Below, piece after piece: positions 1 through 64,000 of a stretch of DNA of 64,000 nucleotides (the first letter of the stretch is position 1; the number at the start of each line of letters is the position of its first letter). The stretch is from IMG/VR virus record IMGVR_UViG_3300009320_000008, positions 1-64,000 of that record; one strand, written 5' to 3'. The notes beneath the pieces were generated by a model. It was not told where the DNA came from, made no database searches, and saw nothing but the letters and a program-made list of their open reading frames with translations. Source of the stretch: a virus. A program made the translations under genes and the position numbers.

Positions 1-156
1 CAATTCCCAGGATATTGGGATGATAAATTTGGCAATCTTGGGTATGCTCGTGTCCAAACAACCGCCGAAATGATTAAATTTGGATTGGAGCTTTGGAAAA
101 ACAAGCCTGGAATTAGGGCGTATTGGCATAACCTACTCTTTTACAAGAGGATTTAA
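1..156 (+). CDS. 3' end of a hypothetical protein (runs in from the window edge)
   Basis: Frame 1 is open from base 1 to TAA at 154-156 (QFPGYWDDKFG...YKRI*). Confidence 0.5.
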   Translation, partial: QFPGYWDDKFGNLGYARVQTTAEMIKFGLELWKNKPGIRAYWHNLLFYKRI

Positions 157-157
157 G

Positions 158-785
158 ATGAGGAAAATAATTGTTGATAAAGGAACCAGGTTTGGTCGTG
201 GAATTGTTGTGAAGCAATCGCCTAATGGTAAAGTAAACCTAAAATGTGATTGTGGCAATTCCTACACCCCATTTTTTATCAGATGTTAGGAGAGGGTATA
301 CCAAGTCTTGTGGATGTTTGCAAAGGGATATTGTTGCGAGTAACAAAACGACTCATGGTATGACTGGAACTCCTATTCATAATAAATTTGTAGCTATGTG
401 GAATAGGGTTAAGTGTCGGTCTGATTATAAAAACAGACCTGTATGTGATCGATGGAAAAGCTTTGAGTTTTTTATGGAAGATATGAATGTGTCATTTGAA
501 GCGCATGTAAAAATATATGGATTGAAAAATACTACTCTCGACCGGATAGATAATGATAGTGGATACAGTCCTAATAATTGTAGGTGGGCAACACACAGAG
601 AACAAGCCGAAAACTCAAACCGTAGCAAGAGGTTTATGGCTAAGAATATAGAAACGGGAGAGATTGTAGTGGCTAACAACCAAAATAAATTCGCCAAAGA
701 AAAAGGATTGAATGTTGGTTGTTTAAATGGTGTATTGAATAAACGACACCGGCAACATAAAGGCTGGAAGTTTTGTTACATTTGA
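158..785 (+). pseudogene. HNH homing endonuclease-like gene with a +1 frameshift
   Basis: MRKII..KCDCGN in one frame continues as [34 protein letters not shown] in the next; removing one T from the T6 run at 272-277 joins them. Confidence 0.8.
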
Positions 786-807
786 TTTTCTATGAATTGA
801 TAGCTTA

Positions 808-925
808 ATTATAGCCCGTTCTTGCCTCTCACCGGCCATATAAGACAGTAAATAACGACTCAAATAAAAAAGGCATAGTCAGCTATGCCTTTTCTTTTCG
901 AACGTCTTAAAACGTGATACAGAGC
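808..925. repeat. Dispersed intergenic repeat, copy 1
   Basis: Shares ACCGGCCATATAAGACAGTAAATAACGACTC and TTCGAACGTCTTAAAACG with 22797-22880; related to 42317-42427. Confidence 0.85.
866..898. terminator. Bidirectional intrinsic terminator between convergent transcription units
   Basis: AAAAAA-GGCATAG-tcag-CTATGCC-TTTTCTTTT. Confidence 0.75.
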
Positions 926-928
926 GTT

Positions 929-1339
929 TTAGTTTTCTTTTCTTGCTAATAGCGTAGAACATGGATCCCCTCTGAAATCTCTGAAAAGAGACAACATTTC
1001 TCTTATAGGATCTGATCCTAAAACCAATTGCATTGCAATCCTTTGGGCATTTGTAAAATCAAGATCAAGGGTCACAATTATATGTTCATGTCCTTCGCTT
1101 TTTGACGGATAGGATATATAGGAAACACCCCCATCGAATTCTTCCTTAATGCGTTCAATCCTCTGAAGGAATAATTCCTTATTAATATGTGAATCGATGT
1201 CAATTTGGAGTTCGTTCTTTTCCGGCACAAATATTTGGAATCCGTCTTCTTTCATTCTTTCGACATATTGTTCTCTGGATTCCAAATACGCTTCTACTTC
1301 AAGAACTTCCTTAAGTTCGTTATCGGTAATTACTCTCAC
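929..1339 (-). CDS. Hypothetical protein with AEP primase-like motifs
   Basis: LQIDID, SKSEGHEH and LGSD motifs; RBS GGAGG upstream. Confidence 0.45.
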   Translation of the reverse strand: MRVITDNELKEVLEVEAYLESREQYVERMKEDGFQIFVPEKNELQIDIDSHINKELFLQRIERIKEEFDGGVSYISYPSKSEGHEHIIVTLDLDFTNAQRIAMQLVLGSDPIREMLSLFRDFRGDPCSTLLARKEN

Positions 1340-1468
1340 GTTTTACCTCCTTTTCAGTATTATGTAAACTTTTTTGAACGCAGGAAGAACATGTAAAATC
1401 ACTTCCCTTTGCTGGTTTGTATTGTATTTTCTTTCCTTTGTGAAAAAGGTAATCTGGCTTCCCACATT

Positions 1469-1804
1469 TTACACAGAGTGCTTCCATAATAATTCTCTCT
1501 TTCTTCTCTGTCTGTTTGAGGTTTTTCGCCGTTGTTTGAACATGAACAGGGACTCACCGATATGTCGTTTTGGATTGATCTTTTTCATCAATTTGGAGTA
1601 TCGTTTTCCTTTGTACATACTCTCCAAATTGAACAATGCTCTTGGGTTTTTCGGAAGTTTTTTCTCTTTGGAGAAGGGAACACAAAAAGGTTGTTTAATG
1701 TGTCTCCATCTTTTGATTGCACGGTTTGTGAATGCTCTTTGTTTCTCTTTCCATCCTTCCAAGACTTCTTTTGCTTTTTCTTTAATAGGAATCATGTTGT
1801 CCAC
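1469..1804 (-). CDS. Basic hypothetical protein
   Basis: 111-aa ORF overlapping the upstream gene. Confidence 0.55.
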   Translation of the reverse strand: MDNMIPIKEKAKEVLEGWKEKQRAFTNRAIKRWRHIKQPFCVPFSKEKKLPKNPRALFNLESMYKGKRYSKLMKKINPKRHIGESLFMFKQRRKTSNRQRRKRELLWKHSV

Positions 1805-2748
1805 CTTTTTAGCCAGTCTTCCATCGTTGTAGTTATTTGGGATTTGATATGTTCTCGGTGATCTTTTTGAAGGTCAAACATTTTGTAGGTCAGATTTTGA
1901 AGATGTCCAATGTCACCTTTGCAATGTGCCATGAAATTTAAGGCAAATTCCTTGCCCCCGACCATGTATGCTGCAATTGCTTGATTGCGTTTATGGTCAG
2001 TATAATTCCAATGATACTGTCGTTTTGATCCATGATGGCAAAGGGGATGTCCAACCTTGATGTATTTTTTCATTCCCATTACTGACATGACATAATTAAG
2101 GAAGTTTTCTCCTCCTCCATATATTCCCAACTCGGTAGGCCATCCCCCTACTTTGTCATACAGTTTTCGGGACATCATGACACCGCAGGTAGACATAGCT
2201 GGAACTTCATAAATTGGAAATCCGTGGGCGGGTGGATTATATGCTGTGAATCGATAGTCCAACAAGGAAGTCGGTAAATCAATTCGGAGTTTGTATACCA
2301 ATTTGTGATATTCCATAATATGATATGTAAGTGGAAGGTGAAGTGTGGCATTTCCTTCCATAAATACTTCTTGCATCATAAAATGACGAAACATATCCCA
2401 AAGAGCATTCCGTGATATAATGCAATGAGCATCACAAAACCATAGGATATTGCCCTCAGAGTTTTTCACACCCATATTTTTGGCTTGCCAGTGTGACAGC
2501 TTATCTGTATAGTGCAGGACTTTCAGCCACGGATGGCCTTTTGCACAAGCAATGAGGTGTTCTCTTGTTCCATCATCCACTTTACCTCCTACTTGTGCCT
2601 TAACCTCATCACAAAAATTGTCTATGACGATGATTTCAAAGTCCACCCGATCCCGTAACTCCTCAGCAATGTTACGCACAGTGAAAAGAACTTGGGGCCA
2701 CTCCAGACAGGTGGGTATGATTACAGATAATTTATCTCCCATTTTCAT
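1792..2748 (-). CDS. Glycosyltransferase, GT-A fold (GT2-like)
   Basis: LSVIIP, EIIVIDN, FCDAH (DxH), GGWP..GIYGGGEN. Confidence 0.85.
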   Translation of the reverse strand: MKMGDKLSVIIPTCLEWPQVLFTVRNIAEELRDRVDFEIIVIDNFCDEVKAQVGGKVDDGTREHLIACAKGHPWLKVLHYTDKLSHWQAKNMGVKNSEGNILWFCDAHCIISRNALWDMFRHFMMQEVFMEGNATLHLPLTYHIMEYHKLVYKLRIDLPTSLLDYRFTAYNPPAHGFPIYEVPAMSTCGVMMSRKLYDKVGGWPTELGIYGGGENFLNYVMSVMGMKKYIKVGHPLCHHGSKRQYHWNYTDHKRNQAIAAYMVGGKEFALNFMAHCKGDIGHLQNLTYKMFDLQKDHREHIKSQITTTMEDWLKRWTT

Positions 2749-2965
2749 CCTCTTTCTCTGCTATTGGATAATAAGCTTTAGGCCAAACTTTGACCTCATC
2801 TGAAAGTCTTACACCCAGCTCGATGGGTCCCACGAAATGATTCCTTTCAGTACAAGCTTTTATAGCACTTTCCTCTTCCCGAAAAGCTCCGAGAATCTCC
2901 CATGCCACTGTAGATTCATCGATTTGTTTAACGAATTTTCCAATGATCCAAATTTGTTCACTCAT
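2732..2965 (-). CDS. Hypothetical protein
   Basis: Coupled ORF in the operon with an RBS. Confidence 0.6.
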   Translation of the reverse strand: MSEQIWIIGKFVKQIDESTVAWEILGAFREEESAIKACTERNHFVGPIELGVRLSDEVKVWPKAYYPIAEKEDENGR

Positions 2966-3149
2966 TTTTCCCTCCTATAAATCCTGCTTTTAAGGTCTCA
3001 AAGAATTTTCTTCTGTAACTCTGATCTTTTGGATTTTCACCTGCCAGATCCACTCCTATGGGATTTTGCATTACGGTTTTCAGCCATCTGGCTTCATCCT
3101 CTTCCAATATTAATGTAATTTTGATTGTACTTTCAGTATGGACCTTCAT
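2958..3149 (-). CDS. Hypothetical protein
   Basis: Coupled ORF with RBS AGGAG. Confidence 0.6.
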   Translation of the reverse strand: MKVHTESTIKITLILEEDEARWLKTVMQNPIGVDLAGENPKDQSYRRKFFETLKAGFIGGKNE

Positions 3150-3150
3150 T

Positions 3151-3421
3151 TTACACTCCTATTCCTAAATGTGAGTCCTTGTCAATTTCAAACACCGACA
3201 TCCTATCAAACTCTGTTATCTTTTTCGGTGCTTTTGTTAGGTCATCATCTGTAAATCCCCCCAATGAGAAGATGATAAATTTACGCAGGTCAGATATTTC
3301 GTCTCTTCCAAGATATAGGTACTTAGGTTCCTTTTCCAGTTGTTGCCAAAAAGTCTATAGTTTTGACTTTTATGGTATTAACAATTTCAAAAGGATTGAT
3401 AATCTCTAAATCTGCTCCCAC
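3151..3421 (-). pseudogene. Small hypothetical gene broken by a +1 frameshift (absent from the ORF track)
   Basis: GTG..MGADLEII..LATTGK then EPKYLYLG..HLGIGV* in the +1 frame; length 271 = 270+1; resembles 18971-19225. Confidence 0.55.
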
Positions 3422-4164
3422 TCTGTGAACCATGCTTTGTTTCCCTTTTTGGCCCAACCATGTTCAACCATCCAATGTCGTCCTATATCAACAATGGCTG
3501 GAGGGGTATTCTGTGGATGAAAACTTCCAAAACGGCATCCCATCCATTTTTTAAACCACGGCCATCTCCATTTCATTTGCTTTTCTGGATTAATTGATAC
3601 ACCAACATTATCGACCGCATCTATCGTAAAGTTCTTTCTGTTTAGGGAGGGATGCCCTGCAAATCCTATATGGCCTCTCTCCTCTTTTTTCACTTCGAAG
3701 TATTTTCCATTCCAGTCAAGAAATTGAGACCAGTTTTTACATGTTAGTTCGGTAGAAGGGGCTTTGGATAAACGAAGATGAATTACAGATTTATCCTCTT
3801 CCATAATGTTTACCATATTGTTAAAGTCAATTGGAATATCCAATCTCCAATCTTCTTCAAGATGGAATAAATATTCGCCTTCCCTTTTATTAGCACTATT
3901 CCATACCCATAAAAAAGCTGTTGGGAAGTGCGCTCTTGATGGGAATCGTACTCGGTGATATTCTCCAAAGCACTCACGAACGATATCTAATATCCTATCC
4001 TTTTTTTCATCCATTTCATTTGTATCACATCCAACAGGATCGACACTCATATGAAGATAAAACGTGTGATCGGATGGAACAAATAGATTGTCCAAAAATG
4101 ATTTGAATGTGATCTCAAGGAGTTCGGGACGAAGGGTCGCCGTTGTTGTTACGTCTATTCTCAT
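3406..4164 (-). CDS. Glycosyltransferase-like protein (GT-A)
   Basis: TTTATLRPELL..T..SF N-terminus and YLFHLEEDW motif typical of phage GT-A proteins. Confidence 0.7.
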   Translation of the reverse strand: MRIDVTTTATLRPELLEITFKSFLDNLFVPSDHTFYLHMSVDPVGCDTNEMDEKKDRILDIVRECFGEYHRVRFPSRAHFPTAFLWVWNSANKREGEYLFHLEEDWRLDIPIDFNNMVNIMEEDKSVIHLRLSKAPSTELTCKNWSQFLDWNGKYFEVKKEERGHIGFAGHPSLNRKNFTIDAVDNVGVSINPEKQMKWRWPWFKKWMGCRFGSFHPQNTPPAIVDIGRHWMVEHGWAKKGNKAWFTEWEQI

Positions 4165-4516
4165 TTCTCATTTCCTTTTGGAGTTGTTCAAGTTCTGACT
4201 GGTCAGCAGAAACCTCCTTAATAAGCTGTTCTATCATTCCCACCACCGAAAGAAGCGAATTGAAAGTTTTCCTCAAGGCTATAATCATCTCCGGGTTTTT
4301 TCGGATCTCATCTTCCTGCATAATGTCAGGAATGGTTGCAATGTTCATGATTTCCACCTTTCTGTGGCGGCAAAATGAACTTACCAAATCAATAAAATCC
4401 TCATAGGTCACCTTATTTTTTGTTTCCATAATCTGTATACCCTTCCATGAAAAGTTGAAGATTCGGCTTTTGTGATAGCAAATGGAACTTTTAAATCCTT
4501 GAAATGATTCTTCCAT
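4115..4516 (-). CDS. Hypothetical protein (likely start at METKNK)
   Basis: ORF in the operon. Confidence 0.5.
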   Translation of the reverse strand: MEESFQGFKSSICYHKSRIFNFSWKGIQIMETKNKVTYEDFIDLVSSFCRHRKVEIMNIATIPDIMQEDEIRKNPEMIIALRKTFNSLLSVVGMIEQLIKEVSADQSELEQLQKEMRNENRRNNNGDPSSRTP

Positions 4517-4647
4517 CTTTCAAGGATTTTCTTGTCATTCTTTGTGTAGATTTCATCCACATAGGCAATAAGTTTTTTAAGAGGAATAGCATCGAATTCT
4601 TCTTCCATGAATTTGTCCACCACCCGTTCTTTAGAAAAATCCTTCAT
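4408..4647 (-). CDS. Hypothetical protein
   Basis: ORF in the operon. Confidence 0.55.
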   Translation of the reverse strand: MKDFSKERVVDKFMEEEFDAIPLKKLIAYVDEIYTKNDKKILERWKNHFKDLKVPFAITKAESSTFHGRVYRLWKQKIR

Positions 4648-4649
4648 AG

Positions 4650-5276
4650 TTATTCCCTCTCAATAGTTAGATAACTTTTCTTGCCCCTTTTTTCAACAAG
4701 GAAAGTACGGTCAGCCGCTGTGTTTATATTTTTAGCATGGGAGATCATAATGTGCTGAATTTTAATCTCCTCATTAATCTTTGTTATCATTTGGGATACT
4801 TTGTGCTGGAGATCCGGAGACACGTTTCTGAATGGTTCGTCCAAAACAAGAACAGGACGATTTTTGTCCAAACACCAGAATCCTACTTGCATGGCATAGT
4901 CGGCCACATCGCAGGGACCGAATCCTGAACTGTCCTTTGGCTTTTGCAGAACTCCGAATTCTTTGAACATAAGATGAAGTTCCATTGTGTTCCTGCCAAT
5001 TCTTACCTCCGCAGAAAACTCAGGCCATTGGTCAGAGACAGAGGACAATGCCATTGTGCCAAGACTGGACAGATGGACTTCGAGATTAGATACCGTTTCT
5101 TGAACTGTCTGTTGAACTATCTCTCGTGCTTCAAGTGTATGAGTGTACAGAGCTTCGACTCGTTTTTCTTTTTCTTCTAATGAAGTCAATTGTTTAGATA
5201 AGAAAGCGTGGTCGTCTGCCTCACCCTTGAAGGCTGATTGCATCTTGTAATATATGGCACGGTCGAATTCTACCAT
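4650..5276 (-). CDS. sbcC: SbcC/Rad50-like ATPase, C-terminal half
   Basis: Signature SSGFG, Walker B VLVLDEPF, H-loop IMISH. Confidence 0.85.
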   Translation of the reverse strand: MVEFDRAIYYKMQSAFKGEADDHAFLSKQLTSLEEKEKRVEALYTHTLEAREIVQQTVQETVSNLEVHLSSLGTMALSSVSDQWPEFSAEVRIGRNTMELHLMFKEFGVLQKPKDSSGFGPCDVADYAMQVGFWCLDKNRPVLVLDEPFRNVSPDLQHKVSQMITKINEEIKIQHIMISHAKNINTAADRTFLVEKRGKKSYLTIERE

Positions 5277-5527
5277 TCGTAGTCCTCCCGCAACTTGTTG
5301 AACTTCTCCTTGATCTTGGTCCCAAGGTCGGCGGCTTCCGCTTTGAGTTTTACCAGACCCTTCTCTGCCTCCTCAGTGGAATCAAATCCGAACTCATCGG
5401 AAAGTCGAGACTCGTTGGTCTTAATGGAGCCCTTCTCCTGCTCCATTTCAGTCTTGCCCCTTTCTATCTCGCTTGACAGGAGGGTGAGTTCTCTTTCAAT
5501 ATTGACTTCCTGAATATTATTTTGCAT
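5270..5527 (-). CDS. Small coiled-coil protein of the SbcCD locus
   Basis: Heptad-rich 85-aa ORF between sbcD and the C-terminal sbcC half. Confidence 0.6.
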   Translation of the reverse strand: MQNNIQEVNIERELTLLSSEIERGKTEMEQEKGSIKTNESRLSDEFGFDSTEEAEKGLVKLKAEAADLGTKIKEKFNKLREDYEW

Positions 5528-6449
5528 TTGCTTTCTCCATCCATCCGTTTATAATGCCTTGTGTTTGATCGTGGATATTATCCTTGTTTGCATTGACTTT
5601 TTCAATGAGGTTTTTCTTGAAGTTCAAACCTTTTACCTTTTCTTTGTTTCCTGATTCCCCAAGTTTTTTGACAAGAGCTTCCAGAGTCTTGTTTTTGTCC
5701 TTTTCTTCTTTGGCGGTGACAAGGTCGTAGACTTCTTCGAAAGGAGCAACGGGAATGAAATGCTGTTCTGCCTGTTTGGTTTCGGTGTCATAAATCCAGA
5801 AGCAGGGTTTGTGGTTGGCCTGATCTATATTCTTCCGCATAAGACTTCCACAGTTTATCAACCACCTCCCCCCTGCTTCGTAGTGAAACGACTGGTGATT
5901 ATCTCCTGATATAATGAGATCGAATTTGGTTGTGCGGAGAAGAAAATTGGCCCTTGTGAATTCCTCTTGGCTCTCCCATAGTTTATCATTGACAATCATT
6001 CGATGAGTGAGAAGGATGTTTGTAGCATCGGGATCTTGTATCTCAGGCACATCTTGATTCCATCCAGAGGGATATACATAAATGTCTTCTCCGGGGCATA
6101 TCATTGGAAAATCTTTTAGCACTTTAATAACTTGTGAGGCATTCAAAACTCCTATTGGAGTGTTCTCTATTGGGGATGTATGGTAGCGGAGATCATGTTG
6201 TCCCACAACGGTTATAACTCTTGTCAACGGGACGTTCTTGAAATACTCTATCCATTTTGTTTTCAATTTGTCGGGAGCAGTATGATGATCGAATAAATCC
6301 CCAGGACACAGAATATGATCACATCCTAATTGAATGGAGGTATCTATTATGTAAACTATTTTAGCTCTTTGGGAAGATGAATACAAATCCTTCCTGTTCT
6401 TTGGCTGTTTATCTGTTAGGTGTATATCTCCGACTATTGCAAATTTCAT
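5517..6449 (-). CDS. sbcD: SbcD/Mre11-like metallophosphoesterase nuclease
   Basis: GDIH, GDLFD, GQHD, SGDNH, NCGS motifs. Confidence 0.9.
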   Translation of the reverse strand: MKFAIVGDIHLTDKQPKNRKDLYSSSQRAKIVYIIDTSIQLGCDHILCPGDLFDHHTAPDKLKTKWIEYFKNVPLTRVITVVGQHDLRYHTSPIENTPIGVLNASQVIKVLKDFPMICPGEDIYVYPSGWNQDVPEIQDPDATNILLTHRMIVNDKLWESQEEFTRANFLLRTTKFDLIISGDNHQSFHYEAGGRWLINCGSLMRKNIDQANHKPCFWIYDTETKQAEQHFIPVAPFEEVYDLVTAKEEKDKNKTLEALVKKLGESGNKEKVKGLNFKKNLIEKVNANKDNIHDQTQGIINGWMEKANAK

Positions 6450-6657
6450 CAGAAATCACTCTCGCTTTTTGGTTTTTCAGATTTGGTTATTGTAGAAATG
6501 CTCGCTGTTCTTATTGTTCCAACTCGTATCATTTTTTCACAATAGATGCAGGGTAAATGAAACACATCACTTCCATAGTATTCTGTATTTGTATATACAA
6601 CTGGTTTGACACAATCTTTCTTTTTTTGTAATGAGGGCATATTGTAGTTTTCATTCT

Positions 6658-7002
6658 TTATCCTAATTTCTCTGATCTGAACGGTTTCCCACATTCAATA
6701 CACTTTTCTTGTAAATCATAGTCTTTACATACATGTGTCGGGTTTTTGTCTTTACAGTCGATCATTTCTTCTGGGAACCAGTCTAATTCATCCCTATCCA
6801 AAAGATATTCCATTGGACATCCGATGGCACTTGCTATTTTATAAAGAAGATCGGCTCCTATGTTTATGGGATGATTTTCAAGTTCCCATATATAAGATTT
6901 ACTTGTTCCTACAAGTAGCGCCACGTCTGTCATTGTGAGTCCGATTTTTTTCCGAAGACTCTTTAATCGTGGACCGATAAAGATTGTATTTTCCTCTTGC
7001 AT
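6658..7002 (-). CDS. XRE-family HTH regulator with C-terminal Cys motif
   Basis: LKSLRKKIGLTMTDVALLVGTSKSYIWELE. Confidence 0.85.
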   Translation of the reverse strand: MQEENTIFIGPRLKSLRKKIGLTMTDVALLVGTSKSYIWELENHPINIGADLLYKIASAIGCPMEYLLDRDELDWFPEEMIDCKDKNPTHVCKDYDLQEKCIECGKPFRSEKLG

Positions 7003-7175
7003 GCGTTCTGTCCTTTGTGTTTTATTAATTCGTTAATCGCTTTGCTCGTTTTTGTTGCCATTGTTTCGCAATGACCACAGTATCCAATCATATAATCTAT
7101 GGTCTTCTTTTTTTTATCTATCCTCATAACAGGTAAGTGATTCCCACATATGTGGCACTTGATGTGGATGTTCAT
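6963..7175 (-). CDS. Small zinc-ribbon protein
   Basis: CHIC...CGHC. Confidence 0.55.
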   Translation of the reverse strand: MNIHIKCHICGNHLPVMRIDKKKKTIDYMIGYCGHCETMATKTSKAINELIKHKGQNACKRKIQSLSVHD

Positions 7176-7465
7176 ATCACTTCCTCACTTTCTAATTCGT
7201 CCAGCATTTTAAACTCATTTTCCATAGATTCAAGCTTATCTTTTAACCTGGCACTGAAAGACATTATCCGATTCTTTCTTCTCCGGATGGCTTCGAGAGG
7301 GGTCAGACAACAATCCTCTTTTAAAAATCGTCTGTTCCACCCAAAATGCCTGTTACCATGTTCGGATGAGTCCATACCATCATATATGTACATCTTAGGG
7401 GTTTCTCTCACCACAAGAGAGTACAATTTACCATTTACCACTGTATATATCATGCAATTTTTCAT
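7172..7465 (-). CDS. Hypothetical protein
   Basis: RBS GGAGG; ORF in the operon. Confidence 0.6.
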   Translation of the reverse strand: MKNCMIYTVVNGKLYSLVVRETPKMYIYDGMDSSEHGNRHFGWNRRFLKEDCCLTPLEAIRRRKNRIMSFSARLKDKLESMENEFKMLDELESEEVI

Positions 7466-7475
7466 AATTCCTCCA

Positions 7476-7640
7476 ATGATTATGCCTTGTAGGGTATGCC
7501 CGATGTCAATTCACCGGCAAATTACTTATAGGCGGGATAGCGTTGTCGAGAAAGCGGCCACCTTCCCCCACTTTTCCTTTTCCCTATTCTCATTCGTGGA
7601 GCTCCAGGTGCACTCCGCATACCCGACAAAGCATAATCAT
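7476..7640 (-). ncRNA. Candidate ~165-nt structured RNA closed by a 24-bp stem
   Basis: 7476-7499 and 7617-7640 are inverted repeats (22/24, one difference is a G-U pair on the minus strand); internal hairpins; no credible ORF. Confidence 0.5.
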
Positions 7641-7651
7641 ATCATTTTTCA

Positions 7652-8746
7652 TCATTTACTCCAATGTTTTTTATGTGCACCGCACTTTGTACAGTAGTCA
7701 AGTTGTTTTTCAAGAACAGATTTATCTAATTCCAACTTCTCACCCGCCTCAGATATGGCTAAAACTCGTTTGTTTGACTTCTGTATAGCGTTGCATAGCC
7801 CCAAAATTACGTTGCGTTTTTGAGCTATTAGAGATCGTTTATTTACAAGTTCCAGAATATCATTGACGGGCTTCTCCGCTTCGAGTAGAAACTCCTTGTT
7901 TTTTATAGACTCTTTTAATAATCCAATTTGTGTTATAAGAAGTGAAAGAGATTGGTAACGTTTTTGTTTATCCTTTCTTTTTGCTATTAGGTCTTGCAGA
8001 GCAGCAAGTTGTGGGGATGTTCCCTCAATCCATTTGTTAATTCCATCAACGTCTTCATAGGATCCTTGTAAATTGGTTATCAATGTTTGTAGACTGGATA
8101 TTTTATATTCCACCCGCAGTTTTTTTGATATAAGGACGTCAAGTTCCTCAAATTTCGTCTTTAGGGAGGGAACATGAGACAAAGCCTCCAATTTTTCTTT
8201 CGTTTCTTTTATGTCCGTTTTTACAATGTCCCTCTCATGTTTTCTCTTTGAAACATCGCTATTGGCTAATGCAAGGACCTCATTAATGATCTCCAATCCA
8301 ACAGCCTTGTTCACCTTCTTACCTGCTTGACCTGGTGAATCGTCAAGGATGAAGTATCCATCCCCTTGACTTCGCAAATTACGAGCATCCATTCCTGTGA
8401 TACTCTTTATCTCATCGGGAACTTTTCCACTTAATGCTTTAAGAGGATCGTTTTCTTCGTTTCCAGGAGCCCCCCATCTGTACAAGTTCTCCTTATTGTT
8501 GCGCTCTCGGCTAATCCACGAACCATCATCATAGCCTATAGCAGATATGGTGAAGTCTTTGGGATCAGCAAAATGAGATTTGAATCCGAATCCCGTAATG
8601 CTATTCAATATGGCCCATTTTATCGGGCGGAATACGGCAGACTTTCCATGATGGCTTGTACCTTTTATAACATTCACACCGTGGTGTGCTTTAAGTACAG
8701 CAGTTTGCCACGATTGGTAGAAGGTTATTTCAACTGTGTCGATCAT
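7652..8746 (-). CDS. sbcC: SbcC/Rad50-like ATPase, N-terminal half
   Basis: FYQSW, GVNVIKGTSHHGKS Walker A, coiled coil, C-terminal CTKC zinc hook. Confidence 0.85.
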   Translation of the reverse strand: MIDTVEITFYQSWQTAVLKAHHGVNVIKGTSHHGKSAVFRPIKWAILNSITGFGFKSHFADPKDFTISAIGYDDGSWISRERNNKENLYRWGAPGNEENDPLKALSGKVPDEIKSITGMDARNLRSQGDGYFILDDSPGQAGKKVNKAVGLEIINEVLALANSDVSKRKHERDIVKTDIKETKEKLEALSHVPSLKTKFEELDVLISKKLRVEYKISSLQTLITNLQGSYEDVDGINKWIEGTSPQLAALQDLIAKRKDKQKRYQSLSLLITQIGLLKESIKNKEFLLEAEKPVNDILELVNKRSLIAQKRNVILGLCNAIQKSNKRVLAISEAGEKLELDKSVLEKQLDYCTKCGAHKKHWSK

Positions 8747-9311
8747 TCCACATCTCCATTATCAACTCTTTGTCTATTGCATCAAAAAAGTCTGATAGTA
8801 ATGTAACTATAAATACTTGGTCATTGTATGCAAAGGTAGAGAATTTAGGGAAATAACATTCCAAATTTGTTCTTTCTTCAATCTCTTCCAATAATTCTTC
8901 ATTGAATATAATAAATTTACGGTGGCTATCCCGTTTAATGATAAGGAGTGTAAAGTCTCGTCCTGCCAGATTCTTTTCCCTTTCGGCTTTATTCCACCAC
9001 TCCCAAATTACAGGAGGTTTCCGATTGTTCAATTTATCAACAAACCCAAGGATTTCAATGTCTTTTGTATAACCTCGTTTCAGTTCGAATAAGAACAGAT
9101 CGAACAAAGGATAAGCATCAGGATGGGTGGGGCAAAGATCCCCGTATTGATAGGCTGTTTTAAGACCAGACTTTGCTCGTTCTGTAGCACGTCCCCCACT
9201 TGAATGAGTATGCCACATCAGGTCATTACGATCTCCATTAGACCACCAAAATGATAGATACTTGGATATTTCCCGTTCGAAATTTCCGCCTTTGATACTC
9301 TTTTTAGCCAT
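8730..9311 (-). CDS. Holliday junction resolvase-like PD-(D/E)XK nuclease
   Basis: KGGNFEREI..GDL..FELKRG. Confidence 0.75.
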   Translation of the reverse strand: MAKKSIKGGNFEREISKYLSFWWSNGDRNDLMWHTHSSGGRATERAKSGLKTAYQYGDLCPTHPDAYPLFDLFLFELKRGYTKDIEILGFVDKLNNRKPPVIWEWWNKAEREKNLAGRDFTLLIIKRDSHRKFIIFNEELLEEIEERTNLECYFPKFSTFAYNDQVFIVTLLSDFFDAIDKELIMEMWNDRHS

Positions 9312-9651
9312 CCGCTTTTCCTTCCTCTGCTAATTTCACAACAGGATCGGAGGGGGTGATGTCTGAAAAGGGCTTGCCACATGCACAACAAACCGTAATA
9401 GGAAATTGGATGCGAACATCCGTTGGAGCTCCCAATAACATCTTGGGAATTATTTTGATGATGAAAACATCTGCGAATCTGGTACTTGTGCAGGGAACTT
9501 TCCCCTCCGCAGTTTCGAATACCCCACCACACTGTTTGGGTTGGTAGTAGACCCCTTTTTGCATGGCAGCTTGAAGCAGGTCCTGGTTTAATTGTTGCAT
9601 TTTCATTGCATCCCGTTCAGCTTGTCGTCTTTGCTGTCTCGAAAGTCCCAT
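9304..9651 (-). CDS. Hypothetical zinc-binding protein
   Basis: Cys pairs; RBS GGAGG. Confidence 0.55.
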   Translation of the reverse strand: MGLSRQQRRQAERDAMKMQQLNQDLLQAAMQKGVYYQPKQCGGVFETAEGKVPCTSTRFADVFIIKIIPKMLLGAPTDVRIQFPITVCCACGKPFSDITPSDPVVKLAEEGKADG

Positions 9652-9659
9652 AATTCCTC

Positions 9660-10550
9660 CTATGCAAGATCAAGGAGATCCTGCCATTTCTTTAACCATG
9701 TATTTCTAAGCATAGATTCAAATCCGTAAGTTTCAAACGTGTTTATAAAATCGATAAGGTGTAAGCTGTCAGACGTTATTTTTATAGGTCTTGTTCCTTC
9801 GAATGGAAGAACAACTAACCTTTTATTTTTTTCAATCAGAGACTTAGAATGCATTATGTCCTGATATGCTTTCGTAGTTACCTTAAGCCTGTGTTTCATG
9901 TACTTAATGGCGGTCTTTTCTTTTACTTTGGGAACGTTTGGAACGTTGTCTGTTGTGCATCCTGCTATTGTTTTTACAGTAGCCCATTCATAAGGATATA
10001 TTCCCCATTCTTCAGTGAATGACTCCTGTGTTATATGCTTTTGCGTTACAGGATCGTACATCCATGTATTCTTGTTGATAAGTTGGAATAAATCATTATC
10101 CCTTGATATTATAACGAATTTATGATTGGGATTATTTTGGGTAATAGAGGCGATTATGTCATCCGCCTCCATTCCCGTCTGAGAAAAGGTGTTTTTGAAT
10201 CCGAGACTTTTAAGAAAAGAGGATCGAAGTGTGGAGAACTGCTGATAGATTATTTTGCTCTCCCGTTTTTCTTTTTCCGTTTGTTCAGGATATTCCCTCT
10301 TTTTGTAATCAGGATAAATGTCTTTTCGGAAGTTGACAATGCTATCCCAAGCAAAAATCATCTTGTGGGCATCTAAGTCCGATCCGATCTTGTACATCTG
10401 ATGAACAAAGGAAAAGATTATCTCTGTCCTAAGATCATCGTATGTGAGATTCACATTCCTAATGGCATTTTTAGCCCGATGGCATATGAAATTGCTATCG
10501 AATATCAGGTATGTGTTATCCGTATTTTGGTTCCCACCCAAGACGCACAC
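9660..10550 (-). CDS. 5'-3' exonuclease / flap endonuclease (PolI N-terminal-like)
   Basis: FDSN, FAWD, FRKDIYPDYK, EADDII, SRDNDLFQL, GCTTDNVP. Confidence 0.9.
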   Translation of the reverse strand: MCVLGGNQNTDNTYLIFDSNFICHRAKNAIRNVNLTYDDLRTEIIFSFVHQMYKIGSDLDAHKMIFAWDSIVNFRKDIYPDYKKREYPEQTEKEKRESKIIYQQFSTLRSSFLKSLGFKNTFSQTGMEADDIIASITQNNPNHKFVIISRDNDLFQLINKNTWMYDPVTQKHITQESFTEEWGIYPYEWATVKTIAGCTTDNVPNVPKVKEKTAIKYMKHRLKVTTKAYQDIMHSKSLIEKNKRLVVLPFEGTRPIKITSDSLHLIDFINTFETYGFESMLRNTWLKKWQDLLDLA

Positions 10551-11643
10551 CTTCTTCCTTTTCTTGCCATGCCGTGCCTACAATATTAGCAAGTTCATCC
10601 GCAATCTTGTTGTCGCGGATATATTTTGCCAGGTTTGCCCCTGTTCCTTCGAAGTCAAACTCTGGGGCTTTGATGGTTTGCTTTGATTTTGTCCACCATC
10701 CTACCTGGTCTAAGAATGTTATGTTGGCTCCAATATCATCAATTCCATAGTCGTAATAGATCGGGAAGTCAATCTTACGTTCCTTTCCTGTAAGTTTGTT
10801 CTTGGAGACTTTTATTCGGGTATCAACTCCAACCGGCATCTTTAGTTTTTTCCACTCTTTTTGATAGCGGCTTATGATGGACAGCCACATTTCATGGGTG
10901 GCATAGAATTTTAAGGCACGACCTCCAGATCGGACCTTTGTTTCAAATCCGAATCCGATGTTGTCCCGAGTTTGTGAGACAATAATGACCAGGGAGTCTG
11001 TGTCGGCCAAACCTTTTGTAATAGCTCGGAGCAGTTCACTTGCCCACCGAGCTTTTTCGGTCTTATAGCCTCCCTTTCCTTTTGGTTTTTTCTTGACCTC
11101 ATCATTGAACGTTCCATATTCCTTTGCCATTTTTTTGGAACGTTCAATTTCCTCATTTGATGTTAGACCATCCAAACTATCTTCGACCCACACGAAAGGC
11201 TTGCCTCTATCAATTAGGGTCATAACGTTGCCGTATAGATTCTGAATGGTGCGGGATGTCACATCAGTTCGTACTCTCTGTTCAAATTTAGGGCCAAATA
11301 AATATCCCATGTTAAAAGCAAGTGCGTTTTCCGCATCACTATAAAACAAATCATATTCATCGAACCTTGGCTGATAAACCATTTCGGCAAGGCCAGTAAG
11401 AACAAGTAATGATTTACCGGCTGAACTGTCTCCAATAGGATTGACAAGGGTGCCTTTGGCGTATCCCCCATCGGGTTTGTCAGAACACGCACAATTCAGG
11501 AGTGTGCTGCCTGTCGGGATTAAATTTTCATAATCCAAAACAGGGTTTACTGGCTCCATCGGTGTTTCGATTTCTTCGATGGGGGACATGGATGTTTCTC
11601 TAACTTGATCTACAGGAGATTTTGTTGAGAGATTCAGTTCCAT
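10516..11643 (-). CDS. recA: RecA/UvsX-like recombinase
   Basis: IPTGS, GDSSAGKS, DAENA, EDSL, SQTR, SGGRALKFYA. Confidence 0.9.
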   Translation of the reverse strand: MELNLSTKSPVDQVRETSMSPIEEIETPMEPVNPVLDYENLIPTGSTLLNCACSDKPDGGYAKGTLVNPIGDSSAGKSLLVLTGLAEMVYQPRFDEYDLFYSDAENALAFNMGYLFGPKFEQRVRTDVTSRTIQNLYGNVMTLIDRGKPFVWVEDSLDGLTSNEEIERSKKMAKEYGTFNDEVKKKPKGKGGYKTEKARWASELLRAITKGLADTDSLVIIVSQTRDNIGFGFETKVRSGGRALKFYATHEMWLSIISRYQKEWKKLKMPVGVDTRIKVSKNKLTGKERKIDFPIYYDYGIDDIGANITFLDQVGWWTKSKQTIKAPEFDFEGTGANLAKYIRDNKIADELANIVGTAWQEKEEGVRLGWEPKYG

Positions 11644-12779
11644 TATGACGTTTTCCTCCTCGGTTGAAGTTTAGGCCTCCGCCGGGGTGTCGCATTTTTC
11701 TTTTCCTCTTTTTTGTCCTCGGCGGCGGCGTCTACTGCTGGAGCCTCAGGAGGTTGTTCTGTCAGGGGAGCAGTGGGAGCATCTTTCCCCCCGGCATTTT
11801 TGGCATCAAAGCAGGGATCGAAAATATCACATGTCCGACAGTCTTTCGACTCTCCAGTATTGACACCAAAAGCAAGACCTTTGGGGCATTTTTGTTCCTT
11901 GTCAGGAGGAGTGGGATCCTCCACTGTTTTTATGGGAACATCTTTCTCACGTCCAAAGTTTGAATCGTTTTGGACTGAAATAGGAGCAGAGGCATCGGCA
12001 ACTCCCTCTGGGAACCCTTTGTCCCATTCTTCAGCGGTGGGATGCATGTTGATTGTTTCATCCAGAGGGAATGTTTGTTCAAGAATATTGTCGGGAATGG
12101 CAGGTTCAAAACGGTCCACAAACTGGAAGCCTGTATATTCATGGCTGTCCTGCTTGTTACCCTGACGGTCTACATATTGACCTGTTACTTTGGCAGTAAA
12201 AGCCACTGATTTACCGTGATCGTGATGTGACCAGGCAATGGCACCCCCTCCTCGTGGGTTCTTGGAAATCTCGTCCACGTTCTTTTCGAAAAAGAAGTGG
12301 CTGATTTCCCACCATTTCAGTCCTTTGGCCTCCTCATCTGGTGTGGTATGGTCCCATACAAAATATACACACCGACGTTTTGAATTCAATGATTTCCATT
12401 GATCTGAGGACAAGTTCTGCACTTTCATATAAGTGCAAATTGAGTCCGGTTCTTTCCAGCCTCCCGTCTTCATTTGGCAAACCAAATGTGCATCACTTAT
12501 ACGATGTACCCATAAGTCAACGAGGTAGGCCAATCGACCTTCAGGTTTAAACGGATGTTGTTTCCCGGCATAGAAGGGAATCACATCAATAATGTATCCG
12601 GCTCCTTCTTTTGTAGGGGTGACTTTGAACTGTTCCATCCCTTCAGGGAATGCGTTCGGAAGAAATATGGACCCGAACGAATATCCTTTATCATCTTTTG
12701 TGTCCATCTGGTGCTGATGTTGATCTATCAGCTCCTGTTCTTGGTCTTTTGCACGATCCCGAAATGATCCCAGTCCCAT
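11643..12779 (-). CDS. Probable single-stranded DNA-binding protein (gp32-like) with C-terminal Cys domain
   Basis: Position between recA and a uvsY-like gene; low-complexity tail; inferred from synteny. Confidence 0.55.
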   Translation of the reverse strand: MGLGSFRDRAKDQEQELIDQHQHQMDTKDDKGYSFGSIFLPNAFPEGMEQFKVTPTKEGAGYIIDVIPFYAGKQHPFKPEGRLAYLVDLWVHRISDAHLVCQMKTGGWKEPDSICTYMKVQNLSSDQWKSLNSKRRCVYFVWDHTTPDEEAKGLKWWEISHFFFEKNVDEISKNPRGGGAIAWSHHDHGKSVAFTAKVTGQYVDRQGNKQDSHEYTGFQFVDRFEPAIPDNILEQTFPLDETINMHPTAEEWDKGFPEGVADASAPISVQNDSNFGREKDVPIKTVEDPTPPDKEQKCPKGLAFGVNTGESKDCRTCDIFDPCFDAKNAGGKDAPTAPLTEQPPEAPAVDAAAEDKKEEKKNATPRRRPKLQPRRKTS

Positions 12780-12894
12780 CTTTATCCTCCTGTTTTTTGA
12801 TTTCCGTTATTACAGCGTTTGCAATGACTTTAACCACTATGTGAAGGGCCACAAGCCCTCCAAAAATTATAATTGTAATCATCCACCATTTCAT
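12691..12894 (-). CDS. Small membrane protein
   Basis: Hydrophobic N-terminal segment. Confidence 0.4.
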   Translation of the reverse strand: MKWWMITIIIFGGLVALHIVVKVIANAVITEIKKQEDKDGTGIISGSCKRPRTGADRSTSAPDGHKR

Positions 12895-13415
12895 TTTGGT
12901 ATCCTGTTTGTTCCACTTTCAAGTTCTTTTTCGTGGAGTGATCTTCGTAAGTTTTCGGATGTTTGTCTTTCAAGAACAGGGGTTGTCCAATATTCATCAT
13001 GGTAAAGCCTTTGGGCATCCGCCATATTGCCTTTCATATTACGAAACCCATCCATGGCGATTTTATAATCATCCCGGTCGGACTGTAGTTTTATCTGGTC
13101 TATCTTAGCTTTTATGTAATCGTCTTGGGTACGATAGAATGCTTCTGTCTGTGGACCGGTAGGTTCTTTTGAGAACCCATACTCCTTAAAATTAAGGCGC
13201 AGTTCAAGAATCCACTTGCTTCGGATAGTCTTTACCCGTTCTTCAGCCCTTCTCATCTTCCTACCAGTTTGCGCCCAAAGCTTTCCCCATTTGTCGGCAT
13301 CCAAAGCTTGTTTTTGCAAACACAAGTGAAGATTATTAAGGTCAACTTTTATGTCTTCCTCATAATCATAATTAGGCATAGACTCCAGATTTTTATCATC
13401 GAATTTTTCTTCCAT
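12891..13415 (-). CDS. UvsY-like recombination mediator
   Basis: Helical 174-aa protein (DIKVDLNNL..) next to SSB/RecA. Confidence 0.55.
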   Translation of the reverse strand: MEEKFDDKNLESMPNYDYEEDIKVDLNNLHLCLQKQALDADKWGKLWAQTGRKMRRAEERVKTIRSKWILELRLNFKEYGFSKEPTGPQTEAFYRTQDDYIKAKIDQIKLQSDRDDYKIAMDGFRNMKGNMADAQRLYHDEYWTTPVLERQTSENLRRSLHEKELESGTNRIPK

Positions 13416-13423
13416 GATCCCCC

Positions 13424-15517
13424 TTAAAATGAAATATCATCATTCTTGGTTCCTGATTTGCAAGCTAACAAGGTAGCACTTGTGAGTCCTGCCCTACCAA
13501 TATACATGAAGGAATCAAAAAATAGAGATTGTATTTTGAATAGGCGCATGGACTGTGCCATCGTTGTATCCTCATTCAACATTATCGCCTCAATATAATT
13601 GAGGATTCCCCTCCTTGTTTGCTCGGCATCTCCACTGAAGTTATTCAATGCCTTTCTTGCTCTTTCCCATTTGTGATTTCCAGAAGTTGAAGGGTCGATA
13701 AGAATCTTGACAAGATCCTCTGTTTGTCTTCCCCCTGTGCTGATCATTTGCAATGCTTCAATGGCAACTCGTGGGTCTTCGATGTCAATCACCTCGTCCA
13801 GCATCTTTAAAGCCTTACCAGGTGATCCATTTGACATGAGTGTTATTTCTTCAAGGACGGGTCTGAGTGGTTCTAATCCTTCTGCTCCACATATGTCATG
13901 CAACAGGGAGAGCAGTTCCCCACGAACAAGGGGTTTCGGTTCATATTGATGGCTTCTACGTTGGATAGCTTCTCTTAATATAGGCTTTATGATTTCCATT
14001 TCAGCCGTTGCCAATATGAAATGAACATGGGCTGGAGGTTCTTCGAGACTGGTGAGAAGGGCGTTCCATCCATCAACCGTGATCTTGTGGCAATTATGCA
14101 CCATAACATTATTGGCTATATACGAATGATCCTTTTCTATTTCTAAATCATAAAATTCTATAAATCCTTTATTTCTTTCTTTATCTTTGATAACACTTTG
14201 GAAAGATTGGTCATTACTTCCTCGTTGGTAAATCTCAACACTTTCCACCCTAATTCTTTCAGTCGATCCCCTTTCTTTTTGTCTAATGATATTTGTTTTT
14301 TTGTTCTGTGACCTTTCCCGTCCACTTCTACTCCCAACATTAGTTCTATGTTCGCTATATCCAATTTGTAATTTTTTGGATAACCTTTTCTCCATTTCCC
14401 CAATCCCACAGCTACTTCCATCGGCCATCCCAAAGCAGTGGCTAAAAGTATTTGTGGTTCTGTAAAATGTCCGTTCCCTCCACGTTTTCCTTTCCAAATA
14501 TGAAGTGATCCATTCAACCGCTTTACCTCTAACATTTTCTTTATGTTTTTTTTGTTTTTCATTGGGTTTTTGGTCTTCATTCGAATAGATCTTTTCAAGC
14601 GGAGACTTTTTGATTCTTCCGAATCTGAATTCCAAAATCTTTTTAAGGATGTTTTTTGCTTTTCTTTGGTTGATTGGGAATAGACTTTCTTTCTGAATTC
14701 CCCTTGGAAATTTCTCCATTTCCCAACACATTTTTGAGAGCAGAAACGATGTCCAATCGATCTTATTCCCAAAAATGTTTTCCCACAATGTTGGCATTGC
14801 ATTGGATTTCGTGTTTTGCATTCCAAACAGTATAAAGCGTTCCATGATTTTGGACAAAATTCTTTTTGGCATCCTTGACAAATAATCATTGATTTTAGTA
14901 TCCTTTTGTGAATTTTTGTTTAGCATTAATTCACTATCATAGCAAACCAATTCATGTTTGTCAAGAAATATAGCTTTTTTCCAACCATTGTCAGTATCAA
15001 ATTCATGTTCCTTAGAACAAAACATTGAACTTCCATTAGAAAAATTCAATCTAATAACACGATCAAGAGGAACTTTGTTTATGAATTTATTTTTTACGAT
15101 ATCAATTCCCTGCCTATTGAAAACAGACTCTCCCACCTCTATTTTTTCAATGGGAACCAATCCCTTTTTTACAGTTGTGATAGGTGTTCCTTTTGCAAAA
15201 CATTCATCGAAAAAATACGCTTTCTTCTCCCCATGAGCAGGGGCATAATGAGAGTCGGTAATGACATCACGGATTGTATCTATACCCCTTGTGTTGGCAG
15301 TGTTGTAGGCGTAGAAATCAGCATCATGGATGCTCAATGCATTTTGGATGATACGAGCTAAGGTTGTCTTCCCCGTTCCCGGACGGCCTGTGAAAAGAAA
15401 GGTTGAGGGGATTTTGTCAGGATCCCTTGCTAAAACAAGACCCAAAGATTCTACCAGGGCATCATTTCCATAAAATTCATCAAGACTCTCCGGCCTATAC
15501 GTAATGTGCAAGGGCAT
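13424..15517 (-). CDS. dnaX: DnaX (Pol III gamma/tau)-like clamp loader containing an intein
   Basis: YRPESLDE, GRPGTGKTT, FFDE|intein|CH, NALLTSLEEPP. Confidence 0.9.
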   Translation of the reverse strand: MPLHITYRPESLDEFYGNDALVESLGLVLARDPDKIPSTFLFTGRPGTGKTTLARIIQNALSIHDADFYAYNTANTRGIDTIRDVITDSHYAPAHGEKKAYFFDECFAKGTPITTVKKGLVPIEKIEVGESVFNRQGIDIVKNKFINKVPLDRVIRLNFSNGSSMFCSKEHEFDTDNGWKKAIFLDKHELVCYDSELMLNKNSQKDTKINDYLSRMPKRILSKIMERFILFGMQNTKSNAMPTLWENIFGNKIDWTSFLLSKMCWEMEKFPRGIQKESLFPINQRKAKNILKKILEFRFGRIKKSPLEKIYSNEDQKPNEKQKKHKENVRGKAVEWITSYLERKTWRERTFYRTTNTFSHCFGMADGSSCGIGEMEKRLSKKLQIGYSEHRTNVGSRSGRERSQNKKTNIIRQKERGSTERIRVESVEIYQRGSNDQSFQSVIKDKERNKGFIEFYDLEIEKDHSYIANNVMVHNCHKITVDGWNALLTSLEEPPAHVHFILATAEMEIIKPILREAIQRRSHQYEPKPLVRGELLSLLHDICGAEGLEPLRPVLEEITLMSNGSPGKALKMLDEVIDIEDPRVAIEALQMISTGGRQTEDLVKILIDPSTSGNHKWERARKALNNFSGDAEQTRRGILNYIEAIMLNEDTTMAQSMRLFKIQSLFFDSFMYIGRAGLTSATLLACKSGTKNDDISF
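14093..15202 (-). mobile_element. Intein (370 aa) inserted after the Walker B DE
   Basis: Begins CFAKGT, block B CSKEHEF, ends YDLEI..VMVHN followed by Cys. Confidence 0.92.
14158..14889 (-). CDS. Vsr/DUF559-like endonuclease with zinc fingers, overprinted in the +1 frame inside the intein
   Basis: CxxC repeats, YKLDIA..GVEVDGKGH..D..L..LGWKVLRFTN; AAGGA upstream of ATG. Confidence 0.85.
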   Translation of the reverse strand: MIICQGCQKEFCPKSWNALYCLECKTRNPMQCQHCGKTFLGIRSIGHRFCSQKCVGKWRNFQGEFRKKVYSQSTKEKQKTSLKRFWNSDSEESKSLRLKRSIRMKTKNPMKNKKNIKKMLEVKRLNGSLHIWKGKRGGNGHFTEPQILLATALGWPMEVAVGLGKWRKGYPKNYKLDIANIELMLGVEVDGKGHRTKKQISLDKKKGDRLKELGWKVLRFTNEEVMTNLSKVLSKIKKEIKDL

Positions 15518-15572
15518 TATTTTCTCCTTATCTTTAAGATATTATAACATAATTTGCCGAGTTCCGAACAAA

Positions 15573-16334
15573 TTATTTTTCATAGTTGCAATGATAGGAA
15601 TAAGGAGCGTTGATTACTCTTTCCATTTGTTCGATGGTGAATTCTTTGCTGAATTCATCGATGGTATTTCTAACCGCCACCAGATTCATTTTGGCTTTGA
15701 AAGCTTTGATTGCTCGTTGGACAGCAAGTTCAATCCCTGTTTTTCTGTTGTATTGTTCCATAGTCGAGGTGATTGCCATCCCGGTGGCAATTCTCCCTAT
15801 GGGATCGGTGATGTAAAACATAGTATAGGGATCCTTTTCTTCAAGCCGCAATATCACAGGTGCGATTTTGCGGAAGAAATTTGCGTGGTTGGATATTTCA
15901 TGAAACAATTGCTCATCCTCCCAAATAGAAGTGGGAATGTATATGTTGCTGTTCGGATCAATTAATTTTTTCATGTTTGATCTACATCGTTTTATGTATC
16001 CCGAATCTTTCATTTTTCCCTCCTTTTTTGGCGGTACATTAAAATCCATTTTTTCGCTTACGTATCTTGGGTAGGCAGGATCGATAGGATTGGGGGAAGA
16101 GGGCCATCCATCATTAGGAGTAAATTTAGTTATTCCTAAGCTTTTTTCAATTATTCCATTTCCCCACACCCCGGCAATCTTTTTGATGAGTTCTGAAGAT
16201 AACATTCCTTCAGGTATAAGTCCCTGCCGTCTGGGTAAATTCAAAATAATATCTTTATTTTCTTTGGACATCGGCCCGATTGTTCTTCCTGTAAGTTCAT
16301 TGCTCATATAAAAATCTTTTATTGTGTGCTTCAA
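15573..16334 (-). CDS. Hypothetical protein
   Basis: 253-aa ORF; no recognised motif. Confidence 0.5.
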   Translation of the reverse strand: MKHTIKDFYMSNELTGRTIGPMSKENKDIILNLPRRQGLIPEGMLSSELIKKIAGVWGNGIIEKSLGITKFTPNDGWPSSPNPIDPAYPRYVSEKMDFNVPPKKEGKMKDSGYIKRCRSNMKKLIDPNSNIYIPTSIWEDEQLFHEISNHANFFRKIAPVILRLEEKDPYTMFYITDPIGRIATGMAITSTMEQYNRKTGIELAVQRAIKAFKAKMNLVAVRNTIDEFSKEFTIEQMERVINAPYSYHCNYEK

Positions 16335-16343
16335 AGATATTAA

Positions 16344-18974
16344 TCATAATTTATATTCCTTTGTTTCATACCAACTTGCGTTTATAGGGGCTACCTCATG
16401 TTCTATCTCCAAAGGTACGTTGATCCACGGAAAAACTTTTCTGACCTCTACGGTCCCAAAATGATCGATAGTTTCTATCACCCGTTTTAATTCTGACGGA
16501 TGTGTATTATGTATCATACAGTCATGTATTTGTCCCATCAACTTACTTTTCCATGATTCTTCTTTGGCAGTTCTAACAACCTGTATAATAGTCCACAGAA
16601 GAATATGGAATGCCGTTCCCTGTGTTTGATAGTTCGTACATTGGTTATAGGTCATATAGCCTTGGAATCTGAATCCCATATGACTATCGATGAATCCCAT
16701 TGACCTGTATTCTTCGTTGATCTCGTCTTTCCATTTATTATACGTAGGAAAGCGTTCGTTCCAAAATTTGTTTTCGTACTTTTGGCAGTGGTCTACAAAT
16801 GAATCAAAGCTTACAATTCGCATCCGAGTCATATGGTCTTTGACTCTGTATCCCTCCCGAATTTCAAGATCCATACAGTTTTCCCACAATGTTTTGGCGC
16901 ATTCTTTATACCATGATCCATAAAACTGTGGGAATACCCAACAATTCTTACTATAAAATCGGATCATCTTTGTAACTTCGTCCAAAGCGAGAATCCAAAT
17001 GTCGGATGCTGTATCTCTATGCATGTCGGTATTGGGATCTGTTACATATTTGATAAGGGCAGGGTCTTTATGGTAGCAACAACTCGTGCCGACCTCTACT
17101 CCACTGAAATCACTCTCTACAATTTGAAATCCTTCATAAGGCATGATGCCGGATCGTGTTAGTTTCTTTGCTTCTGGATCACGTTTTGGAATGTTTTGTT
17201 GATTCGGGTCATAACTTGAGGATCGAAAGCTGACCGGGATATTTAGGGCTATTGATGGGTGCATGACACCATTTATGGATGCTTCCAAGAATTGATTGGG
17301 ATAGGATATAACCTTACCCCATCTCCTTAGCCTTAAAACATTCCGTGTAAATTTGATGTTGATCTTTTTTAGGACTTCCTCATCGATTGACCAGTTCCCC
17401 TTATCTGTCTCCTTTGTTGGGGTGTGTTTAAGAATGTCGAACAGGATGATTTTCAAATGAGTTGGAGATATATCTTTCTCAACCTTTAAATTTTTTCCCG
17501 TATGCTCGTAGAAAAGAATTGCTTCCTCACTTTCCTCAAGGTCTTTTTTTACCTTCTTCATCTTTTCCACAAGATCGAGAATGGTTTTTGAATAGTATTC
17601 CGTGTCAGTAGGAATTCCGTTCATTTCCACGTCTGCGAGGGCAAGCGTACCTTCATGAAACAAGTCGTATGCCTCATAAAAGCCGGGGTTTTGCTCAAAT
17701 ATTGGAGTTTGACGATCAGCTAACCACAATTCATAGAGAGAATCCTTTCCCCCATACTTTAGTAATGAGTCAAGAGGACAGTCCATAATTGTATTGAACG
17801 CTTCTCCTGACTTAGCTTTCAGATAGGGATTTACAATTTGATTGTATGGAAACAATCCAAAGTTTAACATGATTTGAAAGTCAAGGGAGGTGATGCCTGA
17901 TCTGTTGTCAATGATATGGGAGGCCAACATTGTATCCCACTCCCATTCTTGAACTTCAACATCGAGGATCATCTTACTCCAAATATGTTCGAACTTGATA
18001 TTTTGAGCTATCTTGGAAATATTTTTGGCTTCAAGGATTTGACACCACAGGTCTTTAATTTGGTTTTGCTCATCCTGTGTGAAATGTCCTGCGTATTGAT
18101 ATGGAAATGACCATGCTGTTTTTTCGCCATTCGTTCCAGTGCAAGCAACACTTATGGTTGCTATTTTATGTCCTGGAATGTATGGTTTTATTCCAGTAGT
18201 CTCATAATCGAAAACAATCTCCGATTTATACCATAAAATATGATTAAGGATATCTATGACTTCATCGAATTTGTATAGGATACGAATGTCTTCCTCTGGC
18301 AGTTCTGGAATCTTATCTCCCTTTCTTACAAAGTCAAGGGCATAGTCCAGATCCCTTTCGAAAACTGACAGAAGGTTTTTGTTATTTTCATCACGAGAAG
18401 GATAAGAAGGATGAAACAAGGGCATTACCCATGCATTAAAACGTTTGTCGGGAATACGAAACCCTCTCCATTTTGTGATATTAAGATGCTTCCCTTCCAT
18501 TTCTTCTGCATACAGGGATTTTAAAGCTACACCTCCAAACACAAATATATATTCCGGTTTTAGCTTTTCTATTGTGTCAAACACTTTGGGACGGCAACAG
18601 GCTATTTCGTTATCGGTAGGAGTTCGATTCTTTTTCGTACCTGGAGTTTTGCCTTCCTCCCAAGGCCAGCAACTAATTGCATTGACTTTCCAGAAATCTT
18701 TGTCCAGATTGTAACCCCTCATCCTGAGCTTCTTTCTGAACCATTGTCCTATCTCTCCTTTCAACTGTTCTCCGAGTTCGTCTTCCGTTCCACCACTTGC
18801 TTCGAGAAGGATTAAAGTCTTTAGTTTTCCTTCACCTGTTACTTCCATTTTTGGGGAGAAGCATGTTCTATACAGACCACATTCAAGGCACTTCGGCCCG
18901 TCACTTGTAGCCCGAAAGTCAACACGGGTCTGGTCTTGCATTTCTTCAAGATCAAAGAATCCGGATTGTTTCAT
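16344..18974 (-). CDS. polA: Family A DNA polymerase with N-terminal family-4 UDG-like domain and 3'-5' exonuclease
   Basis: CLEC..LEASG..NRTPT..HPSY (UDG); FDYETTG (ExoI); QQNIP, DFSGVE, K..F..FYG, QIHD. Confidence 0.92.
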   Translation of the reverse strand: MKQSGFFDLEEMQDQTRVDFRATSDGPKCLECGLYRTCFSPKMEVTGEGKLKTLILLEASGGTEDELGEQLKGEIGQWFRKKLRMRGYNLDKDFWKVNAISCWPWEEGKTPGTKKNRTPTDNEIACCRPKVFDTIEKLKPEYIFVFGGVALKSLYAEEMEGKHLNITKWRGFRIPDKRFNAWVMPLFHPSYPSRDENNKNLLSVFERDLDYALDFVRKGDKIPELPEEDIRILYKFDEVIDILNHILWYKSEIVFDYETTGIKPYIPGHKIATISVACTGTNGEKTAWSFPYQYAGHFTQDEQNQIKDLWCQILEAKNISKIAQNIKFEHIWSKMILDVEVQEWEWDTMLASHIIDNRSGITSLDFQIMLNFGLFPYNQIVNPYLKAKSGEAFNTIMDCPLDSLLKYGGKDSLYELWLADRQTPIFEQNPGFYEAYDLFHEGTLALADVEMNGIPTDTEYYSKTILDLVEKMKKVKKDLEESEEAILFYEHTGKNLKVEKDISPTHLKIILFDILKHTPTKETDKGNWSIDEEVLKKINIKFTRNVLRLRRWGKVISYPNQFLEASINGVMHPSIALNIPVSFRSSSYDPNQQNIPKRDPEAKKLTRSGIMPYEGFQIVESDFSGVEVGTSCCYHKDPALIKYVTDPNTDMHRDTASDIWILALDEVTKMIRFYSKNCWVFPQFYGSWYKECAKTLWENCMDLEIREGYRVKDHMTRMRIVSFDSFVDHCQKYENKFWNERFPTYNKWKDEINEEYRSMGFIDSHMGFRFQGYMTYNQCTNYQTQGTAFHILLWTIIQVVRTAKEESWKSKLMGQIHDCMIHNTHPSELKRVIETIDHFGTVEVRKVFPWINVPLEIEHEVAPINASWYETKEYKL

Positions 18975-19225
18975 ATTGTTTTCCTTGCATTGAATCCAAA
19001 TCCAAAATGTTTTCTCGTATTTGTTTTAATCACTTTTATTCCCATATATGAATATGGGGGAATTGGTAGTTGAGGATACCCGCCTTGGGCTTTTAGTCGC
19101 TTAAGCCATGGAACGAAAATATTGTATTCGACTTCTCCTAAGTATATAATTTCCGGAGTTCCATTAACTTTCATAGCTTCCGCTATTTTTTCAACAAATG
19201 CCAATTCCTTATTGGTTTGTTTCAT
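18971..19225 (-). CDS. Hypothetical protein
   Basis: ORF coupled to polA. Confidence 0.55.
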   Translation of the reverse strand: MKQTNKELAFVEKIAEAMKVNGTPEIIYLGEVEYNIFVPWLKRLKAQGGYPQLPIPPYSYMGIKVIKTNTRKHFGFGFNARKTI

Positions 19226-19539
19226 ATCTCACCTGTGTCTACAAACTTTTGGAGGATCGGAATCAGTTCTTTTACTTGATCTCTGGATAAATGCATACGT
19301 GTAGTCAAAAGAACGTCTTTTGGGATTGTGTATTTTGCCCATCCCGTCCCATTTGGTATGATTTTTGATGCCATAATTTGAGGATTGGCATCATCGATTC
19401 CAAACCATATTGCATCTTCAGTGGCAAGACTGCTTTTTTGAAGGGAATAGTTATTCTCATACAAGTCCACCATTTCGTAAAGAGCAAATCCTCTTTCCGT
19501 GTATTTCTTTTTCATACTATACACTCCCTTTGTGACCAT
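19222..19539 (-). CDS. Conserved phage hypothetical protein
   Basis: TERGF..SLQKSSLATEDAIW..RMHL pattern. Confidence 0.65.
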   Translation of the reverse strand: MVTKGVYSMKKKYTERGFALYEMVDLYENNYSLQKSSLATEDAIWFGIDDANPQIMASKIIPNGTGWAKYTIPKDVLLTTRMHLSRDQVKELIPILQKFVDTGEI

Positions 19540-20003
19540 AGAAAAGGCTTGGTGTCTTTTGATAAATATAATGGATGATGGGGATGTCCATTTTTTGTTT
19601 CAGCCAAACAATATATATCAAGATTAAGAAGGTCTAATACTTGTTCATCCCGATCCATATGCTCTCCATTTGTTCCCCATGCTGCTATTACAAGATCGGA
19701 AGTCATGCATACACTTTGCAAGATGATATCATTATCTGGACCTATTGGATCAGGTTCTTTCATCATGCCTTCAGGTTTAGTGGACCTAAATGCAAACAGA
19801 TTTACCATAGCGATTTCGTTGTACCCCCATGCTTTAGCAAATCCAATACAGACACTAATGGTATTATCGTCAATATTTTCATCGGCTTTACTTGGATTTA
19901 ATCCAATAAAGGTCACTCTTTTTGTAGGAAAGAGACTTTCCCACCGGCGGTGAAGAACGTACCTATACTTCCTATCTGGAGAGAAGCTTGCAGATTTATG
20001 CAT
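19512..20003 (-). CDS. DUF1643 family protein
   Basis: YRY.L.R.W, GLNPS.AD, VNLFAFRST.P, AAWG, HPLY. Confidence 0.85.
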   Translation of the reverse strand: MHKSASFSPDRKYRYVLHRRWESLFPTKRVTFIGLNPSKADENIDDNTISVCIGFAKAWGYNEIAMVNLFAFRSTKPEGMMKEPDPIGPDNDIILQSVCMTSDLVIAAWGTNGEHMDRDEQVLDLLNLDIYCLAETKNGHPHHPLYLSKDTKPFLWSQRECIV

Positions 20004-20253
20004 CCTCCACCTTCAGTCCTGGAAGTTTGTACATGTCAATACCGTGAGGAAGAACGAGGATTTTACAATCCTCTGGCAGAACACCTTTCCATTGATCTGT
20101 TATCATGGTCCTTTGTTCGTCTTCCATTTCGATAAAATGGTTATATAAATCGTGGTCTTTGAATTTTACAACAACCACATCCCCCGGCTTCGCCATCAAA
20201 CGTTTTACTTGAATGACCACGTCCTCAATCGCTTTTTGTTTGTCCATCAGCAA
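19996..20253 (-). CDS. Hypothetical protein
   Basis: ORF in the operon. Confidence 0.55.
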   Translation of the reverse strand: MLMDKQKAIEDVVIQVKRLMAKPGDVVVVKFKDHDLYNHFIEMEDEQRTMITDQWKGVLPEDCKILVLPHGIDMYKLPGLKVEDA

Positions 20254-20512
20254 TTTCCTTTAATTTAAATAGGTATGCGTAATCATCTCCCATTTTACGT
20301 GTCATAATTTTTGCACATTCGGAACATAAAGACATAGCTCCTATTCCTAATCCCTTATGCATTTCTTTTTTTTCGACAGCGAAATACACAGGGGAATTTT
20401 CACAACGTTTCATAGGACGAGGACCGAGAGTCATAAATGATCCCATACGTTGTTCGGCTTGACATTGTTCTGGATCAATAGGTTCAACTTCTTGGATATT
20501 TAAGTCTTCCAT
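20225..20512 (-). CDS. Hypothetical zinc-binding protein
   Basis: C..C..CSEC. Confidence 0.55.
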   Translation of the reverse strand: MEDLNIQEVEPIDPEQCQAEQRMGSFMTLGPRPMKRCENSPVYFAVEKKEMHKGLGIGAMSLCSECAKIMTRKMGDDYAYLFKLKEIADGQTKSD

Positions 20513-20513
20513 T

Positions 20514-21542
20514 TTACCCTACCATTGCCATAAGTATGTGTTTGAAATTGTCGGATTGAAACAGAACACGTTTTCGATCAGGAGAAATAATAACCTCCAC
20601 GGCTTTTTCGAGTACTTGAGAAAGGAATTCGGCATTCATTCCGACTTCAATTGCCTCCCCTTTATAATCGATATCCAATTCTTTCTCGATCCACTCCCTT
20701 CTTTCATTTGTTGTGTACGAACAAATAAGTTTTCCCTCTGCCAATTTTATAATCACTCCCTTTGGATCATCTTCTCTCTTTATGATCGTAACGGTTTTGA
20801 TCGCCTCCTTCAATTCTTTCCCCGGCAGAAGAAGTTTGTCTCCTTCAAACGATTTGAAGAATGGAGAATAGTCAGGGAACTGACCGACTATTTTCCGTGT
20901 ACTGAAGTTCAATCCGTCCTCTGTTCTAAAATGAATCCACGATTTGGATTGTGACACTTCGGTCACATAGTAGTTTGATATGTCCGGAGCAACAATGGCT
21001 TTGAGGAAGAAAGACTCCGTAATCTCTTTTGTCATCCTGAATTGGCTTACTCTCGTTCGATCCCCGGCATAAAGCATGTTGCCGATAGCATAAACACAGG
21101 TGGCGGTACCAAGTGACGCGTCCGAAGATGCCGAGAATGAACTGAGAAAAGCTCCTTCAACAAAGTCCTCTGGCAGAGGATGCCATTCTCCTTCGGCGGC
21201 CTGGTCTTTTATGGTCTGGATGCTTTCTGCGAGTTCATCTTCCTGCATCGTTCTGATTCCGGCTTTGATCGCTTTTCCTTCGATCTTGATACTTTTGCCG
21301 TCTTGTTTGACTTCGATAGTAGGAGAAGACATGTTCGACACCAGTCCGAAAAACTTATCGGCGGATATGCTGAAACCGAAATCAGTTTCGTATGGAAATG
21401 AAACCAGAACTTTGTCATTGAAAGTGACAACATCCTTTCCTGTGAACATAAAGTGGGACATCTGTTCGACCACTTTGGTTTTGGCAAGCCCGGGTTTAAG
21501 GGCTGTTAGTATGTCCTTTAGCTCCTGCCGTATTAGTAGCAT
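20514..21542 (-). CDS. dnaN: DNA sliding clamp (DnaN/beta-like)
   Basis: ~340 aa three-domain pattern, GQFPDYS, MNAEFL..VL, C-terminal HILMAM; DnaX also present. Confidence 0.75.
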   Translation of the reverse strand: MLLIRQELKDILTALKPGLAKTKVVEQMSHFMFTGKDVVTFNDKVLVSFPYETDFGFSISADKFFGLVSNMSSPTIEVKQDGKSIKIEGKAIKAGIRTMQEDELAESIQTIKDQAAEGEWHPLPEDFVEGAFLSSFSASSDASLGTATCVYAIGNMLYAGDRTRVSQFRMTKEITESFFLKAIVAPDISNYYVTEVSQSKSWIHFRTEDGLNFSTRKIVGQFPDYSPFFKSFEGDKLLLPGKELKEAIKTVTIIKREDDPKGVIIKLAEGKLICSYTTNERREWIEKELDIDYKGEAIEVGMNAEFLSQVLEKAVEVIISPDRKRVLFQSDNFKHILMAMVG

Positions 21543-22542
21543 TCTCCGCCTCCTTCTCTTTAAATACATTTCTGTATTCACTTTTGTGGTAATAAGAAAC
21601 CATTCGTAACCATTCTATATTATGCTCATTATAAAGAGCATTTATTTCATTGTTGCGGACCCCTACCCCTGCACTGTACAACTTCATAGTGTCAGTACCA
21701 CCAGATTTTATCATTGATACAGGTTTGGGAGGGGGAGCGAATAAATCATATGATTGAGGGATTGTAAAGGAAAAGGGCCACGGATCAAGATTTATCATAA
21801 CCGCTATAAAATATCTTGAATTGAGTTTGTCCCTCAAATAGAAGTTATTACACAGTCCTTCCTTGACTTTCGTTTCCTCATCATCTTCCCATGTCGATTC
21901 GCCTATTTCAAATCCGCATGACTCGAAATAAGCCGTTACTCTTTCCCGTTCCATGGGGGATAATGTTTCATAGTGTCCAAAGTCTTCTTTTTTATGGGGG
22001 GAGCGTGATGATATTTCGATTCTAACAGGAGCTTTTTTGTAATCGAACCTTCCATCTACGCATCTGGGAGTTAAAATGATGCCCATCCTACTTGTTGTCA
22101 ACCATGTTGAACTGTCAACCGACCACCATGGATAACGCATAATTAATTCCGTGGTTGTGAATCCCATGCCGTGGAACTTGGCAATGGGCATTCCATCATC
22201 ATCTGTGAGAAAGTCTGACCAAATCATATCAAGGTTTTTAATTCTTACGGATGTTGAAAGCTCAGTCAAAGCTCCAATACCTACATAATCCGAATCGGCA
22301 AGATACTTGGCAAGGTACTTGATAGGAGAAGCCGCATGATATACAGGCATGGGATCAAGTCCTGCTTCCTTCATGATCCTGAAGTTTTGCCAACTGGCTT
22401 CTCCATCTCCTATAACATCTAAGCTAACGTAATCGTCCAACAGATGTTTATGGTCGTGAAGGAATTGAATATAAACATCAAGGTCAAGGGTCTCACCTTT
22501 CCGCCATGCAGAATAAGCCCCGGAATCAAGCATAACCTTCAT
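21496..22542 (-). CDS. dpdA: DpdA-like (TGT-family) 7-deazaguanine DNA transglycosylase
   Basis: LDSGAYS, SLDVIG, PVYH, FHGMG, SVDSSTW; adjacent to que/fol genes. Confidence 0.8.
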   Translation of the reverse strand: MKVMLDSGAYSAWRKGETLDLDVYIQFLHDHKHLLDDYVSLDVIGDGEASWQNFRIMKEAGLDPMPVYHAASPIKYLAKYLADSDYVGIGALTELSTSVRIKNLDMIWSDFLTDDDGMPIAKFHGMGFTTTELIMRYPWWSVDSSTWLTTSRMGIILTPRCVDGRFDYKKAPVRIEISSRSPHKKEDFGHYETLSPMERERVTAYFESCGFEIGESTWEDDEETKVKEGLCNNFYLRDKLNSRYFIAVMINLDPWPFSFTIPQSYDLFAPPPKPVSMIKSGGTDTMKLYSAGVGVRNNEINALYNEHNIEWLRMVSYYHKSEYRNVFKEKEAENATNTAGAKGHTNSP

Positions 22543-22544
22543 AG

Positions 22545-22754
22545 TTACCTCTTATCTTGTAATTCATTATGGAGATTAATTCCGGGGTTTGGGCAGTCCC
22601 CATTGTTTCTAATGTCAGCCCATGACCATGGTTCCTCTCCGGTCACATGAAGAAGAAATCTTATCTCCCCTTCTGGTAATTCAAGATGGTTTGTGTCTCT
22701 AAGAATCTTTTGGACCTTGTCTGAAATATCTCTTTTTTGTGCTACAGAAAACAT
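22545..22754 (-). CDS. Hypothetical protein
   Basis: RBS GAGGGG; ORF upstream of dpdA. Confidence 0.55.
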   Translation of the reverse strand: MFSVAQKRDISDKVQKILRDTNHLELPEGEIRFLLHVTGEEPWSWADIRNNGDCPNPGINLHNELQDKR

Positions 22755-22784
22755 GTTGCCCCCTCATGTTGTTCATATTAGCAT

Positions 22785-22885
22785 ATTATAGCGATTACCG
22801 GCCATATAAGACAGTAAATAACGACTCGAAACAAAAACGCATAGTAAGGCATGCCCTAAAATTCGAACGTCTTAAAACGCACTAC
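22785..22885. repeat. Dispersed intergenic repeat, copy 2
   Basis: Near-identical blocks to copies at ~830-915 and ~42365-42420. Confidence 0.85.
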
Positions 22886-23114
22886 AGAAGCTTTTTTCCA
22901 TGCTCACATAAAGTTGGAATGTTTTTACTTATATCAAGTAAGGATGTTGATGTCTGATCGAAAGCTTTAAAAAGAACAGGAGAAATCTTTGAATCAGGAT
23001 CTATCATTCGTATCCCCAAATACATCCGAAGGAGTCTTAACGCTTCCTGATCAATTGAATTGATTACATTCTCCATTTGCTCGTAAACATTCTCGTCGGT
23101 TATTTCTTCTGTCA
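22882..23114 (-). CDS. Hypothetical protein
   Basis: MTEEIT start with RBS GGAGG. Confidence 0.5.
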
Positions 23115-23378
23115 TTATTCCTCCAATTTTTGTTCGGCCATAATCCTGCAAGCGCAGATTAATACCATTGCAATAATGACATCCTCATGAACTATTTTTC
23201 GTCCTTTTTCAATATCGCAAACCTCACTGGGCTTTAGGCCAACAGCCCCTCCTAATTTACGAAAGGTAATCCTTGCTTTTGTTCTTGCAGCTTTTAGGAC
23301 TGCCTTAGGATCGTTTTCTTCTCCAGGAGACAATTCATCTCCAATATCGTCAATTATTATTTCAAGTTGGTCTGTCAT
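23115..23378 (-). CDS. XRE-like HTH protein
   Basis: LKAARTKARITFRKLGGAVGLKPSEVCDIEKG. Confidence 0.7.
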   Translation of the reverse strand: MTDQLEIIIDDIGDELSPGEENDPKAVLKAARTKARITFRKLGGAVGLKPSEVCDIEKGRKIVHEDVIIAMVLICACRIMAEQKLEE

Positions 23379-23386
23379 TATTCCTC

Positions 23387-24058
23387 CTATAATTTATACC
23401 CGTGTTTCATCAAGGCCCGAAAAGTTTCCATCCGGCGTTGTTCGTCATACCCTCCCGCTAACATCTTTTCCAGATAAACAGGAATCTTATCGTATTCAAG
23501 GATCGGGTTTTCATACTCCTCAACGATGTCATTGTTAGTCAATGCTACCCACCGTCTGAAACAGGCAGTACACTGTCCGCAAGGCTTTTCAGTTTCAGCA
23601 TAACAGCTACGGGTAGACAGGAGTTTTTCGTAACGAGGATCGTGAACGTTGTCACAGTACCATTTTACCATGTTTGTTTTGGTCATTTCAGTGAATGGAG
23701 AATATACCTTAAAATCGAACATAAAACTCATTTGGGTCATGAATCTGTGTGTCCTGTCGGGAATGTCCATCTCCCCTTTTTGGACAACGAGAACAACAAC
23801 AGGAGCAGTATCTTTAACAGCATGTTTTGCTGCAATGAGGACAAGAAAGGCGTTCCTGTATGGGATGTTTGCGTCCGGCTCTTCCCAATCGCCGAGAAAC
23901 AAACGATCCTCAATTATCGTATCGGGAACAAGACGTATCACCTGATCGTGTTCAAATTTGGCATACCGATGCCCTATATCCACGTAAATGGTCTGAGGCT
24001 TTTCAAGGTAGTGCCATGCAATGTAGCTGTCCAGTCCTCCACTGAATAAAAGTATCAT
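23387..24058 (-). CDS. queC: QueC-like PP-loop ATPase (7-cyano-7-deazaguanine synthase family)
   Basis: LLFSGGLDS, PYRN, SCY..CGQCTACFRR. Confidence 0.85.
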   Translation of the reverse strand: MILLFSGGLDSYIAWHYLEKPQTIYVDIGHRYAKFEHDQVIRLVPDTIIEDRLFLGDWEEPDANIPYRNAFLVLIAAKHAVKDTAPVVVLVVQKGEMDIPDRTHRFMTQMSFMFDFKVYSPFTEMTKTNMVKWYCDNVHDPRYEKLLSTRSCYAETEKPCGQCTACFRRWVALTNNDIVEEYENPILEYDKIPVYLEKMLAGGYDEQRRMETFRALMKHGYKL

Positions 24059-24306
24059 GATTCCCCCTTGGGTATAAATATGTAATTTTCAGGAACAAAC
24101 AAAAACGGATGATCATTAGGATGTTCTCGGCATAGTATCACCGCATAGAATTCGCAAGGACCATCAACAAGTCCAGGACGCTTGCCTTCCTTTAACATCT
24201 GACAGGCCTCCTCAAATATTTTCCACAATTCTTCTTTTTTGGTATGATAATGACCTTCTGAATAGTACTTTCCAGACTGTTTGAAATAGGTTATTGAAAC
24301 TTTCAT
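24055..24306 (-). CDS. Hypothetical protein
   Basis: TYFKQSGKYY pattern; RBS GAGG. Confidence 0.6.
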   Translation of the reverse strand: MKVSITYFKQSGKYYSEGHYHTKKEELWKIFEEACQMLKEGKRPGLVDGPCEFYAVILCREHPNDHPFLFVPENYIFIPKGES

Positions 24307-24308
24307 AA

Positions 24309-24665
24309 TTATTCCTCTATAAAATCCACAAGTCTTTTTTCACTTCCGTCAGGGAATTTCACCCACAGAAACTTTAAAAAACTATAGTAGGCATCCACAT
24401 TCCCACCACAATCAAAGTATTCATTAGGATATTCCCAAATGTCTCTACAAACATCTTTAACCTGATCCATTGAAACTATCTTTTCAAATGTGATCTCCGA
24501 TCCAAATATCTGACATTCATTCTGCTTTTTAATTGGTCGGATTTCAAAGAGTAAACCACCATAGTAATCGGCTATCTCCGAGATACCTGCGTCTTCACCT
24601 GCGGGACTTCCATCCAATATATGATAGTTTAAAATTTGGTTGCTCATACCTCCTCCATCCTGCAT
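24309..24665 (-). CDS. Hypothetical protein
   Basis: ORF in the cluster. Confidence 0.5.
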   Translation of the reverse strand: MQDGGGMSNQILNYHILDGSPAGEDAGISEIADYYGGLLFEIRPIKKQNECQIFGSEITFEKIVSMDQVKDVCRDIWEYPNEYFDCGGNVDAYYSFLKFLWVKFPDGSEKRLVDFIEE

Positions 24666-24961
24666 GAGTCATTATCAATATAAAGATCGGCTCGAAACTT
24701 TCCCATAATTAGGTAATGAAACATGACTTCGTGTTCCATAAGCCATTCTAAGGTCGATTTATATCCCTCCCAAGGACGGGCGGTATAAATGACAACATTA
24801 TTGTATTTGGCAAGGTTGTTAACCTTGTCTATATTCTCTTTGATTGGAATCATTTTTGGATAGTATAAATGAAAGTCCATCCATTCTATTATTCCTTCTG
24901 GAGCTGTGCATAGGGTTTCGTCCAGATCAACAGCTATGCTTTTTCCTTTTATTTCATCCAC
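24644..24961 (-). CDS. Small HAD-superfamily phosphatase-like protein
   Basis: AVDLDETL, IYTAR, T.EWL, GK..ADLYIDND. Confidence 0.8.
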   Translation of the reverse strand: MDEIKGKSIAVDLDETLCTAPEGIIEWMDFHLYYPKMIPIKENIDKVNNLAKYNNVVIYTARPWEGYKSTLEWLMEHEVMFHYLIMGKFRADLYIDNDSCRMEEV

Positions 24962-26567
24962 TGTTTAATTCCTTCACGAATGATAATAGCTTTTCCTTTG
25001 CACTGTCGGGTAATTCAAGACGGGAGATAATATTGCTGACTGAAGCAGTTTTAACCTTCTCTGCCATCTTGGGACGTTCCCTCAGTATTCCTCCAACATC
25101 TGCAAACTTTCGTTTGTCCTCAACTCCGGCTCTATCTGCGGCAATCATGGACAGTTTGGTACTACCACAATATGTGCAAAGGATATGATGTGAGTAAAAT
25201 GTTACAGGATTGTCACAACTGATTGTATGTTCAAATGGAAATATCATTGCATCCCCAAGCACCCATGCCTCTGTCTTGGTAATGTTTCGCATGACCGGCA
25301 GGAATTTGATATACTCCCCTGTAATCGTCCCGTACTTTCGCATCATATCTATGGCCTCCGCGAATTGAAAGGAGTTGTCAGGGTAGCCTCCCGTCTCCTC
25401 TGACAACTGCGCCCAACCAGCGGCAATATATACCTCATTTACATTTTGGGATATAAGGTACGTCTCCGCACAGGCCAATAGATACGATGTGAAAATGGCA
25501 TTCCTGGCTGGAACCCATGCAATTGTGGACTTGATATTATCTCCTCCGCTGTCAATCTTTATGTCTGAATCTGTAAGCATTCCATTCCCTGAGAAATGCA
25601 TGAACTGGTCTGTCAAATCAAATTCAAACATCTGGATGCGGAGTGCTCCACTCAGAGTTTGTGCTGCCCACCTTTCTGCTGATTCTGCTTTTTGTCCGTA
25701 TCTGAAGTGTATCATAACAGGTTCATATCCAGAATGCTTCAATATGTAAGCTGTTAATCCACTATCGATGCCTCCAGAAGCAGAAACGAACACCCGTTTT
25801 TTCTTGGCGGGTTGAGGATTTTTGAATGTGGGATGAATGAAATTGGGGGAGTAGGTTTGCTTGTGCTGCATTCCACTGTCTAAATCGGTTTCGATGATGG
25901 TGTATCCTTCAACGTAATGATGATACCAGTTCTCCCATACGTTCATCCCGTCTTTGCGGCATCCGGTCATGCTATACAGGGCTTCTTCCAATGCATCATT
26001 GTCCGAATGCATGAAGTATCCAACACCTTTTACATACATATGAGCAAGAGGATTGAAAGATGTTACCGCATACATCTTATTTTTGTTTCGATCTATCATG
26101 ACAAAGGCAAACGAACCACTTAGATATTCCATGGTTCGTTTCATGTCCCTACCCTGCTGTTCGTATGCAGCAAGGATAATCTCGGAGTCGATTTCAGTAG
26201 CATAATTAAAAGATAATATACGAACGGATTCTGTCACTCCTCCATTATGAATAAGGAATTTGCCGTCACTAAAGATGGGTTGTAGCATACTCTTATTCGT
26301 AGATTTTTCAGTTTCGGGAGTAGCTCTGCTACAGAACAAAAGGACATCCCCAACGTTCATGTATTCTTTTATCCATAATATAATTTCTTCCACTTCTATC
26401 TTTTTTGGATTTAAGATCCAATGGGAGGAAGGAATCCCATCTCCATCACATACTATGCAAGCCCCAAATCCATCTTGTCCTCTCTTACCTGCCTCTAAAA
26501 TAAGAGTTTCAAGGGTTTTAAAATTTGGGATTGATTCCCTTGCCCAGAACGCAAATATTCCACACAT
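24954..26567 (-). CDS. gat-queC: Gat-QueC fusion (class II glutamine amidotransferase + QueC)
   Basis: MCGI N-terminus, RGQDG, HNG, IDSE; then SGGIDS, YGQK, WVPARN, GYPDN. Confidence 0.9.
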   Translation of the reverse strand: MCGIFAFWARESIPNFKTLETLILEAGKRGQDGFGACIVCDGDGIPSSHWILNPKKIEVEEIILWIKEYMNVGDVLLFCSRATPETEKSTNKSMLQPIFSDGKFLIHNGGVTESVRILSFNYATEIDSEIILAAYEQQGRDMKRTMEYLSGSFAFVMIDRNKNKMYAVTSFNPLAHMYVKGVGYFMHSDNDALEEALYSMTGCRKDGMNVWENWYHHYVEGYTIIETDLDSGMQHKQTYSPNFIHPTFKNPQPAKKKRVFVSASGGIDSGLTAYILKHSGYEPVMIHFRYGQKAESAERWAAQTLSGALRIQMFEFDLTDQFMHFSGNGMLTDSDIKIDSGGDNIKSTIAWVPARNAIFTSYLLACAETYLISQNVNEVYIAAGWAQLSEETGGYPDNSFQFAEAIDMMRKYGTITGEYIKFLPVMRNITKTEAWVLGDAMIFPFEHTISCDNPVTFYSHHILCTYCGSTKLSMIAADRAGVEDKRKFADVGGILRERPKMAEKVKTASVSNIISRLELPDSAKEKLLSFVKELNSG

Positions 26568-26570
26568 AAT

Positions 26571-26792
26571 TCACCCCTCCAACAATCTTTTAAAATTAGT
26601 ACACGATATAGGATCTGGGATTCCTTTAAGAATTAAATCTGGAAGTGTGGGGTGATCGTCTGTGCCAATAATTTCATACACCTTATTCTTTTCAAGGCAT
26701 GACATTAAAGGTAAAAATCCGCATTGCTGAACGAAATCCCCTTTCTTCATCAAATTATATTCATTACTCATTTTATTATCCTCTCTGACCAT
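26571..26792 (-). CDS. Hypothetical protein
   Basis: ORF in the cluster. Confidence 0.45.
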   Translation of the reverse strand: MVREDNKMSNEYNLMKKGDFVQQCGFLPLMSCLEKNKVYEIIGTDDHPTLPDLILKGIPDPISCTNFKRLLEG

Positions 26793-27796
26793 TTTTGTTT
26801 AGGAATATGTTTTCCGGCATGTGACGAAAAGATTTTCTTTCCAAACTTTGGTTCTCTTTTCTTCCAATAATCATACATCCATGGATATGACCATCCGCAT
26901 CTTGGGCATTGCATGGCATCGTCAAACACACTAAGCCTCCACTTCTCCCATTTGTCAGGCAAATCGAATATCGACATTTGGGAAGTGAGTTCTCCCTTTC
27001 TGTATCCACAAACACGCAGAGAACCATCCGCGTCGATGGTAGGACCTCCATATGGATTGCCTAAACAATGCCAATTCATACTAATAAGGTGTGAATAGTC
27101 TCCAAAAAACATTTCCCGATTTTGAATGAGATTATTCCTTGAGCTTATGGCTTTGTGGATTTCATATTTGAGTGCGGGGTGATCGGATTCTCTAAAAAGC
27201 AGATCTTCAATTTTGTATCCTTCAGGAAAAAAGTCAAATCCTCCGCCTTTGTTCCAATGAATGAAATTTATTCCCACATTGATACCGAGTTTAGATAGTT
27301 CCTTCACCGTATCCGAAACAAATTCATAATTTCCTTTATGAACTGTTATTGTGCCTTGGCAGTCTATGTGTGGATAGTTCTTTCTGGTAAACATTAAAGC
27401 TTTCCATCCATTATAAGACTTCTGCTCGTCATGGGACATCATATCCCATTTCAAATACTTCAAGTGTGAAATGGGCCAATCAATTCCGCATGACAGGTTA
27501 TCTAACCCTGCATTGAAATTATTATAATACCATTTTTCAAATAGTTCAGGGGGAGCTGAGGTATATAAGGCATAGGGCACCTTATTCGCCTTGATGATAT
27601 ATCTTAAATCGTTTCCCAATAACCATGTTTCATTTCCAAGGATCAGATTGAAGTCAACACCCATTTTATGTAGGATATCAAAAACCTCTATCCATTGTTT
27701 TGCATTGAGTTCTGGATTTTCTAAGTTGGAATCTCGGAGTCGGCAGTAGTCACATTTCCTTGGGCATCGTCTTGTCAGGTAAGTTAATGAATTCAT
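26768..27796 (-). CDS. Radical SAM enzyme with SPASM/twitch-like C-terminus
   Basis: CPRKCDYC; C..IDADGSLRVC..CPRC. Confidence 0.9.
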   Translation of the reverse strand: MNSLTYLTRRCPRKCDYCRLRDSNLENPELNAKQWIEVFDILHKMGVDFNLILGNETWLLGNDLRYIIKANKVPYALYTSAPPELFEKWYYNNFNAGLDNLSCGIDWPISHLKYLKWDMMSHDEQKSYNGWKALMFTRKNYPHIDCQGTITVHKGNYEFVSDTVKELSKLGINVGINFIHWNKGGGFDFFPEGYKIEDLLFRESDHPALKYEIHKAISSRNNLIQNREMFFGDYSHLISMNWHCLGNPYGGPTIDADGSLRVCGYRKGELTSQMSIFDLPDKWEKWRLSVFDDAMQCPRCGWSYPWMYDYWKKREPKFGKKIFSSHAGKHIPKQKWSERIIK

Positions 27797-28452
27797 GCCG
27801 TTAATCCCCCATCAACAACGATGTTTGCCCCTGTCAGAGAAGGTGAAGTAAGGATATAAAAAACTATGTTGGCGATTTCTTTGGGTTGAATCTCCCTTTT
27901 GAGGGGAACCAATTCTCTTAGATGTTTGGGAAGTCTTCCAGGAACAAGGTTTGTGTTTGTAAATCCGGGGCTGATGCAGTTCACTCTGATTCTTTTTGGA
28001 GCGTAAAGTTTGGCGAAGGATTTTGTCATGTGGATCATGGCGGCTTTTGCAGCTCCATACATGGGCTCCTCCGGGCTTGCTTCTATTCCAGAAGTTGAAG
28101 CAATGTTAATAATATTTCCCCCGTTTTTTATTCGGAGATTTTTGGCGATCATGAAAGGGGAAAGAAAGTTCAGCTTTAGAAGCTCCAGCTCAATAAAATT
28201 TTCATTGAATCGCAAAGCTCCGGCATTGTTCACCAGAAGATCAACCTTTCTTCTTCCTATCCTTTTATGGATACGTCTGACAGCAGTGTAATAATTCCTG
28301 CGTTTGGAAAGGTCAACATCGGACTTTGAAATACCGACTATTGACCACATACCCATTGGAGAGAATACTCCCTCTTTTTTTAATAGGTCGGCTATTGCCT
28401 TCCCAATACCAGAAGAATGACCTGTTATAACGGCAATGTTTTCCCTGAGCAT
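27793..28452 (-). CDS. Short-chain dehydrogenase/reductase
   Basis: TGHSSGIG, NNAG, YGAAK, RVNCISPG, VDGG. Confidence 0.92.
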   Translation of the reverse strand: MLRENIAVITGHSSGIGKAIADLLKKEGVFSPMGMWSIVGISKSDVDLSKRRNYYTAVRRIHKRIGRRKVDLLVNNAGALRFNENFIELELLKLNFLSPFMIAKNLRIKNGGNIINIASTSGIEASPEEPMYGAAKAAMIHMTKSFAKLYAPKRIRVNCISPGFTNTNLVPGRLPKHLRELVPLKREIQPKEIANIVFYILTSPSLTGANIVVDGGLTA

Positions 28453-28455
28453 TTT

Positions 28456-29034
28456 TTATCCCCTTTGTGATAATTCGATAAGCTGTAATGCTTCCATTTT
28501 TACCTCTTGCTCATAGAATATCCCATTTATGGCGGAGGTTGTCATTCCGGATCTATTACTTTGTCTTACTCCACGGCATTGCATGCAACCATGGGAAGCT
28601 CTCATTACAATCATAGCTCCTTGGGGTTTTAATTCTTTAACAAAAGCATTTAATACTTCCCTACCGAGATTTTCTTGTATCTGAGGACGTCTTGCATAAT
28701 GGTGAATTAGTCTGGCACATTTTGAGGCACCGATCAGTTTATCTTGTGGGATGTATAATACCCAAGCAAGACCAATGAAAGGTAAGAAGTGATGGGAACA
28801 TGTGGAAGTAAAGTCGATGTTATCCAACATTACTATTTGATTGTCTTTTGAAGAATTGGGAAATGATTTGAATCCATCAAACTTTTTCCCAACCCTTGAA
28901 AAGAGTTCTTTACAATACATTTTAGAAACTCTTTTCGGAGTATCTTTGAGATTAGGGTCGTTGATATCGAGTCCCAAACCCTTTGTGATTATCTCCGAAA
29001 AGAGTTTTTCAATGAGATCCTTGTCCATTGTCAA
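28456..29034 (-). CDS. folE: GTP cyclohydrolase I
   Basis: DTPKRV, STCSHHFLPF, RPQIQE, HGCMQCRGV. Confidence 0.95.
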   Translation of the reverse strand: MTMDKDLIEKLFSEIITKGLGLDINDPNLKDTPKRVSKMYCKELFSRVGKKFDGFKSFPNSSKDNQIVMLDNIDFTSTCSHHFLPFIGLAWVLYIPQDKLIGASKCARLIHHYARRPQIQENLGREVLNAFVKELKPQGAMIVMRASHGCMQCRGVRQSNRSGMTTSAINGIFYEQEVKMEALQLIELSQRG

Positions 29035-29035
29035 T

Positions 29036-29629
29036 CTACTTCTTGTCCGATGTCGGGGGATTCACCGCAGTGATGATGGCGGTGGCCGCTTCCTTTTCCC
29101 CTTGCTCATTGAAGACCCATCCCCACTTCTTTTTGCAGTAGCCGATGTGTCCTTTGAGTTGGGCCAGGTTCCATTCCTTTACCTGGAGGCCTTTTTCCTT
29201 GGTGAAGGCATTGGCCCCGGCAACGATGTCCACCAGTTTGTTCCCTTCGACCAACATGGCGTTGACTTTTTGGGTGGTGGTTTTGGGATCGGCCACGGTC
29301 TTTTTCAATTCGTCCAGGGACTTGCCGAGAGAAGATCCGATTTTCAATCCCTTTGGCCGTCCCTGCCCACCCGATTTTTTGGCATTGGGATCGGGGGCCG
29401 GGTCCTTGGCCTCGTCCGACAGATTGTCATTGTAGAACTGAATGCAGATTTCCGGAATTTCTGCTTCCGCTTCGTGCATTTTGACCAGGTTGGCCTCAAA
29501 GGTCTCGATCATGACCGTTTTGGCGACGCCGACAGTCCGCATGGGTGGCTCAATTTTACATCCATCATTCAATGCCACAATAGCAGCCTTCAATTCTCCA
29601 AAAACAATGTTTGGTGCGGTTTTAGCCAT
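29036..29629 (-). CDS. Putative DNA-binding protein (winged-helix-like C-terminus), GC-rich codon usage
   Basis: Strong RBS AAGGAGG, own upstream intergenic region; distant similarity to 51173-51946 and 55420-55836. Confidence 0.55.
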   Translation of the reverse strand: MAKTAPNIVFGELKAAIVALNDGCKIEPPMRTVGVAKTVMIETFEANLVKMHEAEAEIPEICIQFYNDNLSDEAKDPAPDPNAKKSGGQGRPKGLKIGSSLGKSLDELKKTVADPKTTTQKVNAMLVEGNKLVDIVAGANAFTKEKGLQVKEWNLAQLKGHIGYCKKKWGWVFNEQGEKEAATAIITAVNPPTSDKK

Positions 29630-29782
29630 TTGCGTTCCTCCTTTTCGTTGTGCGTTAATTTGTGGGACTGTACCCTGTCTAAACGTTCAATAGTACTATA
29701 GCATACTTTTGGGTTAGCCGCCCAGGAAAAATGAAAATTTTTTCACATTTTTTCGAAACTTGCATTTTTCCTCAAGAACGAT

Positions 29783-31390
29783 CTATTTGACTTCTTTCAG
29801 ATCGATAAGTTTATGGAGCTGTGTGTTAATAACCACCTCGTGGAGATTGTGTTTATTCAGCTCTTTTAGGATGTCAGGAACGCTGATATCCGCAAATCCC
29901 GTATTTACCGGAGATATTGCCATCCTCGCCGCAAGTCCCATCCCATTAAACATTTTTATTTTATTGATGGCAAAATCAAGGTCATTATTCCCATCTACTA
30001 CAAATTTAACGAAATCCTTATAGTTTAGTTTCCTGACGAAATTTAACCTGCCTATTACATAATGAGCCATTCCAGAACTTGGACATTTATAATCTACCAC
30101 CCAATTGGCAGCTAATGTGGGAGGAATCCATGTTCCATTTGTTTCAATTGTGACCACAATATTTTGTCCCGCAAGTTTTGAAACAAGATGTGCGACCTCA
30201 TCGATTTGAAGGAGAGGCTCACCTCCTGTTATAGTCACTTTGGCCGTTCCAAGTTGCATGATTTGATCAAAGACCTTTTTTACAGGGGTTTCGGTTCCTG
30301 AATCAGGAGATTGTGCGTACTTGGTGTCGCAGTTATGCACCCACATATAATCTACAAGATAAGAATTATATGGAAAGCATGATATGTTCCACACTTTTAG
30401 TGGTTTTGGGCGGGTTGAAGGCGGATAATCATTTCTATCTATATGTTTTATTTCTTCTACTTTATACCCGTTTAATGCTGTCAGTCTGTTTCTACTTTTG
30501 ACGGAAAGGTTCTTTCCGTCTTTTCTTTCTCCCCTCCAAAAACTATATCCTCTTTTATGAATCTTGTTATGACAAGGATAACAAGAAATAAGGAGGTTCT
30601 CCCAATCATCATTTTTCTTATCTGCGTCTTTATGATGGACACAACATTTTATATTGGTCTTCCCACACTCTTTACATGTATTTATTATTCCTTTCTTGCA
30701 CAGATTTTTTAGGTAATTATAATTTGTATTTATTCCCCCTCTCCAATTCGGATTTTTATCACCCATCATTTTAAGAGATAATTTCTTTTTTGTTTCCTTA
30801 TACTTCCTCTCAGATAAAGTACTAAAGGGATGTAAATAAATGCCTTGTTCCTGTTTTTTCTTAATGCTTGATGATATTTTTATACCTATTTTTTTATAAT
30901 CTTTTCCCTTCCCTGATTTCCGTGCCACTCTGGGATCTTTCATTGGGTTTCTTTCGCCCATTTTTGAGAATGATGCTTTTTGATTTGGGGATGAATGAAG
31001 GATCATATCTCCTATTTTTAAATTTTTGGTTTTAATCATTCCCTTAGTTGTGAAAAACGGATGCTCCTCCGTCACAAAGTAGGACACACCATTTATTTTC
31101 AACCTAAACCAAGAATTGACCTCTCTCGTAATTACCTCTTTTACTTCTGTTTCAACAAGGTTTTTGTTTTCATCAAAAGTCATTAACCAATCCCCAACTT
31201 TCATATCCATCAATTTTTTATTGGGAACTCTTGACGTTATTATTCTTGGAATTTTTCTTCCATTTATAATTCCAAAACAATAGGCGCATTTGATGTTACA
31301 TCCCGCAAGTCTTACAAATACAGTTTGCGTTCCTTGTCCATACCAATTAACTTCCCCATCTATCGATTTGAAAATGCTGAAAACGTTCAT
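29783..31390 (-). CDS. queE: 7-carboxy-7-deazaguanine synthase QueE containing an intein
   Basis: SIDGE, VFVRLAGCNIKCAY|intein|CDTKY, ITGGEPLLQ, IETNG, QLHK. Confidence 0.93.
   Translation of the reverse strand: MNVFSIFKSIDGEVNWYGQGTQTVFVRLAGCNIKCAYCFGIINGRKIPRIITSRVPNKKLMDMKVGDWLMTFDENKNLVETEVKEVITREVNSWFRLKINGVSYFVTEEHPFFTTKGMIKTKNLKIGDMILHSSPNQKASFSKMGERNPMKDPRVARKSGKGKDYKKIGIKISSSIKKKQEQGIYLHPFSTLSERKYKETKKKLSLKMMGDKNPNWRGGINTNYNYLKNLCKKGIINTCKECGKTNIKCCVHHKDADKKNDDWENLLISCYPCHNKIHKRGYSFWRGERKDGKNLSVKSRNRLTALNGYKVEEIKHIDRNDYPPSTRPKPLKVWNISCFPYNSYLVDYMWVHNCDTKYAQSPDSGTETPVKKVFDQIMQLGTAKVTITGGEPLLQIDEVAHLVSKLAGQNIVVTIETNGTWIPPTLAANWVVDYKCPSSGMAHYVIGRLNFVRKLNYKDFVKFVVDGNNDLDFAINKIKMFNGMGLAARMAISPVNTGFADISVPDILKELNKHNLHEVVINTQLHKLIDLKEVK
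30332..31279 (-). mobile_element. Intein (316 aa) carrying an HNH endonuclease
   Basis: Starts Cys, block B VTEEHPF, ends WVHN before Cys; CKEC..VHHKD..N...NL...C..CH..IH. Confidence 0.9.
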
Positions 31391-31402
31391 TCCTGGTCCT
31401 CC

Positions 31403-31807
31403 TTAAAAATATTGATCTTCTCTTCTCCACTCGGCGTAACAGGTTTCGGTTTCCCACAGACGAACACGGGAGACACTTCTGAAACTTGAAAAGGGCTTTG
31501 TTCCTCCTTCTTTCGGTTCTTCCAGTTTTTCCCGAAGGATTGAAACTATATACAAAATCATATGCTCGGCGGTGGGGTTACCGAAGGTGTCATTTAACAG
31601 TTCGTGATCAAATTTTTCCACCACAGGTCGCACTATTTCTTTCAGGTCAGCAAAATCCATCACCATACCAGAAACAGTAGAAATCGTACCTTTTATTTCG
31701 ACTTCCAGTTTATAACTATGCCCATGGAGGTTTTGGCATTTCCCCACATGTAAAGGCAGCCGGTGGGCAGCTTCAAATGTAAACCTCTTACATATTCTTA
31801 TCAGCAT
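31403..31807 (-). CDS. queD: 6-carboxy-5,6,7,8-tetrahydropterin synthase
   Basis: FEAAHRL, CQNLHGHSY, MDF.DLK, DH..LN, PTAE, WET. Confidence 0.95.
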   Translation of the reverse strand: MLIRICKRFTFEAAHRLPLHVGKCQNLHGHSYKLEVEIKGTISTVSGMVMDFADLKEIVRPVVEKFDHELLNDTFGNPTAEHMILYIVSILREKLEEPKEGGTKPFSSFRSVSRVRLWETETCYAEWRREDQYF

Positions 31808-32015
31808 TTTTTACCTCCTTTAGTGAGGACAACATAATGATTATCCCCTGTATGATTCGTTCTCCTTCGTCTGTTTCTCCAGGAACGATGGATGTAATTA
31901 TCCATATCAAAAATATACAGACCAACAATCGCAATCTATCCCAGACTCGTTTCCAACCAACAAGAACGCCTGTCCATTTGATCTCAGAAGTTTGGTGTGT
32001 CATTAAGTTTTTCAT
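31788..32015 (-). CDS. Small membrane protein
   Basis: Hydrophobic segment; RBS GGAGGGAG. Confidence 0.45.
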   Translation of the reverse strand: MKNLMTHQTSEIKWTGVLVGWKRVWDRLRLLVCIFLIWIITSIVPGETDEGERIIQGIIIMLSSLKEVKNADKNM

Positions 32016-32116
32016 TAAACTCCCTCCATTGTGTGTCTTTGATATGCATTATTGGGAATAAGGGGATTTTATTTCCCTCAAAAGAAAGATCCTCTGGTGA
32101 TCTATATAAATTGCAT

Positions 32117-32830
32117 TCATAGTTTTTTTGAGGAAAGACCAAAGCCAAGAATAACGTCTGTTGGATCAGTTAAAAATCTGTTGCAGGTTGTGGACGGTAA
32201 ATCTGAACATCCTAACCAACTATTGGCATGTGCCTTTTGGATAATACCTCCACTCACCCACATTTGAAATACTATAGAGAAGGGGACACATATAGCCGCT
32301 GATGTTCTCTTTGAAAGTTCTTTGAACAATTCAGGTTCCGTTCCAATGAATTTGTGAATCCCAACTAATGAATGCCTCCAGAATACCCAATAAAGCTTAT
32401 GAGCAGGACGTTCTATCAACCATTGTTTGTGTTTTGTTACCTGGAAATTATACAAGTTACAATGATTTCCATTACATACAGATTTGCTTTCATATCCTTC
32501 CTTTTTTCTCTTACTATACACATCCATTTTAACGCCTGTTACTTTGGATATCGTTCCACTTCTCTCTCGTGCATAGGGAATGATATGATTGGAATTTTTT
32601 ATTGGGAATAGCCTTGTATGGATCAATCCTCCGAATATTCCCGCTGTAAGACATTCGAAGAACAATCCCATTTTTACATGTGCGGTTTTAGGTTTAAATC
32701 TTTTGTGAGGCATTCCTGGAATTAAGCATTGCTTCATTCTTCCCCGGGTCGATCCAATAACCGTGATATTTTTCTTCCAAGATTTGTAGGTTTTAGTTCC
32801 TATTAGCATTTGTGGAAATGGGGAGGGCAT
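32117..32830 (-). CDS. Hypothetical protein (possible nuclease)
   Basis: MPSPFP start after dnaB; MDVY..ESKS loosely resembles PD-(D/E)XK. Confidence 0.4.
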   Translation of the reverse strand: MPSPFPQMLIGTKTYKSWKKNITVIGSTRGRMKQCLIPGMPHKRFKPKTAHVKMGLFFECLTAGIFGGLIHTRLFPIKNSNHIIPYARERSGTISKVTGVKMDVYSKRKKEGYESKSVCNGNHCNLYNFQVTKHKQWLIERPAHKLYWVFWRHSLVGIHKFIGTEPELFKELSKRTSAAICVPFSIVFQMWVSGGIIQKAHANSWLGCSDLPSTTCNRFLTDPTDVILGFGLSSKKL

Positions 32831-32831
32831 T

Positions 32832-34346
32832 CTATCTCCATTCGCTGTCAACGACCATCTGTCCAGCGTCCAGATTTTGCAGTACCATACATGTCTCGTC
32901 TCCACAATCTCTATGACGATGGAGGAGTGTACTGATCCGTATAACATTGGCTCTTTTCTCTGCTTCGGTTTGACTCATGGCAAGCATAGCGTCCACATGC
33001 CCAAGCTTACCTACCCATTTTGCCGTGTGAGATTGTCTGACTTGCACGGCGTCCAAAGCATCTTTGTTTACCTGTGTGGGAGTAACCACCAAAGATTTCT
33101 TCTCTGCTGCTAATTGGGAGAGGGCTATCCATGTTCTGTCTTCTTTTTCTACACCTATAAGCCCTGCTTGTTCTGGTTTTAGGATGTCGGCATAGTCGAT
33201 TACTATGATATCCGGGAGAAACCCTTCGGTTTTCTCAAGGAGATATAAATCCTGTTTAATGTCAGATATATTTGCTGTAAAACGGGGGTAGGGCATAAAT
33301 CGAAAGTTATCCCCATACATTTCTTCGATAGACATTACTTGCTTTGTGACCAAAGAGCTTTCCATTTTGGGACGGTCTAACATTTCATACCATACGTCCT
33401 TTTTGAATTGCTCTCGCCAATCCTTTTCGGGATGATTTCGACAGAACGTACAAGGTTTGTATCTATTTTCAAGATCGAAATCAGGTTTACGTCCTTCGTC
33501 GTCAAACAGCTTGATATGGTTTTCTCTTTGATGCATTGTGCAAGTATCATCTTGGTTTAACAAGCAATCGAAAAGTGGGTATCTTAACTCCCCTCCTTTA
33601 TCCCATGTGCCTGTCAATCGTTTGTAAAGACGTTCCTCTGTAGATTCTTCGCTCATTTCCAAAGAGAAAAAAGCAACTTTTAAGTGATTTAAAAATCCAA
33701 GGATGGCGAATTCTTGAGCAAACCAAGTTTTACCCCGTTTGAAGGGAGCAGATATTCCAATAAGCCACCCTCTTTTGTAATCGCCCAAGAACTCTCCTAA
33801 TGCTCCAGGGAATTGAAAGAACACCTCATCGGGAAATTGAAAGAACTTGGAAATAGATCGCTCGGAAAAAGGATTTACCCATTGTGACGTGGTTTTGGAG
33901 ACTTTGTTGAATCCAAGCACCCTGTCTTCAGCTTCTTTAACTTTATCCGTGCTTAACAAATACCTTAGTTCGGCGTTTAGTAAAGACAGGGATTGCTTTT
34001 TGAAGTACATTGTGGTATCATCATACAAAAGAGGAATGTTGATTCCCTGCTCATTTTCGAATTTCTTGGAGGCATCTGTAAGTATCCGGCTGATCAGTGT
34101 TAGCTGATCGGGTTCAATATTATCCCTGTTAGCCAAAAATATATCCTGTATACTCTCCATTGGAGCTTTTTCGTAGGTCTCAAAATGTTCCATACACCAC
34201 TTCGCAATTGTCTCGTGGTATTCGTTTTGGAAGTACTCAAGACGAAACATGTCCTTTATTTTGATGATGTAATCTGTGGAGACTATCAGCCCAATTACAA
34301 TCCGCTTCTCAAGTGTAGTTTCAACTGTCTCTCGTGTGAATCCCAA
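32832..34346 (-). CDS. dnaB: DnaB-like replicative helicase with Cys-rich insertion
   Basis: APFKRGKT, FFSLEMS, IVIDYADIL, TPTQVN. Confidence 0.9.
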   Translation of the reverse strand: MGFTRETVETTLEKRIVIGLIVSTDYIIKIKDMFRLEYFQNEYHETIAKWCMEHFETYEKAPMESIQDIFLANRDNIEPDQLTLISRILTDASKKFENEQGINIPLLYDDTTMYFKKQSLSLLNAELRYLLSTDKVKEAEDRVLGFNKVSKTTSQWVNPFSERSISKFFQFPDEVFFQFPGALGEFLGDYKRGWLIGISAPFKRGKTWFAQEFAILGFLNHLKVAFFSLEMSEESTEERLYKRLTGTWDKGGELRYPLFDCLLNQDDTCTMHQRENHIKLFDDEGRKPDFDLENRYKPCTFCRNHPEKDWREQFKKDVWYEMLDRPKMESSLVTKQVMSIEEMYGDNFRFMPYPRFTANISDIKQDLYLLEKTEGFLPDIIVIDYADILKPEQAGLIGVEKEDRTWIALSQLAAEKKSLVVTPTQVNKDALDAVQVRQSHTAKWVGKLGHVDAMLAMSQTEAEKRANVIRISTLLHRHRDCGDETCMVLQNLDAGQMVVDSEWR

Positions 34347-34355
34347 TTAGCTCTC

Positions 34356-35192
34356 CTATATTGAATTCCCCTGTGTAAAAAGTCCTGCTTTGTTAATTGC
34401 TTCGGGAACACGTTCAAACACCCAGTCCCCGGCCATCCAATGTATGTTTATCTTACTCCTGTTGCCATAAGCGGCTTCCAATGCTGCATCAAATAGGACA
34501 TCAGCCATTACTCCGGGACGACTTGTGATGCCTGGTAACATTCTGCCGTTGTTTAATCGGAATATATTCATTAGGAGGAAGGATGATTTGCGGAATACGT
34601 TTTCCTCTCGTACTGAGAAGTCACGTTTAATTCCTCCTTGGCATTCTTTGATATATTTCTTTTTGATGGAATTGGTAAGAGCGGGACATCGATCATCGAT
34701 CAGTGGTATAAGGAGTTCGGGGCGATTCTCGTGGAAGTGTAAAAACCAGCTTTTTTTCACTGCGTATTTGTTGTATAGGAAGGTGGGTAAGGACAGACCA
34801 GAAAGGAGTTTCTTGTTCTTTGGTTTATAAAGGGGACTTAATGAAGAATTTAATCTGTCCACGGATGTCATAAAATCTTCGGGGGTGAATTTGGTGTCGG
34901 TATATTTGGGATCAATTCCCTCCAGCCCCCTGTAGAACCCTTTTCTGAATAGCTTTTGCAAACCAGACACGCATTTTTCATGGGTAAGGGTTCCCTTTCG
35001 ATGTGTAGTACCCCCGAATTTGTTCCAGTAAAGAAATGCCTCTTCCACCTCGTTTTTGATAAAGTGGGTTTTCTTGGCGGCGATTTTTAACTTGGGTTTC
35101 TTGGGTTGAAGTTCCTCCCTTTCTCTGAAGGTAATGCTTCCATTTGCTTTTTTGTTGGTAAGGATTGCTTTCTTTGACAGATTCAACTCCAT
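34356..35192 (-). CDS. Hypothetical replication-region protein
   Basis: RBS GGAGGT before MELNLS; lies between primase and helicase. Confidence 0.55.
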   Translation of the reverse strand: MELNLSKKAILTNKKANGSITFREREELQPKKPKLKIAAKKTHFIKNEVEEAFLYWNKFGGTTHRKGTLTHEKCVSGLQKLFRKGFYRGLEGIDPKYTDTKFTPEDFMTSVDRLNSSLSPLYKPKNKKLLSGLSLPTFLYNKYAVKKSWFLHFHENRPELLIPLIDDRCPALTNSIKKKYIKECQGGIKRDFSVREENVFRKSSFLLMNIFRLNNGRMLPGITSRPGVMADVLFDAALEAAYGNRSKINIHWMAGDWVFERVPEAINKAGLFTQGNSI

Positions 35193-35719
35193 ACTTGTTA
35201 CCTCCCAATGCATTTGCAAGCCGAAACACAGTCGGGTTAAAAAAACCCGACTTAGATACTACTTGAAGGACAAAGGGATATACGAAGTATATCACTTTAT
35301 CCAAGAGTAGTATAATATATATTTTTTTATTTTTTATTTTCTCTTTTTTCTTTGGTTCTTTCTTTTTTCTCTTTTCTTTTTTGTTTTTTTGGGATGATGG
35401 GAAAATCTCGGGGAGAAATGGTATGAAACCAGCGTATGTCCCGGTCATGTGAGAATGGGATGGGATGCTTATATGTTCAGAACCGGTAAAGAGGGGGGAA
35501 TCGGTTGATACGATCAGGTTGGTCAGGGCGACCAAAGGAAGGAAGTTTTGAAACTTCATATTCCCTCCTTACCAGTTCTGAACATATAAACAAACATAAA
35601 AACACCTCATTTTCGTAGTGTCTCAAGTTTTACAGGGCGTTGCACCCTGATCACATCGCTTCAATTCCCATAGAGTGTTTGAATCGTTGCATAAAATAAA
35701 ATCTTTGTCAAGAACTTTT

Positions 35720-36664
35720 TTATTTTCCAAACACCAAGCTTCGTAAATGTTTGATATCCTCGGGGTTCATATCGCCCGGATCGCCTTCGTCCAAAGTTAT
35801 TTTTTCTACATGATTTACTAAGGATGATAAATTGGATGCAAGTTTTCTGGCTAATCTTTGGGCTTCATCCTCAGCATCCAACATGATAAAAACCCGTTTA
35901 TATTGAGACAGAAGAAGCACCTGTTTTTGGGTATATTTCATGCCACAAAGTGCCACACACCCATCCCCAATTCTCCACACATCTGTTGGTCCTTCCACAA
36001 CGATAATTGTGTCCCTTGCGTTGTCTGTATTGTACAGTTCTGATTTTGGGTGGGTCTGGCTTTCGTCCACCGGCTGATGTAGATAGGGAATATTGTTAGT
36101 TCCTGTTATATCCCTTGCTGTGAATGTTACTTTCTTTCCATGCTGATAAAACGGGACCACGATCCTGTGGTGATACTTGCCGATTGATCCCCCGCAATAT
36201 AGACCATACTTTTTTATCAAGACAACAGGATCGAAATTCCTTCCTACAATATACTCAACATATTCGGGGAATAAATCAGGGCTTATCATTTCATCTGAGA
36301 ATACACTATCAACAGATTTAAAATCCCTGAGCATACCGGCCTGTGGCTGTTCAAAATGTGGGTTGTCATAGTCATGTATAGTACGATATGCCTTGAAATC
36401 TGAAAGCGTTTTAAGGGCATTTGAGAAGCCGCAACCATCAATTTTCATAGCCAATGTAATGATGGTGCCTTTGGCGGGACATCGCCAACAGTTGAAGCCT
36501 CCAGTAGGACTAATACCAAGATGGTTGGAACGATCATCACAAAAGAGACAACGGATATTAGTCCAACCGTCTTTTACGTTCTTTCCTTCTGTATAGATTG
36601 TGATGTTTCGTGATTTCAGGTAGTCGGAAATGCTGACTAATGATAGGTCGAGTTGATCAGACAT
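35720..36664 (-). CDS. dnaG: DnaG-like primase
   Basis: CLFC..H..FNCWRC zinc finger, RIVVP, TAR, VVEGPTD, LD, DPGD. Confidence 0.9.
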   Translation of the reverse strand: MSDQLDLSLVSISDYLKSRNITIYTEGKNVKDGWTNIRCLFCDDRSNHLGISPTGGFNCWRCPAKGTIITLAMKIDGCGFSNALKTLSDFKAYRTIHDYDNPHFEQPQAGMLRDFKSVDSVFSDEMISPDLFPEYVEYIVGRNFDPVVLIKKYGLYCGGSIGKYHHRIVVPFYQHGKKVTFTARDITGTNNIPYLHQPVDESQTHPKSELYNTDNARDTIIVVEGPTDVWRIGDGCVALCGMKYTQKQVLLLSQYKRVFIMLDAEDEAQRLARKLASNLSSLVNHVEKITLDEGDPGDMNPEDIKHLRSLVFGK

Positions 36665-37045
36665 AATCAAGTCACCATACTCATAATCGTGCAAATCAGG
36701 TCTTTGAGATCCACTTCGGATTTGTGTGGAGGGTTTATCATCATTTGTTCTGAGTAAAACGATTCTTCGCATACCTGACATACTTCTTCGTAGGTATTTG
36801 GATCGTAGGTCCCAAACAGATGAAACTTGTCGCTACACTTCCCACAAACGATTAACGGAATTTTTATTTCCATAATTATATTATTCCTTTCGATACTAAC
36901 ACTGCAACAATAATTCCTGCAATGATTATTCCGGATATGGTGCATATAAAACCATCAAGAAGACCTCTTTTGTAAAGGTCTTTGTTATCCTTTTCAAGTT
37001 TCTTCATGAGTTCTATGAATTCGTCTTGGTTCATTTCTTTTTCCT

Positions 37046-37429
37046 TTAAAACAACGTGGTTTGTTTGTTCATGATTTTAGGGTTGGCGGAGTCGGGATTC
37101 GAACCCGTAGAGTTGCGCTCCCCTACCGATGAGGACCGACTCTCCGCCGAAAGTTTTAGCTTTAATTTCGGCTTTTTATCATCTTTCTTTGGAGAAAGCA
37201 ACAGCCTTTGTTTTGTGTTTCCTTCAACTTTTGGATGATTAAAATAATAACGACATTTCTTGGCATATTCTACATCCCCATTCATTTTGTTGCAGCATAT
37301 ACAAATCCCGATTCGTTGGATGTTGAACATATATTTAAAATTTGGACAACCAACACATCCTGGAGGAATTGATCCCTGCAAATGCTTGAATTTTCTATGG
37401 AGGTATTCTCTGGTTTTTATTTCATCCAT
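37046..37429 (-). CDS. Hypothetical Cys-rich protein ending QTTLF
   Basis: ORF; tail overlaps the tRNA-like element. Confidence 0.45.
   Translation of the reverse strand: MDEIKTREYLHRKFKHLQGSIPPGCVGCPNFKYMFNIQRIGICICCNKMNGDVEYAKKCRYYFNHPKVEGNTKQRLLLSPKKDDKKPKLKLKLSAESRSSSVGERNSTGSNPDSANPKIMNKQTTLF
37084..37148 (-). ncRNA. Degenerate tRNA-like element lacking one arm
   Basis: GGCGGAG/CTCCGCC acceptor stem, CGGG-TTCGAAT-CCCG T-arm, only 65 nt. Confidence 0.6.
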
Positions 37430-37431
37430 TT

Positions 37432-38211
37432 TTAGTTTAGACTCAAATAATAATGTTCTGCCAGAAGTTCGGTCAATTTTAACGTATCATCATGATTTAA
37501 TTCATCTGGTATAATTTCGTGTAGGGTTTGACTTTCTGCTTCTCCCCTTCCTTGTTCTTCATATGCTTCGTGAATGTCCTCAAACTCATCTTCCCAATCA
37601 CGTACATATTCTGGTTTCAGTTCGTTAATCCTTTCGTAAATCTCGTCTTCTGGATTATTGGAAACTATTTTGTCGAATAAGGTTTTTATTTTATCCATTT
37701 CTTCCTCCTCTTTCAGACCACATCGAATGATCGTGAAGTCGAAATTTTCAAGGATAGTTTGCATGTCTCCGGCCCCGACAACTGATCCTTCAACCACAGG
37801 CTTTATCAATTGAATTGTAGGGCAAGCAAAATAACGATGGTCGGATTTCTCTGGTTTTTTATAGGTGATCGCCATTTCGTTTTCGAATCGGATGTCTAAA
37901 TCATATTCCTTAAACATGATTCGGCAAGCTTCATAGGCTTCCACGTCATAGCAATAAATATCAACATCACCGGGAGGGGCAGGGGATTGGGTAGGGGAGG
38001 CCATGTACCGGACGTAACCACCACAGATGAAGGTGTTTTTGTCTTCCAGATCCATCAAGAGGCATTTGATTTCGTACAATCCCCTTCGAATCATCACGGT
38101 TTCAAATCCATCTTTTGAAACGTAGGATGGTTTGATTGGTTCGTTCTTTTCATCCGCGGTTGCTTCTTCATATTGCCGGAGATTATTTTCCGTCGATTTC
38201 TTTTTCGCCAT
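37432..38211 (-). CDS. Nucleotidyltransferase (CCA/polyA polymerase head-like), apparently fused to a downstream gene
   Basis: ICGGYVR, DVDIY, IQLI, FDFTI; internal GAGGAGG-ATG at 37698. Confidence 0.7.
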   Translation of the reverse strand: MAKKKSTENNLRQYEEATADEKNEPIKPSYVSKDGFETVMIRRGLYEIKCLLMDLEDKNTFICGGYVRYMASPTQSPAPPGDVDIYCYDVEAYEACRIMFKEYDLDIRFENEMAITYKKPEKSDHRYFACPTIQLIKPVVEGSVVGAGDMQTILENFDFTIIRCGLKEEEEMDKIKTLFDKIVSNNPEDEIYERINELKPEYVRDWEDEFEDIHEAYEEQGRGEAESQTLHEIIPDELNHDDTLKLTELLAEHYYLSLN

Positions 38212-38852
38212 TGTTATTTACCTCCATCACGTTTTTGAATACCTGATCTACGAAATGAGTATCAGGAAAATTATTGGTGTGAACTTCTGTCACTTGCGGT
38301 TTTATTTCGGATAGTTGCGTGTGGATTTTAATCAGGGTAATTGTGCATATAATTATAAGTCCCAATATTGTTCCTCTCCAAAGGAAAAGGAAAATATAAT
38401 CTAATATTTTTCCTACAGTCCCTTCTCTCATTTCTTTTTCCTCAGCATGAGTTTTTGTGGAAATAACTCGTCCATTATTTGGGCTTGTTCGCAGGTGTTG
38501 TCGCATAGACCACAACTATTCACCAATCTTCTTCCTCTGCACATTTCGGGGGTTAGGGGATGTGCGTATGCCTTGCAGAAAAATTGGTTTCCTTTAACAT
38601 CATATAATCGTTGTTTCTCTCTGGATATTTTTAGTTTCATTCCCAAAGTTCATCCTCCTCCCAAGATTCATCATCGTACCAACAATGGGTAGAATCCCAT
38701 GTGAAAACGGGGAAATCTTCACACTCCTTAATAATTTTTTTTACTAAGGTTTCCCGTTTTTCGGCCTCTACAATCATGTCTGTGGTAATCTCTCGTCTAT
38801 CAGATTGATTAACAACACATTGCAATGTTTGGTTAACTATCATTTTTGCCTC

Positions 38853-40238
38853 CTATAACCATCCATTCTCTGTATAGATTGACACACGTTCTCCAAATTG
38901 ATCGATAAGAAAGCGGTGGCATGGATCAAAGAAATCGATAATTACACCCTGTGTTTTCCCTTCGGATTTTCTGAGCGTTCGTCCTACGATTTGGAGAGTG
39001 GCAATGAATGACTTCCCACCACCTCCAATAATTGCTCCGCCGAGTGTGGGAACATCAATACCTTCCCTCCATATTGTTGTGACCACGCACATAATATCCT
39101 TTTTAATCATGGCGTGTCTGATCTCCGCCCGAATATCGCCAGATGAATCACCTCTTACAAACTTGGCTTTTACACCATGTTGGTCAGCACACCTCATAAG
39201 ATTGTCACCATGCTCTATTCGGGAAATCATAACGACAAGTGACATTCCTTTATTGTTGTATTCTTTTACGATCCTCATAATCTGATTGTTCCTGGGTTCG
39301 TTATCTATTACCGCGCGTCTGTAGACCTCGTTATAATCCGTCACCGATCTGATTTTTAGAACCCCTTCAGATTTGAATATGCGAACCTTTGGGGGAACGA
39401 TGATTCCAGCTTCGATTGCTTCATCTATGGAAAACGTACCGATCATGCCTCCAACGAATGCTTCAATTGCCAGAATTTGTTCCCACTCATCCGGCAATGT
39501 TGCTGTGAATCCGAAACGTGTAGGAGCATAGCATTGTCCAAGAACTCTGGCATAAAAGCCTGTGAATTTGGAAACATGGTGAGTCTCGTCCACTATTACA
39601 ATGTCAAATTCATTCCTATACACTTCGGGGTCCATTCTGTACATTGTTTGGACTGTAGCCACATTGATTCTTCCGAATGTTCCTTTAAATGGCTTTCCTC
39701 CTCCAATTTGCAGAACATCGTCAAATTTGTATTTCTCGAAATCCTCTCGTATTTGGATTACGAGGTCTGTAGTGTGAACGAGGATGAGAATCCTTGCTTT
39801 CGGAAAACATGAAAGGATTCCCAAAAAGGTAACAGTTTTGCCAAATGCGGTAGCGGCTTGAATCACACCCTGTCCCATATGCATAGCATCCTCTATAAAC
39901 TCAAGCTGTTTGTCATGGAATACTATGCCGGGAAGATATGGATCTTCGGTAGGAATAGCCCTGATCCTTTCGGGCCGAGTCACTTTGCACTTGATTCCCT
40001 TTTCATCACAGTAGTCAAGGATTCGGTCAATGTGTCCTGTATAAAAACTGACTCGTTTTCTGACCTTGTTGATATAGCAGGTCGCTTCGTATTCTTCCTC
40101 CGTTTTATGATGTCTCCCTTTTCTCCAATACGTTTTGGTGTATGTAAGGCAGGGTTCAATCAGATTGAAATCCTTGGAAGACATGTGGCTAATTATTAGG
40201 TTAATAACTTTGATTTTAATCATCTGGACTGCCTCCAA
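38853..40238 (-). CDS. Superfamily 2 helicase (UvsW-like)
   Basis: ATAFGKT, VDETHH, GFTAT, EGIDVP, QIVGRTLR. Confidence 0.92.
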   Translation of the reverse strand: MEAVQMIKIKVINLIISHMSSKDFNLIEPCLTYTKTYWRKGRHHKTEEEYEATCYINKVRKRVSFYTGHIDRILDYCDEKGIKCKVTRPERIRAIPTEDPYLPGIVFHDKQLEFIEDAMHMGQGVIQAATAFGKTVTFLGILSCFPKARILILVHTTDLVIQIREDFEKYKFDDVLQIGGGKPFKGTFGRINVATVQTMYRMDPEVYRNEFDIVIVDETHHVSKFTGFYARVLGQCYAPTRFGFTATLPDEWEQILAIEAFVGGMIGTFSIDEAIEAGIIVPPKVRIFKSEGVLKIRSVTDYNEVYRRAVIDNEPRNNQIMRIVKEYNNKGMSLVVMISRIEHGDNLMRCADQHGVKAKFVRGDSSGDIRAEIRHAMIKKDIMCVVTTIWREGIDVPTLGGAIIGGGGKSFIATLQIVGRTLRKSEGKTQGVIIDFFDPCHRFLIDQFGERVSIYTENGWL

Positions 40239-40349
40239 GTGCTATATATATTTCTTTGGCTATTCCCTTTCCGAAAGATTCGCAGTGGGATTCAAATGCA
40301 CTCCAATTTGTAGATATAAAATCAAAAATTATATCCATCATCCATTGTT

Positions 40350-40748
40350 TTACCATGAATCACTCCTTAACACATCCCGTATCTCGTTTATGCTTTGTTG
40401 GGTTCTTTTTCGTGTCCAACCTAATTTCCCTGTCATATACCGTTTGATTCTGGCAAGAGTCAGAGCTTTGTCGGATGAGTTCATTACTATTTGGGTGAGA
40501 TCGGAGGGAGTATCAAAGATTATTTTGAGGACAGTTTTAGCGGAAGAAGAAAGGTCGAGTAACGCTTCACGAAACCCGATTTCTCGGATAATATTTCTAT
40601 CTGTTGTTAAAGGACAATCTTCACAGGGAAGATAATTATGCTGTTGGTATACTTCTAAGGCGGAGAGGAGGTTTCCTTCCCCCTTTTTTTCTATCATTTT
40701 CGCTACTTCCAGAAACTCCTGTCGTGCTTTTGTGTTTCTTGGGGACAT
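40350..40748 (-). CDS. Hypothetical protein, possibly a transcription factor
   Basis: Helical C-terminus (LSSSAK..LGW). Confidence 0.45.
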   Translation of the reverse strand: MSPRNTKARQEFLEVAKMIEKKGEGNLLSALEVYQQHNYLPCEDCPLTTDRNIIREIGFREALLDLSSSAKTVLKIIFDTPSDLTQIVMNSSDKALTLARIKRYMTGKLGWTRKRTQQSINEIRDVLRSDSW

Positions 40749-40872
40749 GTTTTGTCTCCTTTTCTAAGATTCCGTTTAGCCAATTTGAGAAGCTCCGGTT
40801 CTGTTCTTTCGCTATCTTCTTTGCGGTTTTGTGAAGATCAGGATCAATGTAAATGGTGGTTCTAATGTTCAT
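40636..40872 (-). CDS. Ribbon-helix-helix DNA-binding protein
   Basis: RTTIYIDPDLHKTAKKIAKEQNRSFSNWL. Confidence 0.75.
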   Translation of the reverse strand: MNIRTTIYIDPDLHKTAKKIAKEQNRSFSNWLNGILEKETKHVPKKHKSTTGVSGSSENDRKKGGRKPPLRLRSIPTA

Positions 40873-40884
40873 ACGCTCTCCTGT

Positions 40885-41151
40885 TTATTGTTTCCAGAGA
40901 ATATTTCGGATGTCTTGTAACATAGCAATGTAGTACTCCTCGGCATGATCTCCCAAATTAGCTTCATTTTTCTGTTTTATCGCCATGTCAATGAAGTCCG
41001 TTGCTTCTTGAATCCGCCTGAGTGCGGCGATCCTGTTTTGGGAAAAGTTCCGATGCTTGAAAGCGGTCTTGAGATTTTCCATGATACTGTGGGTGTTGCG
41101 AACTGCCTCCTCAAGTTTTTCTGACATGTATTGTTCAGTTTCTTTGTCCAT
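40885..41151 (-). CDS. Hypothetical protein
   Basis: ORF in the operon. Confidence 0.55.
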   Translation of the reverse strand: MDKETEQYMSEKLEEAVRNTHSIMENLKTAFKHRNFSQNRIAALRRIQEATDFIDMAIKQKNEANLGDHAEEYYIAMLQDIRNILWKQ

Positions 41152-41368
41152 TTAATTTCTCCATAATCTCTTTGGCAGCAGAAGGTTTTCTTTTTCCATG
41201 TTGATTTAAGATCAATATAGCTTTTCTCCAATTCCGCTTGCTGAGATAAAGCCTTATTTTATTGTAATGATAAGGACCTACTCCTGGATAGATATATTGT
41301 TTGGGTGTCTTGGAAAATATAATTCCAAGTTCTTGTTCTGTCTGATTGTAGAACGTTATTTGGAGCAT
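41135..41368 (-). CDS. KTSC-like small protein
   Basis: YN....ELGIIF....YIYPGV. Confidence 0.45.
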   Translation of the reverse strand: MLQITFYNQTEQELGIIFSKTPKQYIYPGVGPYHYNKIRLYLSKRNWRKAILILNQHGKRKPSAAKEIMEKLNGQRN

Positions 41369-41598
41369 GGTGTTTCCTTTGATAGGAATGTTAATGGACG
41401 AACATCGCTAATGATAGGAAAGGATAGATTTATTCCAATTCGTTTTAACTTCTGTTTGAATTCGGAAAGAAAAATGGTTAATGCTTCTTCTTTGTTATTT
41501 GCTTTCACCACTGTTTCAGATAAAACAATAGTATCAGTGGCAAAAGATTTATGGATTACAACGAACATGGAGCTGTCTTCCGAATAATATGTTTTCAT
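41356..41598 (-). CDS. Hypothetical protein, first gene after the 41.7-kb promoter
   Basis: RBS AGGAG. Confidence 0.55.
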   Translation of the reverse strand: MKTYYSEDSSMFVVIHKSFATDTIVLSETVVKANNKEEALTIFLSEFKQKLKRIGINLSFPIISDVRPLTFLSKETPCSK

Positions 41599-41615
41599 TT
41601 CATCTCCTATAAATT

Positions 41616-41669
41616 AGGGGCCAGGACGCTTGGTGGAGGTAAGCTTTCAGACCAAACGCCCCGACCCCT
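41616..41669 (-). ncRNA. Leader hairpin displaying CUUACCUCC (antisense to the early-gene RBS)
   Basis: 19-bp uninterrupted stem with four G-U pairs on the minus strand; 16-nt loop CUGAAAGCUUACCUCC. Confidence 0.7.
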
Positions 41670-41700
41670 CCCCAACTGTGTTGTTATGTCATTATTAATA

Positions 41701-41730
41701 ATAGTAGCATAACTTTTTGCTAACCGTCAA
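41701..41730 (-). promoter_or_regulatory. Sigma70-type promoter
   Basis: TTGACG-18 nt-TACTAT with extended TG. Confidence 0.7.
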
Positions 41731-41740
41731 CACTTATTTT

Positions 41741-42241
41741 TCAAGTCCTGAAAATATTTGTATTTCTGTCCATATAGAACTCATGACCGATGTATTCGGC
41801 CCATTTTGGAATACGTCCTGCCAATGCCATTGGCGTTCGTCCTTTTAGAATGGGTCCTATCTCATCACATGTATCCAATCCTTTTAGAACTACACCAGGG
41901 AGGCTGAGATCATGTACCAGTCTATGTCCTTTTGGACTTCGTTCCTCAATCCACGCATGAAACTCAAAGGGAGGGTGATATTCGAACCCATAGGTAGCGG
42001 TGTGTTCGGCGTCCCACACTTTCATTTCTCCGAAAACCAAGACTCCCCTGTTGATGTGTTTCCACACCAACATGGCTTTTTTCTCGCAATCCCAATTTAG
42101 CTTTAGTCCTTTGCATTGTTCCAGCAGAGATTCAATTTCTTTCTTAGGGATACCCCACCCGAGAATTGGGTATCTCTCTTTCCCGGTCATAATGGGCTCC
42201 CCAGGTGTCATAGAGTTTGTAACAACGGAAGGTTTTGTCAC
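41741..42241 (-). CDS. Transglutaminase/papain-like Cys-His-Asp protein (possible true start at 42275)
   Basis: WDCEKKA, FHAWIE, VHDLS. Confidence 0.5.
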   Translation of the reverse strand: MTKPSVVTNSMTPGEPIMTGKERYPILGWGIPKKEIESLLEQCKGLKLNWDCEKKAMLVWKHINRGVLVFGEMKVWDAEHTATYGFEYHPPFEFHAWIEERSPKGHRLVHDLSLPGVVLKGLDTCDEIGPILKGRTPMALAGRIPKWAEYIGHEFYMDRNTNIFRT

Positions 42242-42316
42242 TTTTAGCTCCTTTCTTTGTTTTTAGGGTACTCATTTCTTACTTACCCCCGTCATTTTAT
42301 CTATCGGGGGCTATAG

Positions 42317-42427
42317 TATAGCCGTTTCTCCCTGATTCTGGCTTGCTGAGAGCGGGTAGGCGGCGTTCAAAATAAAAAGACATAGTAAGACATGCCCTAA
42401 AATTCGAACGTCTTAAACCCAGTCTAC
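42317..42427. repeat. Dispersed intergenic repeat, copy 3
   Basis: AAAAAGACATAGTAAGACATGCCCTAAAATTCGAACGTCTTAAA matches copy 2. Confidence 0.8.
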
Positions 42428-42435
42428 ATTGAATT

Positions 42436-42666
42436 TTATCCACCTGCTTTGACTTCCATCATTAAAGAACTCAGTATTTCGAATCCGGCTTCCTCGCTTA
42501 CTTCTCCCTTTTTTATGGAATCAGTGATTACGGTAGACAATTCCCCCAATGTTTGTGCTCCAAGATAAAAAACACCTTTGCAAAGCATTATCTCTTTATA
42601 GGAGCATCCTCCTTTTTCCAATCCTGCCGCAGCTATCTTCCATCGACTTTCAAATAGGGGAGACAT
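42436..42666 (-). CDS. Early hypothetical protein
   Basis: Leader GGAGGTAAGAAATG. Confidence 0.65.
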   Translation of the reverse strand: MSPLFESRWKIAAAGLEKGGCSYKEIMLCKGVFYLGAQTLGELSTVITDSIKKGEVSEEAGFEILSSLMMEVKAGG

Positions 42667-42669
42667 TTC

Positions 42670-43473
42670 TTACCTCCCTTCCATGTAGGCATCACAGGCT
42701 TTTTTGATTTCCGAATGTCCGATTTCTTTTAGTGATTCGGCCACCGCTTTTCTGTCAGCTTCCGCATATGATGTATCATAAATACGGTCTGCCAGAAAAC
42801 TGTAAAGCTCGTCCACATCATTATAGAGGTACTCTGAAAGCCAGGATGAATGGTCATACTTGTCCCAATGTGGATTTTCTTTCTTCATTTGGTTGGACTT
42901 TTCTTGATACTGTCCACAGTCGTCGCATTCGATCATTCCAAGTGCGGCATCTCCACAAGCATCATCTAACCAGGACAAAAGTTCCCGGGCCTGATTTCCT
43001 GCCCACCCATCATCGTTGGATTTGAGAACCACCACTCTGCCAAATCGAACGATTGAATTAACCATACCTTTTATATATTGCGATGCATTATGGGTTCTCA
43101 TTTTAGGAGGAAAACACCCCTTTAAGAACTTCCCCAAATTTTCGGGCATATATCCACATCCAGTGAACAGGCAAAGTTCATCCTCTCTTTTGTCTATCCC
43201 TTCTACTTTGATGATTTCGGCGTTGAACATGATTCCATTGTTCCGGACAAACTCCTCGGCTGTTTTCAAACTATTTAAGCAGAAGATTCCTGGTGTGTTG
43301 GGAACGGACTGGACTATTTCCCCATTTAAGTACTTAGGGAAAAACTCCGGATGTTTTGAAATAAAGGTTCTGCTCTCTCCCGGCCCGGACATTCCATATT
43401 TCATGAGGATTGCAATGTTGGATCCTTGCCGGGTCTTCTCATCGATTACTTTCCAAACAACTTCTCGTTTCAT
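42670..43473 (-). CDS. Early hypothetical protein
   Basis: Conserved leader. Confidence 0.65.
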   Translation of the reverse strand: MKREVVWKVIDEKTRQGSNIAILMKYGMSGPGESRTFISKHPEFFPKYLNGEIVQSVPNTPGIFCLNSLKTAEEFVRNNGIMFNAEIIKVEGIDKREDELCLFTGCGYMPENLGKFLKGCFPPKMRTHNASQYIKGMVNSIVRFGRVVVLKSNDDGWAGNQARELLSWLDDACGDAALGMIECDDCGQYQEKSNQMKKENPHWDKYDHSSWLSEYLYNDVDELYSFLADRIYDTSYAEADRKAVAESLKEIGHSEIKKACDAYMEGR

Positions 43474-43499
43474 TTCTTACCTCCTTATGTGGTTGGGGT

Positions 43500-43934
43500 T
43501 TAGCTTAATACAACAGGGCGAATTTCAATGGTTCGTACAATCCAAATTTCCTCTCCCAATTTCATCTTTTGGTCGTGTATTCGTTTTTCCAATTCAGCCA
43601 AAGAAAAAACATCCTTAAATTTTCCATCTTTGCTAACGTGAACAGCAAATTTTTTCATCCCTTCACGTTTCTTTCCCGGCTTTTTTCTGGGATGTTGCAC
43701 AACGAAATTATCGAATTTTGGATTCATCCTATATAACGAATGTCCGTCTTTATCTCTGATAACAGCTCCTTTGCTTACAAGGTTGGCTAATGCTGTGTAC
43801 ATATATCCTATAGGCTCATTGACCTCATGGGCTATTTCACGAGGTGTCATCCAGCCCCTATTTTTCCTAAGGAGCTTGAATACATTATACACAATGGTCT
43901 CCTCATAGAAACAGACCGAATTTTCGTTTGTCAT
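43500..43934 (-). CDS. Winged-helix DNA-binding protein
   Basis: WMTPREIAHEVN...MYTALANLVSKGAV. Confidence 0.7.
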   Translation of the reverse strand: MTNENSVCFYEETIVYNVFKLLRKNRGWMTPREIAHEVNEPIGYMYTALANLVSKGAVIRDKDGHSLYRMNPKFDNFVVQHPRKKPGKKREGMKKFAVHVSKDGKFKDVFSLAELEKRIHDQKMKLGEEIWIVRTIEIRPVVLS

Positions 43935-44142
43935 TTCCTACCTCCTTGGTTGGTTGGGGTTAACTTCCCACTACACACGATTTTTTAATCATGTGTAGGA
44001 GGCTGTTAATCTTTAGTTTCGTAGTCTCCCCTAATGATTCCAGCAGCAACTTTGCAAATGCATAGGAATAGAACAACAGGAAGCAAACAAAATATTCCTT
44101 TCAGAACAAACGACAGAACAGTTACCATTAAGTCTTCCATAT

Positions 44143-44550
44143 CTACCCCCATACCAAATGGGCACCACCTAAATCCGACACCCGTTTTACAATAGCTGTT
44201 ACCAAAGGAGCATCGTCCTCTACACCTGTGTATTCTTTTCGATCACGTTCTCCCACCATACGGATAAGTTCTAAGTCAATAGAGGGAATAACATAAGCGT
44301 ATTCAAATGTGTGGATCTTCTGTCCTTCGTATTTTTTGAGTATGGAGAGATGTCGGTTATGATCATACAGGTTTATATTCCCGAGCCATATCTCCGAATG
44401 AAATTTATCGTATAGGTGGATCAGGGCGATGGAGCACATGTTAACATATTCCAAATCACTTTCATTTGGACATCCCCATTCTGGATCTACTGACCCCATA
44501 ATATTGTCCATAATTTTCTTTCGTGATTTTTCAAACTCCTCTCTTGTCAT
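44143..44550 (-). CDS. Early hypothetical protein
   Basis: Conserved leader. Confidence 0.65.
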   Translation of the reverse strand: MTREEFEKSRKKIMDNIMGSVDPEWGCPNESDLEYVNMCSIALIHLYDKFHSEIWLGNINLYDHNRHLSILKKYEGQKIHTFEYAYVIPSIDLELIRMVGERDRKEYTGVEDDAPLVTAIVKRVSDLGGAHLVWG

Positions 44551-44573
44551 TTCTTACCTCCTTGTTTGGGGGT

Positions 44574-45029
44574 TTAAATCATCCAGCTTCCGTTTTTGTC
44601 AATGTACTTGATCCAGTCACGCTTGTTCCATGCAACTGCGGGAACCGCCGGGGGAGTGAAAGTAAAGTTGTTTCGGTCGAACAACATCATTTTCGTTCGG
44701 TCGTCCAGAGGGTACAATCCATCGTAGATGTACTCCTTGAACACAGGCGTTACCAGAATGTTGATAGTAACAGGATCATTCCTGTTATTGGGATGGCATC
44801 GATGGCGGAACGAATGATACCATTTACCAACGTCAAGGCTCCACGTTCCCATGTACTGCCAATTTTCTCCGTTGTTGTAGCAGACGGTAGGAGAAGGATT
44901 GTCTTTGTTTATGTCTTCCTCTCCAAGTAATGCCCACATCTTGTCCCATTCAACATCGGGACGCCCCACCATGAAATACACTGTCCCGTCTTCCATGATG
45001 TGTTTAGTCGTTGAAGGACTCATAGTCAC
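44574..45029 (-). CDS. Early hypothetical protein
   Basis: ORF with RBS GGAGGTG. Confidence 0.6.
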   Translation of the reverse strand: MTMSPSTTKHIMEDGTVYFMVGRPDVEWDKMWALLGEEDINKDNPSPTVCYNNGENWQYMGTWSLDVGKWYHSFRHRCHPNNRNDPVTINILVTPVFKEYIYDGLYPLDDRTKMMLFDRNNFTFTPPAVPAVAWNKRDWIKYIDKNGSWMI

Positions 45030-45693
45030 CTCCCGTTATTTTTCGGATTCGGCCACACCAATCCAAAACATCATTCCACCATCCATCCAGGGCCAACTGG
45101 ATGAACCGGCCCATGATTCTGGGGAGTCCCATGTTTTTACAGGCAAGCTCCGCCGCTTCTTCTTTCGAGTAGTGGTAGAACCTTTGGGGGTCAGCCCACA
45201 TTCCCCAATGGCTTTTTTCTGATCCGTACATCCTTATGAAATTTCTCTTAGAAGACTCCACCTCCAAACTGTACGCCTCCTTGTTCCAACATTCTTCGTG
45301 GATTTCTGCGGCTTTGGTTATTACCTTAGCCAGTTTTTCCACGTTGAACTCGGCGGAGAAAGGTGTATAGTCTTTTATTTCCTCGAAAGACATAGGCCAA
45401 AACCCATAGTTAGAACCATCTCCCGGATGGGAGCCGAAATACACCGATTCAGGGGCGATGTTTTCCATAAGATCAAACAGCTCTTCCCACACCGTCATGG
45501 CCTTTTCTTCATCGTTCATTTCATCCCATTCTTTTCGAATGGATTTAAGAAGTTCCTGATCACTGAGAGATAATTGCCTTTCTATCCCAATTTCCTCAAT
45601 GAACTCAAGGATGGCGTCCTTTACATCATCCTCAATCATCGTGGCATGGGACACGGAGATTCCTATGTACCCGCATGTCAATTTAAAGCTCAT
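45004..45693 (-). CDS. Early hypothetical protein
   Basis: Conserved leader; YFGSHPGDGS.YGFW motif. Confidence 0.65.
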   Translation of the reverse strand: MSFKLTCGYIGISVSHATMIEDDVKDAILEFIEEIGIERQLSLSDQELLKSIRKEWDEMNDEEKAMTVWEELFDLMENIAPESVYFGSHPGDGSNYGFWPMSFEEIKDYTPFSAEFNVEKLAKVITKAAEIHEECWNKEAYSLEVESSKRNFIRMYGSEKSHWGMWADPQRFYHYSKEEAAELACKNMGLPRIMGRFIQLALDGWWNDVLDWCGRIRKITGGDYESFND

Positions 45694-45715
45694 TTCCTAC
45701 CTCCTTTGTTGTGGG

Positions 45716-46084
45716 TTATATGTTATCTACATCCGTTCTGTATTTGCAGAATAAATTTGTCATGAATTTTCCGAATAAATTTGTCATGAATCTGTGGCAG
45801 TATCGGACATAGGGGGAGCATTCTGAAACATTCAACCTGGTGAAATGGCAAAATATTTGAGATACAATCCGGTCATCAACTTTCATATCAAAACTTCCGC
45901 ACCACAGAGGCAAACACGAAAAATCAAGATCAGCTCCCCGAAGATCAGCTCTCCGAAGATCAGCTCCCCGAAGATTAGCTCCCCGAAGATCAGCTCCCCG
46001 AAGATCAGCTCTCTTTCCTATTGGCCTATTATCCAACCACATTTTGTGATCAGATAAAATGGTTTGCAAAGACTCCTTTTTCAT
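45716..46084 (-). CDS. Pentapeptide-repeat protein
   Basis: ADLRG/ANLRG repeats (15-bp tandem repeats at ~45925-46011). Confidence 0.85.
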   Translation of the reverse strand: MKKESLQTILSDHKMWLDNRPIGKRADLRGADLRGANLRGADLRRADLRGADLDFSCLPLWCGSFDMKVDDRIVSQIFCHFTRLNVSECSPYVRYCHRFMTNLFGKFMTNLFCKYRTDVDNI

Positions 46085-46154
46085 TTCTTACCTCCTTATG
46101 GTTAATAAAACCTTCGTAGGAGAGAAGTTCTCAAGTTTCTCCCCTCTAAAGGAT

Positions 46155-46778
46155 TTATGTGTGTACGGACACACGGCCATTTTGCACCAACAGCCCACCG
46201 GCGTAGGCCCATTGACTGGTGTTGTTCCCATGCCAGTTGATTGCCCCATCGACCCGTTCCTTTGCCCGGTCGAACAAAGTAAACTCCGCAATGTTCTGGG
46301 AGCCGTGTTGGACAAACGGAGTGAAGATGGCCTCCGGCTTTATCGTATTCCGGCTGCAGGTGTCCATCAATGTCACGATACCAAGGTAACGATCCATGAT
46401 GTCTTCCTTGACTTTATCGGCCTCCTCTTCACCGATCAGCTTTTCCAGGGATTCGATCAGTCCCTGATACGAAATGACCTTGTTGAGATTCAACACGATG
46501 TCCATATTCTCGCCGTTCCGCCATGTCGGGGGGATACAAGCGACCCGAAAATTTCTCGGCATTAGGGGGATCAGAATCCTCCAGATGTCCGAGAAGTTAT
46601 TGATTCCGAACAGCATCAGGGTAGACACGATACCGATGAGAACACCTTTGGCACGGTCGATTGATGCCCCGCTTGCCGGATCGAGATAGTACAAGGCGTC
46701 CTGAACTCTTGCCCATGCGGGATCTTTGGGATTGATGAAGATTCCATGCTTGCCGTCCTTCGTTAGGATGTGATTCAT
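46155..46778 (-). CDS. Early hypothetical protein
   Basis: Conserved leader. Confidence 0.65.
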   Translation of the reverse strand: MNHILTKDGKHGIFINPKDPAWARVQDALYYLDPASGASIDRAKGVLIGIVSTLMLFGINNFSDIWRILIPLMPRNFRVACIPPTWRNGENMDIVLNLNKVISYQGLIESLEKLIGEEEADKVKEDIMDRYLGIVTLMDTCSRNTIKPEAIFTPFVQHGSQNIAEFTLFDRAKERVDGAINWHGNNTSQWAYAGGLLVQNGRVSVHT

Positions 46779-46816
46779 TTCTTACCTCCTTTAAACGTTG
46801 TGGGGTTGGGGTTTTA

Positions 46817-47173
46817 CTACGTGATTTCGGGTTTCAAGATGCGTTGATGTTCCACGAAGCCTTGCTCCCCCGTCCAGATATGTATCTCATCTGTGTCGTC
46901 CAACAGGTCGGGGAACTCCGCTCTGTCTCTGTCCGTGACATAGAATATGTCAATGGGAATGCCGCAGGTCTTACCATCGATCAGCAAGTCCCCTGTGTCG
47001 TCCTGCATCCCGTCCATCATCATGTCGTGAAAGTACGGAACGAAAATCGGCTCCCCTTGGAACTTGCCGGGGTGGATGCAGAATTCCTCGTTTTCATCCG
47101 TCCCGTATTGTTCGATGATTTTCTTCCGCTTTTTGCCGATGTCCTTCATAAAAGCCTCCTTAAAAAGTATCAA
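46817..47173 (-). CDS. Early acidic hypothetical protein
   Basis: PGKFQGEP motif; probable start MKDIG. Confidence 0.6.
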   Translation of the reverse strand: MILFKEAFMKDIGKKRKKIIEQYGTDENEEFCIHPGKFQGEPIFVPYFHDMMMDGMQDDTGDLLIDGKTCGIPIDIFYVTDRDRAEFPDLLDDTDEIHIWTGEQGFVEHQRILKPEIT

Positions 47174-47408
47174 TCCTTATGATTTCGATTTCGGAAAGAT
47201 GATGGAATGCAACCCCCCCATCTTCAAAATGAACCAAGAAGGGAGTGTCCTCTTTGATTGGTCCTATAGTAATTAGGGTGTCAATCAATTGGGTTGGATT
47301 TATGGAACCAACCTCCTCTCCTGCCTTAACTTGAATGTAGTATGATTCCATAGGCCAATCTGCATTGGTGCAGACCTTCACCGCTTCGTACAACTCTTGT
47401 GGACTCAT
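47160..47408 (-). CDS. Early hypothetical protein
   Basis: Conserved leader. Confidence 0.6.
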   Translation of the reverse strand: MSPQELYEAVKVCTNADWPMESYYIQVKAGEEVGSINPTQLIDTLITIGPIKEDTPFLVHFEDGGVAFHHLSEIEIIRIDTF

Positions 47409-47486
47409 TCTTACCTCCTTTGTTGTGGGTTAGTAATACTCGAAACGACACGGGTCTCCAATCCATGTCGTTTAAAGAACCACTAA

Positions 47487-48230
47487 CTAATGCACCTGAT
47501 CTCTATTGCTGGACAGATGCACATGTTTCCCGGCGTTTACTCCGTTGAGGTAATGTTCGTCAAACCTGATTCTTGGTCCTCCTTTTGCTCTTTTAGTAAT
47601 GGGGAACTCCAGATCCCTTCTGTTCTTTGCCAGATCCTTGTTGTACAAGGCAATCTCCAAGCAGTCGGAGGGCAGATTCTCCTTCACCCGTTTGTATAGT
47701 TCTCTAAGTCGAAGGAGGATACGTCCAACCATGCCCATTGCGAATGTGTGCTGGACCTTAATCCTTTTGTCGTAGATCTCACAGGCTCTCCCAATCTCGT
47801 TCTGGCAATAGTCAAAGAAATAGACCACCAATGCCACATCCTCGGGAACTCCCATGAATGCCATTTTGGGGTCACAATCGTACTTTTTTGACCTGGGATT
47901 CACATACCACTTTCCCCAAGTTTGAATGCACTCGACCTCGAAAATTGGAGCAATGCCCCATGCCAGGTTAAACTCCCAATTGCTGTGGCCTTTGGAGTAG
48001 AAGAAGCAATCGGCATCCTCTCTATCGGTCATTTCGTCTACGCTTCTGGTGGTCTTGCGCTTTGCCTGAACCTCAGCCATTTCGATCTTGTATTTCTCCA
48101 TGATCTTGGTGGCCCGGTACATGGCAAGTTCAGCCTCCGCAGAAGTGGCTCCCTTGTCATTCGCCAATGCCATAAGTTTGGAGACTTTGGCAATGGTGTT
48201 CTCTCGGACTTGCTGATTCATTTCCTGCAT
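47487..48230 (-). CDS. DUF2786-domain protein
   Basis: KVSKLMALA....AT.AEA..AM..A.KIMEKY. Confidence 0.8.
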   Translation of the reverse strand: MQEMNQQVRENTIAKVSKLMALANDKGATSAEAELAMYRATKIMEKYKIEMAEVQAKRKTTRSVDEMTDREDADCFFYSKGHSNWEFNLAWGIAPIFEVECIQTWGKWYVNPRSKKYDCDPKMAFMGVPEDVALVVYFFDYCQNEIGRACEIYDKRIKVQHTFAMGMVGRILLRLRELYKRVKENLPSDCLEIALYNKDLAKNRRDLEFPITKRAKGGPRIRFDEHYLNGVNAGKHVHLSSNRDQVH

Positions 48231-48312
48231 TTCTTACCTCCTATGTGGTTTGGGGTTAAACATTCACGGGTTGGGACGATAAGCTCGTCCCTCACCGTCA
48301 AGGTTTAATCCT

Positions 48313-48663
48313 TCACACAGCTTCCATCTCAATCAATTCCCAAATCCCGAATGTGACGTATCCTCCATCGATTCCCTCTGCTACTTTCTTGAACAGCCCG
48401 GTGGCGAAACATTCCTCATTGACCAACAATCCTTCACTGTATTCCTTGACGAAGAATTGGTTCTTCTTGAGGGGAGCTGGGAGCATTTCTTCCAATTCGG
48501 GGTGATTGACAGACAAATTGCCAACGGGATTGCCTTGATTGGCATTCCCAATCATAATAGCACAATGACCGTCAAAATACTCTCCCCGGTACAGATGTCC
48601 TTTGCAGTCTCTGACTTGGGGAAAACTGACTCTCTCCTCTGTGATTCTTACGGGTTCTTTCAT
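48313..48663 (-). CDS. Early hypothetical protein
   Basis: Conserved leader; LSVN..FFVKEYSE. Confidence 0.65.
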   Translation of the reverse strand: MKEPVRITEERVSFPQVRDCKGHLYRGEYFDGHCAIMIGNANQGNPVGNLSVNHPELEEMLPAPLKKNQFFVKEYSEGLLVNEECFATGLFKKVAEGIDGGYVTFGIWELIEMEAV

Positions 48664-57505: not shown

Positions 57506-59384
57506 ACGGACTATAGAGGCCCATGCTCCAAGGGTTTATGTTCCGGGAGATTATAGGGACGGGGCGGAGGGGATGATAGATTGGTGTAATACCCATGTCT
57601 GTGTTCCTATATATCCGATCAATGAGGATGGGAAAGCGTTGTATTCGGAATGGTGTTTGTTAGGGGAGTTGCCGGATACCTTACATCCTAAGACCAAAAA
57701 ATCATATAAACAGATGTGGGAGGCGCAGCAGGAGATACTCCGGGAAGCCTTACGAATGGAAGATGGAGAGTTCGTATACCGGTTGCTTATCTTCTGTTGG
57801 ATGCGTGGTGAAGGGAAGTCGTTATTAGCGGTCTTAATACAATTGTGGAAGTTTTTCAACTGGCCGCGTCAACAGATCATGCTTGGTGCTAACTCGAAAG
57901 ACCAGGTTAAGTTCGTTCACTTTGATATTATGAGGGATATTATCATCAACAGTCCCCGGTTGATGGAGATGGTCGGCCCTCGGGGGAATATACAGGAGAA
58001 GGAGATACGGCTGAAGGACGATTATGGGGACATTAAATCCCTGATTCGCAGTATCTCATCTTTTAGTGGTATCGTGTCTAATATTACGGGGTATACGTTC
58101 TCCGAGATATTTGACATGAAGAAACCGAAATTCTTTACTCAGCTTGATGGATCTATTCGTAACATTCCCAATGCCCTCGGTGTGATCGATTCTACGGTAT
58201 CATCCAAACTGCATGTTTTGTACCGGTTGTATGAAAACTTTACTTTAGGGAAGACCAAGGCGGTCTTCTTTTCATACCGGTGTTCGACTGATGCTGATTT
58301 ATTGGATTATTGGAATCCCAATATGACGGAAGATCAGTTGTCAGATTATCAGGTTAAGTTTCCCTTTGGGGAGTTCGAACGGTACTTCCAGAATTTGTGG
58401 AGTGCAGGTATCGACCAAGTGTTTTCATCGGAGATGATTGAGGAGATGGGGATACTTGGATGTGATGGAGGGATATTGAATCACTCTGATATTAGGGAGA
58501 CATTGGTTGAGAGGAATAAGCTTGTAGAGGTGTTGGGGGAATTGAAGGGAAGGGGACTCAATACCAAGTTTAGGCGAATACAGGATGCTACATTCCGAGT
58601 AGATGCATATAATGATCGGTTGAAGTCTGTCGAGAATCTTTACCATATAAGCGAATTCAATGCTCCGTGTGTTCCGGACTTCTTATCGTTTCAGAATTTG
58701 ACGGACGTGTTTGATACCCATTTTGCATTGATGGCTGGAGTTGACTTTGGGGATCCTTTTGCCCTTAACTCTCCTGCCAAGACGATACTGGTAGTCGTTG
58801 CCAAGGGACTACCGGGAAGTAGATCCTCCCCCTACCAATTTGTGGCAGGGCAGTCCGATCCTCGTTATCTATACCTGGTATTATATGTTACCGCTATTAA
58901 CAAGCACGATCATGGTCTTGTCAAACAGGAGCTGGATGTTATTCATACAGGGTTTGAAGGAGTGGACGTTCTTTGCTCGGAGCGTTACGGTGCTTGGGAT
59001 ATTCAAGGGTGGTGTGACGACCGGGGAATTGACTTCCAACCTATACATCCTACGTATGATAAACAGAAGGAAGCTTTCAAAGCGGTTCTTGAGCCTGTAA
59101 GGGATGGGAGATACAAATGCCCCCCAACGGGAGTTCCTGGAGTTAAAAAGAGAGATATCATTCAGGAAGAGTTCGCTATGTTCAATCATGACGATAACAA
59201 GAAGTGGTTTGGAAGCACTGAAAAGGGAGAGAACGCTGGAGTGCAGGATGACTTCATGTTTGCTAATGCGTGGTGTATATATGGTGGACGAAATCTGTCT
59301 GTGGCTGATTTCCGCATCAGACAAGGCATATTGAACTTCGGTACGTTTGTTCCTGGAACTGGCCTGTTAGGAAATTACGCTTAA
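57486..59384 (+). CDS. terL: Terminase large subunit
   Basis: W..Q adenine motif, RGEGKS Walker A, GANS..Q, GVDFG nuclease, QDD..FA. Confidence 0.85.
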   Translation: MELLLSKRTIEAHAPRVYVPGDYRDGAEGMIDWCNTHVCVPIYPINEDGKALYSEWCLLGELPDTLHPKTKKSYKQMWEAQQEILREALRMEDGEFVYRLLIFCWMRGEGKSLLAVLIQLWKFFNWPRQQIMLGANSKDQVKFVHFDIMRDIIINSPRLMEMVGPRGNIQEKEIRLKDDYGDIKSLIRSISSFSGIVSNITGYTFSEIFDMKKPKFFTQLDGSIRNIPNALGVIDSTVSSKLHVLYRLYENFTLGKTKAVFFSYRCSTDADLLDYWNPNMTEDQLSDYQVKFPFGEFERYFQNLWSAGIDQVFSSEMIEEMGILGCDGGILNHSDIRETLVERNKLVEVLGELKGRGLNTKFRRIQDATFRVDAYNDRLKSVENLYHISEFNAPCVPDFLSFQNLTDVFDTHFALMAGVDFGDPFALNSPAKTILVVVAKGLPGSRSSPYQFVAGQSDPRYLYLVLYVTAINKHDHGLVKQELDVIHTGFEGVDVLCSERYGAWDIQGWCDDRGIDFQPIHPTYDKQKEAFKAVLEPVRDGRYKCPPTGVPGVKKRDIIQEEFAMFNHDDNKKWFGSTEKGENAGVQDDFMFANAWCIYGGRNLSVADFRIRQGILNFGTFVPGTGLLGNYA

Positions 59385-59535
59385 AAATCATTTATTTATA
59401 TTGGTATGCGTAACTAAGTGTTACGGAGTGCTGATTAGGACTATTGACTTTTACCTTGAAGTGTGTTTTCCTGGAATCATATTTATTCTTTTGCGTGTTT
59501 TGGGATCATACGATATGTAGTATAAAGGGCTTTAA

Positions 59536-61143
59536 ATGGACGCTTTAAAAGATTTCGATAAAAACCTGAATATGCTGAAAGAGGTTCCTGCCGAAGTTCT
59601 CCAAAGAATTTCTTTTACTATGCCGTGGCAACATGACCCAAACACCGGTGATTACGTTGATCCCGATGGGTTTTCACCTGTTTGGGATATAAATAAAGAA
59701 GAATCCGCCGCTGTTCGTGATCTTTTACAGGCAACTTGCTGGAATAAATTCCAAAGAAACCCCCAAATCAATACAGCAGTCCGTGGAATGATGGGCAGAT
59801 TAACGGGATTTGGTTACGAATCCTCATCTGGGGAGTGGAAAGTCCAGCAAGCCATTGAGGAAATTGAGGAAGATCCTCGAAATCGCTTGTATACCTTCTG
59901 GCCCAAGTATGTTGGAAGGGCTTACGTAGAAGGTGAATTGTTCCTTCTTCTCACATTACACCTGGATGGGTTTGTTGAAGTGGACTTTATCGACCCAAGG
60001 CTTGTTAAGGGAGGGGGAACAGACGATACAGGAATTATCTTTCACTCTCGTAAACGAACTATGCCTTTATTCTATAACGTTGATTTTGATGGGAACGGGG
60101 AGTTTGAGCAGATTCCATCGATTTTCGTAGGCCGGTACCCTTCTCTTGTGGCTGATGCACAGGCCCAAAAGAGCTTTGAAGGGAGTTATGATCGGAAACG
60201 ACAGTCGGCAAGCCGGTCTTTAAAGCACAAATTCAGACCGTTGGGAGGCTACAGGCGTTTCATGGTATCTTGGGATATGGGACTCATAACTCGGAGATCT
60301 GTCTCTTACCTCAGGACGACAATCCAATGGCTCAATCATTATGAAAATCTTAAGCGGTATGAAATAGACCATAAAAAGTCGAGTGGAGCTTACGCATGGG
60401 TTTTTAGTTTTGAGGATGTGAAAGCTTTTCAAACTTGGTTATCCCTTACAGACGACCAAAGACGGAAAACAGGAATCGCTCAGAAGATGGTACCCGGTAG
60501 TAGACTTGTTCTTCCCCCTGGAATGACTGTCAAGGCCGAAAATCCCAATCTTACCTCCATTAAAGATCAAGATACGGATATTCTTCAGATGGTCATTAGC
60601 GGGCTGAACGAACCATCCGATGTTACTACCGGGAGCCCTTCTGGGCCATTCTCATCCGTTAAAGCGGCAAGGGGGCCGATGTCGGATAGAACATCCGATG
60701 AAATTTCCTATTTCGAGAATTTCCTCAGATTCGACTTTTGGGGGAGTATCTTCTTTCTGAAGAAAACAATTGGAACATTTCCTGAGTTCTTGAGAGTCAA
60801 AAAGGCTGTTGGGTGGGAAGAACAAGAACCCGTTTTTAAAAAGGTCCCACGCAGACCGGAGAAACTGATCGAATTTCAATTCCCGACTTCAGAGACAATC
60901 GATTCCGAAGGTAGGGCAAGGGCATTTCTTGGGGTTAAGCATGGTCCGATATCAGAAACGCTCGGAATTCCCAATAAGGAAGTGGCGAGAAGACTTGGTG
61001 TTGGTGGTTATGCTAAAGCTCGATTGGACAAAGCGACAGAGGATGATACGTATCCTGAACTTGTTTATACAGTTGATGCGGAGTCTTTGCAAGAAAGCAC
61101 GGAAGGTGAACCTTCTAAAAATGATAAGAAAGAGAACGAATAA
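59536..61143 (+). CDS. Portal protein
   Basis: 535 aa between terL and protease; VEGELF motif. Confidence 0.75.
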   Translation: MDALKDFDKNLNMLKEVPAEVLQRISFTMPWQHDPNTGDYVDPDGFSPVWDINKEESAAVRDLLQATCWNKFQRNPQINTAVRGMMGRLTGFGYESSSGEWKVQQAIEEIEEDPRNRLYTFWPKYVGRAYVEGELFLLLTLHLDGFVEVDFIDPRLVKGGGTDDTGIIFHSRKRTMPLFYNVDFDGNGEFEQIPSIFVGRYPSLVADAQAQKSFEGSYDRKRQSASRSLKHKFRPLGGYRRFMVSWDMGLITRRSVSYLRTTIQWLNHYENLKRYEIDHKKSSGAYAWVFSFEDVKAFQTWLSLTDDQRRKTGIAQKMVPGSRLVLPPGMTVKAENPNLTSIKDQDTDILQMVISGLNEPSDVTTGSPSGPFSSVKAARGPMSDRTSDEISYFENFLRFDFWGSIFFLKKTIGTFPEFLRVKKAVGWEEQEPVFKKVPRRPEKLIEFQFPTSETIDSEGRARAFLGVKHGPISETLGIPNKEVARRLGVGGYAKARLDKATEDDTYPELVYTVDAESLQESTEGEPSKNDKKENE

Positions 61144-61163
61144 TTTTAACGGAGGATAGGAGG

Positions 61164-62351
61164 ATGGCTAAAAAACTGGAGAAAGTCCCGAATGGTGCAT
61201 TAAGGCTTGTCGATGTTGGTTCTTCTGTTGCCTGTGCGTTTGCCGAAGACGGAGCCGATGGAAAAAAACTCCGTATGGTGGCGTATTCAGGGGGTATAAT
61301 CAAGGACCATTGGTGGTGGGATGATCTGGCAATCGATGTTTCCGGAGTGAAGTTTGATCGTGCTAAGTTCCCGGTTTTGGAACAGCATGATACACGGAAG
61401 AAGGTTGCGTTCTCCAAGAAACCCCTCAAAGAAAACAATCAGCTTGTTCTCAATCCAGATACGACTGTCTTTGTAGACACCCCTTTCAGTGAGGAGTTCC
61501 AAAAGCTGTCTCAACAGGGCTTTCCTTATCAGGCAAGTATTTATGCCATTCCAACAAAGGTTGAGCGTATTTCGGAGGGATCAAAAGCTGAAGTGAATGG
61601 TTTTACGATGAAGGGTCCGGCAACGATTTGGCGTGAATGTTTCTATCAGGAAGCATCTGTCTGTGTGTTCGGATGGGACAAGAAAACCGAGTCCCGGGCT
61701 TTTTCACGAGAGGAAAAGACCGAGCTTGAAATTGAGGAGCTTGGACTCAGCGTCGATGAGGACGTACAAGATGAATCTTCAACCCAGGAAGAGGAGGTGA
61801 ATTCGATGGATCTCAAAGAGTTTAAAGAGAAATTTGCGGATGTGGCGGAGGAATTCGCTATGGAAATCAGGCTTGCCGTTACCAAGGAAAAGGACAAAGA
61901 GTTCGACAAGGAGCGTGAGACCTTTAACTCCCAGTTGGGCGATATGTCCAAGCGGCTGGATGAAAGCGATGAGCGGATTGCCAAATTCGAAAAATCGGAA
62001 ACGATCCGGACCGAGAACGAACTCCGGGTGGAGGCCGACAAGATTTGGGATGTTGCATTGGCGAAATCCGAACTCCGGGAAAGCCTGTATCCCAAGGTCC
62101 GCAAGCATGTTTCTTACTCCAAATTCGTGAATGAAAACGTTTTGGACGTGGAGAAGTTTGCGGAGACCGTTGCTGGAGAGATTTCGGATTGGGAAGGCCG
62201 TACCAAATCTGAGGACGTGGTTCTTGGCACAGGAACCGGAGGCCGTTCCGCACTTGGTGCCGATGGGGCGGATGACGACAAGGAAAAACTCGCAAACAAG
62301 GAACGTACCAGTTCCCTGCTTGCCTTGGCGGGACACAAGGAGGACAAATAA
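61164..62351 (+). CDS. Prohead protease-scaffold
   Basis: VAYSGG, PVLEQHD, FPYQAS, EASVC..G.D. Confidence 0.8.
   Translation: MAKKLEKVPNGALRLVDVGSSVACAFAEDGADGKKLRMVAYSGGIIKDHWWWDDLAIDVSGVKFDRAKFPVLEQHDTRKKVAFSKKPLKENNQLVLNPDTTVFVDTPFSEEFQKLSQQGFPYQASIYAIPTKVERISEGSKAEVNGFTMKGPATIWRECFYQEASVCVFGWDKKTESRAFSREEKTELEIEELGLSVDEDVQDESSTQEEEVNSMDLKEFKEKFADVAEEFAMEIRLAVTKEKDKEFDKERETFNSQLGDMSKRLDESDERIAKFEKSETIRTENELRVEADKIWDVALAKSELRESLYPKVRKHVSYSKFVNENVLDVEKFAETVAGEISDWEGRTKSEDVVLGTGTGGRSALGADGADDDKEKLANKERTSSLLALAGHKEDK
61806..62351 (+). CDS. Nested in-frame scaffolding protein
   Basis: Internal GAGGAGGTGA RBS before in-frame ATG (MDLKEF); coiled-coil. Confidence 0.65.
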   Translation: MDLKEFKEKFADVAEEFAMEIRLAVTKEKDKEFDKERETFNSQLGDMSKRLDESDERIAKFEKSETIRTENELRVEADKIWDVALAKSELRESLYPKVRKHVSYSKFVNENVLDVEKFAETVAGEISDWEGRTKSEDVVLGTGTGGRSALGADGADDDKEKLANKERTSSLLALAGHKEDK

Positions 62352-62413
62352 TATAGGCAAATCGTTTGTTGCAATTGGAATTAATTTAAAACCATTTGAG
62401 GAGGTGAAAACTT

Positions 62414-63100
62414 ATGGATATTCCTGGAGTGATCATCGGACAACAGAAGGATTACAAGGAGATTTACGTCTATGGGGATGAGGGGGTCTTGAAGATTCCG
62501 AGCATTACCCTCCAGTTAGGCTACGGGTTAATCGAAGCGGGTTCAGCTTTGGCTAAAAATCTGTCGGCGGCTGGAAACCTGGCGAAACTCGTTCCTTACA
62601 ATCCGACAACCTTTACCGGCGGTGCCAGTGAAAACCATCCGGGACGTGCCTATCTGGTAGCGAATACCGGAGCAACGGCAACGACCTGTAATGTGACGCT
62701 GGATGATAGCTACAAGTTTGCGGTAGGGGATGATCTTATTATCAATGATAACGTCACCTCCGCGGAGAATCTTGGAGCCATCACCACAATCGACCGGACC
62801 ACGTATTCAAATTACGCGGTCATCACTTTCACCACAGCAATCGGCGGAACAGCCTTTACCACGGCGCGTTTCGGTCATGTATTTGTTGAAGCCGGAACTT
62901 CCGGTAACAACTATTCCGACTGTGTGGGTATTCTCGAAAAGACGGTTGATACCGGCACCGGCGTAAACGCCAAGGGAGCAGTTGCCACATTGGTGTGGGG
63001 GAACTGTGCGCTTTGGAATGGTATGCTCACGAATGTTGATGCGGCGGCACGGACTGACATTTCTGCCACCGTTTTCGGCCAACAGCTTATGATCAGGTAA
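62414..63100 (+). CDS. Head decoration protein
   Basis: Between scaffold and capsid; ITL..G..AGSAL..CVGIL pattern. Confidence 0.65.
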   Translation: MDIPGVIIGQQKDYKEIYVYGDEGVLKIPSITLQLGYGLIEAGSALAKNLSAAGNLAKLVPYNPTTFTGGASENHPGRAYLVANTGATATTCNVTLDDSYKFAVGDDLIINDNVTSAENLGAITTIDRTTYSNYAVITFTTAIGGTAFTTARFGHVFVEAGTSGNNYSDCVGILEKTVDTGTGVNAKGAVATLVWGNCALWNGMLTNVDAAARTDISATVFGQQLMIR

Positions 63101-63128
63101 GCACCCCAAGAGGGGAGGTGAAGTAGAT

Positions 63129-64000
63129 ATGAAGAAAAGCGAACTTATTAAAATGTTGGCCGAAATGGGTGTGGATGTAAATCAGTTTGCACGTGGAAGC
63201 GCAGACATCCCGGATCTGAAGTTGGAAGTCATTCAGGATTTTATGACTACCTTCATGAAGCCCCCGGAGTTGGTGCTTTCGAAACTGTTTCCTGTTTCCG
63301 ACTCTCCGTCCAGCACGATCAAGTGGGAATCTCAGCGTGGTGGTAGGGGAATGACTCCGTTTGTTGCCCCCGGCGCACCTGCCCCGGTAACTGCTCCGTT
63401 TGGGTTTGCGAAACACCGGGCGGAAGCGGCATACTGGAAGGAGAAGATGTATTTTGATGAGGAATTCCTCAACAATCTCCGCAAGCCCGGAACCGATTCC
63501 GTTTACGACGAGGCCCGCGAAAAGGTCGCAACCAACCTGGCGGCATTATCGGCTCGTTCCGACCGAAGGCTGGAGTGGATGTTCTCTCAGATGCTTTCCG
63601 GTGGTACCATCACCTATGAGGTACAGGGTGGTTACAAAATGACCTTGGACTATCAGATTCCGTCTGATCATATCGTCTCCTTGACGAGTGATTATTATTG
63701 GGATACGGGTTCAAGCCGAAACATCCTCAAGGACATTCAGGACGCCAAGATCAAGGTCAAAAAGGCGTGTGGGGCAGTTCCCAATTACGCCATTTTCAAT
63801 TCCCAGGTGCTGAAACATCTGGCAAACGACACCACGATCCGGCAGCTTCTTCAGAAGAATTATTTTGGAGATGGTCGCCTGTTCAATGGTACTGGAGGTT
63901 CTGCTTCTGGTATCCATGAACTGATCGGTGTCAATCCGTCCATTATTGGAGGGCTTCTGGACATCGAAAACTTTGTGGTCTTCGATGAAATGTATGAGAT
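63129..64000 (+). CDS. Major capsid protein, lambda gpE-like (truncated by the window end)
   Basis: Open frame to the end: LFP..MTPFV..RRLEWM..QML..G.I..DY.IP..W; RBS GGAGGTGA. Confidence 0.85.
   Translation, partial: MKKSELIKMLAEMGVDVNQFARGSADIPDLKLEVIQDFMTTFMKPPELVLSKLFPVSDSPSSTIKWESQRGGRGMTPFVAPGAPAPVTAPFGFAKHRAEAAYWKEKMYFDEEFLNNLRKPGTDSVYDEAREKVATNLAALSARSDRRLEWMFSQMLSGGTITYEVQGGYKMTLDYQIPSDHIVSLTSDYYWDTGSSRNILKDIQDAKIKVKKACGAVPNYAIFNSQVLKHLANDTTIRQLLQKNYFGDGRLFNGTGGSASGIHELIGVNPSIIGGLLDIENFVVFDEMYE

What the first reader, a model, noticed from the sequence alone, without database searches (positions are those of the whole stretch)
14093..15202. Intein whose endonuclease is overprinted in a different reading frame
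Seen: the DnaX intein frame stays open for 370 codons, but its middle has no recognisable domain. A 243-aa zinc-finger plus Vsr/DUF559-like nuclease occupies the +1 frame (14889-14158), with its own ATG and an upstream AAGGA. The overlap reaches the C-terminal splicing region: RIRVESVEI is encoded by the same bases as ELGWKVLRF. Established: intein homing endonucleases are normally in frame. Inference: about 730 nt of true dual coding lets the nuclease be expressed independently of the host protein.
Basis: partly seen in the sequence, partly recalled or inferred. Interest (0 to 1): 0.82.

Follow-up and report, generated by a model that had tools for sequence, protein, structure and literature searches.

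The report
Intein with overlapping out-of-frame homing nuclease
A phage clamp-loader gene carries a self-splicing intein whose middle also encodes, one base out of step, a separate Vsr-like DNA-cutting "homing" enzyme; selection keeps both frames open in a large phage family, but out-of-frame intein nucleases were already described for other nuclease types.

Summary
The 697-aa phage clamp-loader ORF (15517..13424, minus strand) holds a 370-aa intein (15202..14093). A 243-aa Zn-finger plus DUF559/Vsr-like nuclease ORF (14889..14158) lies in its +1 frame.

It is neither chance nor an assembly error:
- Synonymous shuffles of the nuclease give 10-18 stops in the intein frame; 0 are observed.
- 78 of 80 related viral loci, and two cultured phage genomes I checked, keep the same +1 layout.
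- Across 63 nuclease genes, 0 of 5,222 codons that could create an intein-frame stop end in T, against 27.5% elsewhere.

The nuclease frame is under purifying selection and folds confidently (pLDDT 93). The intein frame is a disordered linker for about 205 codons. The last ~37 nuclease codons also encode a folded C-terminal splicing strand, and both frames are constrained there.

A 91%-identical relative has the exact intein-free allele. All family members sit at the Walker B/DExH motif (GATGAR|TGYCA) of clamp loaders and three helicase types.

The layout class is published (Gorbalenya 1998 as cited; 2025-26 preprints) for other nucleases. A same-strand Vsr-like nuclease in a contiguous intein was not in the papers I read. 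This scan has met the layout before on other DNA: 63 notes in at least 52 genomes.

The parts
13424..15517 (-). Host gene: phage DNA-polymerase clamp loader (AAA+, DnaX-like), 697 aa with the intein and 327 aa without it.
   Evidence: ORF. Pfam DNA_pol3_delta2/AAA. The intein-free homolog L090 hits phrog_5846 'clamp loader' at 4e-51.
14093..15202 (-). Intein, 370 aa: Cys1, C-terminal His-Asn, +1 Cys. It is inserted in Walker B between FFDE and CHKIT.
   Evidence: boundaries. (Intein_splicing, 36.8 bits against a cut-off of 35.8). (the intein-free allele reads FFDECHKIT, 327 aa).
14918..15202 (-). N-terminal splicing (Hint) part, intein residues 1 to about 95.
   Evidence: AF2 pLDDT about 97 for residues 1-90. 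Foldseek top hits are gp41-1, Ssp DnaB and Mtu RecA inteins, E down to 1.4e-6.
14273..14905 (-). Intein-frame linker, residues about 100-310: stop-free but predicted disordered, with no domain.
   Evidence: pLDDT mostly below 50. Intein-frame amino-acid identity is 0.20-0.22 against 0.37-0.41 in the nuclease frame.
14093..14272 (-). C-terminal splicing part, intein residues 311-370, including strand 315-324 (RIRVESVEIY) and the terminal HN.
   Evidence: pLDDT 82-97 with strands at 315-324, 347-355, 360-363 and 366-369.
14158..14889 (-). Nuclease gene in the +1 frame (243 aa plus TAG stop). It has N-terminal Cys4 zinc-finger units, a helical middle with an RGGNG motif, and a C-terminal Vsr/DUF559-type nuclease.
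   Evidence: AF2 pLDDT 93.2. VIA-align Z 13.2 to 3hrl, 11.6 to I-Bth0305I (3r3p) and 10.0 to Vsr.
14161..14475 (-). Nuclease catalytic domain, residues 139-243. D177, D190, H194, D203 and K206 are invariant and E188 is at least 90% conserved.
   Evidence: 67 sequences; model range 139-243 aligned.
14161..14272 (-). Doubly constrained overlap: the last ~37 nuclease codons and the first ~38 codons of the folded C-terminal Hint part.
   Evidence: coordinates. In one search, identical codon given identical nuclease residue is 0.66 here against 0.44 in the linker, and intein-frame identity is 0.47 against 0.22.
14901..14905 (-). Shine-Dalgarno-like AAGGA, 11 nt upstream of the nuclease ATG (14889..14887).
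   Evidence: An SD-like 4-5-mer at spacing 3-14 occurs in 37 of 63 loci, and in most of the close clamp-loader group.
14936..14964 (-). Sigma-70-like promoter candidate inside the N-Hint coding region: TTGACA, 17 nt, TG-n-TATGAT (11 of 12). Its -35 hexamer starts about 75 nt upstream of the nuclease ATG.
   Evidence: In one search, matches of 10/12 or better, with the -35 hexamer starting 48-79 nt upstream of the ATG, occur in 9 of 27 clamp-loader loci against 0 of 27 in each of two control windows.

Best explanation
This is a mobile intein plus homing-nuclease unit in which two proteins are read from the same strand in two frames.

Ribosomes translating the clamp-loader mRNA read straight through the intein. 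That gives the N-terminal Hint part, a stop-free disordered linker of about 210 residues, and the C-terminal Hint part. The intein then splices itself out and restores ...FFDE-CHKIT..., the Walker B motif of an essential replication protein.

Independently, ribosomes start at an internal SD/ATG in the +1 frame, probably on a transcript from an internal sigma-70-like promoter. They make a 243-aa Zn-finger plus Vsr/EDxHD-type nuclease.

By analogy with I-Bth0305I, this nuclease would cut intein-free alleles at or near GATGAR|TGYCA during co-infection, and repair would copy the whole unit in.

Shown here: both frames are open under selection; the nuclease frame is under purifying selection and folds; the intein has intact splicing motifs and fold; a precise intein-free allele exists; the target motif is shared across hosts.

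Inferred: splicing activity, nuclease cleavage and its specificity, and use of the internal promoter and SD.
For: - Frame openness: 0 stops against a mean of 10-18 in synonymous shuffles, and 0 of 5,000 shuffles stop-free in six of the seven sequences shuffled (six related loci and the window), 2 of 5,000 for the truncated L007 copy.
- 78 of 80 related viral loci keep the host frame open over the whole nuclease, always with the nuclease at +1.
- Across 63 non-redundant loci, 0 of 5,222 nuclease codons preceding AA/AG/GA end in T, against 27.5% elsewhere. The active-site Tyr174 is TAC in 63 of 63, while Tyr elsewhere is 72% TAT.
- Nuclease-frame selection: amino-acid identity 0.38 against 0.21 in the intein frame; codon position 3 is the most variable (0.51/0.55/0.39).
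- Folds: nuclease pLDDT 93.2, with Z 13.2, 11.6 and 10.0 to 3hrl, I-Bth0305I and Vsr. The intein ends have pLDDT above 80 and the middle below 50, and match mini- and split inteins.
- The intein-free allele in the 91%-identical relative L090 is exactly 327 aa and reads FFDECHKIT. The target DNA differs at 3 of 36 bases.
- Start signals.
- In both cultured phage genomes I opened, Vibrio CP-T1 gp10 and Corynebacterium phi673 gp43, the nuclease lies in the +1 frame and is unannotated.
- Logan contigs over 14301-14451 and 14649-15400 are identical to the window, with no indels.
Against: - No expression, splicing or cleavage data exist for this element, and no RNA run was found.
- The SD spacing in this window (11 nt) is on the long side.
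- The promoter-like site is a consensus match, present at 10/12 or better in only a third of close relatives.
- The match to the characterised homing enzyme I-Bth0305I is weak by sequence (E=0.005). The N-terminal DNA-binding part is Zn-fingers, whereas NUMOD motifs are what is described for I-Bth0305I.
- The run laid on the window is possibly the source sample, and it covers only part of the region.
Confidence: 0.85

Rival explanations
1. Assembly or sequencing artefact: two compensating indels put a normally in-frame endonuclease domain out of frame.
For: The window is a metagenomic virus record, and the laid contigs cover only part of the region.
Against: The same +1 offset, with separate ATG and stop, is seen in 78 of 80 independent viral loci from many samples and in cultured, finished phage genomes. 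Codon choice is adapted to avoid intein-frame stops. The laid contigs are identical to the window.
Confidence: 0.01
2. The nuclease ORF in this particular genome is a non-functional relic. The element behaves as a mini-intein with a long junk linker and no longer homes.
For: The homing-cycle theory discussed in the 2026 preprint predicts nuclease decay after fixation. Decayed copies exist in the family: L007/L088 is truncated to 115 aa with D-to-N in the E-x-D motif, and L065 is frameshifted.
Against: The window copy is full length with every invariant residue. It retains ATG, SD and a promoter-like site. Family-wide substitution patterns show purifying selection on this frame. An intein-free target allele still circulates in a 91%-identical relative.
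Confidence: 0.07
3. The gene is functionally 'fractured'. The two halves are translated separately and joined by trans-splicing, as in the split-intein loci of Dassa et al. 2009, so translation through the linker is not needed.
For: The nuclease belongs to the Vsr-like type found in fractured genes, and its 3' end overlaps the C-intein as it does there. The best structural match of the intein is the gp41-1 intein; that gp41-1 comes from a Dassa-type fractured locus is from memory, not read here. One relative (L036) has a single stop in the linker.
Against: If read-through were unnecessary, the linker frame would hold 10-18 stops. It holds none in 78 of 80 loci, and codon usage is shaped to avoid them.
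Confidence: 0.03
4. The nuclease is made as part of the intein polypeptide by programmed ribosomal frameshifting, not from its own start.
For: None was found. The sequence alone cannot exclude it.
Against: A conserved ATG preceded by AAGGAG-like motifs is present in most close relatives. After a +1 shift, translation would end at the nuclease stop, 22 codons before the intein end, giving a dead-end product without the splicing C-terminus.
Confidence: 0.03

Closest known systems
Non-canonical inteins with the homing endonuclease in another frame or strand: Gorbalenya 1998 (as cited); actinobacteriophage survey, bioRxiv 10.1101/2025.01.02.630785; cyanobacterial dnaX intein, bioRxiv 10.64898/2026.09.14.751524.
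   Same: The intein frame is open but structureless in the middle. A confident nuclease fold sits in an overlapping ORF with its own SD. There is purifying selection on the nuclease frame. Annotation pipelines miss it. The 2026 case also sits in a dnaX-type gene.
   Different: Those cases are LAGLIDADG (+2 ORF), endonuclease VII-like (frame 3), or antisense LAGLIDADG and antisense VSR-like. Here a Vsr/DUF559-like nuclease lies on the same strand at +1. The 2025 survey lists VSR-like nucleases only as antisense or in split inteins. Here the overlap also extends into the folded C-terminal splicing part.
Fractured genes: split inteins with a free-standing Vsr-like or GIY-YIG endonuclease gene between the halves (Dassa et al. 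2009, PMC2677866).
   Same: Phage DNA-replication genes as hosts. The same nuclease type on the same strand. The nuclease 3' end overlaps the C-intein coding region (6-69 bp there). The closest solved intein structure to ours is gp41-1.
   Different: There the N-intein ends at a stop, a 27-51 nt gap follows, and the C-intein has its own start. Here the intein frame is uninterrupted and selected to stay so.
I-Bth0305I, prototype of the EDxHD (Vsr-like) homing endonuclease family (Taylor et al. 2011, PMC3239194; PDB 3r3p).
   Same: The C-terminal nuclease fold (Z 11.6, rmsd 2.4 Å over 88 residues), and a modular N-terminal DNA-binding region followed by a C-terminal catalytic domain.
   Different: I-Bth0305I is encoded in a group I intron and has NUMOD motifs. 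Ours is overprinted on an intein and has Cys4 zinc-finger units. By sequence it is closer to DUF559 (3hrl, E=2e-11) than to 3r3p (E=0.005).

Membership tests
Intein (class 1 Hint splicing domain) | N-terminal Cys/Ser nucleophile, a block B TxxH-type histidine, C-terminal His-Asn, and a +1 Cys/Ser/Thr. | tested here: met
   C1, SKEH (H66, at least 90% conserved), HN at 369-370 and +1 Cys. C1 and N370 are invariant in 63 sequences.
Intein (class 1 Hint splicing domain) | Hint fold formed by the N- and C-terminal parts. | tested here: met
   AF2 pLDDT above 80 for residues 1-90 and 311-370. Foldseek finds gp41-1, DnaB, RecA and DnaE inteins at E 1e-6 to 1e-4 with probability 1.00. Pfam Intein_splicing scores above its cut-off.
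Intein (class 1 Hint splicing domain) | Precise in-frame insertion relative to an uninterrupted allele. | tested here: met
   The L090 allele is 327 aa (697 minus 370) and reads FFDE-CHKIT.
Intein (class 1 Hint splicing domain) | Protein splicing activity. | not testable with these tools
   This needs expression and a Western blot or mass spectrometry.
Vsr-like / DUF559 / EDxHD homing endonucleases | Vsr-type nuclease fold. | tested here: met
   Pfam DUF559 at 46.7 bits against a cut-off of 20.6. VIA-align Z 13.2 (3hrl), 11.6 (3r3p) and 10.0 (1cw0) over model residues 139-243.
Vsr-like / DUF559 / EDxHD homing endonucleases | Conserved acidic and histidine catalytic residues (the composite EDxHD motif). 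| tested here: inconclusive
   D177, D190, H194 and D203 are invariant and E188 is at least 90% conserved in 67 sequences. The residue-by-residue mapping onto H213/D222 of I-Bth0305I was not established.
Vsr-like / DUF559 / EDxHD homing endonucleases | NUMOD-type N-terminal DNA-binding modules, as in I-Bth0305I. | tested here: inconclusive
   The N-terminus has CxxC...CxxxC units with weak zinc-finger hits. No NUMOD family was reported, and no dedicated test was run.
Vsr-like / DUF559 / EDxHD homing endonucleases | Site-specific cleavage of the element-free allele. | not testable with these tools
   This needs purified protein and an L090-type substrate.
Non-canonical inteins with an out-of-frame endonuclease | The intein frame is open across a complete nuclease ORF in another frame, with selection on the nuclease frame. 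| tested here: met
Fractured genes (split intein plus free-standing endonuclease) | A stop after the N-intein and a separate start for the C-intein. | tested here: not met
   There are 0 stops in 370 intein codons, and the same holds in 78 of 80 relatives.

The most novel reading that the evidence does not exclude
The overlap may be an evolved interlock and not just an accident of insertion. The nuclease 3' end encodes the first folded strand of the C-terminal splicing part, and the rest must stay stop-free. The nuclease gene therefore cannot be deleted or broken by most indels without killing an essential replication gene. That would slow the decay expected under the homing cycle.

On this reading the family, which targets the DExH/Walker B motif of clamp loaders and three helicase families, is the contiguous sister or ancestor of the fractured-gene split inteins such as gp41-1.

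Hints in favour:
- The truncated copy L007/L088 keeps exactly the 3' part of the nuclease.
- L036 has a single linker stop.
- The best structural match of the intein is gp41-1.
Probability: 0.3. Interest if true: 0.65.

Novelty: new variant of a known kind. Interest (0 to 1): 0.48.

Why it matters
- It shows that overprinting of a homing nuclease on an intein is the stable, selected state of a large phage element family, not a rare curiosity. There were 163 IMG/VR matches, and both cultured phage genomes I opened show it.
- The family hits the Walker B/DExH motif of several essential ATPases.
- These nuclease genes are unannotated in the two deposited genomes I opened, so homing endonuclease counts in phages may be underestimated.
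- The family links contiguous inteins to the fractured genes that yielded the fast split inteins used in protein engineering.
- It offers a natural example of gene entanglement, with a very clean codon-level signature: 0 of 5,222 codons.

Tried and rejected
- RNA evidence: no RNA holder was listed for the region. The one DNA run, kept as contigs, covered only 14301-14451 and 14649-15400, so it does not independently verify the nuclease 3' end.
- RBS sequestration: folding the 91 nt around the nuclease start gave an unremarkable structure (z = -1.46). No case for a regulatory hairpin.
- A second copy in the same virus: the profile search of the 80-kb record found only this copy.
- Foldseek alone on the nuclease gave only marginal E-values (6e-3). 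The VIA-align second look was needed.
- I could not find the text of Gorbalenya 1998 in the library. It is cited only through the two preprints.
- Co-divergence of the N-Hint part and the nuclease is only moderate (Spearman 0.44). I make no claim of a single origin or of strict co-inheritance.
- The scan with the C-extein found only one close relative, so the sporadic distribution of the intein among clamp loaders rests on that one intein-free allele.

Full report
**What is there.** On the minus strand, a 697-aa ORF (15517..13424) encodes a phage clamp loader interrupted by a 370-aa intein (15202..14093). The intein begins CFAKG and ends VMVHN, followed by Cys. The intein frame has no stop in 370 codons, and the third frame has 44. 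In the +1 frame a 243-aa ORF (14889..14158) starts with ATG and ends with TAG. Pfam finds DUF559 in it (E=3.4e-12, above the cut-off). In the host frame Pfam finds only clamp-loader and Intein_splicing domains, with nothing in the intein middle.

**Chance or error?** I shuffled synonymous codons within the nuclease ORF, which keeps its protein and codon usage. This gives a mean of 11.4 stops in the intein frame, and no stop-free shuffle in 5,000. The frame not used by either protein has 24 stops, as expected. Six related viral loci behave the same way.

A profile scan of IMG/VR returned 163 matches, of which the best 80 were fetched. In 78 of the 80, the frame one base upstream of the nuclease frame is open across the whole nuclease, within host ORFs of 376-1,898 aa (a few cut short by contig ends). 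The nuclease is always at +1. The exceptions are informative:
- L057 is a free-standing homolog.
- L036 has a single stop in the linker.
- L065 counts among the 78, but is frameshifted at the nuclease 3' end.

In the two cultured, finished genomes I opened, the nuclease sits at +1 inside an annotated helicase gene and is not annotated: Vibrio phage CP-T1 gp10 and Corynebacterium phage phi673 gp43. Public contigs from a marine metagenome run match 14301-14451 and 14649-15400 without differences. Compensating indel errors are therefore excluded.

**Which frame is selected, and for what?** I built a codon alignment of 63 non-redundant loci.
- Mean pairwise amino-acid identity is 0.38 in the nuclease frame and 0.21 in the intein frame.
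- Nucleotide conservation by nuclease codon position is 0.51, 0.55 and 0.39. The nuclease wobble base, which is intein codon position 1, varies most.
- The intein frame nevertheless leaves a sharp mark. Of 5,222 nuclease codons followed by a codon starting AA, AG or GA, none ends in T, against 27.5% of 10,831 codons elsewhere.
- The invariant Tyr174 before Lys175 is TAC in 63 of 63 loci, although Tyr is TAT in 72% of other contexts. TAT-AAR would create TAA in the intein frame.

So the nuclease is selected as a protein, and the intein frame is selected to be translatable.

**Structures.**
- With a 67-sequence alignment, AlphaFold2 folds the nuclease at mean pLDDT 93.2.
- Its residues 139-243 align to the DUF559 protein 3hrl (Z 13.2, rmsd 1.2 Å, 84 residues), the homing endonuclease I-Bth0305I (Z 11.6) and Vsr (Z 10.0). 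A profile search of PDB sequences gives 3hrl at 2e-11 and 3r3p at 0.005.
- D177, D190, H194, D203 and K206 are invariant.
- The intein model has pLDDT about 97 for residues 1-90, below 50 for most of 100-310, and 82-97 for 311-370, with a strand at 315-324. Its best PDB matches are mini- and split inteins, led by gp41-1.

The nuclease spans intein codons 105-348. Its last ~37 codons therefore overlap the folded C-terminal splicing part. In that stretch, synonymous variation of the nuclease is suppressed: identical codon given identical residue is 0.66 against 0.44 in the clamp-loader group. Intein-frame identity doubles, from 0.22 to 0.47. Only this ~110 nt is dual coding of two folded segments. 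The other ~620 nt pair a folded nuclease with a stop-free linker.

**Mobility and target.** A relative with 91% identity in the C-extein (L090) carries the intein-free allele. It is 327 aa, exactly 697 minus 370, and reads FFDECHKIT. The 36 nt around the site differ at three bases from the joined exteins of the window.

The family inserts at hhhDE|C(H/Q), with a few DE|S junctions and L026, L033 and L064 two residues further on, after DEAH. This is Walker B, or motif II, in four host types:
- clamp loaders (31 loci including the window);
- ResIII/DEAD helicases (21);
- SNF2 helicases (21);
- a Strawberry-notch-like helicase.

The DNA consensus is GATGAR|TGYCA. The shared motif probably lets the element move between gene families. 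That is an inference, in line with the model proposed for other inteins in bioRxiv 10.1101/2025.01.02.630785.

**Expression signals.** Most close relatives have AAGGA(G) 6-10 nt before the nuclease ATG. The window has a strong sigma-70-like site inside the N-Hint coding region: TTGACA, 17 nt, TG-n-TATGAT, 11 of 12, at 14964..14936. Sites of 10/12 or better, with the -35 hexamer starting 48-79 nt upstream of the ATG (mostly 61-79), occur in 9 of 27 clamp-loader loci, against 0 of 27 in each of two control windows. This supports independent transcription and translation, but it is consensus matching only.

**Comparison with the literature.** Out-of-frame or antisense intein endonucleases are a known rare class.
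- Gorbalenya 1998 is cited for this. I could not read it.
- The actinobacteriophage survey reports antisense LAGLIDADG, antisense VSR-like and a frame-3 endonuclease VII-like nuclease. It states that VSR-like nucleases were otherwise known only from split inteins.
- The 2026 preprint shows a LAGLIDADG enzyme in the +2 ORF of the cyanobacterial dnaX intein.
- Dassa et al. 2009 described Vsr-like nuclease genes between split-intein halves, with the nuclease 3' end overlapping the C-intein by 6-69 bp.

The present family is the contiguous, same-strand, +1 counterpart with a Vsr-like nuclease. I did not find this combination in those papers, so I class it as a new variant of a known kind. This scan has met the same layout before on other DNA: 63 notes in at least 52 genomes. 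My own tests agree with those follow-ups.

**Verdict.** "True dual coding" of folded protein is limited to ~110 nt. And the layout is a family trait, not a peculiarity of this gene. Function (splicing, cleavage, homing) is inferred from intact motifs, folds, selection patterns and the existence of the empty target allele.

Noticed in passing
L036:2611-2613 (clamp-loader locus, IMGVR_UViG_3300007537_000440): There is a single stop in the intein-frame linker while the overlapping nuclease ORF is intact. It could be a fresh nonsense mutation, a read error, or a nascent fractured gene or split intein.
   Followed up: partly
L065:3060-3090 (SNF2 helicase locus): Compared with L053, the 3' end of the nuclease and the start of the C-terminal Hint part are shortened, and the rest of the intein continues in another frame. 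This is a broken copy or an assembly error.
   Followed up: partly
L057:2339-2980: A free-standing homolog of the nuclease sits in a high-GC phage contig, not inside any intein. The other frames there hold 7-11 stops. This fits the idea that free-standing genes invade mini-inteins.
   Followed up: partly
L007:2989-3333 (= L088): A helicase intein of only 203 aa keeps a 115-aa remnant of the nuclease (3' part only, with EVNG in place of E-x-D-G). Both frames are still open, so the part that overlaps the C-terminal splicing region is what survives.
   Followed up: partly
L091 (Vibrio phage CP-T1, NC_019457.1 gp10) and L092 (Corynebacterium phage phi673, NC_042354.1 gp43): The deposited annotations list only the helicase. 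Complete nuclease ORFs of 250 and 215 codons (stop to stop) in the +1 frame are unannotated. About 38 further phage records matched the nuclease's C-terminal domain by tblastn, most under annotated helicase genes; their frames were not checked.
   Followed up: partly
L026 and L033 (clamp loaders); L064 (SNF2): The insertion point is shifted by two residues (DEAH|C...) relative to the usual DE|CH junction, so the family uses at least two neighbouring sites in Walker B.
   Followed up: no
L060:2405-3403 and L062:2249-3040: The nuclease-frame ORF runs past the intein's C-terminal HN into the C-extein coding region. In some members the overlap may therefore reach the host protein itself. My start and stop calls for these distant members are heuristic.
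   Followed up: no
L050:161-4189, L077:700-4212 and L027:865-3849: These host genes appear to carry a second intein: a LAGLIDADG_3 hit in L050, two Intein_splicing stretches in L077, and an extein about twice the usual length in L027.
   Followed up: no
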